DNA of 63,677 nt, the filler included, from Stramenopiles sp. TOSAG23-3 (lineage: Eukaryota): assembly GCA_900128585.1 (NCBI GenBank). It is 5 parts of 5 records of this genome, joined end to end, with 100 filler letters (N's around TTAATTAATTAA, not from the genome) between each part and the next. Parts side by side here need not be neighbours in the genome. Positions count along the whole stretch, not along the records: positions 12,788 to 25,453 come from LT642670.1; 4 more parts are not named here. One strand, 5' to 3'. Each line of letters starts with the position of its first letter. The stretch's first letter is position 1. The translations under genes were made by a program, and so were the position numbers. The notes beneath the pieces were generated by a model that worked only from the letters and a program-made list of their open reading frames with translations, was not told where the DNA came from and searched no databases. This document shows positions 1-63,677 of the stretch, piece after piece.

Positions 1-1
1 C

Positions 2-442
2 CCCCAGCACTTTCTCTCGCCCTGATAAAGCCTTTCGAAACAAAGGTTCCGCTTCCTCCAACTTGCCTTGCTTTTCAAGGACAGACGCCAAATGAGTGAG
101 CGATCTCAGCGTCTCAGGATGTTCCTCCCCCAACGCTTTCTTTCTCATCGCCAAACACTTTCGAAACATAGGCTCCGATTCCTTCAACTTGCCTTGGTCT
201 CGGAGCAGCACTGCCAACTTGGTGATCGATCTCACTTTCCCCGCCTCCTCCCGGCGCTGTCGAAGCAAAGATCCCGCTTCGTCCAACTTGCTTCTCCTTT
301 TCTTTCTAACCCCTTTTCTTTTGGAGTTTCCCTCGGTTGTACTGCTGTTCATGAACCAGTACGCCGTCCCTGCCGCTACGGCAACACCCATCGCGACGGC
401 CAGAAGAGTGGTGGTGATAGTTTTCCTGTCGGACATTTTCAT
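2..442 (-). CDS. Kinesin-light-chain-like TPR protein with N-terminal membrane anchor (partial; runs off the window start)
   Basis: Manual minus-strand translation from ATG 442 (not in the ORF track): MKMSDRKTITTTLLAVAMGVAVAAGTAYWF...LAVLLRDQGKLKESEPMFRKCLAMRKKALGEEHPETLRSLTHLASVLEKQGKLEEAEPLFRKALSGREKVLG. These are typical TPR_10/TPR_12-type 42-aa repeats. Confidence 0.85.
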   Translation of the reverse strand, partial: MKMSDRKTITTTLLAVAMGVAVAAGTAYWFMNSSTTEGNSKRKGVRKKRRSKLDEAGSLLRQRREEAGKVRSITKLAVLLRDQGKLKESEPMFRKCLAMRKKALGEEHPETLRSLTHLASVLEKQGKLEEAEPLFRKALSGREKVLG

Positions 443-1395
443 TAACACTTTTCACGGTTACACAATTTTTCCAGTTCTAAATCCCCTGATTAATATTGTG
501 ATGTTGTTCTTCGGGGGGGTTACCAGAGTCGTCATCACACATCTACCTATCAAGAGAAACTTGCTAAAAAGAAAGAGAAAAACAACAACAACAACACAAA
601 AAAGATTTCGAAATCGTCGCGTGGGTCTAGACTAACCAGGTACCAAGGGAAAATTATAATAATAATACCTACTACCCTCCTGGTAGAAGAATCGTCTTCT
701 AGCGTCATCAGAGCGTCAGTCCAGACAGTCAGTCACGACGACGTCATTCACGAGGAGAAGGAGGAAGGAGGGAGAGGAGAGGAGGAAGGGGGTGGGTTGT
801 TTTATTACTACTACTCTGGTTTAATTTTTACCAAAAAAAAATAATAATTATATCTTTTTATTATAATATGCATAGTAGCTACTGTATTATTATTATTTAA
901 TTATAACTAGTCCTAGTGAGTTGAGGTACCGTACCTGTAATAATACCTTACCTGTACCTAAATTCGTTTTTGATAGAAGAAAGCAATAGGCAATAATAGT
1001 TGCTTAAATGACATTAGATCGCCGCAACTCTTCCTCTTTTATGGAAGAAAATGCGGGATGGAGGTGTTTTTAATCTTCCAAGCCAAGGAGGAGGAAGAAG
1101 AAAGAAGGAGGAGGAAGGGAGGAAGGAGGAGGAGAGAGAACTAATATTATAAAATACTAGAGTCTATAAAATATACAACAATATAATAATAAAAAAATAT
1201 AATAAATAATAATAATAATAAAAATCCATCCTCCAGGAGGGGGTGGTCGGTTGGAACTTGGAACTGAAAGAAATAATAATCGTAATTGATTTAAAATGGT
1301 GAGAGTCTTAAAGCAAGGGTATACAATTAGTTTTTTTTAATAGGATTATTAATTCTTCATCAAAACAAAGTTCGTAGTTAAATTTGTGTATCAGT

Positions 1396-2409
1396 ATGAA
1401 GCAATGCACCTTCTTTGCCTGGGCTACGGTGATGGGCTCCCTCCTTCTTGCAGCGCCGGGGAGCTCTGCGCCCTTGTCGCTGGTATGCATTGGGGACTGG
1501 GGCGGCGAGAGCGATCAGATCCCCTCGAACGCTGCGCAAAAGGCTGCGTCGGCGGGAATGGCGAAAGTGTCTGACGAAATCGATGCCCAAGGTGTTTTGC
1601 TGTTGGGCGATAACTTTTACTCTCGCGGGGTGGAAACCAACACATCGAAGCGTTTCCAGGAAACGTTCGAAGAAGTTTACCCTGTGGAAGCGTTCAAGAG
1701 CCTTCCCTTTTTCGTCATCGCCGGAAATCACGACCACGCGGGGAACGTACAGGCCCAGATTGACTATCATGGGTCGCCGCGCTGGCACTTCCCAGAACTG
1801 TACTACACGCTTCCATTCCAGTTTACGTCTTCAACCGGTGTCGCGCGTACGGTGGATCTCATAATGATCGACACGGTAGATTTGTGCGGCTTGTGCGAGG
1901 AAGAGTACGTCGGTTGCCCTTTGGTTGGCGCGGCAGAGGACGATGTGCAGTGGCAATGGCTCGAGAAAGAACTGGAAGCCAGCACGGCGGACTTTCTTTG
2001 GGTTGGGGGGCACTACCCAATTTATAGCGCTGGTGGGGACGGAACTACGCCGCTGCTTGTCCAAAAACTGCTTCCTTTGCTGAAGAAGCACGGTGCCCAC
2101 TACATCTCCGGGCATGACCATATGCATGAGCATTTGCTGAGTGAGGGTGTGAACATGGTTGTTACTGGGCCTGGTAGGATGTGCTGCTACAACACCACAA
2201 ACTTTCACACTGTGCCTGCGGGCGCAATCAAGTACATGGTCGAGGGGCCAAATGGGCACGGACCAAAATCGAACTTGCCAAAGAACACCACTATGATAAG
2301 TGGGTTTTCCAGCTTGCAATTCGATGATGTTGTTACCATGACACTGTACAAAGAGTCAGGGGAGGCGCTTTATCGTGCCCCACCGATTCCTCCGCGAGGA
2401 GGGAAGTGA
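1396..2409 (+). CDS. ACP5: Secreted purple acid phosphatase (tartrate-resistant acid phosphatase type 5-like metallophosphoesterase)
   Basis: Signal peptide plus all five PAP blocks: GDWG, GDNFY, GNHD, VGGH and GHDH. First ATG at 1396. Confidence 0.9.
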   Translation: MKQCTFFAWATVMGSLLLAAPGSSAPLSLVCIGDWGGESDQIPSNAAQKAASAGMAKVSDEIDAQGVLLLGDNFYSRGVETNTSKRFQETFEEVYPVEAFKSLPFFVIAGNHDHAGNVQAQIDYHGSPRWHFPELYYTLPFQFTSSTGVARTVDLIMIDTVDLCGLCEEEYVGCPLVGAAEDDVQWQWLEKELEASTADFLWVGGHYPIYSAGGDGTTPLLVQKLLPLLKKHGAHYISGHDHMHEHLLSEGVNMVVTGPGRMCCYNTTNFHTVPAGAIKYMVEGPNGHGPKSNLPKNTTMISGFSSLQFDDVVTMTLYKESGEALYRAPPIPPRGGK

Positions 2410-2874
2410 ATTATCTTCTTCGTGTAATGGCTGTGATTTTTTCGTATGATTATTAATTTTTAACATTCTTTTTAGTTACGAATACCACGAAACACAAACT
2501 GCCGCGAAAGATAATCCACAATTAAGGACATGTACCTCCGGGATAACGATGTGAGACCCTTCGGAATCTAAGACGACTATAGATATCATATACATTTGCA
2601 AGTAAAAAATATTTATTTTTATCAGGGTGACACAATGAAAAATAGTTATAATAACATTAGAGAGCATAGACTAAACGCTCGACCAGTTGAGGAAAAGTAG
2701 TGCCCATCGTGAATATATAATGTGTGTAAAAAAGAGCGAGTGCAATTTCTTCTTTTTACAGGTTTTTCTTACGTGTATATATTTTTGCTCTAATAATATA
2801 CAACAAAACGATAAAAATATCTTTACAATAACAATTACTGATTTTACTTCTGAACATCAACGGCTTTCGCCACA

Positions 2875-4218
2875 ATGTCTCAGGCACAACGAAAGTGCAA
2901 TGTTTTAGAGACTATTTTTGCGCAAGCGAACATTACCGTAGGCGCATGTGTTGGTTTTGAACGCCCATTCCAAACCCATGTTGTCCAAAGGGCAATAAAA
3001 GGCTGCTTGGACGCAAGCATTTGTGGTTGTACGAAAGTTTCGGGGGTTGGTGGCACAGACGCATGCATACTGTCCCTGCGCAAACCGGGCGAACGGGTCG
3101 TCCGCACTATTTGCTACCCTGCTGGAGCGAACATTTCAGAAGCTTTTCAGAAGTTACTTGATATGCCCAACTCATTTTCTCCAGCCACGGTTGACGCCGT
3201 TGTTTTAGTAGAACCAGGCAACAATAACAACTGCCGTGGAGTTTGTTTCAACGGTAATCATTGCCTCTGGGACGGGAAAAGTATTGTTAATATCATCGAA
3301 ACCTTTGCGTCGTTGCTGTCACAGGCCAACGAAGGGGAGCTGAAAGACGTTACTCTGCCATCAAAAATATGCTATGAATGGGGTCAATTACTAAAAGATA
3401 ACATTGGAACACCACTAGCCACTCCCGCGTATTTGCCTATCGATTTTGAAAATCCAGGAAGTATAGTTACAATGAAGGATATACAAGTTTGTTTTAACGA
3501 AGAAAAGAAGGACAATTATGGAGTTTGTGACGTTAGAATTGATTTTGAACCAGAATTGTTTAAAGGCATACTGGGCTTGCTGCGCAGAAAACAGTCTGGG
3601 TCTTTGACAGGTCTTTTGACTGTTTGCCTTCAACAGGCGCTGGGGGAAATATGCTTGTCTCCAAAATCTGAGGGTCCTAACCGTTTTGGGACAAGCTGCA
3701 ACATTGCCACAAGAATATTGGTTGATTTGAGACAGGCGCTTGGAAACGATGTGGGCAGAGACAATCATATATCCCAATGTTTTGGAAATGTTATTGTTGG
3801 GAATACCATAAAGCTGCTGAATGACACAGACGGCCCTAATATTTTATTGGAACTATCCAAATCAACAACGTTGGCCTTAAGAAGTCGTATTGCGAGAGGC
3901 GAAGCGAATGCAGCGAGTCTAATTTCAAGCGAAGGAAACTTTAATGATGGACAGACGGACCATGCAACCTTTGAAATATCTAATTTTGGCATTTATGATG
4001 TTGGTGAAGACACTGTCGTATACCACACCCAACGATATGAAGGATATGATGGCGTCAGTATCTTAACGCACAGTGAAAAAATCAAGGGGGTCTTCCGTCT
4101 AGGAGCATCACTGATGGGCCCCATCAACCCAAAGCTCATCGCGACTGCCTTGCGGCGCACTAAAGAACTTTTCCATGTGCTGCTTGCAAAGGAGAACAGA
4201 GAGCCGCAGCTGAATTAA
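2875..4218 (+). CDS. Putative CoA-dependent acyltransferase / condensation-fold protein
   Basis: 447-aa ORF with an HxxxDG motif (NHCLWDG) at the expected position, plus later VDLR and SNFG segments typical of alcohol acyltransferase/PapA5-like proteins. Confidence 0.55.
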   Translation: MSQAQRKCNVLETIFAQANITVGACVGFERPFQTHVVQRAIKGCLDASICGCTKVSGVGGTDACILSLRKPGERVVRTICYPAGANISEAFQKLLDMPNSFSPATVDAVVLVEPGNNNNCRGVCFNGNHCLWDGKSIVNIIETFASLLSQANEGELKDVTLPSKICYEWGQLLKDNIGTPLATPAYLPIDFENPGSIVTMKDIQVCFNEEKKDNYGVCDVRIDFEPELFKGILGLLRRKQSGSLTGLLTVCLQQALGEICLSPKSEGPNRFGTSCNIATRILVDLRQALGNDVGRDNHISQCFGNVIVGNTIKLLNDTDGPNILLELSKSTTLALRSRIARGEANAASLISSEGNFNDGQTDHATFEISNFGIYDVGEDTVVYHTQRYEGYDGVSILTHSEKIKGVFRLGASLMGPINPKLIATALRRTKELFHVLLAKENREPQLN

Positions 4219-4367
4219 ATGTGAGTCAAAGCACTAAGAAATTAAGTTTTAGACGTGCAGCATGAATTTTTCTCTCCTCAGTTTTCGACGAATAAATTCT
4301 TCAAACCCATCTTGTGTATATTCTTAGTAACCTCTACTTTTAGTTTCGAATATAAGATTTTTATTAT

Positions 4368-4522
4368 AAAACAAAAAAAATTGGCTGTTATTTTAAGTAA
4401 TTTAAAAACAAGAAAATTGGCTGTTATTATATTTAAGTATTATAGTGTTTATTAATTAAATTTAGCTTCCTCATACCCTAATCCTAACTTGGTTCAAGTA
4501 ATTAAAATTTAGCTTCCTCATA
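4368..4522 (+). repeat. Dispersed two-module repeat, copy arranged A-A-B-B'
   Basis: Module A (AAAAACAAGAAAATTGGCTGTTATT) occurs twice. Module B (TAATTAAATTTAGCTTCCTCATACCCTAATCCTAACTTGGTTC) occurs once complete and once partial. The reverse complement recurs at 10957-11061. Confidence 0.9.
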
Positions 4523-4693
4523 TACACCGCGAAAATGAATCTACTCAGCTTTTGTCCATTTTTATTATCTCACGCGTATTTATGCATTTTGATTTATACG
4601 AGCGTTCGAATTACTTCGTAAGAATTTATCATTCTGTGCTTCTCTGCGCATTTGTTGTTGCTCTTAATCCCCGAGTTATTCTTTAAAAGAGCT

Positions 4694-6328
4694 TCACTTA
4701 CATTTAATCTCCACGGAAACTTCGGCCCCCATGATGGGACTGGTTACCCCCCCTTCACCTCCACCAGAGAGCAGGGACAGCACCCTCGTCGTCTCGTTAT
4801 AAGACTGTGCAAACCAACCTTTTGGCTCCACGGACACATTGAACCCGTTCGGATAGTAGTACTCCGAGGACACAAAAATTTCCGTGGGCATCGTGATGCT
4901 AGTATTCAACGCGAACGACAGCGTGAACGCCCCGTCCCCGTCCTCACCCAGGTCTCTGCCGTCGCCGTTGAACTTCATGGAAGTGATGTTTCCCGCCACC
5001 GCGGAGGCATACGTCCGCGCCATTTCTTTGGCGTGATATGGCCTGTTTGTTGCCATGTCCCAGGGCTTTCCGTAGCCCGTCTTGCAGGCCCCGAACTCTC
5101 CCCACTGTTCTTGTCGGGTCGAATTGAATATAAAATTGGACTCCCGGCAAAACGTTTTCCACTCCCACACCGCCCAGCTCTGGCGGAACGAGTCCGCAGT
5201 GTCGGCGACCCCGCCCTTTGCCCCAAAGTAGGAGTCTTGGTCGGGTGCGAACGTTTCCGTGAGCATCCTCCCAGTCTGGATCCGTTTTGCCTCGTTTCGG
5301 TGAAAGTACATTTGCAACTCTACCGTTCCAGGGAACTGGGGCCCGTCCGGCAACGAGTAGTAGTGGTACGCAAGTACCGACCGTCCTGCTTCTTCTGGGC
5401 CTATCGGCGGGGCGGTGAAGGCTTCACCAAAATCGTCCCAGGGCATGCCAGGGAAAAACACCAAGTGGTCCTGGTCCACCTTTCGAATCTGTTGGGTAAC
5501 GTTCCCGTACGCGCCCTGGAGAAGCGTCCTGTCCGCTGACCACGGCGGTATTGGCAAAATTATCTGGGGGCTGTGGTAAATGTCTCCCGCAAAGGGTTCG
5601 TTGATCAGCTCGTACCCCAGCACCGACGTTGTGTTCTGAAACACAGCCGCGATGTACTCCCACACGCTCCCCCAGCTGTCCCGCACCCCGTCGACGTTCG
5701 TCCAAAGGGCTTGCCATGCGCTACCGGTCTCTTCGGCCAAGTACCCGTTCGCCCAGGGGTGCCGCTCACAATCCTGCCTGGTCGGGTACCCATGCTTGTC
5801 AAGGTCGGTGTACGGCTCGTGGATCGGCATAGGGAACTTGCCAAAGTAATTCTTCTCCTTGTCGTCCACGACCGCCCAGTCCGGAAAGCCTTCGCCACAG
5901 AATTTCTCGTTCAGCACGTCCTGGTGCATGTCCAGCAGCACGTAGATCCCTCGGGCCTCGGCCATGCGAACGATCTTACGGACGGTCTCCATGTACGTCC
6001 TGTTGTACACGCCGCGCTCGGGCTCCAGCCCCGCCCACATGGTCCCGAGTCGTATTACGTTCAGTCCGAGCGCTTGCATAAGCTCCAGGTCTCTCTCAGA
6101 CAACGACGTGTCCGTCGAGAACACCTCGGTTTCCGGTATCCAAGGCGGGCCTTTGACCACTACGTTGGTCCCGTGAAAAATGCGCTCCCTCCCGTAGATA
6201 TCTTCAAAAACACGGTACGCACCTTTGGAATATTTCAGACCGATCGGGGGCAGCCCCCTCCCGCAAACATACCGAAGGCCAAGAACGAGCAGTGCAAGGC
6301 AGGAAACCGTAGCGCGACGACGAGGCAT
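4694..6328 (-). CDS. Secreted glycoside hydrolase family 5 endoglycoceramidase-like enzyme
   Basis: Signal peptide; GRERIFHGTNVV, LDMHQD, YELINEP (acid/base), YHYY and LTE (nucleophile); C-terminal GH5_C-like beta domain (ARTYASAVAG...PTEIFV...YYPNGF). Confidence 0.9.
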   Translation of the reverse strand: MPRRRATVSCLALLVLGLRYVCGRGLPPIGLKYSKGAYRVFEDIYGRERIFHGTNVVVKGPPWIPETEVFSTDTSLSERDLELMQALGLNVIRLGTMWAGLEPERGVYNRTYMETVRKIVRMAEARGIYVLLDMHQDVLNEKFCGEGFPDWAVVDDKEKNYFGKFPMPIHEPYTDLDKHGYPTRQDCERHPWANGYLAEETGSAWQALWTNVDGVRDSWGSVWEYIAAVFQNTTSVLGYELINEPFAGDIYHSPQIILPIPPWSADRTLLQGAYGNVTQQIRKVDQDHLVFFPGMPWDDFGEAFTAPPIGPEEAGRSVLAYHYYSLPDGPQFPGTVELQMYFHRNEAKRIQTGRMLTETFAPDQDSYFGAKGGVADTADSFRQSWAVWEWKTFCRESNFIFNSTRQEQWGEFGACKTGYGKPWDMATNRPYHAKEMARTYASAVAGNITSMKFNGDGRDLGEDGDGAFTLSFALNTSITMPTEIFVSSEYYYPNGFNVSVEPKGWFAQSYNETTRVLSLLSGGGEGGVTSPIMGAEVSVEIKCK

Positions 6329-6510
6329 CGGGAGGCGCGGGGGGAGAATTAATTGCCAAGGTGGCCAAGTAGGAAAAACACGTGCAGGGGGGTTGAAATC
6401 GTACTTCCTGGCTTGTTCTTCTCTACTTTCTCAATTTTCTCCCTCATTAAACAAAATTTTAATTGGCGGAGGATATGAATTGTAATACATTTACATCTTC
6501 ATGTCCTGTA

Positions 6511-6572
6511 TGCATAGAAGAAGAGTTGTAATCACATTGTTTGCATAGAAGAAGAGTCGTAATCACATTGTT
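6511..6572. repeat. Tandem duplication of a ~31-bp unit
   Basis: TGCATAGAAGAAGAGT(T/C)GTAATCACATTGTT occurs twice, head to tail. Confidence 0.8.
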
Positions 6573-7206
6573 TTTTTATTATACCCGAGAGTGTAGGAGA
6601 GGAGTGGTGAATTAGTTAGAATTTAAACCGGAATGACGACGTCATCACGTCATCGTGGAAATTTGTTTGTTTGTTTGTGTTTGGTTTTGCCTGCTGTGCT
6701 GCTGAAAAAAATCTTTCTTTTTTTCTTTCTTTTTTTCTTTCGTTCTTCTTTTTTCTTTCTTCATTTCTTTCTTTCTTGTATGAATTTCAAATTGGCATTA
6801 ACATATAGGAATAGTATTAATGATGAATGATCTCCTCACTTTGTTATTTACACATTAAGGCTCTCTCTCATCATCATCTCTCATTTCATTTCTTCATTTC
6901 TCATTCTTCTCTATCTTTTTATTTCTTCTTCTTCTTCCTTCATTCTTCTTCATTCACATCATTAATATAATATTATTATTTTTTTATTAATATTTTTTAA
7001 TATTATTTACGAAAATAATAAATTCAATCACATCAACAAAAAAAAAGGAGAAGAAAAGAAATGCAAAATTAGAAAGAAAAACATACAGAACGTTCTGAAC
7101 ACCATATCAACCCATGGACAGTAGAGAAAGTTCTTCTTCTCTCACGTAAACAAGGGAAAGAAAATCTCGAAAAGAAGAAAGGAACGATAGGTTGGCAGCT
7201 AGGACG

Positions 7207-8313
7207 ATGGAATATTCCGAGGAACTGGCGAGCTCCGCTCCCCCCAACTCATGCTGCGAGTACACCAACTTAAAGGGTGAGCAAAAGTCGGTGCTTCAAT
7301 GCCTTTGCGCGTGCGATGAAGTCGATGAAACGTTCGATGCGATGGTGAATGGGAAAGAAATAAAAGACGGGAAGTGGGACCAAATGATGGCTGTCGTGTC
7401 GGACCGAGTCCGTGTTCCGTGGTTTGGTGGCGCGGTGAAGGTCAGCGCGTTCTTTTTTGTCTGCCCCTTGTACATACACTTTTGCCTGCTCGTTGCTTCT
7501 TTCTCCTTCAAAGCAACCGTGGTTACCGTGTCTGCGATGATGGTCGGCGTGCCTCTGTACATCTCGTGGAAGTCTATGAAATCCGCGAGACAGGCAAGGT
7601 CGAAGCTGCTGATGCATTGGACAAACTGGTCGGTGGGGATGGTGATATTTCACTACTTTCGCACGACCCGGCCGTTGTCCATGACGTTGTGGGAAAGGCT
7701 CACGTGCGACCTGGTGGGCGCCGGAGTGTGCTGGGCGTGCTGGTCCATCCACCGCGCTCGCCTCGGAGCCGTCACCTCCATCGAAAAGCCAGAGCATCAC
7801 GGGTCGGAGTCCCTGTTACAGTACTACTTGAGCCACCGGGGTCGGCGGTTAAAGTACTGCCGAATTACCGACCGTGTGGTGGAAGGGTATGACCACTACT
7901 GCATTTGGATCGGGTCAGCAGTCGGCAAAGCGAACCACCGCATGTTCGTCGCCTTGCTGCTGTTTCTTTCGAGCGGGGGGTTCTTGTTTTCGTCGCACGC
8001 GTCGGGGCACATGCTCGCAGGACACTCCTTGGTAGTGTTGTACCAGATGAACCATTCGAACTACACTCTTGCAATGGCGTATTACGCGTTTGTAGCATCT
8101 ACGGGAATATTTTTGCTTTTCGTACACCATTGTATTTTGATCGCCCGGGGCCTGACGAGCTACGAGGCGACGCACCTTCAGAAACTGTCCCGGGCCATGC
8201 CGGACTGGCGAAAGCACGGTCCGGCAGAAGACCGGGGGGTCGCAAAAAATTGCATGCGCTTCTGGTGTCCAAAATTCCTTACAAAAGGGGAACGAGGACT
8301 TCCGGTCGACTGA
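7207..8313 (+). CDS. ZDHHC23: DHHC-family palmitoyltransferase, ZDHHC23-like, with DHYC variant
   Basis: DHYCIWIGSAVGKANHRMF core, GLTSYE (TTxE-like) motif and several TM helices. The N-terminal CCEYTNLKGE...CLCACDEVDE and RVPWFGGAVKV segments resemble the ZDHHC23 N-terminus as I recall it. Confidence 0.8.
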   Translation: MEYSEELASSAPPNSCCEYTNLKGEQKSVLQCLCACDEVDETFDAMVNGKEIKDGKWDQMMAVVSDRVRVPWFGGAVKVSAFFFVCPLYIHFCLLVASFSFKATVVTVSAMMVGVPLYISWKSMKSARQARSKLLMHWTNWSVGMVIFHYFRTTRPLSMTLWERLTCDLVGAGVCWACWSIHRARLGAVTSIEKPEHHGSESLLQYYLSHRGRRLKYCRITDRVVEGYDHYCIWIGSAVGKANHRMFVALLLFLSSGGFLFSSHASGHMLAGHSLVVLYQMNHSNYTLAMAYYAFVASTGIFLLFVHHCILIARGLTSYEATHLQKLSRAMPDWRKHGPAEDRGVAKNCMRFWCPKFLTKGERGLPVD

Positions 8314-8975
8314 CATAAGTTGGCGTCTAACCTTGAAGTGAGTAAAGTCTATCGCTATTAGACTGTTTGTAATTAAAAACCAGGCGACGGACGGCGTTGG
8401 TATTAATAATAGTCAGTCTACCCAAGTCGCCTCTATTAAATATGATTTGTTAAAGTATTCCTTAAATTATAATGCAGTCGGACGGACACTTCTTCTTCTA
8501 TTATTTAAATACGTTTTAAACTTTAAATAAAATTAAGAAGAGAAGAAGAAGAAGAAGAAAAAAAGGAATCTTCTTCTTTCATTGCTTGTTTCTATTGGCT
8601 GTTAAATTATTACTACTATTTATGTGTAGTCTAATATCTAATACTTCTATTAATTATTATATTTTTTATATTAAAATATGAAATAATAATTATTAATAAA
8701 ATAAAAAATAATTTTAAAAAAAATAATAATGTAAAATTATAATATTTTTAAATTAAACAAAAATTGAAAATTGAATGAAACAATTTGGTAATGGTCATTG
8801 TAAAATACATTTTTATACAGCCAGTCTATGTAATGATACCCCTTCTATTCTTATCGATTATTGACAAAAAAGAACAGCGTCTGTTAATTTGTTTTTATTT
8901 TTTTAAATTCAAATCTTTTAGTACCCAACCGTCGCATGCACGCAACGCCTAGTTCTCACGCTTACGCTGCTCAAA

Positions 8976-10835
8976 ATGTCGATACCCTGGGACGTGGCCT
9001 CTCGAATCACGTTCGACTTTGAGGAAGTGCTTGCGAGCCAGTCGGTGGAGAGCAAAGAGAACGATGAGTGGAGGCAAGAGAAGAAGGAGGAAGACCAACG
9101 TTTCAAAACGATAGTATGCCGGCACTGGCTGAACTCGCTGTGCCAGAACGGCGAACACTGCGACTTCCTTCACAAGTACGTTCCCGAGAGAATGCCCGAG
9201 TGCCGAAAGGGGGTGGACTGCGACGACCCTTTGTGCATCTTACGGCACATGCGCGACGAAGACAAGAAGAAGTGCCTCTTCTTCTCACAAGGGTTTTGCC
9301 GGCACGGGCCAACGTGCAAATTTTTTCACGAAAAGCTGGGCCCGGACAAGTGCCCGGAAGTTTCCGACTTCAGCACGCCCTTTGACGACGCCAACAAGCC
9401 GGGGGAGGGAACGGAGGTGGCGGACGCCGCGCAGAAGTTCGACCGCAAGGCCAACTGGCGGACGCAGATGTGCAAGCACTACGAAACGACGGGGGCGTGC
9501 CCGTTTCAGACGACGTGCCACTATGCCCACGGCCCCGCGGAGCTTCGCTCCCGGGATCAAAACATAGCTGAAGGGATAGGAACGAAGGAGGAGCTAGGGA
9601 TCGCCGACGACGCTGGGAGCCCGGCGGAAACGTTCGACAAAACGCCGGATGGGATCGACACCATCGTCGTCATGTCGAACCTGAGCCGGGCCGGGGGCGG
9701 GCACGGAGACTACGGGGACGCCGTGCGAAAGCTGGCTCGGGACCTTCCGGACCGGCGGGGCCCTTGCAAGTACTTTGTCGTGCGGGTGCCCGACCCGACG
9801 TACCAGTACCTGGTGGTGTCGGTCAAGAACGGCGTATGGGCCTGCCCGGAGGGCATGGTCGACCAAATGAACGAGATCTTCCACACCCACGACAACGTCT
9901 TTCTCCTCTTTACCGTAGAGGGTTCCGGGAACTTTCAAGGCGTGGCGCGGATCAATGGGCCTGTGACAGGGACGAACGGGAAGGGGGGGCTGGGACAGAG
10001 AGAAGGGTTGACGGCAGTGTTCCCTGTGCAGTGGCTGCGGTTCTGCCAGCTGCCGTACGAGTTTATTGGAAACCACATCGCGCCGCTGCCGACCGGTACC
10101 CCAGTGCAAGATGCGCCCAACTACACCGAGCTGGGCAGGGACACGGGTCTGCACATGGTCGAGCTCATGTACTTGCAGGACGAAGTCCAGTTCGACCCGA
10201 GCCTCATCGAAGTAATCCCCGAGAAGTTCAAGGGCTGGGAAGGAACCCGTGGCTACACAAATCCTGCCACCCAGACCGGGTTTCTCGGCACGGTCCCCCG
10301 CACGGTGGCCAGCACCAACGGCACGAACAAGTTGCACTGGGTCAACGGCCCTGGATTCATCGTCGGCTGCGATTCGTACATTATCGACGAGTGCTTCGGC
10401 AGAATGGTCTTTGGCATGCCTGAGAGCTACCGGGGCCAGTCCCGCTTTATCCACAAAGGGAGCACCCTGCTGTTGTTCCACATGCATGCCCGGAAACTGC
10501 TTGGCGTCTTCGAGGCGACGTCGAACCGTCCCGCGCTGATCGAGCCGAATGCATGGGCCCCGAACGACCAGAGCGTCAGCCCTTACCCTGTACAGATACG
10601 ATTTCGCATCGTCTGTGAAACCCCGATGATGGAGGAGGCGGAAGTCGCCCAGCTCTTGCCCGATTCCAACGAGCGAGTGAGAAGGGTCGAGCAGGACAAA
10701 ATGCAAGAAATTGTGGATATCTTTGTACAGAGAGGCGGGGGAATAGAAGAAGTTGCGCGGCGAAACAAGATGCCCCTCCCGAATGGGGTGGTTCCTGCAG
10801 GGCAGGAAGAAGAGAACACTACAGAAGAGGCGTAA
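8976..10835 (+). CDS. CPSF30: CPSF30-like CCCH zinc-finger protein with an extra CCCH finger, YTH domain and C-terminal DCD domain
   Basis: KTIVCRHWLNSLCQNGEHCDFLHKY..RMPEC is the CPSF30/Yth1 finger array. A TTP-like finger follows (WRTQMCKHY..C..CHYAHG), then YTH (KYFVV..SVKNGVW..VFLLFTVEGSGNFQGVAR..FPVQW) and DCD (GFIVGC..ECFGRMVFGMP..LLGVFEATS..IEPNAW..YPVQIRF). Confidence 0.85.
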   Translation: MSIPWDVASRITFDFEEVLASQSVESKENDEWRQEKKEEDQRFKTIVCRHWLNSLCQNGEHCDFLHKYVPERMPECRKGVDCDDPLCILRHMRDEDKKKCLFFSQGFCRHGPTCKFFHEKLGPDKCPEVSDFSTPFDDANKPGEGTEVADAAQKFDRKANWRTQMCKHYETTGACPFQTTCHYAHGPAELRSRDQNIAEGIGTKEELGIADDAGSPAETFDKTPDGIDTIVVMSNLSRAGGGHGDYGDAVRKLARDLPDRRGPCKYFVVRVPDPTYQYLVVSVKNGVWACPEGMVDQMNEIFHTHDNVFLLFTVEGSGNFQGVARINGPVTGTNGKGGLGQREGLTAVFPVQWLRFCQLPYEFIGNHIAPLPTGTPVQDAPNYTELGRDTGLHMVELMYLQDEVQFDPSLIEVIPEKFKGWEGTRGYTNPATQTGFLGTVPRTVASTNGTNKLHWVNGPGFIVGCDSYIIDECFGRMVFGMPESYRGQSRFIHKGSTLLLFHMHARKLLGVFEATSNRPALIEPNAWAPNDQSVSPYPVQIRFRIVCETPMMEEAEVAQLLPDSNERVRRVEQDKMQEIVDIFVQRGGGIEEVARRNKMPLPNGVVPAGQEEENTTEEA

Positions 10836-10956
10836 TTTTTAGAGGAAGGAGTTTGTACATTTTTAAGAAAAAGATTAAAGAATTTTTAATATTGAGGAGA
10901 TATTGTTCTTGAACTGACACCTTCTTTTTTCTTTTTATATATTTCAATTTTACTAT

Positions 10957-11061
10957 AAAATAACAGCCAATTTTCTTGTTTTTATTACAGAACCAAGTTA
11001 GGATTAGGGTATGACGAAGCTAAATTTAATTACGTAAATAACAGCCAATTTTCTTGTTTTT
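10957..11061 (-). repeat. Dispersed two-module repeat, copy arranged A-B-A in reverse orientation
   Basis: AATAACAGCCAATTTTCTTGTTTTTATTAC occurs twice, flanking GAACCAAGTTAGGATTAGGGTATGACGAAGCTAAATTTAATTA. Near-identical to the reverse complement of 4368-4522. Confidence 0.9.
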
Positions 11062-11116
11062 ATTACAAAGAACAAATTTTATGACTGATTGCGCGCGTTT
11101 TGTTAACATCCAACTG

Positions 11117-12448
11117 TCAAAGGTACCTCATGCTGTAGAACGCAACGCTGCTGATGACAGTGAATGCGCCGTAGGAGAATTTGGCGCCCAGATTGGACGA
11201 GATGATAATTCCCATCGAGCGAAAGCCTGTCAACGGCAAGCCCCGCTCAGAGTGTTGGTAAAACTTTGCAAAATCGTCGTGCATCGACGGGTCCATGAGG
11301 TTCAATACAGCCTCCATACGGTGGACGCGGCGTTGGACGCGCTTAACAGATTCAGTGATTTGCGCCGCGCTCGTAAAGATGCACTTGATTGCCACTACAA
11401 ACAACAAAAAGAAGGATATCGCAAATGTTCCGAGCGCAATTGAATCTAAGGCAACAGCCTCCCCCTCAGCAATCGCCGCCACAATCAAATCCACGGACCC
11501 GATGCCCATTCCAACAGTTCCCACAACCAACGTGAATTCAGAGTAGAAAAAGTACGCAGCAAAGGTTTCGCTGAACTTTTTGATCGTTTCCACCATGATA
11601 TGGTAATTTTCGTAAGCATCGCTGAAAACCGCCTTGCTACCATGAGCACCGTTTTCAACGGTATCGGGCATCTGCATGGAGTTCAGATCAAAAAATTCAA
11701 ACGTGTCTATCATTTCAGATAGCAGGCGGGCCATGGAAACAAAATAGTTCGACATGATCCCCATGCCAAACGGAAACCAACTAGACACTGTGCTCAAGTT
11801 TAGATTAGTCAACCACAACCAGAATAGGCAGTGCTGGAAAATCGGCATGGCCTGAAAACGAACGGAGTAAAGTACTCCAAGGCCTGCAGAAATAAACACA
11901 AATAGAAGATGGCCGACCAACCTAGAATAGGAGTAAGTAAAACCTAGAAGCCTAGATGATCTTGCCAACGCGCGCGCTTTTCGTACCGTGCCCACCATTC
12001 GCAACATTTGAAACACGACGCAATCGTCTCTTTTGAAACTGTCCCCGGCAGTCAACAGTTTCGAAGTGATGTTGCAGCCAATCAGAAATACCCCAACCGA
12101 GTACAGGACTCTGTTGCAGAGCATATAAACGACGTACGGCTGCAGGATCATCAAGGACGCTATGTTCCACACCATATTTAAAGCATACCAACCATTTGTC
12201 GGAGCCAGCGCGATGGACATTTTTCTCTCCCAGCCGGGCGAGACACCAAAGTAACCGTCCACAGACGTCCCGTTCGCTCGCTCAAGCTCAAGTACTTCCT
12301 CGGCTTTTGCAAGGGCCCCTAACCAGGTCACTGCCTTTGCTTTTCCATCCTCTAGCAAGATCGAACGTCTCTTCCTTTCAGGTCCACCACGAATCGCAAG
12401 CTTCTCTCTTGTCTCCTCCGAAACGGTGTAGAGTTTCTTGCCGTCCAT
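11117..12448 (-). CDS. Multi-pass membrane protein, candidate gustatory-receptor-like (7TM ion channel superfamily)
   Basis: About 7 hydrophobic segments after a hydrophilic N-terminus. The C-terminal LTGFRSMGIIISSNLGAKFSYGAFTVISSVAFY resembles the GR/GRL TM7 region. First ATG at 12448. Confidence 0.55.
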   Translation of the reverse strand: MDGKKLYTVSEETREKLAIRGGPERKRRSILLEDGKAKAVTWLGALAKAEEVLELERANGTSVDGYFGVSPGWERKMSIALAPTNGWYALNMVWNIASLMILQPYVVYMLCNRVLYSVGVFLIGCNITSKLLTAGDSFKRDDCVVFQMLRMVGTVRKARALARSSRLLGFTYSYSRLVGHLLFVFISAGLGVLYSVRFQAMPIFQHCLFWLWLTNLNLSTVSSWFPFGMGIMSNYFVSMARLLSEMIDTFEFFDLNSMQMPDTVENGAHGSKAVFSDAYENYHIMVETIKKFSETFAAYFFYSEFTLVVGTVGMGIGSVDLIVAAIAEGEAVALDSIALGTFAISFFLLFVVAIKCIFTSAAQITESVKRVQRRVHRMEAVLNLMDPSMHDDFAKFYQHSERGLPLTGFRSMGIIISSNLGAKFSYGAFTVISSVAFYSMRYL

Positions 12449-12687
12449 GAGAAAAGAGTTGTAGCCAGAGAAGGGTGATTGGAAGAGCGCCGCGCTCACG
12501 TACCTTTCTTAGCCCCCAACTCCCGGTTTGGTTTTGCAGCACAACTTATTTTCCGTTTTGCTTTTGTATATACATTGTTGAAATATTTATGCATAGATAT
12601 GAAGTCTAGATACAGTTAGTTATCATTAATAAATCGTATAAATAATTTCAAATATAACCTACTATAATATTTCAAACACAAAAAACA

Positions 12688-12787
12688 NNNNNNNNNNNNN
12701 NNNNNNNNNNNNNNNNNNNNNNNNNNNNNNNTTAATTAATTAANNNNNNNNNNNNNNNNNNNNNNNNNNNNNNNNNNNNNNNNNNNN
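12688..12787. other. Artificial contig-joining spacer
   Basis: 44 N + TTAATTAATTAA (stops in all six frames) + 44 N. Confidence 0.98.
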
Positions 12788-14551
12788 AGGGACAATACAA
12801 GAGGGACCAGGTTCACTGAAATATCATCTTTGAAGGAGTTTGAGACATGGACCGAAACGGTCCTTCTGGATGTACTGTTTGGTTCGAATACATGCGAAAC
12901 TTTACTGTTCTCCCCTGACCAGGTTAACAAAAACTGTGCCGGTCTAATGACCAGAAAGATTGTGCTAGACAAAGGAGGCACGAACGAAAACATGCAGTTC
13001 TGGGAAGACCCAACGTCAGAGTGCTGCATTGTGTACTGCGACTCAAAGTTCCAATTTGTTGGACGCCAAGCAGAGTTGCACACGAAAAACATATCTTGCT
13101 CCACTGATCCATTGGAAACATACCAGAGCACAGCAGGGGGCGTTTATTTTGAAAACACAAAGTTAGAGGGTGCCCAGGTAAGTTGCATCCCAGGACCCTT
13201 CAATTCCGGCTCCATGTTTGTGATTGGTGAGACCGTTCGAATACGGCATGCTACACTGGGACCATTGGCCAACAAAAGATGCAACGCATACCCAGGGTCC
13301 CCGGACTCAACGGTCTGCGCACCTGTCTACCAACCCGATCGAAGGGTTGTATTAGGGTACGACTTTAGCAATGAGTGGAAACAGCAATGGTTAGGCTCGC
13401 GGCAAAACATTAGTGGGGTAAAATATATAAGTGATTATAGGCCATTTAATCCTTCGACAGGTCGGCACTACCCTTTGGGCGGTAACGCGTTTGATTTGTC
13501 AATAAAGAACAAAAGCAGTGCGCTTGAAAAGCTAATATCTGCACGACGGGCAAAATGGATTAATATTCCTAACGGGGCCCAGGCCGCGTTTGTAGAACTG
13601 GCCGTGTGGGTTCCACGAGCACATGTCTTACTTCCAGTACGTCTGACCGTGGAATTTCAGGCAGGGGGGAGGGCTTTGCCGAACGCCATGGCCACTGTAT
13701 TCCCAGTCCTGAGCGAAATCACCAAGCCGCCAGGCACTGCATGGAATGCTTACTACAGCATCCTGGTCGCCTTGCCATTAATGAAGGAAGGGGCACAGCT
13801 TGCCATAGAACGGTTGGGTTATTTTAAAAACATATGGAGTTTGTTGGAACTGCTTGTGATCGGTCTTACGTTGTTTTTTCTCGAGTGGTACGAAAACACA
13901 ATAACTGCTGCACAAGCCATTACAATTTCCTCGGACACTTACAACCAATTCGAAACTGTTGAAATACGCTTGAAATGGCTGAATTGGGGATGCGGGATTG
14001 GCATGACTCTTATGGTGTTTCAAATGCTTGAGACGTTCAAAACACTTGGCGACCCGTATGGATTGCAGATAGCAGGCATAATGATGACCATGTCCAGAGA
14101 AGAAATTTTAGGCATCTTAGGTCTAGTTTTTGGCATTGTGTTTGCCTTTTCATACGGACAATATATTACGTTTGGCGCAGATGTAGAAGCTTACAACAGT
14201 ATTGCTTATGCCTTTGAGAGCATGTCGTTTGTAATGTTTGGAGAATTCGGCAATCAACTGGACGAGAGTCAGAAAATTTGGAACGCTTTTGCAACCATTG
14301 TGTTCATGATATTTGTTCTCTTAATTGCCCTTGTAATGATGAACATCCTCATTGCACTTGTGGGAACAATGTACGAAAGCAGTTTGGAACTGGTTGCACT
14401 TGAACGGGATATGAATCGATTTTCTCAAAATTTTCACAGCATAGAAGAAACTTCGGCGGGCAGCGCGACGGTCGGCAAGCCCAAAAAACTGGTGGAGATC
14501 ATTGCAAGCATGATGGGGGACAAGCGACGTCATTTGTCAGCAAACTATTAA
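12788..14551 (+). CDS. Polycystin (PKD2/TRPP-like) cation channel, 5'-truncated by the contig end
   Basis: Frame is open from the gap edge. TOP-domain-like WI..AAFVELAVW..VRLTVEF..GG; YFKNIWSLLE; pore region FGADVEAYNSIAYAFESMSFVMFGEF; S6 FVLLIALVMMNILIALVGTMYE. Confidence 0.85.
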   Translation, partial: RDNTRGTRFTEISSLKEFETWTETVLLDVLFGSNTCETLLFSPDQVNKNCAGLMTRKIVLDKGGTNENMQFWEDPTSECCIVYCDSKFQFVGRQAELHTKNISCSTDPLETYQSTAGGVYFENTKLEGAQVSCIPGPFNSGSMFVIGETVRIRHATLGPLANKRCNAYPGSPDSTVCAPVYQPDRRVVLGYDFSNEWKQQWLGSRQNISGVKYISDYRPFNPSTGRHYPLGGNAFDLSIKNKSSALEKLISARRAKWINIPNGAQAAFVELAVWVPRAHVLLPVRLTVEFQAGGRALPNAMATVFPVLSEITKPPGTAWNAYYSILVALPLMKEGAQLAIERLGYFKNIWSLLELLVIGLTLFFLEWYENTITAAQAITISSDTYNQFETVEIRLKWLNWGCGIGMTLMVFQMLETFKTLGDPYGLQIAGIMMTMSREEILGILGLVFGIVFAFSYGQYITFGADVEAYNSIAYAFESMSFVMFGEFGNQLDESQKIWNAFATIVFMIFVLLIALVMMNILIALVGTMYESSLELVALERDMNRFSQNFHSIEETSAGSATVGKPKKLVEIIASMMGDKRRHLSANY

Positions 14552-14944
14552 GAAAAGCAATTTTTATTAACAGTGCACCACTAATGTGTGGTTGAAAACA
14601 TGTAACACTTACGAAAAAACTTTCAGGACTTCTATAAGGCTCTTCCTGTTTTTCATGCCAGCAAGACATGATTGCAAGTAGCATGGCATTTGTCTCGCTG
14701 ATTGTGTAATCCATAGCCCTGATTCCTGGCGTGTGTTTTTTTGGTGTTTTATTTAGCATCTGTTCCAGGTAACCCCCTAACTTTTTCCTTTCCTCAAGCA
14801 CTTGGTTTTTAAACAAATTTCTATTGTTTGGAAGCACACGCAGTCGCTTCAGCTTGTTTACCTGCTTTTTTGATGTTCTTGGTGTCTTTGTCATGATTGA
14901 TAACGACGATAAAGCTTTCTGTATACACTCTTTATGCTCTGACT

Positions 14945-15258
14945 CACAGGAAAATGATTACAAAGAATGGCAGCGACGATTCGGACGCCAATCCACTCGA
15001 CGCAACGACCTGTTTCAGGCGGAACGCCGACGGTGGGCGTGCGTTCAGAAGGAAGAGAACGGACTTTACTTGCTCGACGCTGAAATGAAGCACGAAATGC
15101 GCCGCGAAGGCGTTGTACCGAACCTATGGGTCTTCCCAGACAAGATGGGCATCTATGTCAACATGGTAGGCGAGCACCAGATGGACTTCGGCAAGCGTGG
15201 TCCACTTGCCAACGAGAACCGTGAACGTGGCGACCTCAAAGCCACCTTTCGTGGACTG
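14945..15258 (+). pseudogene. Possible endogenous viral fragment resembling part of a mirusvirus-type (HK97-fold) major capsid protein
   Basis: GC-elevated island translating to DYKEWQRRFG..DLFQAERRRWACVQKEENGLYLLDAEMKHEMRREGVVPNLWVFPDKMGIYVNMV..GP..TFRGL. Recognised from memory only; no plausible N- or C-terminus. Confidence 0.45.
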
Positions 15259-15842
15259 GCGGGGCTCTTCATAATGCATGCATGAACCATTTTCCCGCCA
15301 AATATGTATGCCCTATATGCTGCACTGATGTAATGAGCACTTTAGGTATTTGAATTTGAATGTGTAAAAAATCAAAATGACTGTTTGTTCCAACAATTTC
15401 ACTCATAGGAACGTATGCCACAAATGTGCAACGTGCATCAATTTGTATTATTATATTATTTATTATTATTACTACTACTACTACTACTACGACGACGAAT
15501 TATTTGTATTATTATATTATTTATTATTACTACTATGATGAAGGAAAATAATAAATAAGAAGAAGAAAAATAAATAGACTTTCTTCTACTACTTCTTCTC
15601 ATGAGAATTTTTTGCATCATCAGTTGTTATTTTTATCTTCGCAACAACCAACAACGTCTACCTGGTAAAAATAATATTTAATACAATTATTACATACTGT
15701 AAATGCACTTATTTACCTATATAATAATTATTCCCATAACCGGAATCTAAAATCGAAACCTATTCAATGCTTTGGAGCTCGTATTTAAAATGTAAATCTC
15801 ATAAAGATAATTGAAAATAAATTATTTATTTTAGTTACTCTC

Positions 15843-17168
15843 TCATTTTTTAGTGTACAATTTGTTCGACCACTCAATTTCCAAAATTTCTCCTTCCACC
15901 GTTGCGCAGACAGAGTCTCTGTGGTTATGGGGTGTTAAATTAGCAAAATGCATTTGCGAACCTTCTAAAGGGTTAAAGCAATTGATTTGTTTCCGTTCTT
16001 TGGTGTCCCATATCTGAAGACCACCATAGTCAACCGATACCATGACTTTTCTGTAAGAAATTGGGAGTATTGAAAAGACTGTCCTGTTTATAGGTAGTGA
16101 CCACAGGATGGCTGCGTCTGCATTCTTGCAATGCAGGCGAACACCAAAGCAACAGTTGTCTTTTAGCATCTTAATTATACGGCTGTCGTTACCAGTAAAG
16201 CTTGCCCCACGCGTCCCAACGATAACCTCGTCGTCTGACAAAAACTCCATGCACGTTAAAAACCGCTCTCCTAACCACGATTGGTCAATATGATTAACTA
16301 ACGTCCACTCACTCGAACCTTTAATTGTTTCTGCGAAGACGAAAATGCCGCTCTTTTTCGTGCAACACACCGTCGTGCTGCCTCTTGTCCTCAAACAGGT
16401 CACCGCCATGAACAACCGCTTCTGTTCCAAGTGCAGTTGGGCCAAATCAAACAAGTTCCAGGAGTGCAGGACTTCGATTCCATAGCCTGGTCCGTTGTTA
16501 ACGACCCTCGCTAATCTAACACAACCCGATCCATCCCCGACAAAAATCTCAGCGGGACAACTATTTCGAGGGCACATGCTTCGGATGTGGGAATTGCTTA
16601 AATAGTGCCGGCGCCCTTTAAATTGCTCCATGGAAAAAACCGCAAGCTCGCCAGCTTTCGTTCCGCATACAAACAGCTGCTTTCCCTCCCCGTGGCCCAG
16701 TTTAAAGTCTATTACTACAGAGCACGTGTACGACGGAGTCCCTGACGTACCATCTTCCAGGTAAAGCTTCTGCTCTGCAATAATTATGCCAGTTTCTATT
16801 TGAACAACACTAGCATTGCCAGAAAAATCAATCATGCACCAAACGTCAACGTGTTCGCCCTCTATACTTCTATGCAAGTGAAACCCTGTTATTTTGTCAT
16901 CAAAGACGGAAGTTTGGTACTTTGCACTACCATTGGAATGGACCAGGCACCAGTAGTAACGGTTCAGGCTCTTGTATGTCCTCCCACTCGCCCAAAGTGG
17001 TTCCAAGCCTCTCGTTAAAGTATTCCACAGCAAACGGTTTATTCTACGACCGTTGCGCCTGAGTGCGTTCTTCCAGTCGCTACACGCACACGCGCAAGCA
17101 GACAGGTCTTTTGCGTCGAGGAAGGTGCACGCGTGGACTGCGATGTCACCGCCCAGGTTTTGCAGCAT
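15843..17168 (-). CDS. F-box protein with a C-terminal WD40-like beta-propeller
   Basis: N-terminal LGGDIAVHACTFLDAKDLSACACACSDWKN fits the F-box consensus. Beta-rich repeats follow (GTKAGELAVF, GDGSGCVRL, GGLQIWD). Confidence 0.75.
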   Translation of the reverse strand: MLQNLGGDIAVHACTFLDAKDLSACACACSDWKNALRRNGRRINRLLWNTLTRGLEPLWASGRTYKSLNRYYWCLVHSNGSAKYQTSVFDDKITGFHLHRSIEGEHVDVWCMIDFSGNASVVQIETGIIIAEQKLYLEDGTSGTPSYTCSVVIDFKLGHGEGKQLFVCGTKAGELAVFSMEQFKGRRHYLSNSHIRSMCPRNSCPAEIFVGDGSGCVRLARVVNNGPGYGIEVLHSWNLFDLAQLHLEQKRLFMAVTCLRTRGSTTVCCTKKSGIFVFAETIKGSSEWTLVNHIDQSWLGERFLTCMEFLSDDEVIVGTRGASFTGNDSRIIKMLKDNCCFGVRLHCKNADAAILWSLPINRTVFSILPISYRKVMVSVDYGGLQIWDTKERKQINCFNPLEGSQMHFANLTPHNHRDSVCATVEGEILEIEWSNKLYTKK

Positions 17169-17935
17169 GTTCTAATAATACATTGATCGGTCTATAGTTT
17201 GAAAGCTGTCGAAATTGTTCATAAAATGAATAAAACAATAATGATCTGTTACATGACTTATGTATGTCATTCTCTGAGTATTTAAACTCTGTTGGTGGAA
17301 AAAGAATATTATTATTATTATTAATTTTTTATGATGAAGAAGTAAGTTATTATTATAAATAATAGTCGTCATCTTCTTCTCCTCAGTCTGACGATGAAGA
17401 ATGAAGAACAACAACAACGAAAAAAAGGGAAGAAGAGAAGAAGAAAAAAGGGAAGAAGAAGAGAAGAAACCAACACGCTCGCATCTCAATCAAGTCCTCC
17501 TTCTTCTATTTATTATTATATTAAATTATATTTCAAAAAAAAAATAGAAAAAGAAAAGAAGAACATCATCATCGTGTGATGAATGAAGCAAGAATAATAA
17601 TAATAATTTTTTTTTTAATAATATTATATTATAACGTACATAGAAGACACAAAGAGTTTAGTTATAACTGAGCATTTGCATTTGACATTTTACAATTAAA
17701 CGCTGAAATAACTCGGGAAAACACTAATAGGTTTCTCGTTTTGTTCTGTGCAACGTGCAACGAGGGTTAATTGGGTGAAACGCACAGCCCTGTCCGTGTT
17801 AAACTGGCGGGCTCCATAATTCGGCGGAAAACGGGCCGGTTGGCCGGGGCCGTTTGCAGGGGCGATGAGGAGGGGAAAGAAGGGGGGAAACGTAAAAGAA
17901 ACGGGGCAAAAACATGTTTAGGTGCATTCGGTTTG

Positions 17936-19993
17936 ATGGTTGGGGTGTTTATTTTAGTTTTTACGAGATTATCAAACGACAATTTTGGGGCTAGCCCACG
18001 CCCAATGCTCCGGGGGACAGATATTGTACATACGAACCTTCTCTTTGAGTTTCCCACTTTGCGGACCATTTTCCCTTTCTTCTTGGAACGTACGCAGTGG
18101 AGGAATTCAACGACGCGGCCAACGGTACCGCTTGGAGGGCTAAAACCCACGGTTCGAACTCTCGGGCTGTCTGATGCGGATAAAGCTGAGGTTGACTACC
18201 TGTTTAGATCAGGATTTTCGTATCTGCACGCTTTTGAAAACTTACAGGCCGTCGCACAATTTGCTGCAAGCGTGTCGGTCGATCCGAACTGCCTCGCGTG
18301 CTATGCTGGGTTGTCGTTTGCGCTAGAGTGGAATTACGGTTACAGGCGGGCCAAAATGGAAGCTATCAAAGCTACGTCGCAATTCAAGGGCATGACCAAT
18401 GAAACTTTTAGCAAGGACGAAAAGGCACTTTTGGAAATTGCAACCGTCGCGAACCGAACAGACTATTGCCTGAAGGCCTTTCCGTCGTCGTTGTCGGTGG
18501 AATTGGGAGCTTATTGTTCTTTCGTCCTAGTCGATGCGTCTATCGGTGTTCAAGGCGCACCTCTGCAGCCACTACGGCAAATTGCCCAAAGGCGTCTTCA
18601 GGATTTGGCACAACAATACCCTCAGCATGTTGGAGTTGCACACTACATAGTTCATGCGTACGAAGATGACCGGCAGCCCGAGATCGCCTTGCAAGTGGTG
18701 GAGGTGTTGAACAGAATCAAATGGTCGGCCCACTTGGTCCACATGCCCGGCCACGTGTACAGCCTGGTAGGAAACTCACAAATGGCTTTTAATTCGTTTC
18801 AAAATTCGTACAATCTTGAGCGTACACTGCATGAAGGAAGAGATCCTTTCTCAATGTGGCCGAACGCGTGGAATTACATTCACAACCAAGCGTACCATGT
18901 CTCCAAGCTGATTGAAGACGGGCAACGGAAGAAAGCGATTTCAATGGCGGAGCGGATTGCCACTGGCCTCTGCGACGAGAAAGTCCTGGCGCACCAAAGA
19001 ACCAGTAACAAGGCACGGGGACCGGCCCAACCTCTTTTGCTTTCCCCGAAATTTTCAAGGACAACATCCCGGGTGTTCTACCAGGGCCTGGTGGCATTGC
19101 CGTTCGTCTACATTCGAAATCTAGAATTCAAGAAATGCGAAGAAAGTCTCACGTCCCTGCAGAAGAAGGTTGCTAGGTTTCCCGTATTTGACCACTATTT
19201 GGAACAGTACTACGGTATTCTAAGACAGTACTGCACCGGCATGGCAACGTTTTACCCTTGCATTTCGTCGGTCGCAAAAACAAATGGCAAGATGAACGCC
19301 AAGGGCGCTTTTCAAGGTTTTATCAACATTCACGTTGAACCCCCAATATGCAAAAAAACTGACCTTGGTGCAAGTGCAAATCCATTGTTAACACGGATGG
19401 AGAATTCCATCACGAGTCTAACCAAGCTCTTGCACATGAAAGGGATCCCGTTCACTCACCGGATGGCAGTGAACAGGGTGGGTATCCAACCAGATTATTT
19501 CGTAGAGCACAGAGCAGTGGTAGCATTGCACGTTCATTATCTAGAACTTAAAGGTGTGATCGAGGCCTTGACAGACCCGTCGAAATCGTTAGTATCACTT
19601 GAAGAGGCCGTGAAAGCGGAAGAGGCGTTGCCGTACAACGAACCGGTTGCGTACCCGCGTTCTGTTCGCGAAACAAGGGGAGATGTGTACATGCATGCAG
19701 TTTATAACAGTAAAAGCGGCCCCGCACTGTCGGGAAAGAAAAAACGTGAATATTTGCAAATGGCTGAAGCTGATTTCACGCATGTAATCGACAGCCCCCA
19801 GTTTCGTCGCAGTGGGTATGCCTTCTGGGGTATCGTGGCTTTGCGCGCTCTGAACGGAGAAGCCAAGGAGAGCATTGTTGGTGCCATTCACGATTTTCAA
19901 CAGTCATGGAGGAGAGCCGACCATGATATGAAGAGTGGCAGCACGTATGGTGGGCGAAGCGCGAAAGAGTGGCTTGAGAAGTTGCTAGCCTGA
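17936..19993 (+). CDS. TPR-containing protein of the His-motif (HMPxH) family common in bacteria and fungi; start uncertain
   Basis: FRSGFSYLHAF..A..F..DPNC..YAG; HVGVAHYIVH; HLVHMPGHVY; YIHN; LPYNEP..PRSVRE; FQQSWRRAD. First in-frame ATG is 17936; the frame is open from 17771. Confidence 0.75.
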   Translation: MVGVFILVFTRLSNDNFGASPRPMLRGTDIVHTNLLFEFPTLRTIFPFFLERTQWRNSTTRPTVPLGGLKPTVRTLGLSDADKAEVDYLFRSGFSYLHAFENLQAVAQFAASVSVDPNCLACYAGLSFALEWNYGYRRAKMEAIKATSQFKGMTNETFSKDEKALLEIATVANRTDYCLKAFPSSLSVELGAYCSFVLVDASIGVQGAPLQPLRQIAQRRLQDLAQQYPQHVGVAHYIVHAYEDDRQPEIALQVVEVLNRIKWSAHLVHMPGHVYSLVGNSQMAFNSFQNSYNLERTLHEGRDPFSMWPNAWNYIHNQAYHVSKLIEDGQRKKAISMAERIATGLCDEKVLAHQRTSNKARGPAQPLLLSPKFSRTTSRVFYQGLVALPFVYIRNLEFKKCEESLTSLQKKVARFPVFDHYLEQYYGILRQYCTGMATFYPCISSVAKTNGKMNAKGAFQGFINIHVEPPICKKTDLGASANPLLTRMENSITSLTKLLHMKGIPFTHRMAVNRVGIQPDYFVEHRAVVALHVHYLELKGVIEALTDPSKSLVSLEEAVKAEEALPYNEPVAYPRSVRETRGDVYMHAVYNSKSGPALSGKKKREYLQMAEADFTHVIDSPQFRRSGYAFWGIVALRALNGEAKESIVGAIHDFQQSWRRADHDMKSGSTYGGRSAKEWLEKLLA

Positions 19994-20282
19994 TCAGCGC
20001 ATAACTAAAGTCCGAAGTCCGAAGGAAAAATTAAGATATTTACTGAACCACAATTTCAGTAGTAACAACAGCCAGTATTTTTGTTTTTTACGTACTTTTT
20101 GTTTGAAGTAGTTTTTACGAAAATTTATTCGTACCTTATCATACTTGCACTATACTATACTAGATAATTTGTTTTTCATACTTGCACTAACTTCTTAAAT
20201 GATTTTATTGTGCGGTAGCGATATGATATTTAAGATTCTTAATCAAAATTTGACGAAAACGGAATCTATGAAAATATAGTGT

Positions 20283-21374
20283 CTATTTTGTAAATGTGTA
20301 AATCCAGGTGCCGAACATGGTATCCGTCTCGTCCACTTCGCCGCTTTCCGTTTTCAGCGCCTCGGCCTCAATGTCCCACGGCAGTTTTGCAGACGTCAGC
20401 ATGGGAAGGTACATCATTTTGGGAACGGACGAAACCAGCACGAATTTTCCTTTCGGGGCGAGGACACGGTAGACTTCTTTCAAAATAAAGATGGCGCGGG
20501 AGACGCCCTGTGCGTCCTCGCCAGACATGACGGCGTCAATGGTACCTTTGTCAACCACCGCCCCAAAATGATCCTTGGGAAACGACATTTTTGACGCATC
20601 CATCGCAATGTACTCCAACCCGTCCTTTCTTGGGCGCTTTTTCATCTTTTCAATGGCCACGTCGCTGTAATCAACGCACACTACGGACGTAAAGCCGCCG
20701 ACCCCCAAGAGCTCTTCTCCCAGAAGCGAAACACCGCAGCCGACGTCTAGCACGGGCTTTTCCGTGCGGGAGACGCTCGTGATAAACCTGCCAATGTGCG
20801 AAAAATTCAAGTACCACTCCTCCACATGGTCGCCTTTTCCTGCGTCGCCCTCACCCATGTACCGTTGGTTCCAGTACTCTTTCTCGCCGTACTTTGGCGC
20901 GTTGTTGTCGGCCTGCGAAGCAAGACTTCCCGGCTCGTCCGTTTCTTCCGTTTTTTCAAGGCCCATCCCATTCCCGTCCAGCCCGCCTGTCCGCAAGGAG
21001 GACATGGCCTTTTCCATTGACGCGGCTGCCTTATCCTCCTGCTTTTTCACTTGGTCGTATTTGGCCTGCTTTGCGGCAACCTCCTGCTGAATTTTTTCAG
21101 CGGCGGCCCTCGCTTCCGCAACTTGCTTCATCGCTTCCTGGAGCTCTGCCTCCGCCTGTTTTATCCCCAGCAGGAGGCTCCTGTCCTTGGGGTCAAATGA
21201 CGATTTAGTGGCTAACACATTTGCTTCAGGTCTTGGCGGGGGTTTACAGACTTTCTTGTGCACTTTGAAATGTTTTTTCTGGCAGTCACGGCAACAGTAG
21301 GTAGCCGTCTTGCAGCGGCTGCATACCTTTTTTGCCGCCTTCGATGAGGAGCACTTTGGGTACGAACACTGCAT
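20283..21374 (-). CDS. MYND zinc finger + coiled coil + class I SAM methyltransferase (EEF1AKMT4/METTL13-like)
   Basis: CSYPKC..CSRCKTATYCCRDCQKKHFKVHKKVC; YGEKEYWNQRY..EWY; VLDVGCG; VDYS; MDA; VVDKGTIDAV. Confidence 0.88.
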   Translation of the reverse strand: MQCSYPKCSSSKAAKKVCSRCKTATYCCRDCQKKHFKVHKKVCKPPPRPEANVLATKSSFDPKDRSLLLGIKQAEAELQEAMKQVAEARAAAEKIQQEVAAKQAKYDQVKKQEDKAAASMEKAMSSLRTGGLDGNGMGLEKTEETDEPGSLASQADNNAPKYGEKEYWNQRYMGEGDAGKGDHVEEWYLNFSHIGRFITSVSRTEKPVLDVGCGVSLLGEELLGVGGFTSVVCVDYSDVAIEKMKKRPRKDGLEYIAMDASKMSFPKDHFGAVVDKGTIDAVMSGEDAQGVSRAIFILKEVYRVLAPKGKFVLVSSVPKMMYLPMLTSAKLPWDIEAEALKTESGEVDETDTMFGTWIYTFTK

Positions 21375-21747
21375 GTAATAATCAAACCCACGCTGTGCTT
21401 TTTATTAATTCGTCTATTTGTGAAGATTCTGGTGAGAAATTTTGTATTATCTTTTCCATCATATCCGTCATTCAATTAGAAATTAGAAGTATTATAACTT
21501 TACATTTATACTTCACACACATAGTTTCGTACACAATTCAAAATTCAATATTTACTATATATTAAATATAATAATAATAAATATATAATAATAATTATTA
21601 ATAATAATAAAATTTATTACCTTTTTTCATCGTCGTATACGTAAAATACAGGTAGTAGTATTATATATTATTAATTAAAAAATAGTAAAAGAAGAATAAA
21701 AGTAAAATACTGCTGTGTGGTAGTATGCTGCTGTAAAAAATTAATAT

Positions 21748-24738
21748 TTATGTAGTCGTTTCCTGCCCCTCCCTTTTCTTTCCTTTGTCTGCTGCACTGA
21801 GTACTTTGCGTATAAGATCACAGCTAATTTCGTCCCACACTGTCGCATCGCTTTGTTGTCGCACCAGCAGCGGCAAACCGCCGACGGGTTTCTTCTTCTC
21901 ACCGGTGCTGCTCTTTTTCATATAGTCCGATAATATCTTTACGGATCGTTGAATAAATGAATCAAACACGGGTATCTTCACAGTCGGTCGCCCCAACCTG
22001 GCCTCTCGATTGTCTGTGTCTGATAGTATTTGCTCCAATGTTTCTCTCACGTCTTGGGGCAAAATGTCAGTATCGTCCTTTCCGATACATTCTAACTGCA
22101 TCTGGATGCTGTATGGGAGGGGCCATATGCTAATAGCCTCATCTTCGGCCCCGTCGGTTTCCTTCCTGGCTACCCACAACGCCATCAATATACGGCGAAT
22201 GACGTGCAAGTACTTTTTGCCTAAAACTTTCCCACTCTCTTTCCGAGAAATGTATTTTGCATAATTTTGTTTCGCGTGAGAAATACAGCACCATATAAGC
22301 GACCGTGCCTTGTAGCGGTCTCTCATGGTATCCCGCACGCACTCAACCCAGTCGAACTCGACGATTGCATAGTGGATATAAACTATCGGGGAGAAAAAAA
22401 GCTCAAACATGGTCAAATTGGAGGTGCTCATCATTTGGAAGCAATGGGAGCACTCTTGCCCGACAATGTCGATTTCTGGGGTGCGGTTTGAGACGTCCTT
22501 GGCGTACGTCATGCGAAAGTTCTTCGAAAACGATTTCATCGAGAAATATTTGTTGCACTGGTGGACAAATATACAGTATAAGTCGTGGTCTGAATTTGAA
22601 TGCGCAGTTCCCAGACTCCGCGAGGACAATTCAGCGGCATAAATTATTTTTATTTCTAAGGTTTTCTCGATCTCCCGCAATCGCTCCATGATGACGGCCC
22701 TTGTATCAGCATTTGGGGGACTGAAAGAGAGCTTGCTGCTGCCATGTTTGTCGTCTGGTTCCAGGTTCAGTTCTACGGTGTGCTCGTCGATGCCACCGTC
22801 CCCCACGGCAGTATTGATTTGATAGTCCGTAAAGTACTGCAGCCGCACCGCTTTCAATATTTTCATTAGCTTTGCCACATCGACTTCATCCCTTCTCAGG
22901 CTTTGTCCATTCTCTTTCCTCCTCTTGTCGACATCGTTCCATTCCTGCTTAGTTTCCTTCAACATACGTTCGGCTTTGGCTAACAAAACAGAAGGGTTGA
23001 ATTCCCCTGCCATCGGCCTTGTTTTTCTTATGCTAATGATGAACTCACGCTCGTCGCTTCCGTTTGGAAACCTGACTATGGGATCTTTGTAATGAACGAT
23101 TCTTTTCAATTCAAAGATTTTGTGGAATGCATGATAGAAGTACTTGGATATGCCGTTCTCAGCCTCATATGAAATTTTCTCCATCGTCGCTCCATCCGCG
23201 CCAAGGAATGGTCTTATCATCTTTCTTACTCTGTGCAGCCTTTCGCTGATAAAGCCAAGGTACTGAACTATGCAACGTCCTGTAAGGAAATCTTTGCGAA
23301 ACATTCGAAGTTTTGACCACAGCGGCGAGGCGTTGATTGCCCTGGACGGGGCAGCAAACAAGAATTCGATGTTCCTTGGGTTTCCTTTCGCCAGTTCTTG
23401 GAGAAAAAGTCCTACCTCCTTTCCCGCATATTCAACTTCGCCTGCTTTGTCCGCTCCCATGGGTTTCGCTACATGTCTTTCGAACTGTGTAGCGGGTGGT
23501 TTTGAACGAAGCAGCGCATTTGTTGGAGAAGTAAAGCAAATAAAATAATCTTCGTCGCTGCCTTTTGTGTCCAAGTTGTAGAGAAAAGACCCGCACCGGA
23601 TCATGAACGTAATTTCTGTCCCTTCCCCCAGCTGGCTGTGGATATTGCCGTGAAGATCTAGGCGGGCCAACGCAGCGCTAACGCTGCCCGACGCGGTTGA
23701 CTCTGGACCCTTGCCAGAGTAAGGTCCCGCTTCCGCAGCGCGGGATTGAAAAATGCTAGGTTTGCCCTGTTCCGCCAAAAGCCATGTTGCGCAGGTGGAA
23801 TGTCGTAATTCATCTTTCCATTTGCAACATGCCGTTTTTGTCCCGCTCGATACGTTGGCTGGGATTGCCTTTATTTTTTGGTCTTTGGACTTTGCTATCG
23901 TTTTCTTGTACAGTGAATTGAAAAATTCTACTTCTTTCAACATGATGGTCAATTCCACCTCTCTTGTTTCAGCGCTCCCCCCGCTTCGTCTGTTCTTTTC
24001 CTCCGTTGACTCTGCCAACATGAACGTCGATTCCACCATGGCACGAATGTGTGCTATCAAATAGTTGATAAAATTTCTCATGTCGCTGTACAACGCGTTT
24101 GGAATGTCTGAAAACTGCGAATTCCTCACGTTCTTCAGCAGCCCATAAGCTTGGCCGAGCAGGGATTTGAAGAAACAAATGCTTCCTTTAAAACTGCCCA
24201 GCACCGATTGCGCTATCAACGTTTCACGAAGATTTAGCCACTCCGGCGACGCGAACAGCACTTGCAGCGCTCCCCCCCCGTCGCCACTCCTATTTGTTCC
24301 TTTATACAAATACCTGTCCCCTAGCAGAATCTCAATAATTCGGGCGTCCCCTTTAAGCAGTTTGGTGACAACTTGTCCGATTTCTATGAACGTAATGTTT
24401 TGGATGCTATACTCAAGAATGCTATTTTGTCCTTTGGCCACTTTCTTGTCGTGCTGGTTCTGCTTTGCCAAAATGTACTGACTCAGTGTCTTTTTCGGAC
24501 TGTCAATTAACAGCTCTGTACATGCGGCCGCGTAAAAGGCGTACAAATGCCGCATTCCGCCCTTGTCCTGTTCGCTTGGAACGTTCGCTTTACTGATAAT
24601 ACTACTCTTGTTGGAACGGTACCTTGATAGGCATTTCATAAAGTATAGCTCATCGTCGCATAGCAAGATCAATTTCGCCCCGGCGTCCAAAAACTTCGTT
24701 TGAACGACTTGCGCGATTGCGCTCACTTGCTCGTTCAT
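21748..24738 (-). CDS. Multidomain RlaP/YcgL-type (PF10127-like) Pol-beta nucleotidyltransferase with three tandem domains
   Basis: Domain 2: GSFLYNLDTKGSDEDY..EVGLFLQELAKGNPRNIEFLF. Domain 3: IIYAAELSSRSLGTAHSNSDHDLYCIFVH..SNLTMFELFFSPIVY..KKYLHVIR. Domain 1: EIGQVVTKLLKGDARIIEILL..SPEWLNLR with no GS/DxD motif. ATG at 24738. Confidence 0.8.
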   Translation of the reverse strand: MNEQVSAIAQVVQTKFLDAGAKLILLCDDELYFMKCLSRYRSNKSSIISKANVPSEQDKGGMRHLYAFYAAACTELLIDSPKKTLSQYILAKQNQHDKKVAKGQNSILEYSIQNITFIEIGQVVTKLLKGDARIIEILLGDRYLYKGTNRSGDGGGALQVLFASPEWLNLRETLIAQSVLGSFKGSICFFKSLLGQAYGLLKNVRNSQFSDIPNALYSDMRNFINYLIAHIRAMVESTFMLAESTEEKNRRSGGSAETREVELTIMLKEVEFFNSLYKKTIAKSKDQKIKAIPANVSSGTKTACCKWKDELRHSTCATWLLAEQGKPSIFQSRAAEAGPYSGKGPESTASGSVSAALARLDLHGNIHSQLGEGTEITFMIRCGSFLYNLDTKGSDEDYFICFTSPTNALLRSKPPATQFERHVAKPMGADKAGEVEYAGKEVGLFLQELAKGNPRNIEFLFAAPSRAINASPLWSKLRMFRKDFLTGRCIVQYLGFISERLHRVRKMIRPFLGADGATMEKISYEAENGISKYFYHAFHKIFELKRIVHYKDPIVRFPNGSDEREFIISIRKTRPMAGEFNPSVLLAKAERMLKETKQEWNDVDKRRKENGQSLRRDEVDVAKLMKILKAVRLQYFTDYQINTAVGDGGIDEHTVELNLEPDDKHGSSKLSFSPPNADTRAVIMERLREIEKTLEIKIIYAAELSSRSLGTAHSNSDHDLYCIFVHQCNKYFSMKSFSKNFRMTYAKDVSNRTPEIDIVGQECSHCFQMMSTSNLTMFELFFSPIVYIHYAIVEFDWVECVRDTMRDRYKARSLIWCCISHAKQNYAKYISRKESGKVLGKKYLHVIRRILMALWVARKETDGAEDEAISIWPLPYSIQMQLECIGKDDTDILPQDVRETLEQILSDTDNREARLGRPTVKIPVFDSFIQRSVKILSDYMKKSSTGEKKKPVGGLPLLVRQQSDATVWDEISCDLIRKVLSAADKGKKREGQETTT

Positions 24739-25453
24739 CTTTGTCCACGCCTTTGGTATAGAATAAGTAGTTCTTGTATCTATTAAGTGGTATATCTTAC
24801 AATAATCAATTGGGTGAAAATAGTTTCCCTGTCTCGGTTTAAACAAATTATAATTATTAAATTCAAATGTTGAAGAAGTATTAGAATCTTTCTGGTGATT
24901 TATAGTTATAGTAGAAGAAACAAAAAAAGCATCAAAAACAACAAGTACAAAAAGAGCGGCGAGTAGAAGACATAATAATATAAGAAGGAAGTATAATAAT
25001 AATAATTCGACTCGAAGTACTATAATAATAACAAGTACAACACGGTATTAATACAAATAAATATAAGACGACAAATCAAAAAAGAAGAAGAAGAAGATCT
25101 TCTTTTTAAGTTTATTTCGAAATGCCTCCAAACCCACCGATTCCAAATGCTGTGCGCCTGTATATTATATAATATTAGTCTATTAAATATTTTTCTTCTT
25201 CTTTTTATTTTATAAAAAAATATTAATTATTTTTTTTTAAATTTAATTTTTTTCTGATGATGATGGATGATTTATTTTATAGTCTAGAAGAAGAACTCTT
25301 ATTATTTATAATAGTAGTCTAATACTAATACTAGTATTTACTTTTTTTTCTTCTTCAGCAGATTATTCTTGAGGTGGATATGTGATGTCTACTAGACTAT
25401 TTAATAGCTATAAATACTATTAATAAAATTTGGCAATTTTTTCTTCTTCTTTT

Positions 25454-25553
25454 NNNNNNNNNNNNNNNNNNNNNNNNNNNNNNNNNNNNNNNNNNNNTTA
25501 ATTAATTAANNNNNNNNNNNNNNNNNNNNNNNNNNNNNNNNNNNNNNNNNNNN
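25454..25553. other. Artificial contig-joining spacer
   Basis: 44 N + TTAATTAATTAA + 44 N. Confidence 0.98.
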
Positions 25554-27389
25554 CCAGTTACTTCTGTGTCGTTTGCAAACCTCCCGGCACCGTCTCCGCA
25601 GGAAATCGATGGCTTCACTGTTCCCGATTTTGTTGTAGGTACTACCAAGGCCTTGATTGTTGGTGTGGAGGCTGCCGTGTTCAACGAGCTGAAAGCAGAT
25701 CGACGGCGTGGTACTGTGCTATCACAAGGGTTTGATGCCCCAGTGTCGGGCATTGCTGTCCATCCCGCCGCAACCCAAATGGCAATTGTGACATCTGTTG
25801 GCACCCTTGCACTGTGGGACTTTGTAGAGAAGCGACTACTGAACGTTCGCGTCCTTGAAAACGTGGACAAGCGCATACCTGAAGTATTAGCTTTTGACCC
25901 ATCTTGCACCTTTTTGGCGTGCGGTCAATCGGATGGGACTCTCACTTTGTTGGACTCGCAATCGTTTCAAGACTTGAAACGGTGTGAATTCAAAAATTCT
26001 CTTGGGAACATTTTGCACGTGAAATTTTCTGCAAATGGGACGTTGCTGGCAACCTCCGATGCTGATAGATGCGTTGCGTTGTACAAATACACCACCGATA
26101 TTAATGTCCTAATTCAGGAAGGTTTAGGGGATGAAGACCCAGCTGAAATTGAAGGCGTGACGGGGGGCTGGATTTACATTGGTAAATCCCGCAGTCATTC
26201 AAAAACTATAACAGGCTTAGAGTTCGGAACGTCTATTGACGGGCGAGATTTGCTCATATCTATCGGCGAGGATAGAACCGTTGTAGAGTATGACCTCGAC
26301 AACAGTAGTGTTGTGCAAGGTCTCCAGCAGCGTGGCAACACCGTTTCCACGGAGCAGGTGGCGTACCCGTCGGCGTGCATGTGGCACCCCAAAGCACCAG
26401 GGGCCCGGGAAGATTTGTTCATTACTGCTAACTCAGAATTTAAATTTAAAGTGTGGAATTCGTCGAACAAGACGTGCAGAAAGACCAGCTTGGGTCCTAC
26501 TTACGGAGGCCCCATCACAAAACTAATTCGTCAGCCTTTAGTTGGCGGTGCGACAGATGGCGTTGACGAGTTTGTGGCCTACTCCACTGCTTACAAAGTT
26601 GTTGGGCTCTGCAAAATTCCTTTTGACGGCAATCCCACCAGGGCTATGGGTCTTGTGGCACACCCATCCGAGGTAAAAGAAATTTCATTTTCTCACGATG
26701 GCCAATGGTTAGTAACATCCGGCGGAGAGGACATGACCGTTAATTTGTGGAAAGTGGACACAGGAATTATCGACCGCGCGGTGAAAGAAGGCGGTGTTGG
26801 CGTCGAGCCCTTCATTCCTCTGGTAGAAGGCGGGCGCGAGGGCGCGTTTTACCAAGATATGGTTGATTTTTATTATTATTCACAGATACGAGCGCAGGGA
26901 GAAAACGCGACGGAGAGTAGAACGACTGAGAATGGGATTCCACTCGAGGAAATCCCGAATCTTATGCGAGCGCTGGGGTACTATCCATCGGAGAAAGAAA
27001 TAGAAAATATGTGTAGTGAAGTTAAATATGCCACATTTCTTGAAGACGGTTTAACGAAGGAAAACATTAGTTTTGACGAGTTCCTTGCGCTATACGTTAA
27101 CCACCGACCAGTTTTTGGCGTCGGTAAAGCGCAAATCGAGAAAGCATTCATAGCGTTAGCAGCAAAATTAGGACGCAGAGGAAACTCCAACGGCGACAAC
27201 CCTGCCGTGTCATGGAACTCGTTACAGGAATTAATTTTGACCGAGCAAGAAAATATGACCAGCGAAGAGCTTGATAGTTGCTTGCAAAGTTTGCTTGGAG
27301 ACGAAGCCATGGACATTGCAGGTAGCATGGGCCCCTCAAAATTTAGCGGAGATGTATTGGGCTTTGAAGATTATGTCGAGGATGAGTAA
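25554..27389 (+). CDS. CFAP251: Cilia/flagella-associated protein 251 (WDR66), C-terminal part (5'-truncated)
   Basis: WD40 repeats; CRKTSLGPTYGGP; LCKIPFDGNPTRAMGLVAHP; EGGREGAFYQDMVDFYYYSQIRAQGE; LMRALGYYPSEKEIENM; LYVNHRPVFG; EF-hand-like C-terminus ending VLGF. Confidence 0.92.
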   Translation, partial: PVTSVSFANLPAPSPQEIDGFTVPDFVVGTTKALIVGVEAAVFNELKADRRRGTVLSQGFDAPVSGIAVHPAATQMAIVTSVGTLALWDFVEKRLLNVRVLENVDKRIPEVLAFDPSCTFLACGQSDGTLTLLDSQSFQDLKRCEFKNSLGNILHVKFSANGTLLATSDADRCVALYKYTTDINVLIQEGLGDEDPAEIEGVTGGWIYIGKSRSHSKTITGLEFGTSIDGRDLLISIGEDRTVVEYDLDNSSVVQGLQQRGNTVSTEQVAYPSACMWHPKAPGAREDLFITANSEFKFKVWNSSNKTCRKTSLGPTYGGPITKLIRQPLVGGATDGVDEFVAYSTAYKVVGLCKIPFDGNPTRAMGLVAHPSEVKEISFSHDGQWLVTSGGEDMTVNLWKVDTGIIDRAVKEGGVGVEPFIPLVEGGREGAFYQDMVDFYYYSQIRAQGENATESRTTENGIPLEEIPNLMRALGYYPSEKEIENMCSEVKYATFLEDGLTKENISFDEFLALYVNHRPVFGVGKAQIEKAFIALAAKLGRRGNSNGDNPAVSWNSLQELILTEQENMTSEELDSCLQSLLGDEAMDIAGSMGPSKFSGDVLGFEDYVEDE

Positions 27390-27818
27390 GTTTGAGCAAG
27401 CTAGAGAGGAGAGCAAGGTCGAGTTGGTGGATGATTGCAAGGATCTAAAGACGACAATTTATATTATATATAACAGTTTATACTTTTTTTAGAACAAAAA
27501 AAAGAGATAAAATACAGGGATGAATAATTAGACACAGCATCTTAACAAAATACCATTTAAGTATGGAAAAATCGTATTGTAAATCCATTACATACATTCA
27601 TCACCACCACCCGTCGTCGTCTCCTGTTGCTAAAATTTCACAACAACAACAACTACGAACAACAGTAATCATCATCATCAAACAACGATGATGAAAATAA
27701 TTTTTTTTATTATTATTTTATTATTAATAATAATTTGTCTAGTAGTAGTACGTACATTATTACTGTTACCGGTACCGGTAGTAGTCGTTCTCTCTATAAT
27801 ATATTTTTTTTATTATTA

Positions 27819-27850
<32 letters not shown>

Positions 27851-28070
27851 CACCCTTGGTATTTTATTAAAATTATTGCGGCGGCGGGCGTGTTGATTTT
27901 GTGTGTGGGTGTGTGTGCCCGGAAGATGAAACGGTTCATTTAAATCAAGCACCACCCCCCCGGAGTAAACGAAAGAAAACCATCGCAACTTTGCATTGTT
28001 CATATACGGGAGTATTCAGTTTGAATTAGAAACCCAAGACTTTAAAGAAGAAGTGAACTTTTAACATAAT

Positions 28071-28901
28071 ATGCGTTCTGCGTTTAGCCCGACTCTGCTC
28101 GTCACTCTATCTGTGGTGTCGCTATTGTTCGTTTTTGTAACTTCTCAAACTCCTGAAGGTGCAGATCTTACAGGTGCGGACATTGCCCAAATTGAAAATG
28201 GCATTGCCCAGGACGAAAAAAAATTCAAAAATGCTGTCGAACATTTTGCAGAAGAAGTAGGGAAAAACCTTCCAGATACAGATTTGGGATCTATCTCCGA
28301 GGAAGAATATGAACAGCGGAAAACTGCCATGCTGAAAAGCATTGAAAGTGGAGATCAAAACGATCCGTATGTAATAGAGATGATGAAAATGATCCAAGAG
28401 ACGGACGATATTCGCGAAAACTTGCTGGACGAAACGATGACAGCCAAGGGTCTTTTCAAGGATTTAGCTGATGTACTAGCGTCGGTTGAAAGCGAGGATG
28501 GCGACACTTATGATGATATTCTTTCTGCACAAGTTGAGGAAATATTGCGTGACGGCGATGACATGGACGATTTGGCGTCTGTGATCAAGGCGGCAGAATC
28601 AGCATTTGGTACAAATCTAGCGCTGCAAGATGATATGGAAGCCCTTGGCATTGATATTTCTCAAGCTGTTCGGAATGATAATTCTGCTGTCGCAGACATG
28701 ACAGAAGACTTGGACACAGAATTAGAGCAGAAAAAACAAAATGCAACATTGACTGCCACTGAACTTATGAAACAGGTCCAGGAGTTGATGAATGAGTTCA
28801 CCGACGATGAAAGCGGAACTGCCGATAAATTGCGCGATGCCCTGATGGCCAACTTCGATAAAGTCGGAATGCTTGCGCAAGAAGGGGAGGAAGATGACTG
28901 A
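28071..28901 (+). CDS. Secreted, highly acidic helical protein of unknown function
   Basis: 276-aa ORF with a clear signal peptide; D/E-rich; no motif recognised. Confidence 0.7.
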   Translation: MRSAFSPTLLVTLSVVSLLFVFVTSQTPEGADLTGADIAQIENGIAQDEKKFKNAVEHFAEEVGKNLPDTDLGSISEEEYEQRKTAMLKSIESGDQNDPYVIEMMKMIQETDDIRENLLDETMTAKGLFKDLADVLASVESEDGDTYDDILSAQVEEILRDGDDMDDLASVIKAAESAFGTNLALQDDMEALGIDISQAVRNDNSAVADMTEDLDTELEQKKQNATLTATELMKQVQELMNEFTDDESGTADKLRDALMANFDKVGMLAQEGEEDD

Positions 28902-29044
28902 GCTGTGGAGTCCGGGGAGGTATGCCATTTGATTTAACGCCCCCTGCTTTACCACTGAAACCGCGTAGAGAGAACTTACCCTTACTCTCTTTACTTCAAC
29001 CAAATATAATTTGCTGGGTCTCTACCTATAAAACAACATTTTTT

Positions 29045-29152
29045 ATAAAAAACCAAATTATATAGTATTAAATCTAGGCGTGTTATTTAGAAAAAACCAA
29101 ATTATATAGTATGTTTTAAGACTCTCATTTTAAATCAAGGCGTGTTATTTAG
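29045..29152. repeat. Local duplications between convergent 3' ends
   Basis: AAAAAACCAAATTATATAGTAT occurs twice and AAATC(T/A)AGGCGTGTTATTTAGA occurs twice, interleaved. Confidence 0.75.
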
Positions 29153-29200
29153 ATATTTATCTGAACATATATGACTAAATTTCCAAATTCGTCCTCTTTC

Positions 29201-29758
29201 TTATTTAGGATCTCCCAGGGATAGATCGTCCCACAGAGTCATACCATTGGCGTCTTCGACCGTATCTGTCAGAATTAATATCCAATCGATAATCCACCAG
29301 AGCCCCATACCACCGAAAGTAAATAATTTGAAAATCCCAAGGCAAACGTAACCACTATTTGCACACCCCCGGGAGAGGTAGAACCAGTCGGCCCCAAAGA
29401 ACCCCAGAAATATGGAGAGAAAGAAAGCCGTTTTTTTGCTCAATGCTCTGTATTCACAGGGCTGTTTTACATTTTTTTTCGAGCCTGTTTGTTCCATTGC
29501 GTGCATGTATGGTTCTAAGCACTGGCACGTGCCTTTTGCACTTTTCTCATTATCTGCTGTGCAAGTTCCTTGGCCACAGACGTACTTTTCCGCGTCTTTG
29601 TTGTTTCCGCCCTCCGAAGGTACTTTGCATTCAATTTTGTCAACATTTTTTAGAGGAAGCTTTTCGATGAGATGATACGGTTTATACGGGGCACCATCCA
29701 CACATTGCACACTTGCAAGAAGAGCCAACGAGCAGAAAAAGCCAAACAATGATTTCAT
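29201..29758 (-). CDS. TM2-domain protein with signal peptide and Cys-rich/EGF-like ectodomain
   Basis: SKKTAFFLSIFLGFFGADWFYL..LGIFKLFTFGGMGLWWIIDWILIL..DANG is the TM2 consensus. Confidence 0.92.
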   Translation of the reverse strand: MKSLFGFFCSLALLASVQCVDGAPYKPYHLIEKLPLKNVDKIECKVPSEGGNNKDAEKYVCGQGTCTADNEKSAKGTCQCLEPYMHAMEQTGSKKNVKQPCEYRALSKKTAFFLSIFLGFFGADWFYLSRGCANSGYVCLGIFKLFTFGGMGLWWIIDWILILTDTVEDANGMTLWDDLSLGDPK

Positions 29759-30653
29759 CTTACTGTTCTAACGTTGCTAGTATCAATGTGGCAGCGTAGA
29801 ATCCAACTTCTTCACTTGATTGTTCCTATATTCTTGAAGATTGACTTGTTAAAATAATTCACCAACGGTGTAAATGGCTTTGAAGTTCGAACTAACTATG
29901 TAGGCATGACTTTTCTCTCTCTTATTCATTAAAAACAAATATAATAAATTAATAATCTCGCACGATTGATGCCATGTAGGTATGTTGTTGTGAGAAAGAT
30001 GGCATCTGGCATCATCGATCATTCATTCATTCATCATCAAAACATAATAAAATATATGACGAGAAGCTGTGTTGTTGTGTTATTTACGTCGTAAATATTT
30101 TAATTAGAACTATTTATCATCTAGATAGTATCATATGTACGGTACCGATATACTACATGAATACAGTATCAAAGTAACGAAACATTTTTTGGATCTTTTG
30201 GTGGAAATCCTTTCTTTTCCCTCTTTCCTAATATTTTATTAATAATTTAAGGCAATTGTTTCCTTCTTTCTTCCATATTTCTTTTTTTTGATATAACCAT
30301 TCACTTATCATTTGACCAATTAAATAATGAATGGAAAACGTTGAAATAATACGGCTTTCCATCCAATTTGATATTATTCTCAGAGAAGAGGCCAGCTATC
30401 TCTCTTATTACAAACCGAAATAATTCAAAATAATTGAGCTGATGGGTGGGTGATGCTGTACTGATGTTGAAATTGTATTACAACGACATAACAGCTGCGC
30501 TTGAGTATATCACAATACTGTCTAGGTGGTTAAAACAATATAATAAAAGGGTAAAAATTATTTTCTCACACGACATCATTAATTATAATTTATGGTCCAC
30601 ATATTTTCCAAATGTATTTCATCAATGTAAACGTTCACTTATTGACCATGGGA

Positions 30654-32906
30654 TCAAGCCAAGTAGTTGTACATTTTTCTATCGTCCCGGTGTCTTTCCA
30701 AGTATTCCCGCTCAATCAAGCTTTCAATCCTTTTCTTGATAACGTGTGGTGACGGGGAGCATTTGTTCGCCAGTTGTTTGGACACTTCTGCGACCAGGGT
30801 ATTGTGGTCCAGGGTTTTCCTAGTTTTCATGACGCGAACTATTGCCGCCTCTATGGCATGCCTGCGGTCTTGCTGGACTGCCTTCGGGATCGCGTGACCT
30901 CGTCCTCCTGAGGAGCTACTACTGCTGGATTTTGAGATGGTGACGAGGGGAATCCTGACACGGAACAACTTGCTCTTAAAATCTGGGTTCAGCCTGAAAA
31001 CGTCCGTGGACTTGATGCCTTTGCCGTCCGGTACCTTGCGTAGAATCCGGAATTTTGGCATGACGAGAGAAATTAGGTGCCGCTTCAAATCGTCCTTGGG
31101 AATCTTGGTAGTGTTCATAATGTCTTCGAACGTATACTCCAAACCATTGTTGTACAAATCCAAGACACACATTTGGTACGTGCTCACGTTCAACTCGTGC
31201 TTCTTCTTAAAGCAAAGCGCCTTCACGTCTACGGTACCCATGTTACACTGCCACGCCAATTTGCGCCCGGAATGATTTTCTAAATAAAACTCTTTGAACC
31301 GATCCGCCAACAACTGCATCCCTTTTGGAAAAACGCACTGGGGCACGGGCGGTGTCGGCCAAAAACCAGATGTCAGCACCTTTACATCCAGGTCAACATA
31401 ATCCTTGCCTTCCCCCCCCCTGGCCGAGTATTTCGATTTTAGGAACGTTGACAGGATGTCTTGGGAAATGTGTACATCCTTAAACATTCCTTCCATACGC
31501 TGCGTAAACTGGTAACCGCACTCTTTCTTCAGCTTGCTAATCATACTACGCTCAGCGTCCTCGCTAACGCTCCGCCCACTTAACATTCGCTTTGACAAAT
31601 GCTGTTTGTAAAAATTTTCGAAGACATCTTTGTCTTGAAGGTACCGGAAGATAACAACCACCTTGTCTAATTGATCCTCGACATCACTCTCGCTCATGCC
31701 TTTTACCTTCTTCTTTAACAAGTGGTCGACGTACATGCTCAAGTACTGAGCGCATCGGCTATCCTCGTTTATGAAGCGTTCGAACGCCTCCTTGAGGGTT
31801 CGTTCGAACACTTTGTCCATTTCAAACGACGCGAATACTATCTTTTCAAACTTATCCCTCATTTTTAGCACGGCATCGACAAAACCGACAGGGTCCTTCG
31901 TCTTCTCTTCATCTTTCACCAACCGCTGACCTTTTGCATACGCGTATTCAGACAAGGCGCCCTGGATATACTTCAAGGTGTTGACGCTTTGGTTTCGCTG
32001 ATCAACGCCTTTGAACAAAGAGTACATGCGCTTCAAGTCATCCAGCTTTTCGTCCTTGAACATTGCGATGCATCCACTATTTTCCATATCTACCAACACC
32101 TTGGCCTTGTCAGAAATAAGTTCTTTTTGAACAATACTAATCAATTTCGACTCCGTCGACGAATCGAGGTAACGCGCAAGGCGTTCTTCTTCCTCTTTCA
32201 ACCGCTGCTCTGCCTTCATTAGGTAATCCGGGCAAGTGTTTTTCACAATGTAGTCTTGCGATTCCGAGAGATAGAACTGCGCCGTTGCTTGCAGAAAGTG
32301 CTTTTCGAAATCTTGCTGGTATACTTCGCGCGTATGGGCGTTAAAATTAACCCCTAGGGCCACGAGCATGGCCAAAATGTTCTTAATAAGGCTATGGTCG
32401 ATCACTTCTCCCGCACGCTCCCTCTCAACCTTGTGCAAAAGTAACTCTAGCAGTCTATCTTTCACTTGCGGGTGTCTTGCGATTTCAGACAAAAATATTT
32501 TCAGGCCCAGGTTGTAAACGTGGTCCTTCTTCTGCTGCTTTACATACGTCCGGTCCATGTACATCAAAATATCGTGAATCATGACCATGGTGTTCGTGTG
32601 CTTGTCCCACGCCTGGTTCAACGTTTGTAGGAGGTTATCATCGCTACTCTGGGCGACAGTTTCTCCTACGGAACGTAGGTGCAACTTTACTTGCTCCGAG
32701 ACCCCGCGGTACAACATATCCCCGTGTTTTTGCAGCACAAGGTTGTACGCATTTCTATACAGCTCCTCAAAACTCAAGGCACTGGCCCTCTCTTTGTGGA
32801 TCTCCTTAATGGCACTCCTAAGTGCCCTCCAGATGCTTTCGGCTTTCTGGGCGTCCCACTGAGCCTTCGGCCGAAAAGGTTTGATCGACTTCTTTTTCGA
32901 GCTCAT
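30654..32906 (-). CDS. CUL3: Cullin-3
   Basis: LSFEELYRNAYNLVLQKHG; DILMYMDRTYV; DKDVFENFYKQHLSKR; KLKKECGYQFT; neddylation domain IEAAIVRVMKTRK..IKKRIESLIEREYLER..YNYLA. Confidence 0.96.
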   Translation of the reverse strand: MSSKKKSIKPFRPKAQWDAQKAESIWRALRSAIKEIHKERASALSFEELYRNAYNLVLQKHGDMLYRGVSEQVKLHLRSVGETVAQSSDDNLLQTLNQAWDKHTNTMVMIHDILMYMDRTYVKQQKKDHVYNLGLKIFLSEIARHPQVKDRLLELLLHKVERERAGEVIDHSLIKNILAMLVALGVNFNAHTREVYQQDFEKHFLQATAQFYLSESQDYIVKNTCPDYLMKAEQRLKEEEERLARYLDSSTESKLISIVQKELISDKAKVLVDMENSGCIAMFKDEKLDDLKRMYSLFKGVDQRNQSVNTLKYIQGALSEYAYAKGQRLVKDEEKTKDPVGFVDAVLKMRDKFEKIVFASFEMDKVFERTLKEAFERFINEDSRCAQYLSMYVDHLLKKKVKGMSESDVEDQLDKVVVIFRYLQDKDVFENFYKQHLSKRMLSGRSVSEDAERSMISKLKKECGYQFTQRMEGMFKDVHISQDILSTFLKSKYSARGGEGKDYVDLDVKVLTSGFWPTPPVPQCVFPKGMQLLADRFKEFYLENHSGRKLAWQCNMGTVDVKALCFKKKHELNVSTYQMCVLDLYNNGLEYTFEDIMNTTKIPKDDLKRHLISLVMPKFRILRKVPDGKGIKSTDVFRLNPDFKSKLFRVRIPLVTISKSSSSSSSGGRGHAIPKAVQQDRRHAIEAAIVRVMKTRKTLDHNTLVAEVSKQLANKCSPSPHVIKKRIESLIEREYLERHRDDRKMYNYLA

Positions 32907-34006
32907 GGTTGAGCAAACGCAAAAACAGGGTTTTCCTTCAATATACGTTTCACGGTGCCTGGTGTTCCAGAAAAATTACACCCAATGGATCACGTAAACT
33001 ATTGAGGACGTTTATCCGTTTCTTTCCCAAAGAAAGTTTTGCTTGCAATTTGCAATTGGATGTCTATGGACTAAACACACAAGAAGTAATGATCCTGTAA
33101 AGCTGAAGGGCAGAATAACTACTAAATGAAATGCAAATGATTGTGTGTATTGTTGTTCTATTGTAATAATAATAATAATAATACAATATATAATTATTAT
33201 TAATTAGCATATTAATAGTAGTGGAAGAAAAGAAGAAGAGATTTATTAGATTTTTGTGATTTTGAATGAGTGTAATTTAAATAGTAAGGTATTATTGAAA
33301 TAAAAAATATTATATTTCAATAGTACAAATACTATTATTGTTATTTATTATTTCAAACCATTTTATATAACCCTTAATTAAACATCTATAAGAAAAACGA
33401 TTTTGAGCTTTGGAATTCTCAGAAAAAGAAAAGAAAACATCATTAAGAAACAGTGCTGTGAACCAACATACACACACACACAAAAACACCAACGTATCAC
33501 TTCAGATGAAATAAAACTTGGAATACCTGGTAGTAATGTACATTAACCTGTACCTATCGAAATCTGATGATGGAAGAAAACGAGAATAAAATAATATTAA
33601 ATGTCATTGGAATAGCAGCTTTCAAGAGAAGACGACAACAAAATTAAAAAAGAAAAAAAACGGTATTGTACATTAATGTCATTATAACTATAGTGAGATA
33701 GGAGTCTACCGATCCAAGAAGAAGAAGAAGAAGAAGAAAAAATAAAACACTACGTACCGGAAGGTACCCTACCAGTCATCAGCCTAGCACTCCTGGATGG
33801 TGGCGCACCATATTTTTTACTCCTCCGTAGTAGTTGGAAGTACAGAAGAAGTCTCTCTTAATCAATTTGTTCATTGATTGACCAAAACCATCAATGTCAA
33901 CTTTACAAAATTTTCAACTAAACCAACCGGGAAAAGCCTTCACATTCACACACAACACTATTGTTTGAAGATCAAGAATATAAGGATAAGAAAAGAACAC
34001 TTTACG

Positions 34007-34645
34007 ATGAAGTTATTCGGTGCATTGCTGGTTACTTTAATGGCGTCCAGTGCCTGCGTGGGCAGTTCGCAGGTTCTTACTGGCAGTTCTAGTGGGGATT
34101 TTGTAATGCTTGGGTCCTTGTGCTTCCCACCAGGTGCTGATGACCAAGTCACGATCACCACAACAACAACAACGAGCAATCAAATGATTTTGTTCTTTGA
34201 CGACCAATCCTCTTCCTTCGGGGACATTAATGCGGGTTCCTCCACAAAGAGTTGCCACGAAAGAGAAACCTTGGCGCGGAAAATTTGTAAGGGGGACAAC
34301 TGCCAGCTCGGGTACCAAGTTCCAACAGGGCTGAATACGCACTACACTATCGACATTAGTGAAACATTTGCCCGCAGGTGGTATTTTGTTTTATCAAACT
34401 GCCAAAAGGATGGGGACTCGTACAAAGCAGAGGCTGCCGATTTGTCCAGTTTTAAGATATCTTCCGACGCCGCAATTGACTGTGCCAAGCTTGATACGGA
34501 AGAGTCAGTGGCTGGTTATGTCGTCGCTATTGTATTTTTGTCGGTCATTGTACTCGGGTTGGGGTACGTTGCTTTCTACATGTACAAGCGCAATGATGTT
34601 CCTGCTCCGATGTCCACTGACAAAGTAGGCTACAACACTCTATGA
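34007..34645 (+). CDS. Single-pass type I membrane protein with a GPR180/TMEM145-like luminal domain
   Basis: Signal peptide from ATG 34007; FVMLGSLCF near the N-terminus; RRWYFVLSNC motif; one C-terminal TM; cytosolic tail ending YNTL (Yxx-phi). Confidence 0.65.
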   Translation: MKLFGALLVTLMASSACVGSSQVLTGSSSGDFVMLGSLCFPPGADDQVTITTTTTTSNQMILFFDDQSSSFGDINAGSSTKSCHERETLARKICKGDNCQLGYQVPTGLNTHYTIDISETFARRWYFVLSNCQKDGDSYKAEAADLSSFKISSDAAIDCAKLDTEESVAGYVVAIVFLSVIVLGLGYVAFYMYKRNDVPAPMSTDKVGYNTL

Positions 34646-34775
34646 GACAGCTGATAGGTATGCGCAACGGAACGCCCGGGGAGATCAAGGAGAGCCGCAA
34701 CAGATTTTGTTTTGAAAGAGAAGGCTGTGGTGTAAATTTGATTTAATTAACCTCTTCTCTTTAAATGTTAAAACA

Positions 34776-34809
34776 AAAAACAAGAAAATTGGCTGTTATT
34801 TTAAGTAAT
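34776..34809 (+). repeat. Dispersed repeat, module A copy
   Basis: AAAAACAAGAAAATTGGCTGTTATTTTAAGTAAT, essentially identical to the copies at 4368-4428. Confidence 0.88.
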
Positions 34810-35040
34810 GAAAATTAATGTACTGCGAACTGAAATCAAAACAAATAAATGGCTTCTCTGTTATTGGATTAATGTACGAAGTAAAATCAAAATTATTTTA
34901 ACGGCCATTACAGATTGAAGAGCAAAAAAAAGGCGAGTAAATCGTATGAAAAAGGATAATTCACAGCTAGATTTACCTTACTTTTGCCAGACCAGCCCCG
35001 CAACCTGCCAGGGGACCCCCCCCCTGAGCAAAATATTTCC

Positions 35041-36801
35041 TCAGCTTGCCAGCTGTTTGATCAGCTCTTCTAATTTCTCGACTTTGCGCCGCCGCTTCTC
35101 TTTCGGTTTAAATGAACGCTTAATTCTCCTTGCAAATGGTGGAAGGTTTAGTTTACTACAGAAAGGATCATATCCCAACGGCATTTCAATCCCCCCATGG
35201 AGCATTTGGTTCGCAGCGTTTTCGTTGCTATCTGCTCTAGACTCAATAGAAACGGCTTCGTCGTGGTAAAACCTTGCCTTGACAAGATGCTTCTCTGCTT
35301 CTTCAATGCAGTCGAATGCATGCCGTACCCACTGCCCATACTCTGACTCACTCTTCTTTTTCAATGCTTCAATTTCTGCTTTTGTTTTCTTTTTTTTCTT
35401 CTTCTTTGCCTCTTTTTGTTCTTTCGTTTCTTTTAACACCAACACCCCCGTTTCAACGCGAATCGTATTGGCGCGGATTTTCTCATAAATGTAAGAAATT
35501 TTCTTTTTTCCGCAAAAATTTTCAAGCTCTATGTCGTACGCTATCTGCAGCGTTTTAAACTTCCACTTTAGGGCGTCGCTGTAAGCATCTTCGCATTTCT
35601 CAATCATCTTGAAGCATTTGTCAATTTGCTTCAAACATTCTCCCAAGTACTCAATTTTCTCCGTTCCACTTGGCACTCCTTTGGCCAAACTCAGTGTCGC
35701 AACAGCTTCGTTCAAAATTTCTTGACTATTTACTGTCAATTTTAACGCCTTCTCCTCCGCAATTTCCACGCACCGTACCGCACGCTTCGCCGCGTTCACT
35801 CGCGAAAGCCTGTAATCTCGCATTTTTTGAAGGGCCTCTTCCCCCCTCATTTTGGCAATAAACTCTGCTTCGTTCTTGGCACGTATGGCTCTATTTCGTG
35901 CCTCCTCTTCAGCCAGCTTTCGGTTTCGTTCCTCCTCGGTTTTCATTTCTTCAAGCAGACTCTGTATCCTATACAGCTCGGTCTCAAGGCCCTTTTGTGT
36001 CTCAAATTTTTTCAACCGCTCTTTGTCTAAAGTCTTCTTTTTTTCCCTCCAGTTCCTTTGAAGACACAAACATGCTCGCTCTTTCGTCACTGGGGGTCCT
36101 GATTCTAGCAACATACTGTGCTTGTAGCTGGACACCGAACGAAAGAACAAGCTTTTGACTTTGCTAGCTTTTTTATTCAACCCCGCCCATTTCAAAAAGT
36201 CGTAAATATCTGCCCGACCTAGCGCCTGAGACATGGCGATAGGTCCAACCCCATTATTGTCTATTTGGTTTAGGACTTGTGGGTAAACGTCAGTAACGTA
36301 CCTGTACAAAAATTTTATGACGTCCAGGCTGTCACCAAGTACTGCATAGTGTGTGACCCCGCCCATGTTGTTGTCTACGTCATGGAACTTGAAGTTATCG
36401 TGATGCTTCAGCATCCATTTCAGCATACCAACCTTCCCACTGAATGCTGCCATATGTACCACCGTTTGACCAGTTTCTAGAACATGGTCTTGTGGGAACG
36501 CTCCGTGGTGAAACAAGTACTTCATTAGCGGCAAGTCCCCCCTCTTTGCAGCATAGTGGGCCAACCCGACCTCAGCGTCGTTCTCCCCACGGTATTGCAA
36601 GTCTGCGCCTAGTTTATGAAGGTGTTTAATTTCAAGAAAGTTACCAGAAGACCCCGCGGACAACAGTCGCTCGTTGATAGATAAAAGAGGACGCTTTCTT
36701 TCCCAATCGCACTTGTCGACAAACGTCTGGTTCAGTAGAAACTCCCGAAAAGTGCTGGACCTGTCCTCATAGTTTGCGTTTGATGTCGCTGCTTCTGGCA
36801 T
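35041..36801 (-). CDS. Ankyrin-repeat protein with IQ-like motif and long coiled coil
   Basis: HYAAKRGDLPLMKYL, GQTVVHMAAFSGKVGMLKWM and HYAVLGDSLDVIKFL ankyrin repeats; ACLCLQRNWRE IQ-like segment; E/K/R-rich helices. Confidence 0.82.
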   Translation of the reverse strand: MPEAATSNANYEDRSSTFREFLLNQTFVDKCDWERKRPLLSINERLLSAGSSGNFLEIKHLHKLGADLQYRGENDAEVGLAHYAAKRGDLPLMKYLFHHGAFPQDHVLETGQTVVHMAAFSGKVGMLKWMLKHHDNFKFHDVDNNMGGVTHYAVLGDSLDVIKFLYRYVTDVYPQVLNQIDNNGVGPIAMSQALGRADIYDFLKWAGLNKKASKVKSLFFRSVSSYKHSMLLESGPPVTKERACLCLQRNWREKKKTLDKERLKKFETQKGLETELYRIQSLLEEMKTEEERNRKLAEEEARNRAIRAKNEAEFIAKMRGEEALQKMRDYRLSRVNAAKRAVRCVEIAEEKALKLTVNSQEILNEAVATLSLAKGVPSGTEKIEYLGECLKQIDKCFKMIEKCEDAYSDALKWKFKTLQIAYDIELENFCGKKKISYIYEKIRANTIRVETGVLVLKETKEQKEAKKKKKKKTKAEIEALKKKSESEYGQWVRHAFDCIEEAEKHLVKARFYHDEAVSIESRADSNENAANQMLHGGIEMPLGYDPFCSKLNLPPFARRIKRSFKPKEKRRRKVEKLEELIKQLAS

Positions 36802-37645
36802 GATGCCTTCACCCCGCAGCTGAAGTGGCGCGCTGCTTCCGGTGTTTTCTTTTGCACGTTTTCTTCTGGGCGTTTCAAGCCCCTTATTTGCCCAATCATT
36901 CTATTTTATTCCTCTGTAAAACAACTTTAGTGAGGTTCACATGACGAATATTACTTCGATTTAATATGAATTTACTCAATATTATTATTAGTTATATAGT
37001 AAAAGAAAACATTTTATTATTATTTACTGCTACTATATAATATACCCCCTTTACACGGTAGCATAGCAGCAACAACAACAACAGCCAACAGCAAAACAAA
37101 ATGCCTTGATGTTGTGCTTATAATACATCATCATATCGTCATTGAGACTCACTTTTGATAAATAGTCGTTCTAATAATGTACAATAATGTTGTATAGAGA
37201 ATTGATAATATATTATTATAACGGTTTGTTGTTTTTTGTTGCTAAAAAAAAAGGCACCGCTAGAAGACTAATAAAGACTATATTATATTCGTTAACAATT
37301 GCGTTTTCTTAAAGCTGTGGCCTAATATGATTTGGTAGACTACCGAACTTCTATTTAATTAGATATCATTAGCACAGCATTATTAGAATCAGCAAATAAC
37401 AATAAAAGTGAAGAACACCCCGCCTCCTCTGTTATTACTACTTGGTATTACAAGAAGAAGAACAACCAACGATTATGAACGAATCGAAGTGCAAAATAAA
37501 ATAAAAGTGCGTGTGTGACTACAGGGTAAAGCGTTTTGGAGGACTTCTGTTGTTTCTAAAAGAATATTTAAAAACCAATCACAAACTATATACTGTACTG
37601 GTGTCTCCGTACTGTTTATAGTCCCTGGGGTAATTCTGTCACAGT

Positions 37646-38197
37646 ATGAGCGACACTTTTCACCCGGCCACCTTTTGCAGGGTGTACCTGGTCAGTGGCA
37701 CGTCAACGACAGTTCCTCCCCGGCCACTGCATATAGAATGTCAGATGGTGCCCTTAGAAGAAGGATCTGATACCATAACTGTGGGAAGATCCGCAGAGAT
37801 GTTTTTCACCGAGAAAGAGAACGATAATTTTGAAATACAAGTAGGAGAGTTGATAGATTTGGTTTGGACAATGTATGATATGGACCGAGACAATGTGTTG
37901 AACGCCAAAGAGCTGAAGAATCTAATTAACGATTACACTGAACACCCCGTAAGCGAAGAAAATGCTCTTACGTTCTTACAGAGTATCGACGAAGATGGGG
38001 ACAACGTTATTGAGCGGTCAGAACTCTCCCACTTCATAGAAAAAGGCTTAAGAATGTCACAGAAAACCAGAAAAACCTATCGCGACCGCGGTGAGTTTCA
38101 CAAAACGGTAGTTGAATTTTTTGAAGGGGTTGATAAGCAGCGAAAACTTCTTGCTGAAGAGCGTCGGCTAGAGCATCTCAGCAAATTAAATAGAACC
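37646..38197 (+). CDS. EF-hand protein (3'-truncated by the contig end)
   Basis: Two canonical EF loops, DMDRDNVLNAKE and DEDGDNVIERSE. Confidence 0.82.
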
Positions 38198-38297
38198 NNN
38201 NNNNNNNNNNNNNNNNNNNNNNNNNNNNNNNNNNNNNNNNNTTAATTAATTAANNNNNNNNNNNNNNNNNNNNNNNNNNNNNNNNNNNNNNNNNNNN
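38198..38297. other. Artificial contig-joining spacer
   Basis: 44 N + TTAATTAATTAA + 44 N. Confidence 0.98.
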
Positions 38298-41200
38298 TGG
38301 AACCCCCCCCCCCCCCATCTGCACCATTTGCAGTTGGGCAATCACCTCCTCTTCCACGCTGTCCACCATTTCCGTTTCCACCGGAGCGGCTACTAATGCC
38401 ACCGAGACCGCCGGCGTTCTTGGTACCTCCTTTTCCACCAGTACCATCTCTAGTTGTTGGGCCCGCACAGTCCTTATCGGGCCCTCCTTGCCCGCCGCCG
38501 CCAACGCCACCAATGCCCGAAGTATTGGCTTCCCCATCACTGTTGCCACCGCCACCTCCAGCTTCCATGAGCAATACATCATTTAACAAAATTGCAGAGG
38601 AACCGCCGCCTCCTCCTCCTTTGCGCATCCCAGCATTACTCTGGCCATTGCAACCTGTGATTAGTTTTAAAGTCCCATTCGCATGAAATCTTCCTCTGAT
38701 GATACCACCCGTTGCCACAATCTTGTGGAGGTGATGCTGCCCCTCACCCCCACAAGCCCCGGCAACAGTGACCTCTACATCCATATTTGATATATCCAGC
38801 ACGTATATATTACATTGTCCATAAACTTGGTCAAACAACGTTGATCGAAATCGAAATGCGCCGCCTTTAGATTTAGATGGCGACATTGATTCAGCATAAT
38901 TATTATGCAGGACCGATTCCGATATAACAAGGTCTGTGTTCTCACTGTAGACTCCACCGCCGCCCTCGAACGTGGCTACATTGCCCATCAAAATACTGTT
39001 ATTCAGTTCAACGGTGCTTCCCATTATCGAGTACAGCCCCCCCCCCCCCAGGGTTGCCCTATTGTTGACCAAATCACATGCGGTCAAAGTTACTCGACCA
39101 TCTCGGAGAGAAATAGCGCCACCCCTGTCAGCAGTATTACCATGAAAAACAGAGGAAATGGCGCGAAATGTCGATGAGTTGTCATGTATTGATACAGCGC
39201 CCCCTCTTCCATCGTCGAGTTCCATGCCTTCTGCCATTCTAGATATGTATGACGGCGGAAAGGCAAAATTGTATATGTTTCCCTCAATGATTGTTCCTGG
39301 AAACAAATCGTCCAAGGTCGCTCCATCAGATGAGTATACTGCGCCTAAAACAAGCTCATCGGGGGATACTATACCGATAGAATCGCTCCAAGATCCCGTG
39401 AATGAAGCGCTACAACTTAGTCGGCCATTGATATATAATTTGAATGTTTTGTACTCCCGGACAAGTGTCACATGGGAGCGCTGATTAAGTGGTAATGGTT
39501 TTGATGAAGTTAATTGGTGATTGTCATATACAGATGGATCCACCTGGCACGATATCGACCTTGTGTAACCCGACGGCGTCGGGAGCACATGAAAATAAAT
39601 GTGTCCATCGGGCTGTGCCGCTAGGTAAAATCCAGTGTCTACATTCACTCTGTGCCGACTTAAAATCGTTCCTGATCGCGATGATGGATTCACAAGGGCA
39701 GTAAAAGTAAAGTCTTGTGAAAACGCATGCCACCCTGACGGTTCCACAATGCCTGCGTGTGCGTAGAAAGGTAGAAATTTGACTTTGCGGGTGTTCAAAA
39801 CATCTTCAGGTCCACGGAGCAACACGTGATATTCACAATCTTGAGTCGTCGTGAAATCATTTCCAACCGAATACGACAGCCTGCATACAGTGCTGTCATT
39901 GTACCAGTCAATGCTTTTACAGAGCTTATTTGCAACGCAAGCATGTTTGCATGCTTGCAAAGACACGCCTCCAACGTTAAAATCATTCTTGTTGGTCAAA
40001 CAACCGGAGATATACGAATCAGGCTGTGTCCATAAAATTGCCGTTGCGTGTCCTTTGGTCAAGTTCACATGTTTTATCACCAAGGCCCCACCACTTTCCA
40101 CCTTGAACAGACGGTTATTCCCGCTGCCGATTATCTTTGGCATGGTGCCGAGGGCATCCGGGACCCCGATCACGGTCAACGAACTGGTTACAACAATTTC
40201 CTGGTCAAGAACACAATCTTGCGTCATCGTCACTGTGCCGGAAGCCGGAAGGCACCGCGTTTTGCAGTTGACACCTTGGTTTGGATTCAATTTAGCCTGG
40301 CAAGTGGAGTAAAGGCCGTACCCGTAGTCGGCGCACTGGACTGGGTCGTCGATACAGGATTTAGGAGGATGTCGCATGAAACTATTCAGTGGCAAAGCAA
40401 CATTTATAAAGTAGATATTTTCTGATAATCCATCTGAAATTGCGGTTGCTCGGACTTGAGCATTGATTGTATGAACGCCATACCCTAATACCCCGCAGTC
40501 GGTTGCTACAGGAACACTATCAGTGGGGGAAGACCAGAAACTCTCTATATTGTGAGTTTCACACGAGCCAGTGGGTTCTTTATAACGACTTTCAATGGCA
40601 ATAATACTAACTTTCCCATGTGCCAGAATCGTTTTAGTCAGTACCATCTTACAGGTCGAGGTCGAACGAAAATAAAATAACCATTTTGAGGAATCTGTGG
40701 ACATTCGGTGAGCATTTGCGTGAAAGCTTTTAGTGCCGAGTTTTATATGCATCCCACACATTTTTGCGCCAATCAGATATATATCGTTGGTTTCGATACC
40801 CTGGTTGACACTACCCTGAAATTCGGTCTTATTTATTTTATTCACAGACGTCATCTTTTCCGTTTCAATTGTAGAGAAACTTGTACCCCCCCCAGTCAAG
40901 TTCAAACTCTTCAACACCAGCACCCCACCGCTCTCCACCTTGAACAGACGGTTATTCCCGCTGCCGATTATCTTTGGCATGGTGCCGAGGACATCCAGGA
41001 CCCCAGTGACGGCCAACGAACTGGTGACAACGGCTTCGGCGCTCATCGTACAGTCCGCATTCAAAAAGAAATCCCCAGTCGCCGCGGCACAATCCCACTG
41101 CGGTTTTGTCGGCAGACACGACTCAATGGACGGTGGCAAAAATGTGGCAGAAACAACTTGTTTGTACAGGTCCGTGGGGCACGTAATGGAACTATTGTAC

Positions 41201-42264
41201 GAACATAAAACGCCATGCTCCGCATTGTCGGTTCGGTCAGTGCAGATACCGGTGAAGGGTGGAATCGTGCATGGAGAACCAGAGCATGTTTGGCGCGACA
41301 AAGTGCCGTACGCGGCGGCTCCACTGTCCAGAGGAGTGTCAGCGTCGTATAAGTAGAAGCTGGTTCCGGTGCTGGCACATGCGCTGCAATGAACAAATTT
41401 TGTGGATACAGTCGTGATGGACGCAGCGCCACCCTTCTGTGTATATTTTTGCACCATGATCTGGTGTCCATTGCCTAATCCAGAAGCATGGTTCCGAACA
41501 AACGAACTTTCTCGTATTGTTACCACGGTATCACCAACTATGAACAGACCACCGCCACCCTCAGATGATCCTGCCCCGTTTCCTGTTTTCGTATTCTCAA
41601 GAACTAAGCATCGGAATAATGCCAGTGAGCCACGGTTCTGACGTATACCGCCTCCTCGATTTACCGCGGTGTTCCTAGCTACGATAGTATCTATCAAACG
41701 AACGGACCCTTCCATGCTCCATAGAGCTCCTCCTCTTTTCAGTGCCGTGTTATCTGTAACGTTGGAGTGAAACAGTTGTATCGAACTACCAGAATTACCA
41801 AACAAACAACCTCCACCGCCGCTAGCATGGTTGGCGATAAACGCACAGTATGTGGCGTGCAAGGTACTGCCGGAGCCCACGTATATGGAACCACCGCTAT
41901 ATTCTCCATTCCCACCCGTTAGGTTCAACCATCTGAGTGTAAGCGTATGGTTGTTCCCACTCGTTAAGTTAAAGTGCCGCCCCCCGCCCGTCTTTGCAGT
42001 AATCGTCGTGATCGCGGAGTCTCCGGTGATCGACATGTCCCCGGTCAACGAGACTCCCGCGCTCGTCATAGTGCAGTCGGTCGTACATTGAAACGTCCCA
42101 CTCGCCTCTGGGAATATCGCTGCGCAGTTCCATTCATCAGCCGCCGCCCGTACAGAAATACCTGCAATCCAGAGTGTAACACAGGCACTCGCGTAGACAT
42201 ACAGGAAGGGCTTCGATCGCGGCTTCGGTGTTGGCCCGATCAATAACCGTTGAGACGACAGCAT
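38298..42264 (-). CDS. Large extracellular mosaic protein: beta-helix (Pmp/pectin-lyase-like) repeats, PAN/Apple, LamG/ConA-like and Gly-rich domains (3'-truncated)
   Basis: N-terminal hydrophobic segment; repeated FxxN..GGA(I/L) motifs; SLQACKHACVANKLCKSIDW..CRLS (PAN); HVTLVRE..FKLYING..LVLG..FPGTI (LamG); AGACGG..GGGGSSAI..EAGGGGG Gly-rich domain. Confidence 0.82.
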
Positions 42265-42459
42265 CAGTTCGGCGTTTATTCCAGCGCTGTTCGTACGAAG
42301 AACATAACAACAAACATTATATCATAATTTTGTTTCGTTTAGTGTCACCACTTCGTTAATGGCCTTTTTTCCTGTGAGATTATATCTATCTGGTTGTTTG
42401 AAAAAATAGTCTGGCACCCTACACTCTATTATCGATAAGAAGATCACATCGATGCACTT

Positions 42460-42660
42460 TGCTTTTTTTCCTTTCTTCTTTCTTTTTTTTCTTCTTCTTC
42501 TTCTTTCTTCTTTCTTCTTTCTTCTTTCTTCTTTCTTCTTCTTTCTTCTTCTTTCTTCTTCTTCTTCTTCTTCTTCTTCTTCTCCTCCTTTCTTCTTCTT
42601 CTTCTTTCTTTCTTCTTTCTTTCTTCTTTCTTCTTCTTTCTTCTTTCTTCTTCTGTTTTT
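42460..42660. repeat. Polypyrimidine (TTC/TTTC)n tract
   Basis: About 200 nt of almost pure C/T. Confidence 0.95.
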
Positions 42661-43067
42661 TTATTTATTACTTATTACTATAATATTATTATACTAAAAC
42701 TTATTCTTCCTATTTGTATTTTATACTAATCCAATACAATATGCTATATATATTGTTAAAAAATAATTGTTTATATAGGGATTACCCTATATAAATATAC
42801 TCTATAATAATATAGTCTTATTTTGTGACTTCCTTCATTCTTTTCGTTCTTCTTCTTCCACCACCGATTCGGATCGATTCGGATCGATTGTTGGCTTATA
42901 TCAAAGTTTCAGATTACAATGGAGACGTTTGAAAGAAATTGGATAGTTTTTCCCTCTCTTCCTTTCTGTTTTTCTTTTCTTCGTTGCGGTAGCCAGGTAT
43001 TGTTTTTCTTCCCCTGTATTTATTGTTTTTGTTATTATTGTAATACTATATACCACCACTCACCGCA

Positions 43068-43901
43068 ATGGAAGAAAGTACGTTGCCATTAGAAAGTTTG
43101 ACGTTTTGGAGTGGGTCCGTCCGCCCTGGGGAACCGTTGAAAGTACGTGTAGAGGACGGTGCGTTGCTCCACGTAAACGGTGCGTGTGTATTGGACGAGA
43201 GTAGTGGTAGACCAGCGGCGATCTTAAAAGTCAAGTGCAAGGGTGGAAGGATCAAAGCGCCCGCGACGTTGTGCGTCCTCCAAGGTAGTCAGTGCAACGT
43301 TACGTTGACGGCGTATTTCGAGCGAACCGCGACGTTTTCGGCGATGGGGAGCGGGACCATCCACCTGTACGGCCACTTTATCAACGTCATGTCGGACGTG
43401 CCGCCCACCGCTGAGGGCGGGGATGACGGGGTAGAGACGGAAAGCGCCATCCAGGCCAAAATGGCCTCGTACAGGGCACAGTCGCAGGCTCGGCCACAGC
43501 CCCAGTCCGTCGGGGCGAAGCGGGCCGCGAAGACTAGTAGTAGCGAAGATAGTAGTGGATCGAGCGACGAGTCGAGCTCCTCGGACGACGAGGGAGGACG
43601 AAACCCATCGCTGGCGAAGAAACGACGGGTTGAGGTAGGACCACAGCAAAACGGAAACGCAGGGGTAGCCCCAGCACCCAACGCCAACCCAACCGTTGAT
43701 AAAATTATTTCAGACGTCATCCATGAAAGCCCGACGAAATCCATTGCCCTGTCCACCCTTGGGTCCGAATTTACTAAACGGTCCGGGGGGAAGAAATTCA
43801 AAGACTTGGTGCCAGGGAAACGAATGGGGGCCTACATTAAAGAACAAGGAAACTATACCATCACACCCGATCATCATGTCAAATTCAATACCCAACATTG
43901 A
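43068..43901 (+). CDS. Nucleoplasmin-like (NPL) domain protein with acidic/Ser tract, NLS and C-terminal OST-HTH/LOTUS-like domain
   Basis: TFWSGSVRPG..LHVNGAC..TLCVL..F..GSGTIHLYGHF (NPL); SSEDSSGSSDESSSSDDE; KKRR; SIALSTLGSEFTKR..FKDLVPGKRMGAYIK (winged-helix-like). Confidence 0.72.
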   Translation: MEESTLPLESLTFWSGSVRPGEPLKVRVEDGALLHVNGACVLDESSGRPAAILKVKCKGGRIKAPATLCVLQGSQCNVTLTAYFERTATFSAMGSGTIHLYGHFINVMSDVPPTAEGGDDGVETESAIQAKMASYRAQSQARPQPQSVGAKRAAKTSSSEDSSGSSDESSSSDDEGGRNPSLAKKRRVEVGPQQNGNAGVAPAPNANPTVDKIISDVIHESPTKSIALSTLGSEFTKRSGGKKFKDLVPGKRMGAYIKEQGNYTITPDHHVKFNTQH

Positions 43902-44039
43902 CATCAATTAATGCATTAATAAGAAACAATATATGATATTATCATCCATATCTCAATTTTAAAAAGCTAACTTAACTTCGACTAATCCTCAGAACTCGGA
44001 GGAGTTTGAACCTTCCAACGAGGAGGTGTGACGGTGTGA

Positions 44040-44248
44040 CTTCCTTCTTCTTCTTTCCTTCTTCTTTCTTCTTCTTCTTTCTTTTCTTCTTTCTTCTTCT
44101 TTCTTCTTCTTTTCTCTCTTTCTTCTTTTCTCTTCTTCTTTCCTTTCTTCTTTCTTTTCTACTTTCCTCTTTCTTCTTTCCTCTTTCTTTTCTTCTTTCT
44201 TCTTCTTTCTTTTCTTCTTTCTTATTTCTTCTTCTTTCTTCTTCTTCC
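44040..44248. repeat. Polypyrimidine (TTC)n tract
   Basis: About 210 nt almost exclusively C/T. Confidence 0.95.
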
Positions 44249-44721
44249 AGTTGCGCGGGAAATGACATGGACCATTATAAGTTAAGGTGTTAATGTAATA
44301 TTATAATTATTTTTGTTATATTAAATTTATTTAATTGTTATTATTATAGAAACGTATTTACCTTATTGTTTTGATTCTCATTTTTATTTATTATTATTTT
44401 TTTCAACAAAAAACAAAAAACGACGAACTTCTTCTCTCTTCTTCTTCTTCTTCTTCTTTCTTTTTTTCTTTCTTCTTCTTCTTTCTTCTTCTTACTTCTT
44501 CTTCCTTTTTGTTGTTGTCATTTTTTCAAAATTCAATACAAAATATAAAATGGGAATTAAGTAAATGAAATGCATTTTCAGGAACAATTTCTTGTTCGCG
44601 TTTCTCACATTCCTTATTCTTTCGCTCGGTTATTTTTTCTTTCCCGTCTCTGCGTTGGTCTCTTCTGGACAAAACCAACCACGCCACGCCACGCCAGCAG
44701 CATTCCAACCCATTCACCACT

Positions 44722-46821
44722 ATGGAATTCCTTACTTTGGAACGGAGAAACGCACTCGAGTCTATGAGGACCGACTTTTTGTGCCAAATCTGCGGGGATA
44801 TTTTTGAAGATCCCCACATGCCCTCTTCTGGGTGTGATCACAAGTACTGCTACCCTTGTATACGCGGCAAATTGAGAACTGCAAACCAGTGCCCCGTCTG
44901 TCGACTCCCCCTCGCACCCAGGGACTTGAAGAAGTGCCACAAACTTGGGGAACTTTTGAAAGAGTTTCGAATCATGAACACGGCGTACACAAAACTGCTT
45001 TCCCTCATACCGACGACGGGGCGCCCGGACAAGCCAACGCCAACTAGCAAAATACAGGAAAACAAAGCACCAAGGGGCTTTGATACCGACGACAACGAGG
45101 AGGCCGAACGGCCAGATTCACAGGCAGCAGGGGGGGACGACATGGGGGAAGAAGAGACGGCCTCGCACCGGGAACCGTTCGAGACAGGGGACGGCGAACG
45201 GGTGGCCCTCGTCGCGTCCCCCATCGTACTGCCCGAATCGCCGTCGTCCCAAGAGGACGATCACGGGGAAGATGAGCCCGATGTGGACAGTATCTCCCCG
45301 CAAGGGATACTCAAGTACGGGGACGAGAACGACAAGGAGGAAGAGACGTTGGACGAATTGCCGGAATCGTTGCCGTTCCGGAGCGACGCCAAGTCTTCTA
45401 GGGACGGGCCGTATGAAATCGAAGAGACGCAGTTTGACAGTCTCTCTGAGGGCAACGACCCCGCCCTGGTGGCCTCTCAGCAGAGCGCAAGCCCCTCCAG
45501 AAGGCTATCTTTTGGGGCACAAAAGGCGGACCGATCGTACCCCCAAGGGGACTCCGAAAGCGCGTCGCTTGCCTCGCTGTCCCAACAGTCCGCGGGAGGA
45601 AACGAAGCGGGGGGGGTCGAATTTACGGAACTAGAACGGCTTGCGGCAGAGCTTGAACACGAAGAGATGGAAGTTTTGCGGTACCAAAAGATCATCGAAG
45701 AGAAGCGACGAAGGAAACGCATGCGGGATGGGAATGTCAGGGGCGATTCGCCGGTCTGTGGTGGCCGTCGGGCGGAAGCGGACGTCGACGACGAGGGGGA
45801 GGCGGACGAAGAGGGGGACAACGACGACGAGACGCTTGTCGAGTCGGAAAGTCAGGAACGGTTCACGAGAAAACGCCAGCGGCGGGGGCAAGAGGACAGC
45901 ATGGACGCAATCGACGACGAGTTTGCCAGCGAGGACGAAACGAGCAGCGACAAGAACCAGTTTCTTGTCCCGCAGCGCTTGCTCCGCAGCCCTAAGAGGC
46001 AGGACGATCGGCCAAACATCGTTACGAACAAAACCGTCGTTCTAGTAGCGTCCATGCTCACCCCTCCGCAGCGCAGCCTGGTACGGCACTTCCAGGAATG
46101 GAAGGGTTGGGAGGAGTGTGGGTACAGCGTCCGGGTGGAGCGAACGGTAACCCCGGAAACAACCCACTTGATCACGCAGCAAGGCGGGGGCGGCAGCGGG
46201 TCCAGCACCCCGTGCTGCCGCCGCACCATGAAGTTCTTCCAAGCTGTCGCCGTCCACGCATGGGTCGTCGACATCATGTGGGTGTCGACGTCCTTGGCCG
46301 ACAACGAGTTGAAGGTGGAAGAAGAGTTTGAGTTCGTCGCAGGGGACAGGGACCCTACACCAGAAATGGTGTACGTCCCCATGCGCTCTGAAAACTTGCT
46401 CATGGGGGGGGCGCGCAAGTCCCGTATGGAACGGTTTCCGAACCGAACCTTTGTCGACATGGCCAAAGGCTTTCCCACCGGCGGAAGCGATCTTTTAAGC
46501 TCGTACAATTTGTACATATATCGAAACTTCAAAACTGTAAAAATGGACCGAAAGGACTTGGTCGCACTCGCGGAGCTCGCGGGAGCGACGGTCTTGCCCA
46601 ACTCGGACTGGACGCAGCTTCAGGCAACACAGCACGCACGCAAGGATTCACGGGACGGCAAAACGACGCTTTTAGTGTGTCCACTGAAAGGGTTGATGAA
46701 AAGCACCGTAGAATCGTTCGAAGAAAGCGTCCCCGTCGTCTCGCACTGCTGGCTATTGGACAGTGTGAGCACATGCAACGCGATAGACCATACAAAAGAA
46801 TCGTACAAGATTTGCCAGTAA
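44722..46821 (+). CDS. BRCA1/BARD1-like RING + tandem BRCT protein
   Basis: C3HC4 RING (CQIC..CDHKYCYPCI..CPVC); acidic linker with several SQ/TQ sites; BRCT1 TTHLI..RTMKFFQAV..WVVDIMWV; BRCT2 ending VVSHCWLLDSVS. No ankyrin repeats, so more BRCA1-like. Confidence 0.85.
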   Translation: MEFLTLERRNALESMRTDFLCQICGDIFEDPHMPSSGCDHKYCYPCIRGKLRTANQCPVCRLPLAPRDLKKCHKLGELLKEFRIMNTAYTKLLSLIPTTGRPDKPTPTSKIQENKAPRGFDTDDNEEAERPDSQAAGGDDMGEEETASHREPFETGDGERVALVASPIVLPESPSSQEDDHGEDEPDVDSISPQGILKYGDENDKEEETLDELPESLPFRSDAKSSRDGPYEIEETQFDSLSEGNDPALVASQQSASPSRRLSFGAQKADRSYPQGDSESASLASLSQQSAGGNEAGGVEFTELERLAAELEHEEMEVLRYQKIIEEKRRRKRMRDGNVRGDSPVCGGRRAEADVDDEGEADEEGDNDDETLVESESQERFTRKRQRRGQEDSMDAIDDEFASEDETSSDKNQFLVPQRLLRSPKRQDDRPNIVTNKTVVLVASMLTPPQRSLVRHFQEWKGWEECGYSVRVERTVTPETTHLITQQGGGGSGSSTPCCRRTMKFFQAVAVHAWVVDIMWVSTSLADNELKVEEEFEFVAGDRDPTPEMVYVPMRSENLLMGGARKSRMERFPNRTFVDMAKGFPTGGSDLLSSYNLYIYRNFKTVKMDRKDLVALAELAGATVLPNSDWTQLQATQHARKDSRDGKTTLLVCPLKGLMKSTVESFEESVPVVSHCWLLDSVSTCNAIDHTKESYKICQ

Positions 46822-47017
46822 TTTATTTGTCAATAAGAACGCTTTATTGTACGCGATCAAGTGAAAGAGGTTGTTTAACATAGAGTTTCAAGAATCTTAA
46901 AAGTAGTACACGGGTTAGAGGTTTACTCTTAAAGGTACTCGGTGTAGTATTTTCTTCTGTACGACTCTTGGCAGTTTGAACTCCCATCTTTCTCTTCTTT
47001 CGACAGCTTGGTTCTAC

Positions 47018-47710
47018 CTACGCTTCGAAATTGTTGGGAACCTTGTAAATCAGATCTGTGTTGTACTGCCATTCATCTTTGCACCGTTTCACAATTGCGT
47101 CGTATTCCGCGTCATCCATTTTGGGCGTGCGGTGCATAATCCACAGGTAACTTCTATCGGGGTAGCCCACGATCAATGGGACGTCTGGTTTTTCCGTGGA
47201 CGGGCCGGCCAGTATGATGTAAGGCAACCAGAACGGGACAGGAACCCTGTCGTTAAAAAAGCGTGGCCTAACACGCCATTCCGACCCCGTCTCTTTGTTG
47301 TACACGTAACCGTCCTGTGTCATCTTGGACACCGGTTTGTCGAACCCACCCGTTTGGTACGTAAATGTGACTTTGAGCTCCTGCTTTGCTTCGTTTTTCC
47401 ACTCGTAATTTTCTACGGCGTTGTGAGCGCCCTTTTCGAAGACGGTTGGAATGCAGCTTATCACGTACCATTTTCCCATAACCTTTGCATTGTCGATCGC
47501 TTTTGTAGTGGCCTGCAAAGACGGCAATTTTGTTCCAGAGTTTCCCATTATATTGATATCAGAATAAAATAGAACGTACCCGGTAACGAATGCAATGAAT
47601 AAAAACTTAACCAGCGAACTGTTTGCCCTAGTAATACTGTTCCGTGAATGTGCGCTTGCTTTGCTTTCTGTAGTGTTCCTGTTGCGGTGTTGCTGAACTC
47701 CTCGCTTCAT
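47018..47710 (-). CDS. Lipocalin (Blc/apolipoprotein D/TIL-like); alternative start at 47548
   Basis: MGKWYVIS (SCR1); PYIIL..LIVGYPDRSYLWIMHRTP (SCR3). ATG 47710 adds a TM anchor; ATG 47548 gives MGNSGT. Confidence 0.88.
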   Translation of the reverse strand: MKRGVQQHRNRNTTESKASAHSRNSITRANSSLVKFLFIAFVTGYVLFYSDINIMGNSGTKLPSLQATTKAIDNAKVMGKWYVISCIPTVFEKGAHNAVENYEWKNEAKQELKVTFTYQTGGFDKPVSKMTQDGYVYNKETGSEWRVRPRFFNDRVPVPFWLPYIILAGPSTEKPDVPLIVGYPDRSYLWIMHRTPKMDDAEYDAIVKRCKDEWQYNTDLIYKVPNNFEA

Positions 47711-48002
47711 GAACAATAAAGATGGTCTAAACAATCTGTGCTTTGTCGTACGCAATACACGAGAACAATTAACTACGATTCGAGACCAATCCAAACCACA
47801 ACCTGCCATACTCGACACTCTCCCTTCGATTAATCGATATCGAACGAACGCAAGCATCTAAAAGTATCACATGTGAATGAATGAATGAATGAATGATGGA
47901 TAGTAGATACTATTATTATTATGAGCATTATTTTTTTATTATTTTTATAATTAAAATATTTTTTTGATGATGATGATGGTGTGTGGTGTTCTTTTTGTGG
48001 GC

Positions 48003-48156
48003 AAAAAAACAAAAACAAAAAAAAGAAGAAAAGAAGAAGAAGAAGAAGAAGAAAAAGAAGAAAGAAGAGAAAGAAAGAGAAGAAGAAGAAAGAAGAAGAA
48101 GAAGAAGAGAAAGAAAGAGAACGAGAAAGAAAGAAAGAAGAGAAAGAAAGAGAACG

Positions 48157-48191
<35 letters not shown>

Positions 48192-48232
48192 GAACGAGAA
48201 AGAAAGAAAGAAAGAAAGAAAAAAGAAGAAGG
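48003..48232. repeat. Polypurine (GAA/GAAA)n tract
   Basis: Almost pure A/G, with AGAACGAGAAAGAAAG sub-units repeated three times. Confidence 0.95.
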
Positions 48233-48749
48233 AATTTGTTCTTCGAATGAATATGTATACAACATAATGTACTTATATTATCCAAATGATATTGTCATAA
48301 TAATGTGTCCTATTTGATATATACCAAGTAGAAAGATGAAGTTATTTTTTCTATCTTTTGTTTAGGACATGTTTTTGTTAAGTACAACTATAACTAAGCA
48401 ACATGTATGCTATTCAATGCTATATATTAGTATACTAAAATACATGTCCTATTTGAAGAGGTATGGAATTAAATGTGCTAAGTGCTATGATTTGAGGGGT
48501 GAGGGGTGAGGGTGTACGAAGTGCTGAATGATAAATGTCGATAAAAACAATTATTATTATAATAAAAAAAGAAAAAAACTTCTTTCAAAAAAATGAGTTA
48601 AAATGATCTCCCTTTTTTTTTAAATAAGTTCCAAGCATTTTTTCTTATTATAAGATGTTAATTAACTCTGAACATTTAACAGTATTTGATACAAAATCTC
48701 TCTCCTGCCAAAACCAAAAAGCTTGATTGTTTGCAAAACGGAGGAGTCG

Positions 48750-50069
48750 TCATGAAGAAGTAAAATTCAGCATGAGTTCAGCGGTTTCTATGGATATGGC
48801 CGAGTGTGTTTTCTCTTCCCTTTGTTTTTTTTTTTCCTTCCTGTTTTGCCTCGCGATTCTACGCTGCTCTTTTGCCTTTTTGGAAAACTTTAAACGAAAG
48901 ATACGATTTGTGACTGCGTGAATGGTACGCTTGTCGCCCAACATGTCAGCAATCTGATGGTCGAGGTAACCTTCTTTATACTTGCACCGGATTAATTTGT
49001 CTTCCGCTTTAGTCCAGAACTCTCTCGTTACAGTCCTTCGGAGGCCAAGCTTCACCAAACGGCGGGCTACGGATCGCGCGGAACGCCCGGTGCCAATTAT
49101 CGCAGCAATTTCTTCGTCCGTTGCTTTCTGGCCACGTTTACCCCCACGTTTCACTTCTTTCAGCAAGATCGCATCCTCCCGTTTCCCCCATTTTGGGTTA
49201 GGGTTCTCTTTGTTCACGCGGACATCATTGCGTGCACCGCTTTGCCCTTGCAACCCCATCAGCTTCCGCCTGTACCTGACAGAATTCACTGAACGGTTCG
49301 GCAAGAGCAACGCCAGCTTGGAATCCGCGAGTCCTTGCTTGTGACCTTTCCGCAGGGCTTCGTCCTCGGTTGGAGACCACGGAGTCCGCAAAATTTTACT
49401 GCTGCCGGGAATTGCGGATGGGCGGCTGTTGCTGTTGGACGGATTTTCCTCGAGTTTGCGGCGAGGCGGCGAACGGGAAACTACATGGTTTAAATTGGGC
49501 GGTAGGATCCCCTTCATCGTTTTGTTGTTCTCGTACATCTTGTAGAACTTTGCCTCGCACGCCTTGTACGATCGGTTAGTGAGTAATGCCACTTTGCTTA
49601 TGTACAGTTGAAAGATGGTGCAGGGTGTGCCGTCGAGTGCACTCACAAATGATTTCTGCGAAAGGCCTGTCTGCTCAATTTTCGTTAAATGGCTAGTGTA
49701 CTCCTTTGCGATGCCCAGCATGTATATCTCTTCGTGTGTTTTCCATGCGCTGTACTTTCTCCTCGTATCAGGGTGCTCTTTGTTTCGGATCATTTTGTAA
49801 AATTTGTTCTGCACTCCCATCTTTGAGCGGCCGTATTTGGCCACGACCTTTTCGATGTACTTTTGTAAGATCGTGCACGGCTTTCCGTTTTTGTCGAAGA
49901 ATCTTTTCTCCTGGGCGGCATCGAGCGTTTGTAGTTCCTTATCATAGTCGGTCACCGTTTTGGTAAGAAAGTCAACCTCCTCGCGAGACCAAGCCCACGA
50001 TTTTGCCGGTTTCTTCTTCTTCGGCGCGGGCCTGCTCGACTTTTTGTTTTTCAACTTGTTTTTTCCCAT
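48750..50069 (-). CDS. Multi-repeat Myb/SANT-like DNA-binding protein
   Basis: Five Myb-like starts (WSREEVDFL, WKTHEEIYM, WSPTEDEAL, WGKREDAIL, WTKAEDKLI), each followed by an RS/RT recognition helix. ATG at 50069. Confidence 0.8.
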   Translation of the reverse strand: MGKNKLKNKKSSRPAPKKKKPAKSWAWSREEVDFLTKTVTDYDKELQTLDAAQEKRFFDKNGKPCTILQKYIEKVVAKYGRSKMGVQNKFYKMIRNKEHPDTRRKYSAWKTHEEIYMLGIAKEYTSHLTKIEQTGLSQKSFVSALDGTPCTIFQLYISKVALLTNRSYKACEAKFYKMYENNKTMKGILPPNLNHVVSRSPPRRKLEENPSNSNSRPSAIPGSSKILRTPWSPTEDEALRKGHKQGLADSKLALLLPNRSVNSVRYRRKLMGLQGQSGARNDVRVNKENPNPKWGKREDAILLKEVKRGGKRGQKATDEEIAAIIGTGRSARSVARRLVKLGLRRTVTREFWTKAEDKLIRCKYKEGYLDHQIADMLGDKRTIHAVTNRIFRLKFSKKAKEQRRIARQNRKEKKKQREEKTHSAISIETAELMLNFTSS

Positions 50070-50459
50070 GTTTATATATGCACTATCGTAGCGGCAACAC
50101 AACGGGCTTGCAAACGATATGTGTAGTAAAGAACGGTGGAGGGACAGCCTCGTTCTATAATCACCGGCTTCAGTCGCAATTTTCACAAAACACGACAACG
50201 AATCGGTACGCAAACTAAATTCGTTGATTTGTTCAGAACTGTTAGTTAATTCTGTTGGTGAATTTGATAAATATGATAAATGAGAGACTCGTTTAATAAG
50301 GGTTACATACAATCATTTGCGTCCGAGCAATATCTAAACTTGTTTTTAAACATAAAACTAACGAAAGTTTCATGTTTCATATATATATATTTAAAAAAAA
50401 CAGCAAACAACAACATACAACAACAACAACAAAAAAGTGTAACACAACACAGAACACAC

Positions 50460-50940
50460 GAAGAAGGAAGGAAGAAGAAGGAAGAAGAAGAAGGAAGAAG
50501 AAAGAAGAATAAAAAGAAGAATTAAAAGAAGAAGAAGGAAGAAGAAGGAGGAAGAAGGAGGAAGAAAGAAGAAAAAGAAAGAAGGTGGAAGGTGGAAGGA
50601 AGAAGAAGGAAGAAGAAGGTGGAAGGAAGAAGAAGGAAAAAGAAGGAGGAAGGAAGAAGAAGGAAGAAAAAGGAAGAACAAAGAAGGAAGAACAAAGAAG
50701 GAAGAAGAAAGGAGGAAGGAATAAGAAGGAAGGAATAAGAAAGAAGAAAGAAGAAGAGGAAGAAAGAAGGAAGAAAGAAGAAAGAAGGAAGAAAGAAGGA
50801 AGAAAGAAGGAAGAAAGAAGGAAGAAAGAAGGAAGAAAGAAGGAAGGAAAAGAAGGAAGGAAAAGAAGGAAGGAAAAGAAGGAAGGAATAGGAAAGAAGA
50901 AAGAAGGAAGAAGAAGGAAGAAAGAAGGAAGAAGAAGGAA
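50460..50940. repeat. Long polypurine (GAA/GGAA)n tract running into the contig end
   Basis: About 480 nt of nearly pure A/G. Confidence 0.95.
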
Positions 50941-51040
50941 NNNNNNNNNNNNNNNNNNNNNNNNNNNNNNNNNNNNNNNNNNNNTTAATTAATTAANNNN
51001 NNNNNNNNNNNNNNNNNNNNNNNNNNNNNNNNNNNNNNNN
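50941..51040. other. Artificial contig-joining spacer
   Basis: 44 N + TTAATTAATTAA + 44 N. Confidence 0.98.
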
Positions 51041-51042
51041 GG

Positions 51043-54000
51043 GGGGGGGGGGGGGGGGGCCATGACCCGGGGCGACTGCTGGGCGGAGGGATGATAGAAT
51101 TCGACGGGGGGGCAAGCCGGCCGCTTGTCGAATGGGCAGAGGGGAACGGCGTGGCCAAGGGTAGCGATGGCCACCACCACGATCACAAAACGAGCAACGC
51201 GTACGGGGCAGAACATTCGGTGTTCCAGACGGTGGCCGCGGCCCCGCTGACAAATACCCTGATCGGCCGGGTCGTTGCTTACGATGTAGTCAAGTTTATG
51301 CCCCACACCAAGGACGAGGCGTGGAAGCGTGTCCTCGATGCTGTCAACGTAGACTTGACGCGCGCAGACCACACCGACCACACGATCGCCGCCCTGAACG
51401 TTCTGAACGCCATCCCAGGGAGCATGCTCCTGCAGTTTGTAACCACGCTGGACGTTGAGAGTCGGTTCCTTAGCGCCTTGGAGCATGAAACTTGCAAAAC
51501 GTTGCGGAGTACTGCGGTGGGGGCGCTCGGGGACATGTTTCTTCGAACGATTGCAAAGTTGCAGCAAGTGGACTACGGGGATGGCCTCAAGTCGCACGGG
51601 TACGATTCCATTGCTCAGCAGCGTCGGCAGAGACAGGCGACGTTCGATAGGGCCCTCCTTGTGTGGAAACGCATCGCAAAATGCGCAGAAGACGTGGAAG
51701 ATAGCGTCTCCGTAGCATCGTTCCGTGCCGTGCACCGTTTGCTTCGAGAAGGGCACACGGCGTCCATTATGTCTATCGACGTCGCCCTTGGCATGGCCCC
51801 CTCTGCAGTGGAGGAGGAGTGGCGGCGTGAGACTGGCGGCAGGGGGGATGAGAATGCGCCAGGCCTCGATGCCCCGCATTCGGTCTTGTTTGAGTTTCAC
51901 AGAAGGTTCGCAAACGCGATTGGGTCAAGGTTTCATCTCCTGGTCGCGAGAATGCGTTGCTTGCCCCCTCCAGAAGCTGGGCCGGCGGCAGACGCGATTT
52001 CGTATCTCTTGTGCTTTCTGCTAAAGACGGGGGTCCGCGTTCGCATTGATGAGCCTCCACGGTACGAGTCCCCGGTCGATTGGGCAATATCATTCGTCGA
52101 TACCATTTTAATGAACATGTTGGAGCTGGCAACGCTGCCGGGAGTTGCACTGACGGCCGCAGAGTGCATTTGGAGACTTGCGGGGGGAGACTACCACGGG
52201 AACGACGGCGGGAACGGAACGCGCAGCAACCTGTTGCGGCTGTGCAGCCCCCGGTGGTTTCCCCACGTCTTGGCCGCGCTACTTCGCATTTTCCGCCAAG
52301 ACGTTGGGTACCCGTTCTACAGAAACAAAAGTGATCAACGGTGGCTGAGAAACTCTAGACTGCCTAACACGGGCCGCATGGTCGAGCTAATCATGCCTTG
52401 CCTTCCCTGGATCCCCCGCCTGGACCTGTACCGAACCATCCCGTCGGTGTTACGTGCCATCTGTGGAATCGCCGATGCCTCGACGCGGATGTCGTACTTT
52501 CAGCATACGGCAAATTTGGTCCTGGTCAAGGTGTTGAATGAGGAGGGGGAGGACCTCAACCTTGAAGGTGACGGTGTAGGACTTCGAATGAAAAAAGCTT
52601 TGCTTGGAGTGTTTGAAGACGACGAGTGGGTGTCTTGGCTGATGAACATTGCAAACCAGAGCCAACGCAGCGCCCCCTCGCCGAGCGAACCGTACCACCA
52701 CGGCGTCCGACCGCTGTCCGACCCCTTTCGGTGCCGGGCGGAGATCATTATAACGTTCATGTTGTCCTGGTCTAGAAAGTTCAATGTTCATCCCTCAACA
52801 CCCGTGGGCAACGCGGACACGGGGAGTGCGCCCGAGGCAAACCCGTTCCGCGATGCCGTTGCAATTGCTTATCAAATGCTATGGTACTTCAAGCGCGCCC
52901 TCCTCTGGCCGAACCGGGCAGGGAAGTCCTCTGCTGTTGGGGCGTGTGAGCAGGGGTCTGCCGTCGCCCACCTGTACTGTGACATCGTTGAAGCTGTTTG
53001 TTTTGGCGCGGAAGAGGGAAACGCCCCTGCGAAGAACGGGGAAAATATCGACGCCGTGATTACTCTGTTGCTGGAGAATGTAAGCGCAGCGCCCGCCCCG
53101 TCCGTCCGCATCCGAATCCTTTTGATTCTCTGCCGGTACTGGGACGGGATGGAGCCGGATTCCAGCGGCAACGATCCGCTGGGCGGTCCCGACCAGCGAC
53201 GGGGTTTACTCATAGACGCCTTGTCGTTTGAAGTGGAGGCGCTGTTTTTGGCAATGAAAGAGGAAGACGTGGATGCCGATGTGCCGCTGAACTCTTCGGA
53301 AGTTTCCATCAACGCGGGCGGCGGAGGGCCCCGCCCAGCTTCGGGGGACGTCGTGCTAGAGCGGGCGACCGTACTCCTTGGGCCACTAGGGTCGTTTTTG
53401 GGGCATAGCAAGGATGCAATTGCTGTGGTGGGGGTGAAAGAAAGGGTGTACAAAACCGTGATTGGCTTGGGCAGAGATTTTGTGAAGCGTGGGGGGGGCG
53501 GGCAACTTCTGCGAGCGATGGTTAATGATCTTTTGGCCGTGGACAAGACGGCGCCGGCCCTCCTCCCGGCCGTCACCACCACGGTAGCCGGCAGTGGGCA
53601 ACTAATGTTCACCGACGACTCGACATTTCCCGATACCATTGGAGGCCCAAGCTTTGAGTACTTTTCCGCGCTGCAAGCGCACATCTTTTGCCCAGCCGAC
53701 GTGGGCCAGGGGCCAGGGCGAGGAATCGACAGTGACCACGACAACAGAAACGCGCTGCTGGCCGTAAGTCGTCGAAGCGTCTTCTTCACAGATCGCCTAT
53801 GGCTCCAGCACGATCGTAACTCGTTTCTCTCCCCGGCGCCGTTCCGTGTGCTCAGCGGGGGCAGCGACCCCATAATGGTCAAGGTGAGGCACCGATTCTT
53901 TCCCCTGAGCGGTCATGTGGAGATCACCACTCAGCTTATTAGTATGATGAATTTTCCCTGCGAGGGACCAGTCCGCCTGCACCTGAGCATATCGTCCGCT

Positions 54001-55377
54001 GCGGATTCCCTTGTCGAACCAACGGCGATGGGCCTGGAACACACTTTCACGGGACTGTTTAAGCCACTTTGCGTCATGCAGTTCAACACGTTGGTCTCCG
54101 TGAAGCGCTTTGGCCCCTTTCAAGTCATGCCCCATGTGTTTATAGAAAACGTGCGTGCCGCTGCAACGGGGGCCGACCAGGGCCCATCAAAAGGTGGGTC
54201 AACGGGCGCGGCGGGGGAAGGCCAGCAGGGCGGGGCGCCGTCCGCGTCCGCTGCTGGGGCGAGCGAGTCGTCCCCGGAACCGACGGCGCAAAGCCATGAT
54301 GGAGCGGTAGGCACGGGCGGTACGGCAACGAGGGGGGGGGTCCCGCGGCAGTCCGGGATGACGTCACCCTTGGCGACCAGCCCATCCTCGTTTCAAGGGG
54401 GAAGTGGCACGGAGCTGACCCTGCCAAAAGCGACAGCGTTGGAGAATGAAGGGGGGTGCTGGGAGGATGACAGCAGCGACGATGAGGAGGGGGACAGTGA
54501 GCGTGTCGTTTGCTTGCGCTGCACAGTCTACAACGTGTCTGCCATCGAAACGGTTTTGCGCGGCCCGACGTGGTTGCGAGATTGCCCGAATGCGTTCTCG
54601 AGGCTGTGGAACTGCATGGGGCAATCGTTCCTCGCGACTGCCACTGCACCGTTCGACAAGACCCGCGCCGCGTCCCCAAAAGAGTTGATCGGTCTCGCGG
54701 CGTCCCTCTGCCGTAGTTCCTTCCGGTTTGTTGGGTTCACGCCGGTGGCGCACGGGGTGGCGAGCGGTGGGTTTGTCGGGAAAACGGCGGGGGAGCACTG
54801 GCTGGCTTTCACGATCGTTGTGATCCATCGGGACAGTGCAGGAACCGGCAATACCGGCGCGAGCACGAACAAAGGGGCTGAACGGCTGGTGAATGGCGAC
54901 GATGATACGTGCTACACGAGCCGTGAAATGTCGTACATCAACGCGCACCGAACGTATGGAAAGCGACCGGGCGGTGCGATGGGCGACGAGGCGTGGTCTG
55001 CGCAATTTGAGTTTCGAAGCGACAGTGCACGGTTGTTGACGGACTTGCACGAGGCGGAGAATTTTGTTGATTTCTTCCACAGCCTGACCCATGGCCTTTT
55101 CTCGCTCTCGGTCGGAAACCCCTCCGTTGGATCGGGGAAAGATGGGTTTGTCTACGATTTCGATGGTGGCGGTTTGGAAAGGAATAAGGTCGGGGGTGCC
55201 CCCCGGTTGCCGGAGCAGTGGCAGCGGAGTGAGTCAATCTTTCACTTTAATGAACTGTCGTCTGCAACCATGTCCTCCCCGAGCAGTGACACGCACCATA
55301 AAGATTCCACCGCTTACGCGGTGGAAGAGTACCTCAAGATGGTTTCAGAAGAGGGCAGTGGAGAGACGAAGCCTTGA
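51043..55377 (+). CDS. TPLATE: TPLATE (beta-adaptin-like large subunit of the TSET/TPLATE complex), probably 5'-truncated
   Basis: VAYDVVK..WKRVLDAVNVDL..AALNVLNAIP..LRSTAVGALG..WKRIAKCAEDVEDSVSVASFRAVHRL parallels the plant TPLATE trunk as I recall it. The appendage start LSGGSDPIMVKVRH matches LTGSSDPCYIEAYH. Frame is open from the gap edge. Confidence 0.78.
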   Translation, partial: GGGGGGHDPGRLLGGGMIEFDGGASRPLVEWAEGNGVAKGSDGHHHDHKTSNAYGAEHSVFQTVAAAPLTNTLIGRVVAYDVVKFMPHTKDEAWKRVLDAVNVDLTRADHTDHTIAALNVLNAIPGSMLLQFVTTLDVESRFLSALEHETCKTLRSTAVGALGDMFLRTIAKLQQVDYGDGLKSHGYDSIAQQRRQRQATFDRALLVWKRIAKCAEDVEDSVSVASFRAVHRLLREGHTASIMSIDVALGMAPSAVEEEWRRETGGRGDENAPGLDAPHSVLFEFHRRFANAIGSRFHLLVARMRCLPPPEAGPAADAISYLLCFLLKTGVRVRIDEPPRYESPVDWAISFVDTILMNMLELATLPGVALTAAECIWRLAGGDYHGNDGGNGTRSNLLRLCSPRWFPHVLAALLRIFRQDVGYPFYRNKSDQRWLRNSRLPNTGRMVELIMPCLPWIPRLDLYRTIPSVLRAICGIADASTRMSYFQHTANLVLVKVLNEEGEDLNLEGDGVGLRMKKALLGVFEDDEWVSWLMNIANQSQRSAPSPSEPYHHGVRPLSDPFRCRAEIIITFMLSWSRKFNVHPSTPVGNADTGSAPEANPFRDAVAIAYQMLWYFKRALLWPNRAGKSSAVGACEQGSAVAHLYCDIVEAVCFGAEEGNAPAKNGENIDAVITLLLENVSAAPAPSVRIRILLILCRYWDGMEPDSSGNDPLGGPDQRRGLLIDALSFEVEALFLAMKEEDVDADVPLNSSEVSINAGGGGPRPASGDVVLERATVLLGPLGSFLGHSKDAIAVVGVKERVYKTVIGLGRDFVKRGGGGQLLRAMVNDLLAVDKTAPALLPAVTTTVAGSGQLMFTDDSTFPDTIGGPSFEYFSALQAHIFCPADVGQGPGRGIDSDHDNRNALLAVSRRSVFFTDRLWLQHDRNSFLSPAPFRVLSGGSDPIMVKVRHRFFPLSGHVEITTQLISMMNFPCEGPVRLHLSISSAADSLVEPTAMGLEHTFTGLFKPLCVMQFNTLVSVKRFGPFQVMPHVFIENVRAAATGADQGPSKGGSTGAAGEGQQGGAPSASAAGASESSPEPTAQSHDGAVGTGGTATRGGVPRQSGMTSPLATSPSSFQGGSGTELTLPKATALENEGGCWEDDSSDDEEGDSERVVCLRCTVYNVSAIETVLRGPTWLRDCPNAFSRLWNCMGQSFLATATAPFDKTRAASPKELIGLAASLCRSSFRFVGFTPVAHGVASGGFVGKTAGEHWLAFTIVVIHRDSAGTGNTGASTNKGAERLVNGDDDTCYTSREMSYINAHRTYGKRPGGAMGDEAWSAQFEFRSDSARLLTDLHEAENFVDFFHSLTHGLFSLSVGNPSVGSGKDGFVYDFDGGGLERNKVGGAPRLPEQWQRSESIFHFNELSSATMSSPSSDTHHKDSTAYAVEEYLKMVSEEGSGETKP

Positions 55378-55836
55378 GAACTCGTATGGAAAATGATTTT
55401 ATAATTTTAATATTATAAAAAGAGTAATTTACGAAATCGTATCATATGCGCTTATTTAAACCGAGGTGTAAATTATGTTTTCATAAAATTCGTGCGATGA
55501 CGGAGTGTTTGTGCGCGTATAATCTAAATATAGAGGGTGCACAGTGTTTTACATTGAACGAGGTCTCGTCACTGTACTGCGAAAAGATGTTTTCAGCTGT
55601 CTCCAATTTTTATTTTTAGTAACTGTTAGAGAAAATATTTACGCGTAAGACGATGCCCTCCTACCACGTAGAGCAACTCCAAGAGGAGAGGTTCTAATTT
55701 TAAAGGGGAAAGAAATAATTTATCTTGTAATTGTGTATTTAAAAAATGTGTGCGTAAGCTCGTTCTTCTTTTCAAACGCTCTGGCTCCATGGCACTGTGG
55801 TCTACTGTCCGTGTTTCTTCCGTGACATCTCATCCT

Positions 55837-56109
55837 TTAAATTCCCCTGTTGGTCTGAAACCCAGACGGCTTGCCCATCTTCATACCAGTAACGCGGCTC
55901 CCAAAGCTTGGGCTAAAGGTGCTGACACGCGCGTACGGCGTCTTTGGCGACGTGGTCCGTACAACTTGCGTTTGTGCCGTCTTTGCAACATGGTTCCCTG
56001 AAAGTCCCAAGGAATTCTTACTCACTAACATTCTCCCTTTGTTGGTCTGTTTGTACGCGCTTGGTACAGTCCGGATAAGGTTTTGCCCGGCTCTCATTGC
56101 AAACGCCAT
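55837..56109 (-). CDS. Possible small basic protein (90 aa) resembling a mitochondrial presequence
   Basis: ATG-initiated ORF on a GC-elevated island within AT-rich DNA; contains no D or E residues. Confidence 0.3.
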   Translation of the reverse strand: MAFAMRAGQNLIRTVPSAYKQTNKGRMLVSKNSLGLSGNHVAKTAQTQVVRTTSPKTPYARVSTFSPSFGSRVTGMKMGKPSGFQTNRGI

Positions 56110-56649
56110 CGCTATTATATGTATATATTATACTGAAAGTACTCGTGCCTGGTCGGTCGGTGGTGCCTGGATGGATGGAGTGGTCCAAAAAAAAAGATAA
56201 TGAACGTCTCTCTCTCTGTATGTGTCTGTCTGTCTCTCTCCTGTGTATGACTCACAAAAACGAACAAAACTTATGCAATGAAAAACAACAAAAACATTTT
56301 TTCATGATTCAATTTCTTTCACAACAACCCATTCATTCTCTTTCTTTCTTTTCTTTCTTCAGGATTTAAAAAGCTTCTTCTTCTTCTTTGCTTTTAATAA
56401 TATTAAATATTTTGGAAGAAAAGAAGAAATTATTATTTCATTTTTGGATTCCTTAAGGCAATCATTCCTTCATTTGGATTTATTTAATGATACTATGGAA
56501 TGATTACTCAGCAATTCGTTGATTCTTAATAGAAAAACATCTAATTTAAAATACAAAGAAAATGTAGTTCTTCTTTTCATAAATTATATTCTAAACAATC
56601 CTTAATAATCAACAACAAACGAGTCGCGTCCGTCCGTTCATGGTTTGTC

Positions 56650-57042
56650 AATGCTGTGATACTGTTAAACTGAATAATCAAATGCTGTATCCATACTACA
56701 AATGAAACCAAATGCTGTGATAGTGTTATCATTGATATTTTAATGCTGTATCGATCCTATAAATATTTTATCAATGCTGTGATATTGCTGTTGTGAATAA
56801 TATGATGCCGTATCAATGCTGTGATAGTGTTGTTGTGGAATATATAATGCTGTATGAGTGTTGTGAATAATTCATCTATGCTGTGATAGTGTTGTTGTGG
56901 AATATATAATGCTGTATCACTGCTGTGAATGATTTATCAATGCTGTGATAGTGTTGTTGTGGAATATATAATGCTGTATCAATGCTGTGAATAATTTATC
57001 AATGCTGTGATAGTGTTGTTGTGGAATATATAATGCTGTATC
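56650..57042. repeat. Minisatellite with ~62-bp unit, about 6.5 copies, degenerate on the left
   Basis: ATGCTGTGATA starts at 56651, 56712, 56774, 56816, 56878, 56940 and 57002. Consensus AATGCTGTGATAGTGTTGTTGTGGAATATATAATGCTGTATCAATGCTGTGAATAATTTATC. Confidence 0.92.
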
Positions 57043-57552
57043 CCTGTATTGATTTGAAGGGTTTGATTTCAAGACGAATTCATAGTTAATTGATTCGTAT
57101 GAAAAAGACAGGCAAAAAACAAGGATTTAAAGATGTCCCAATATAATTGTTAACAACACAAATATTGCTAAGCTATTTCATTAAATAGTATAATTTTGCC
57201 TTACTCTATAATCTAAGTACAAATATCTCTGTCGTAAAACGCCTGGGATAATAGATGCGTTACGTTTTTCTCATATTTTAATGCTATTTCTATGTTAATA
57301 CAATTGGTGGTGGTGGTATATGAATTCTTCTTTGTTGCAATATAATAATCTCATCACCACCGTGAAAAAAATAATATTGAATGGAAAGTGCAAAGTGCAT
57401 GGATAGGAAAGATAGACGCAAAAGAAAAAGGAACGTCCCTTCCGACATTCCCAGGTTTCATTTCATTAAACCATACGCAAGTGTACAATCGCTGATTGAA
57501 GAACAAGAAGAACAACAAGAGGCAGAGGAAGAGGAAGAAAAGACCATATACG

Positions 57553-58698
57553 ATGAATTCCATCGCAGGGGTTGCGTCAATGACGGTTGCGATGAAGAAG
57601 CAGGAAGTGGAGGCGTTTGAAAAGCTAAAGAACAAAGTAAAACAAAAGGCCCAACTCGTGGATTGCCACGATAAAGGAAGGCTTGCAAAGGTGAAGAACT
57701 TGGAGGACGCGTTTGCCATGTTTGGGTTTTTCAAAGGGGACCGCGTTAGACTGCGCGACCGAGTCGTTATTTACAACCGAGTAGTAGACGCCATGGAGGC
57801 CAAGCTGTCCGAGCTTCGTTCCCAGAACGCGCACATGGCGGCGAAGGAGCAGCACGAGCGCTTGAACCTTATCAAGAGGGAGTATGAGAAGGTCTTTCGG
57901 GACGACGAGCGGCTGCGGGGGCAAGACGAAATGAAGAACTTGGACAAGGCGTTAGGCATCGAAATAGAACGGCACGAAAAGCGTGCGAAAAAACTAAGAA
58001 TAGGGTTGGAGGAGAAGAAGATGCGGAAGCGGAAAGAGCTAGAGGAGCTCCACACGGCGCAGACACTAGATTTGGAGCACAGGATCAAGCGCATGCCCCG
58101 CCCACGGTTTCGAATGAGCACTAGGATGCTCAACATGACCATCGGCGAGAAGCATTTGGCAAAGCTCGGGGAGTACAAGCCCGCCCAGGACCTGAGAAAC
58201 ATGATCTTGAAGCTGCAGCCGAGAGAGCAGGCCCAATTTCGACGTGAGTACGAGCAGAAACTGGAGCGGATGCGGGAAAAGCTGAAGAAGGAACAGCAGT
58301 TCGACCGGGAACGGCTGAGGGAAGCGCTGGACCGTATCGAGTGGGCGGGGACGCGGACGGCGAACAAGGCGGAGGAGACCGTCCGGCAGCGACTGAAGAA
58401 CAACACCAACGACATGCATCATGCGCACACCCTTCAGATGCACCACAAGCCCCAGAAAACAGCAAAACCAACCATCGAGAAGCGCCTCAACCATTCAACA
58501 ACGAGCAGTTACTTTCGTGGACAGCAGATGTTGGCACGGTTGGTCGGGAAGAAAGAGCACGCCATACCCAGCCTGTGCAGCTTGCACGATTTTAAAGACG
58601 AGCCCATGGGCACCGTCCAATACTACCATTCCAAGAAAAGCGCATTTGGCGGCGAAGAAACCAAACAAGCAAGTGCTGAAAGAACTAGCAAAAAGTAA
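57553..58698 (+). CDS. Coiled-coil protein of unknown function
   Basis: ATG at 57553; long K/E/R-rich heptad helices; GC-rich coding pattern. Confidence 0.75.
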   Translation: MNSIAGVASMTVAMKKQEVEAFEKLKNKVKQKAQLVDCHDKGRLAKVKNLEDAFAMFGFFKGDRVRLRDRVVIYNRVVDAMEAKLSELRSQNAHMAAKEQHERLNLIKREYEKVFRDDERLRGQDEMKNLDKALGIEIERHEKRAKKLRIGLEEKKMRKRKELEELHTAQTLDLEHRIKRMPRPRFRMSTRMLNMTIGEKHLAKLGEYKPAQDLRNMILKLQPREQAQFRREYEQKLERMREKLKKEQQFDRERLREALDRIEWAGTRTANKAEETVRQRLKNNTNDMHHAHTLQMHHKPQKTAKPTIEKRLNHSTTSSYFRGQQMLARLVGKKEHAIPSLCSLHDFKDEPMGTVQYYHSKKSAFGGEETKQASAERTSKK

Positions 58699-59560
58699 GA
58701 GAGTACCTGCGTGAACAATGAGTGTAAACGTTGATTATGCGTAAGATGTACCGTTTATTAAACTTGTCGGGCGGCAAGCAAAAAGTAAAAATTATGATGT
58801 TGGTGGAAGAAGATTATTGATTTATTAAAAAAGTTAAAAAAATGGAATACTCTATTTAATACCACCTTTACGGAAGAAGAAGGGAAAAAAAGAAGTGGAG
58901 GATTATTCTTCTTCTTGCTTCGATCATCTTTCTTTCTTCTTTTTTTCTTCGTCGCTAAAACTTAAAATATAAATAATTATAAAATACTTAAATATTATTA
59001 GTTCATCCGTTACTTGTTTCTTATTACATAATAATAGCATGTAATAATATTTTTATTTTCCTAAATATTATTTAATTTAGTATTTTAATTATAGGTATTT
59101 AATAGTCTATCCTATGATGATGAAGAAGAAGAAAGAAGAAGGGAAAGAAAAAAAATAAGTTAAAGAAAAAAAAAGAAACACAAGCAGAGAAAAAGAAAGG
59201 TTGAAACAAAGGCAGAGGAGATATATGTGTTTGGTTCACATGTAGATAAACCAAGATAACCAAACTATTTGATGCAATAATTCTGATAAGATTCAACTAC
59301 ATTCATATATCAACGAGAACATATATATTCCCATAGACGATTGGATCTCCCTTTCTTTGGTTGACGTTGACATTTAGTTTGTGGCACAGACAGGGTGGTG
59401 GGGTTGTCTTCTTTGCAGCAAGAGAATATATTAACAACGCCATTTAATACTATATATATTGCAACGTACGAGGCGTGCAACGGTTGGTCCGCCACGTGAA
59501 TATCAGTGAGCGCTTGTTTGTAGGGTTGGTTTTGAGGTTGTGAACTAACTCTTTCCTGCC

Positions 59561-61342
59561 ATGTCACGCTTTAGAAAAATGTCGTTTCGTGACCAGCCGG
59601 CCGTGCTTTCCTTTGGTGCCAAACGGCGCGAAAAGGCCTACGCTGAGGAAGCAGCGAAGGAACGACAACGCAAGTTTCTTCAAGAGAGGGATGCGAAGCT
59701 GGAAGCCATCAAAGAAACGACTCGGAAACGAAAGGAGGACAGGAACAACAGATTGGAAATAGAAACCCAAGAGGAGGCAGAGGACGTGTCGATCTCACGG
59801 TCCCTTAAGGACATGTTTATACTGAAGCAGCCAACGGTTGCCTACAATGCCAAGTGGTCTAACAAAGACTCGAAGCGGTGGAAACGGGGGGCAGAGCAGG
59901 ACATCGTTAATACGATGAAAATGTTTGCAAACGCTTCGGCGGAGGAAAAGAGGGCCATAATACTTGAAAATGAGAGGGTAAGGGCCGCCCAAAAGGAGGA
60001 AGAGGAAGAGGAGAAAGAGGCAGCGGAAGAGAAAGCGGCGTTCCCATTGATGAGCAACCGGGTGGACGACGACATAAAGCGAAGCAACGACAAAATGATG
60101 ACCCTCTCCGCGATGGCATCGTCAGCGCCGAATGGCGCAGATAGCAGTGGCGGGGAGGGCGAAGGATCGGCGACCGCGCCAAAACGGAGTAGAAGACGCC
60201 AGAGTATCAGCTTTGGGAAAGTCTACGAGGCATTACACATGTTTTCAAGCAACGGGAACCACAATTTGACCAGCCTTATTCCTGGTGAAAAAGTAGTGCT
60301 CTTGAAGCAAGGGCATCGAGGATGGTGGCTCATTGGCAAGTTGGTGAGCCCTTCTGACCAAGGGTACGTTCCCTCCTCGTACTTGGAGTCGTGCCAAGCG
60401 GCGGAGTACATGCTTGAATACTTTGACATGGCAATCTATGGCGTAAAAACGATAGAGGAAAAGAACGCTGAGGCAAAAGCGGAGGAGGAGGCGAAAGCAA
60501 AGGCAAAAGCGGAGGAGGAGGCCAAAGCAAAGGCAAGGGCGATGGAAGAAGAAAAGGCAAGGGCGGCGGAAGAAGTAGAGCGGGAAAAAGCAAGGAGAGC
60601 GGCGGAAGAAGAAGAACGGGAAAAAGTGAAGATTGCCGCGGAAGCAAAGGCAAGGGCAAGGGCGGAAGAAGAAGCTGCGAAAGCAAAGGCGAAAGAAGAA
60701 GCTGCGATAGCAAAGGCGAAAGAAGAAGCTGCGATAGCAAAGGCGAAAGAAGAGGAGGCGAAAGCGGCCATGGTGCGGAGCAGACGGTTATCGCCAATGT
60801 ACAACGAGCTAATGCTGTACCAGCACGTGGACGGGGATCAGAACGATGGCAGGCTTTCGGCGGCATCACTGGAGGACGATGACGCGATGAAGGAGAAAAA
60901 AATTCGGGACGCGATGAACACCCCGGCCGTTTTGAGAGAATACTCGGAGGCCTTTTTTGACATGGTAGACCAGGACGGCGATGGGACGATTTCCATGCTC
61001 GAGTTCGTGAAGATTGTAAACACGAAGCGCAAGCAATTCTTGGCCCACCACTCGGACAACGTCCTGGACTACTTTCGAAAGATCGACGTGGACAAATCCG
61101 GGGAAATAGATTCGGAGGAGTTAATAGAACACCTCCAAAAGACCGAGGATTACGACATGTTCAGGATCATTGTTGAATTGGTCAATAGCAAAAACCAAAA
61201 ACGCTCCTCCTTTGCTCACTTGGAGTGGATGGACAAGGCCAAGCGAAAACTGTCTGCTGCTGCCGTCGCGAATGGGGTACAGCAGCAGCCCCCGCCCCCA
61301 CCCCCGATGGCGCCTAGAAACACCAGCAAGAAAGCGCAGCCC

Positions 61343-61374
<32 letters not shown>

Positions 61375-62935
61375 TGTCGAGGACAACGTCAATAGCACCA
61401 ACGCCGACGATTACCCCCTCCCGCCTCCGCGGGTGAGAAAGTTTACAGAGGACGGAATAGAGCGCCCTATTCCCAAGTCTCCTCCCCCGAAGAGAGCGAC
61501 CCCCCCACCGCTGCCACCGGCGGCAACAGAGGCCGTCGCTGCGCCGGCGCCGCCGAAAGACCCGCCACCACCTGTGCAAGACCCGGCTTCCCCCACCGCG
61601 CCACCACCGCCGCCGTCGGTGCCGCCGCCGAGCGACCCTAGGATCGCACTGGCGAACCGTCTTAAGAAAATGGCCGAGTCGCCGCTTGGAGCAAGGCTTG
61701 GCCACGAAACGAGAGAAACCTTGGAACTTCATGCCCGACAGCAGCTGTGGAGGGAGGAGCTTTCCCGGACCCTTGGGGGCGTTCCTGAGATGCAAGTTGT
61801 CGTGTCGCCCCTTGCCCGCGTCGCTGTGGGCAGGAGGGAGGGAGGGAGAGCCGGAAAGTCCGGGCCACTGCGATGGCGGGGGGCGAAAATTCCGCCGTAC
61901 GACCCTACGGTACAGTCGGGGTCGAGCCTACCGTTGCCCAAACCGAAGCCACGCAGAGCACGGAGCCGCTCTCCCCCGCGCCGAAGATTCATTTTCCAAG
62001 AAACCAGCCCCAAGAGCATCTTGGTGGGCGAGGGCGGGCCAAGCGCACAGGAGGGCATCGCAGAAGCGGATAATTCGGACACCGAGGACGACGTGGCGGA
62101 CGACGTCACGGTGAAGGCGAGGGCGCCGTCGCCGAGGATCACGGGAACCCTGTACGGCCCTGGCACGGGTGATATGGGGCGGTACAAATGGAAAGAGCGG
62201 ACGACGCACGCGGTGCTGAACTACGTAAACCCCAAGTCGGCGAAGCCTGCCCCTCCCCCGCCCAGCAAGGAGTCGGGCAAGACGGTGGATCCGGCTGAAA
62301 AGGTCATGCGCACTCTTGGGGGGCGCACGATTCGGCCGAAGAGGCGGCGCAAACAAAAGAAGAAGAAAATGACGGAAAAGGAAAGGCTTCGCTTGGAGTG
62401 GGAACAGAACCGGCCAAAGTCATCGCTGGAACTGTACCGGCGCGTGTACGGCAACAAGGCCGGCGTCACAGTGCACAAGGGCGTGGGCGTGCAGCCGGCG
62501 CCTGTCCGCGCCGCGGCATCAAAGAAGGCGGTGGAAAAGAATAAAGGGGAGCGTGGAAAGTTTTACGTCCCCCCGTACGCCACGGACTACGAGCTGCTGT
62601 TCCGTTCGTTGAACCAGGCGGTCCGCTATGGGGAAATGTCGCTGAGCGACTCGCTCAGCACCACGAAGCTGCTTATGGCAAAGGACGAGACTACCTTGGG
62701 GGCCCTGGGACTGGGATTGACGCCCAAGGACTGCGAGTTTAGCGAAGACCTCGCCGCCGCGAAGGATGGCGGCAACGACCTATGGAGCAACATCGAAGAC
62801 GAAAAGATTGCCAAGGTTCGTCAGAAGCATCGGCGGCAGACGGCGCTGGAGAGTAACGAGCGGCGAATGAGCATGTTCATCAGCGAGAACCGCGACGTGG
62901 TCAACGATCTCATGAGCAAGACTATAGTCGAGTGA
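59561..62935 (+). CDS. SH3 + E/A/K-rich charged helix + EF-hand pair + proline-rich protein (adaptor/cytoskeletal)
   Basis: SH3 ALHMF..LTSLIPGEKVVLL..GWWLIG..QGYVPSSYLE; EF loops DQDGDGTISMLE and DVDKSGEIDSEE; poly-Pro tracts; AKAKEEAA repeats. Confidence 0.85.
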
Positions 62936-62959
62936 TACCCCCCTTGTAAGTAAAGTTTT

Positions 62960-63179
62960 AAAAACACAAAATTGGCTGTTATTTTTAAAAGTGAATATAT
63001 ATTGTAAAATTTGAAAACCAGAAAAGATTACATGTGCCGAGTGTGATAAATAACAGCGCTAATATTTTTGTTTTTAATGTGTGAAATTAAACTTATCATA
63101 TGATATTTTTTTTTGATATTTGATAGTGGTTTCCAATCAAATTGAAGCATTTACTCAGGAGCCAATTTTCTTGTTTTTA
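62960..63179. repeat. Dispersed repeat, module A copies in opposite orientations
   Basis: AAAAACACAAAATTGGCTGTTATTTT at 62960-62985 (+) and AGCCAATTTTCTTGTTTTTA at 63160-63179 (-). Confidence 0.78.
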
Positions 63180-63525
63180 CCTCAGAGTCCAGAGCAAAAT
63201 GAAAGCATTTGTTATTAACTTAATAGGGTTGGAACAGATATCGTAAATTGATAAATAAAAATGAGAGTCTTAAAAGCATTTGTCTTACTAGGACATAATT
63301 TTTTTTAAAACTTTGATAATGTTAAAGAATCTAAGATCGTAATTGTCAATTTATAATCTTCCCCGATGGCGAATAATACTATGGCCAAACTTGCACTGGC
63401 GATAAAGGCCCGAGGTTCCACTGCAAGCCCGACTACACTCATCATCGTATGTAAGCTGGTTATATTTGACCCTTCCAGATTTTCCATCAATAAAGCACCT
63501 CTGTTTGGAAGGTATTAAAAATATT

Positions 63526-63607
63526 CCTTCCTTTCTTCCTTTCTTCCTTTCTTCCTTTCTTCTTCTTTCTTCTTCTTCTTCTTTCTTTCTTTCTTTTCTT
63601 CTTCTCC
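63526..63607. repeat. Polypyrimidine (TTC)n tract
   Basis: About 80 nt of C/T. Confidence 0.9.
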
Positions 63608-63677
63608 AAAACATTGAAGAACGTTAGTTCTGAAATGGTTTTGTAGAACTACGAGGTAGTTAGATGAGGAATAGTTA

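Follow-up and report, generated by a model that had tools for sequence, protein, structure and literature searches.

Sequences of mirusvirus origin in protist genomes are, as a class, already well documented. In their survey of 1,901 eukaryotic assemblies, Zhao et al. (PMC10827195) report 541 mirusvirus capsid sequences, many of which are short and were interpreted as decaying genes, and use these to propose hosts; the 85 best capsid homologues are described there as forming clades distant from the marine reference mirusviruses. For the thraustochytrid Aurantiochytrium, whole expressed mirusvirus genomes have been reported, AurliV-1 as an episome and AurliV-2 as a chromosomal integrant (PMC12606086). 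The Mirusviricota themselves are defined in PMC10132985 by an HK97-fold capsid protein, a terminase, DNApolB, RNApolB and heliorhodopsin, together with the lack of a double jelly-roll capsid, and the capsid tree presented in that paper was built on 701 positions. According to PMC10827195 and PMC12768974, it is for the most part not yet known which organisms marine mirusviruses infect.

Here we describe a locus in a window of 63.7 kb (the whole stretch of DNA that was analysed) at which a piece of a mirusvirus-type capsid gene interrupts an orphan open reading frame (ORF), which we call gene X. As in the survey of Zhao et al., this is a mirusvirus capsid-derived sequence within a eukaryotic assembly; unlike the sequences as described in PMC10827195, it consists of 100 codons only, shows no decay and has nucleotide identity to a marine metagenomic virus, and here there is an empty-site allele, and an orphan ORF surrounds the piece. 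As with AurliV-1 and AurliV-2, resident mirusvirus DNA in a protist genome gives a host link, whereas in place of the complete, expressed genomes reported in PMC12606086 we find a single 300-nt fragment, the 63.7 kb being otherwise free of viral genes. The contigs that bridge its junctions, the empty-site allele and the antisense interruption of an orphan ORF are new here.

Identity and limits of the viral piece

The sequence-only reading of this DNA had noticed a GC-elevated island between two genes, encoding a peptide YKEW...FRGL, which it took for a degraded fossil from the central part of a mirusvirus major capsid protein. The island is there (GC 0.56 at 15000-15299, against 0.40 upstream and 0.23-0.31 downstream), a channel gene and a WD40-like gene flank it, and the peptide is encoded as quoted (Table 1). 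By tblastn, the piece is identical in 100/100 amino acids to residues 189-288 of the metagenomic protein P0003, and bases 14959-15138 are identical in 180/180 nt to the viral contig L060; the L060 DNA comparison reaches 15138, and identity over 15139-15258 is at the protein level only (P0003). From these identities it follows that the viral piece is very young. The piece is intact but truncated rather than degraded, and, with zero change relative to either sequence, its reading as a fossil is not supported. Nor is the piece the central part of the protein, since it corresponds to residues 182-281 of 619 in the relative P0004, directly after a long helix (residues 146-177). These are the only capsid residues present, so that the locus does not hold a full-length capsid gene; six full-length relatives compared with the window gave no further capsid match at E<1.

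Table 1 Coordinates of the capsid-gene piece, the ORF and segment around it, and the neighbouring genes
Feature	Position	Strand	Details
Left neighbour, polycystin-like cation channel gene	12788..14551	+	Pfam Ion_trans, PKD_channel, Polycystin_dom; transcribed toward insert
Presence/absence segment holding viral piece	14610..15781		1172 nt; X3 record 6 is the empty-site form
Gene X (orphan ORF), 3' part	14613..14957	-	90% identical over 115 aa to P0252 residues 28-142
Chimeric open frame created by insertion	14893..15285	+	130 codons + stop; no Pfam family
Piece of mirusvirus-type HK97-fold (predicted) major capsid protein gene	14959..15258	+	300 nt, 100 in-frame codons YKEW...FRGL; tblastn, L060 DNA identity
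Gene X start	15264..15290	-	Matches P0252 residues 1-9 at 9/9 positions, in the same frame
AT-rich low-complexity repeats in segment	15441..15605		61-nt spaced copies, TAC/TAT runs
Right neighbour, WD40-like gene	15843..17171	-	Weak WD40 beta-propeller matches; convergent with channel gene

Both limits of the piece are sharp. On the left, similarity to L060 does not exceed the random level before 14959 and is perfect from that base on. On the right, similarity ends abruptly after FRGL, as had been noticed: all 38 blastn matches between the window and 62 viral or metagenomic loci lie inside 14931-15258, with none beyond 15258, and an alignment with four of these loci (L028-L031) loses similarity past the same position. 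The frameshifted reading LTGK-DYKEW that had been proposed just upstream is allowed by the letters but is not homologous and is due to chance, given the random-level L060 alignment before 14959. An extension of the homology upstream to 14860, obtained by tblastn with 17 gap positions, was rejected on the same ground. Mirusviruses are described as having intron-rich genes (PMC12768974), and this prompted the idea that the piece is an exon behind a 'cacag' acceptor at 14945-14949; this was rejected, as L060 is intronless across residues 188/189, and the idea is also opposed by the window being without any other capsid exon.

With an ATG at 14893, the insertion leaves an ORF that runs without stops over the very interval that had been marked as the viral remnant, and which is made up of 22 non-viral, 100 viral and 8 non-viral codons. 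The stop-to-stop open frame (14773-15285, plus strand) has 170 codons. Searches of Pfam and PHROGs with the piece and with the 170-aa frame returned no family, and tblastn of a phage collection gave no match. Sequence matches of the piece in the PDB to designed pentatricopeptide repeat proteins were discarded as chance, being a single short motif whose weak matches were summed (best stretch ~3 bits).

A predicted capsid fold in the parent family

Homologues of the piece were found in 94 of 121 candidate proteins at E<=0.01, with P0003 as the best match (1.2e-60), and in 144 cluster representatives at E<=1e-3. On these scores, the similarity of the piece to the family is far above chance. Family members are about 600-1400 aa long, and in 54 of the 75 representatives of at least 550 aa the match starts at residues 158-220, most of the others having it nearer the start. 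Searches of Pfam with four full-length relatives gave chance-level rows only and no family, and a family profile compared with the PDB by sequence found nothing relevant, with no match to any solved capsid protein.

We therefore turned to structure prediction. An AlphaFold2 model of P0004 built on a 54-sequence alignment (pLDDT 80.9, pTM 0.79) replaced an earlier, poor model of this family from 32 close sequences (pLDDT 50.7). Foldseek, which had been suggested as a check on a full-length homologue, is led by capsid proteins in both databases: the PDB gave 94 matches at E<=1e-3, and the 42 listed are either encapsulins or capsid entries from phages, archaeal viruses or herpesviruses. BFVD gave 137 at the same threshold; among the 50 listed, 15 are without a name and the named ones are capsid or head proteins, with the exception of three 'uncharacterized' phage proteins. 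VIA-align paired the model with HK97 (1ohg_A; Z 12.3, 238 residues aligned) and with the capsid proteins of HHV-6B (Z 12.6, 441 aligned) and EBV (Z 12.6, 446 aligned), and 514/991 chains scored Z>=8. As modelled, then, the parent family folds as an HK97-type capsid protein.

This fold would be shared with the major capsid proteins of herpesviruses, with which ~440-460 residues align, and of tailed phages (~240). Unlike in those groups, the parent family is without a sequence match to solved capsids, and the genomes that carry it have NCLDV-like replication and transcription genes. P0004 has 619 aa against about 280 in HK97, and the herpesvirus alignments cover 441-459 residues against ~240 for phage; for the mirusvirus capsid protein, PMC10132985 describes an extra A-domain 'tower' insertion that is smaller than the herpesvirus one.

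Viral genomes that carry the family

In IMG/VR, 25 loci encode the family, on contigs that are 17.9-372 kb long. Next to the capsid gene these contigs carry, among others, DNApolB, heliorhodopsin, Arf/Ras GTPases, Terminase_6N and a weak match to Phage_portal. On L060, capsid residues 1-241 are encoded behind an Arf-like GTPase gene, and the same layout is seen in the viral loci L004 and L022. A record of 179 kb (G001), rated 50% complete by CheckV, carries DNApolB, RNApolB (2.9e-127) and Terminase_6N (1.2e-5). Within this half-complete genome there was no match to RNA_pol_Rpb1_2, nor to herpes-type DNA_pack_C or Capsid_NCLDV; control genomes are equally without a match to the last two, which makes the Capsid_NCLDV result weak evidence.

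An HK97 fold, in a family whose large viral contigs also encode DNApolB, RNApolB, terminase and heliorhodopsin but no NCLDV capsid gene, constitutes a mirusvirus signature. These viruses join a Duplodnaviria virion module (terminase, and a portal that is matched weakly) to NCLDV-like informational genes, with no double jelly-roll capsid match in G001. The evidence thus supports derivation of the piece from a mirusvirus-type major capsid gene, as the sequence-only reading had it, by fold and gene content. We consider it highly improbable that the parent family is instead the HK97-fold capsid of another, unnamed group of large eukaryotic viruses. The family's contig ids are absent from the searched supplements of PMC12768974 and PMC10132985; however, a 600-1400 aa HK97-fold protein together with terminase, DNApolB, RNApolB and heliorhodopsin is what PMC10132985 gives as the definition of Mirusviricota, there is no double jelly-roll match, and the contigs come from marine metagenomes and reach 372 kb.

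Linkage of the piece to cellular DNA

The other genes in the window are cellular (cullin, DHHC, YTH, WD40, BRCT/RING, Myb and EF-hand). When the 63.7 kb were searched for other viral genes by tblastx against 665 kb of viral loci, 176/179 rows fell in the piece and the remaining 3 were not credible.

Continuity with the flanking DNA was assessed in the runs X1-X4; ten others, whose shares were 0.23-0.27, and six RNA runs with small shares do not enter into it, parts of the stretch that are uncovered in X2-X4 were not counted as evidence, and the repeats at 15441-15605 were skipped in contig mapping. X1 record 2 (1023 nt, 0 differences) covers 14493-15442, and hence both viral junctions as well as the left end of the 1172-nt segment in which the piece lies, so that the piece is continuous with cellular DNA on both sides, as an endogenous viral element should be. 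X1 record 3 crosses the segment's right end. From another study, X4 record 11 (151 nt, 0 differences) covers 14906-15056 and with it the left viral junction. Mapping across both junctions had been proposed with reads; here both are bridged (in X1, the left one also in X4), but by assembled contigs of X1-X4, not reads. Outside X1, which may be the source sample of the window assembly, only the left viral junction is bridged, by this one 151-nt X4 contig at depth 2.7, while the right viral junction and both segment ends are bridged in X1 only.

It is barely credible that the piece was joined to cellular DNA by chimerism during assembly or amplification, for example from an infected cell or a mixed sample. 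The identity of the piece to free viral sequence would fit such an artefact, as would the fact that its fullest support comes from a single run, possibly the source. Yet two junctions 300 nt apart would both need chimerism, contig depth in X1 is even across the junctions (6.3, 6.7, 7.44), and an unrelated metagenome (X4) reproduces the left junction over 151 nt with 0 differences. In addition, 54 nt of the ORF are cleanly replaced by the piece, as expected of a real insertion.

An interrupted orphan ORF within a polymorphic segment

In X3 record 6 (560 nt, 0 differences on either side), 14609 is followed directly by 15782, the joint being ambiguous by 2 nt ('TA'). Since this contig skips the 1172-nt segment, the insert is polymorphic and not fixed in the species. 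No second copy of the segment was found in the window. A TA-targeting DNA transposon was considered as its source, as there is 'TA' at both ends, and was rejected because terminal inverted repeats and a transposase domain are lacking. Short inverted repeats around the viral piece (11-14 nt, 86-91% complementary) are at chance level.

The two parts of gene X flank the piece and match P0252, its one relative among 5.8 billion proteins. In the place of 18 residues (54 nt) of P0252 there are 306 nt in the window (300 viral + 6), and a TAA at 14958-14960 (minus strand) closes the frame of gene X where the viral piece starts. Judging from this alignment, the viral piece interrupts gene X in antisense, and an uninterrupted form exists elsewhere (P0252). 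The left end of the segment is also found in a second context, in X3 record 7 and P0252; 30 letters at the loose end of X3 record 7 match neither the window nor the 62 loci. For the rest of the segment, there is no match in the 62 loci, in IMG/VR or in G001, no relative among longer proteins and no Pfam family, and an Atlas search gave low scores only (first match 0.82, recognition 1443).

These observations also bear on a possibility that we regard as rather unlikely but by no means negligible, namely that the whole 1172-nt segment is viral, with gene X belonging to the donor virus as one of its orphan genes, and with a rearranged viral stretch having been inserted in one event. A single event would account for the viral piece as well as for the empty-site form. 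In X3, depths are alike for gene X (3.8 and 3.2 in records 7 and 8) and the capsid piece (3.3 in record 9, which has a synonymous T>C at 15156) and lie below that of the cellular flank (5.2), and no X3 contig bridges any junction, which fits an empty host plus free virus; contig depths of 3-5 are, however, too noisy to tell two entities apart. The composition of the rest of the segment (GC 0.39, GC3 0.41), like the GC3 of gene X (0.41), is nearer to that of the non-capsid genes of L060 (GC3 0.32-0.36) than to that of the window genes (GC3 0.50-0.61), and a single relative among so many proteins is often the case for orphan viral genes. Against this, gene X is missing from the 62 loci, from IMG/VR and from G001, the repeats at 15441-15605 resemble simple sequence in other spacers of the window, and a capsid piece nested within another viral gene demands an extra rearrangement.

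Discussion

The explanation that we prefer, and consider quite probable, is the recent capture of a fragment of a circulating mirusvirus capsid gene into protist nuclear DNA as a neutral by-product of repair. Foreign DNA, whether from organelles or viruses, is captured at chromosome breaks via end joining or template switching. Through DNA break repair of this kind, with viral DNA in the nucleus as the source, a 300-nt fragment from a currently circulating mirusvirus-type virus would have entered the nuclear DNA of a single-celled marine eukaryote, landing antisense in gene X and replacing about 54 nt of it. The 1172-nt segment that bears gene X is in turn polymorphic, as an insertion or deletion in the spacer where the channel gene and the WD40-like gene meet tail to tail. 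Because there are zero substitutions wherever comparison is possible, the capture would be very recent. A short, sharp-ended piece, a 54-nt target loss, the lack of transposon features and two nucleotides of microhomology where the larger segment begins and ends all resemble break capture; here, two nested events need explaining (the 300-nt piece and the 1172-nt segment). The order of viral capture and of the arrival of the 1172-nt segment is one that we can only infer.

With 100 of about 620 codons only, the piece cannot make a capsid protein, and zero substitutions mean that it holds no constraint signal. The insert is most likely non-functional, a neutral by-product of break repair. It seems very unlikely that it functions as heritable antiviral protection, whether through putative dsRNA against the capsid mRNA or through a truncated peptide that disturbs assembly. 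The perfect 300-nt match to a circulating virus, the site between convergent genes and the open chimeric ORF with its ATG would suit such a role; with the channel gene on the plus strand, and gene X and the WD40-like gene on the minus strand, convergent transcription is conceivable, and a presence/absence polymorphism is expected of a young, possibly selected allele. However, a 100-codon in-frame piece is open by construction. There is likewise only a slim chance that the insert is a young, segregating 'memory' of a circulating mirusvirus, in which infection is blunted by putative dsRNA, by small RNAs or by a truncated capsid peptide from the ORF at 14893-15285. Were this so, the 300-nt match, the convergent genes and the antisense position in an ORF would lead carriers to make double-stranded or small RNAs, and a marine protist would have gained heritable immunity from an endogenous viral element.

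The protist that carries the insert is likely a host of the mirusvirus. Capture of endogenous viral elements at chromosome breaks is favoured by abundant nuclear viral DNA in infection. An unlikely alternative is that the carrier is not a host and took up the DNA with infected prey that it had ingested, or as free viral DNA, in which case the insert would name no host; a 300-nt piece needs viral DNA in the nucleus only once, and the 63.7-kb window is without another viral gene. Break capture would nevertheless be far likelier with abundant viral DNA in the nucleus during infection, and donor and carrier co-occur, with a related free capsid gene in the marine runs X2 and X4 and the flanks of the carrier in X3 and X4.

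Taken together, the base-for-base match to an environmental contig and the polymorphism of the insert point to one concrete present-day pair of virus and carrier. Here, a capture seems to have been caught near its moment, with filled and empty forms of the site both observable alongside a target copy that is not interrupted, and it may thereby inform how endogenous elements of this kind originate.

Identity and limits of the viral piece

The window encodes a cullin (E 3e-205), a DHHC palmitoyltransferase and a YTH/CCCH protein, together with WD40, ankyrin, BRCT/RING, Myb and EF-hand proteins; since the genes outside the viral piece encode such ordinary cellular proteins, the window is a eukaryotic chromosome, whose genes are compact and mostly lack introns and whose spacers are AT-rich. 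A 637-aa ORF at 8922-10835 (+) unites CCCH zinc finger, Torus, YTH and Development-and-cell-death (DCD) domains. A 1099-aa ORF at 21748-25047 (-) carries, in two stretches, an RlaP domain (RNA repair pathway DNA polymerase beta family; E 3.7e-34). Most known instances of this domain are bacterial, so the ORF may have been acquired by transfer or be specific to its lineage. N runs of 44 nt occur in four pairs, spaced ~12.75 kb apart and cutting two long ORFs; they look like masking or scaffolding, not biology.

The viral piece lies between a convergent pair of cellular genes. The frame that contains it runs 170 codons between stops (14773-15285, +), and GC is 0.56 across 15000-15299, as against 0.40 upstream and 0.23-0.31 downstream. 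While Pfam and PHROGs searches assigned the 101-aa stretch encoded here to no family, it matched 94 of 121 candidate proteins at E<=0.01 (best P0003, a metagenomic capsid relative, 1.2e-60) and 144 cluster representatives at E<=1e-3, the match starting at about residues 160-220 in most full-length family members (proteins of ~600-1400 aa). All 100 amino acids of the piece are identical to P0003 residues 189-288. The metagenomic locus L060, found by scanning metagenome contigs, codes for capsid residues 1-241, with 99.6% identity to P0003, and is identical to the window at 180/180 nt over 14959-15138, where contig L060 ends. The piece is thus, judged by these comparisons, truncated and not the degraded fossil that the sequence-only reading had proposed.

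That reading had also suggested an upstream extension of the piece by way of a small frameshift (LTGK-DYKEW). Because likeness to L060 is at random level before 14959, we attribute both this extension and a gapped tblastn extension to 14860 to chance. On the right, similarity to four aligned relatives is gone after 15258. All 38 blastn matches between the window and 62 loci fell inside 14931-15258, and in tblastn six full-length relatives matched a single site in the window (all other matches E>1), which implies one isolated piece, neither a split nor a shuffled gene. Residues 45-62 of the 101-aa stretch (15084-15137) mimic a designed pentatricopeptide repeat consensus; the resulting match to PDB 4wn4 (E 2.6e-7) was rejected as a misleading sum over eight repeats, at ~3 bits per stretch.

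Coordinates of the insert, its surroundings and related features (window positions unless a locus is named)
Feature	Position	Strand	Remark
Polycystin-like channel gene	12788-14551	+	left neighbour of insert
Presence/absence segment	14610-15781		1172 nt; absent in X3 contig
P0252 residues 28-142	14957-14613	-	mapping onto window
Chimeric ORF	14893-15285	+	130 codons from ATG at 14893; interval named by the sequence-only reading
Viral piece	14959-15258	+	300 nt, 100 in-frame codons; identity to P0003, L060
P0252 residues 1-9	15290-15264	-	9/9 identical, same frame
WD40-like gene	15843-17171	-	right neighbour of insert
N-run pairs 1-2	12688-12731/12744-12787; 25454-25497/25510-25553
N-run pairs 3-4	38198-38241/38254-38297; 50941-50984/50997-51040
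Arf-like GTPase/heliorhodopsin arrangement near capsid gene	L004 5845-6945 and 9277-9813; L022 9252-9794; L060 1836-2366

Fold and affiliation of the parent protein

No Pfam domain was assigned to the capsid family, and sequence searches linked it to no solved structure. A first structure model was of poor quality (32 close sequences, pLDDT 50.7), while a model of P0004, a 619-aa relative 94% identical to the 101-aa stretch, built from 54 diverse sequences, reached pLDDT 80.9 and pTM 0.79. With this model, Foldseek gave at E<=1e-3 94 matches in the PDB, those listed being encapsulins or the capsids of herpesviruses, tailed phages or an archaeal tailed virus, and 137 in BFVD, where the named proteins among the matches listed were almost without exception phage or herpesvirus capsid proteins. 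Alignment with VIA-align gave Z 12.3 against HK97 (238/280 residues aligned), Z 12.6 against both the HHV-6B (441 aligned) and EBV (446 aligned) capsids, and Z>=8 for 514 of 991 chains. On this modelled structure, the parent protein is a major capsid protein with the HK97 fold, and the piece represents P0004 residues 182-281, a mostly helical stretch directly after a long helix (146-177). The P0003 gene call, on a 10.9-kb contig, ends at residue 466, with relatives extending ~150 residues further; the early end could be an intron or a break. Intron-rich virion genes are described in mirusviruses (PMC12768974).

In IMG/VR, 25 contigs with lengths of 17.9-372 kb carry the family. Among 37 ORFs scanned in loci L004, L022 and L007, the capsid neighbours include DNA polymerase B, heliorhodopsin, Arf and Ras GTPases, thymidylate synthase, Snf7, a T4-type terminase large subunit and a weak phage-portal match. 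In three viral loci (L004, L022 and L060) the gene immediately upstream of the capsid gene encodes an Arf-like GTPase and is oriented head-to-head with it; L004 also has a heliorhodopsin gene 3 kb upstream. The 179-kb viral record G001 encodes DNApolB, an RNA polymerase subunit B (2.9e-127) and a terminase (1.2e-5); a search of this record, rated 50% complete, for RNA_pol_Rpb1_2 found no match. Searches of G001 for the NCLDV capsid family and herpes-type DNA_pack_C also found none, which shows little because the control genomes gave nothing either.

The definition of Mirusviricota (PMC10132985, PMC10827195) rests on an HK97 capsid with a terminase alongside NCLDV-like genes for replication and transcription, and PMC10827195 notes heliorhodopsin transfer between mirusviruses and eukaryotes. 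The 701 positions of the capsid tree in PMC10132985 fit proteins of this family's size. Contig identifiers of the loci were not found in the supplements of PMC12768974 and PMC10132985 (the latter without files 13-17). The HK97 fold and the viral gene neighbours bear out the original identification as a mirusvirus major capsid protein; this assignment draws on such features rather than on the authors' HMM or a named reference, and leaves a slim chance that the parent capsid came from another, unnamed viral lineage.

Continuity with cellular DNA

Contigs of four public sequencing runs (X1-X4) were aligned to window positions 14300-15900, leaving out the low-complexity stretch 15443-15605. In X1, which contains 0.96 of sampled words and is possibly the window's source sample, a 1023-nt contig covers 14493-15442 with 0 differences and a second covers 15606-15900, at even contig depths (6.3, 6.7, 7.44). 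A 151-nt contig from X4, a marine metagenome of another study, matches 14906-15056 with 0 differences. Since the X1 contig spans both junctions evenly and the X4 contig bridges the left one, an artefactual double chimera joining the piece to cellular DNA is very unlikely. A related free capsid gene is present in X2 and X4 as well, matching 14957-14991 only, with ordinary capsid-gene sequence on both sides. A 200-nt X3 contig (record 9, on 15035-15220) has a synonymous T>C at 15156 (TAT to TAC), and its end apparently repeats 14 nt (15202-15215, in region 15202-15220); it may be a free-virus variant or a contig-end artefact.

Insertion into an orphan ORF within a polymorphic segment

A 560-nt X3 contig joins 14300-14609 directly to 15782-15900 with 0 differences and a 2-nt 'TA' ambiguity at the joint, and is the empty-site form. 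The tail-to-tail spacer measures 119 nt without the segment and 1291 nt with it, and five other such spacers in the window ~280-475 nt. The segment shows no terminal inverted repeats and no other copies in the window; its right part is AT-rich simple sequence resembling the window's other spacers.

Left of the piece, the minus strand of 14610-14957 is open throughout (orphan ORF P0251, gene X). A search of 5.8 billion proteins gave it a single relative, P0252, a 154-aa protein encoded on a 649-nt contig, with 90% identity across 115 residues; none turned up among longer proteins. Because P0252 has 18 residues (54 nt) where the window has 306 nt (300 viral plus 6), the piece was, on this alignment, inserted antisense into sequence found uninterrupted elsewhere, with loss of ~54 nt. 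Past residue 142, P0252 continues in a short tail, which is obtained by translating the reverse complement of the loose end of X3 record 7; this loose end abuts 14613. Homology between P0252 and the window ends exactly at the segment boundary, so that this segment, or the source it came from, also occurs in another genomic context.

Alternatively, the whole segment may be viral and gene X may belong to the donor virus, a reading we consider possible but doubtful. X3 depths are compatible with an empty host plus free virus, though too low to decide; searches of the viral loci, IMG/VR and G001 did not recover gene X, which has no Pfam family and only low Atlas scores. The GC3 of gene X is 0.41, compared with 0.50-0.61 for the window's genes and 0.32-0.36 for L060's non-capsid genes. 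The L060 capsid gene (2467-3189) has GC3 0.51 against 0.32-0.36 in its four neighbouring ORFs, the viral piece 0.64, near the carrier's genes, and the related L028-L030 capsid genes only 0.17-0.21.

Origin and relation to known mirusvirus sequences

The pattern is that of a sharp-ended, in-frame partial viral gene, free of substitutions where comparable, with a small target deletion and no transposon features, nested in a presence/absence segment. We infer that viral DNA present in the nucleus was captured during repair of a chromosome break, by end joining or template switching; capture would have occurred at this locus, or at a source locus before the segment was copied here. As 100 of ~620 codons cannot form a capsid protein, the piece is by default a neutral remnant. 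A putative function through double-stranded RNA or a truncated peptide is improbable, though the anatomy would allow it: the piece perfectly matches a circulating virus, sits between convergent genes, lies antisense in an ORF and forms part of the chimeric ORF. Six RNA runs contained small shares of the stretch.

Mirusvirus capsid-derived sequences, often short or decayed, are reported in many eukaryotic assemblies (PMC10827195), and whole mirusvirus genomes, integrated or episomal, in thraustochytrids (PMC12606086). This insert is a further case, sharing with them the presence of capsid sequence in eukaryotic DNA, but is distinguished by its freshness, seen in base-for-base identity with an environmental viral contig, by its observable empty site and an uninterrupted copy of its target. 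Uptake from prey, by which the carrier would not be a host, is an unlikely source of the DNA; the carrier is likely a host of the virus.
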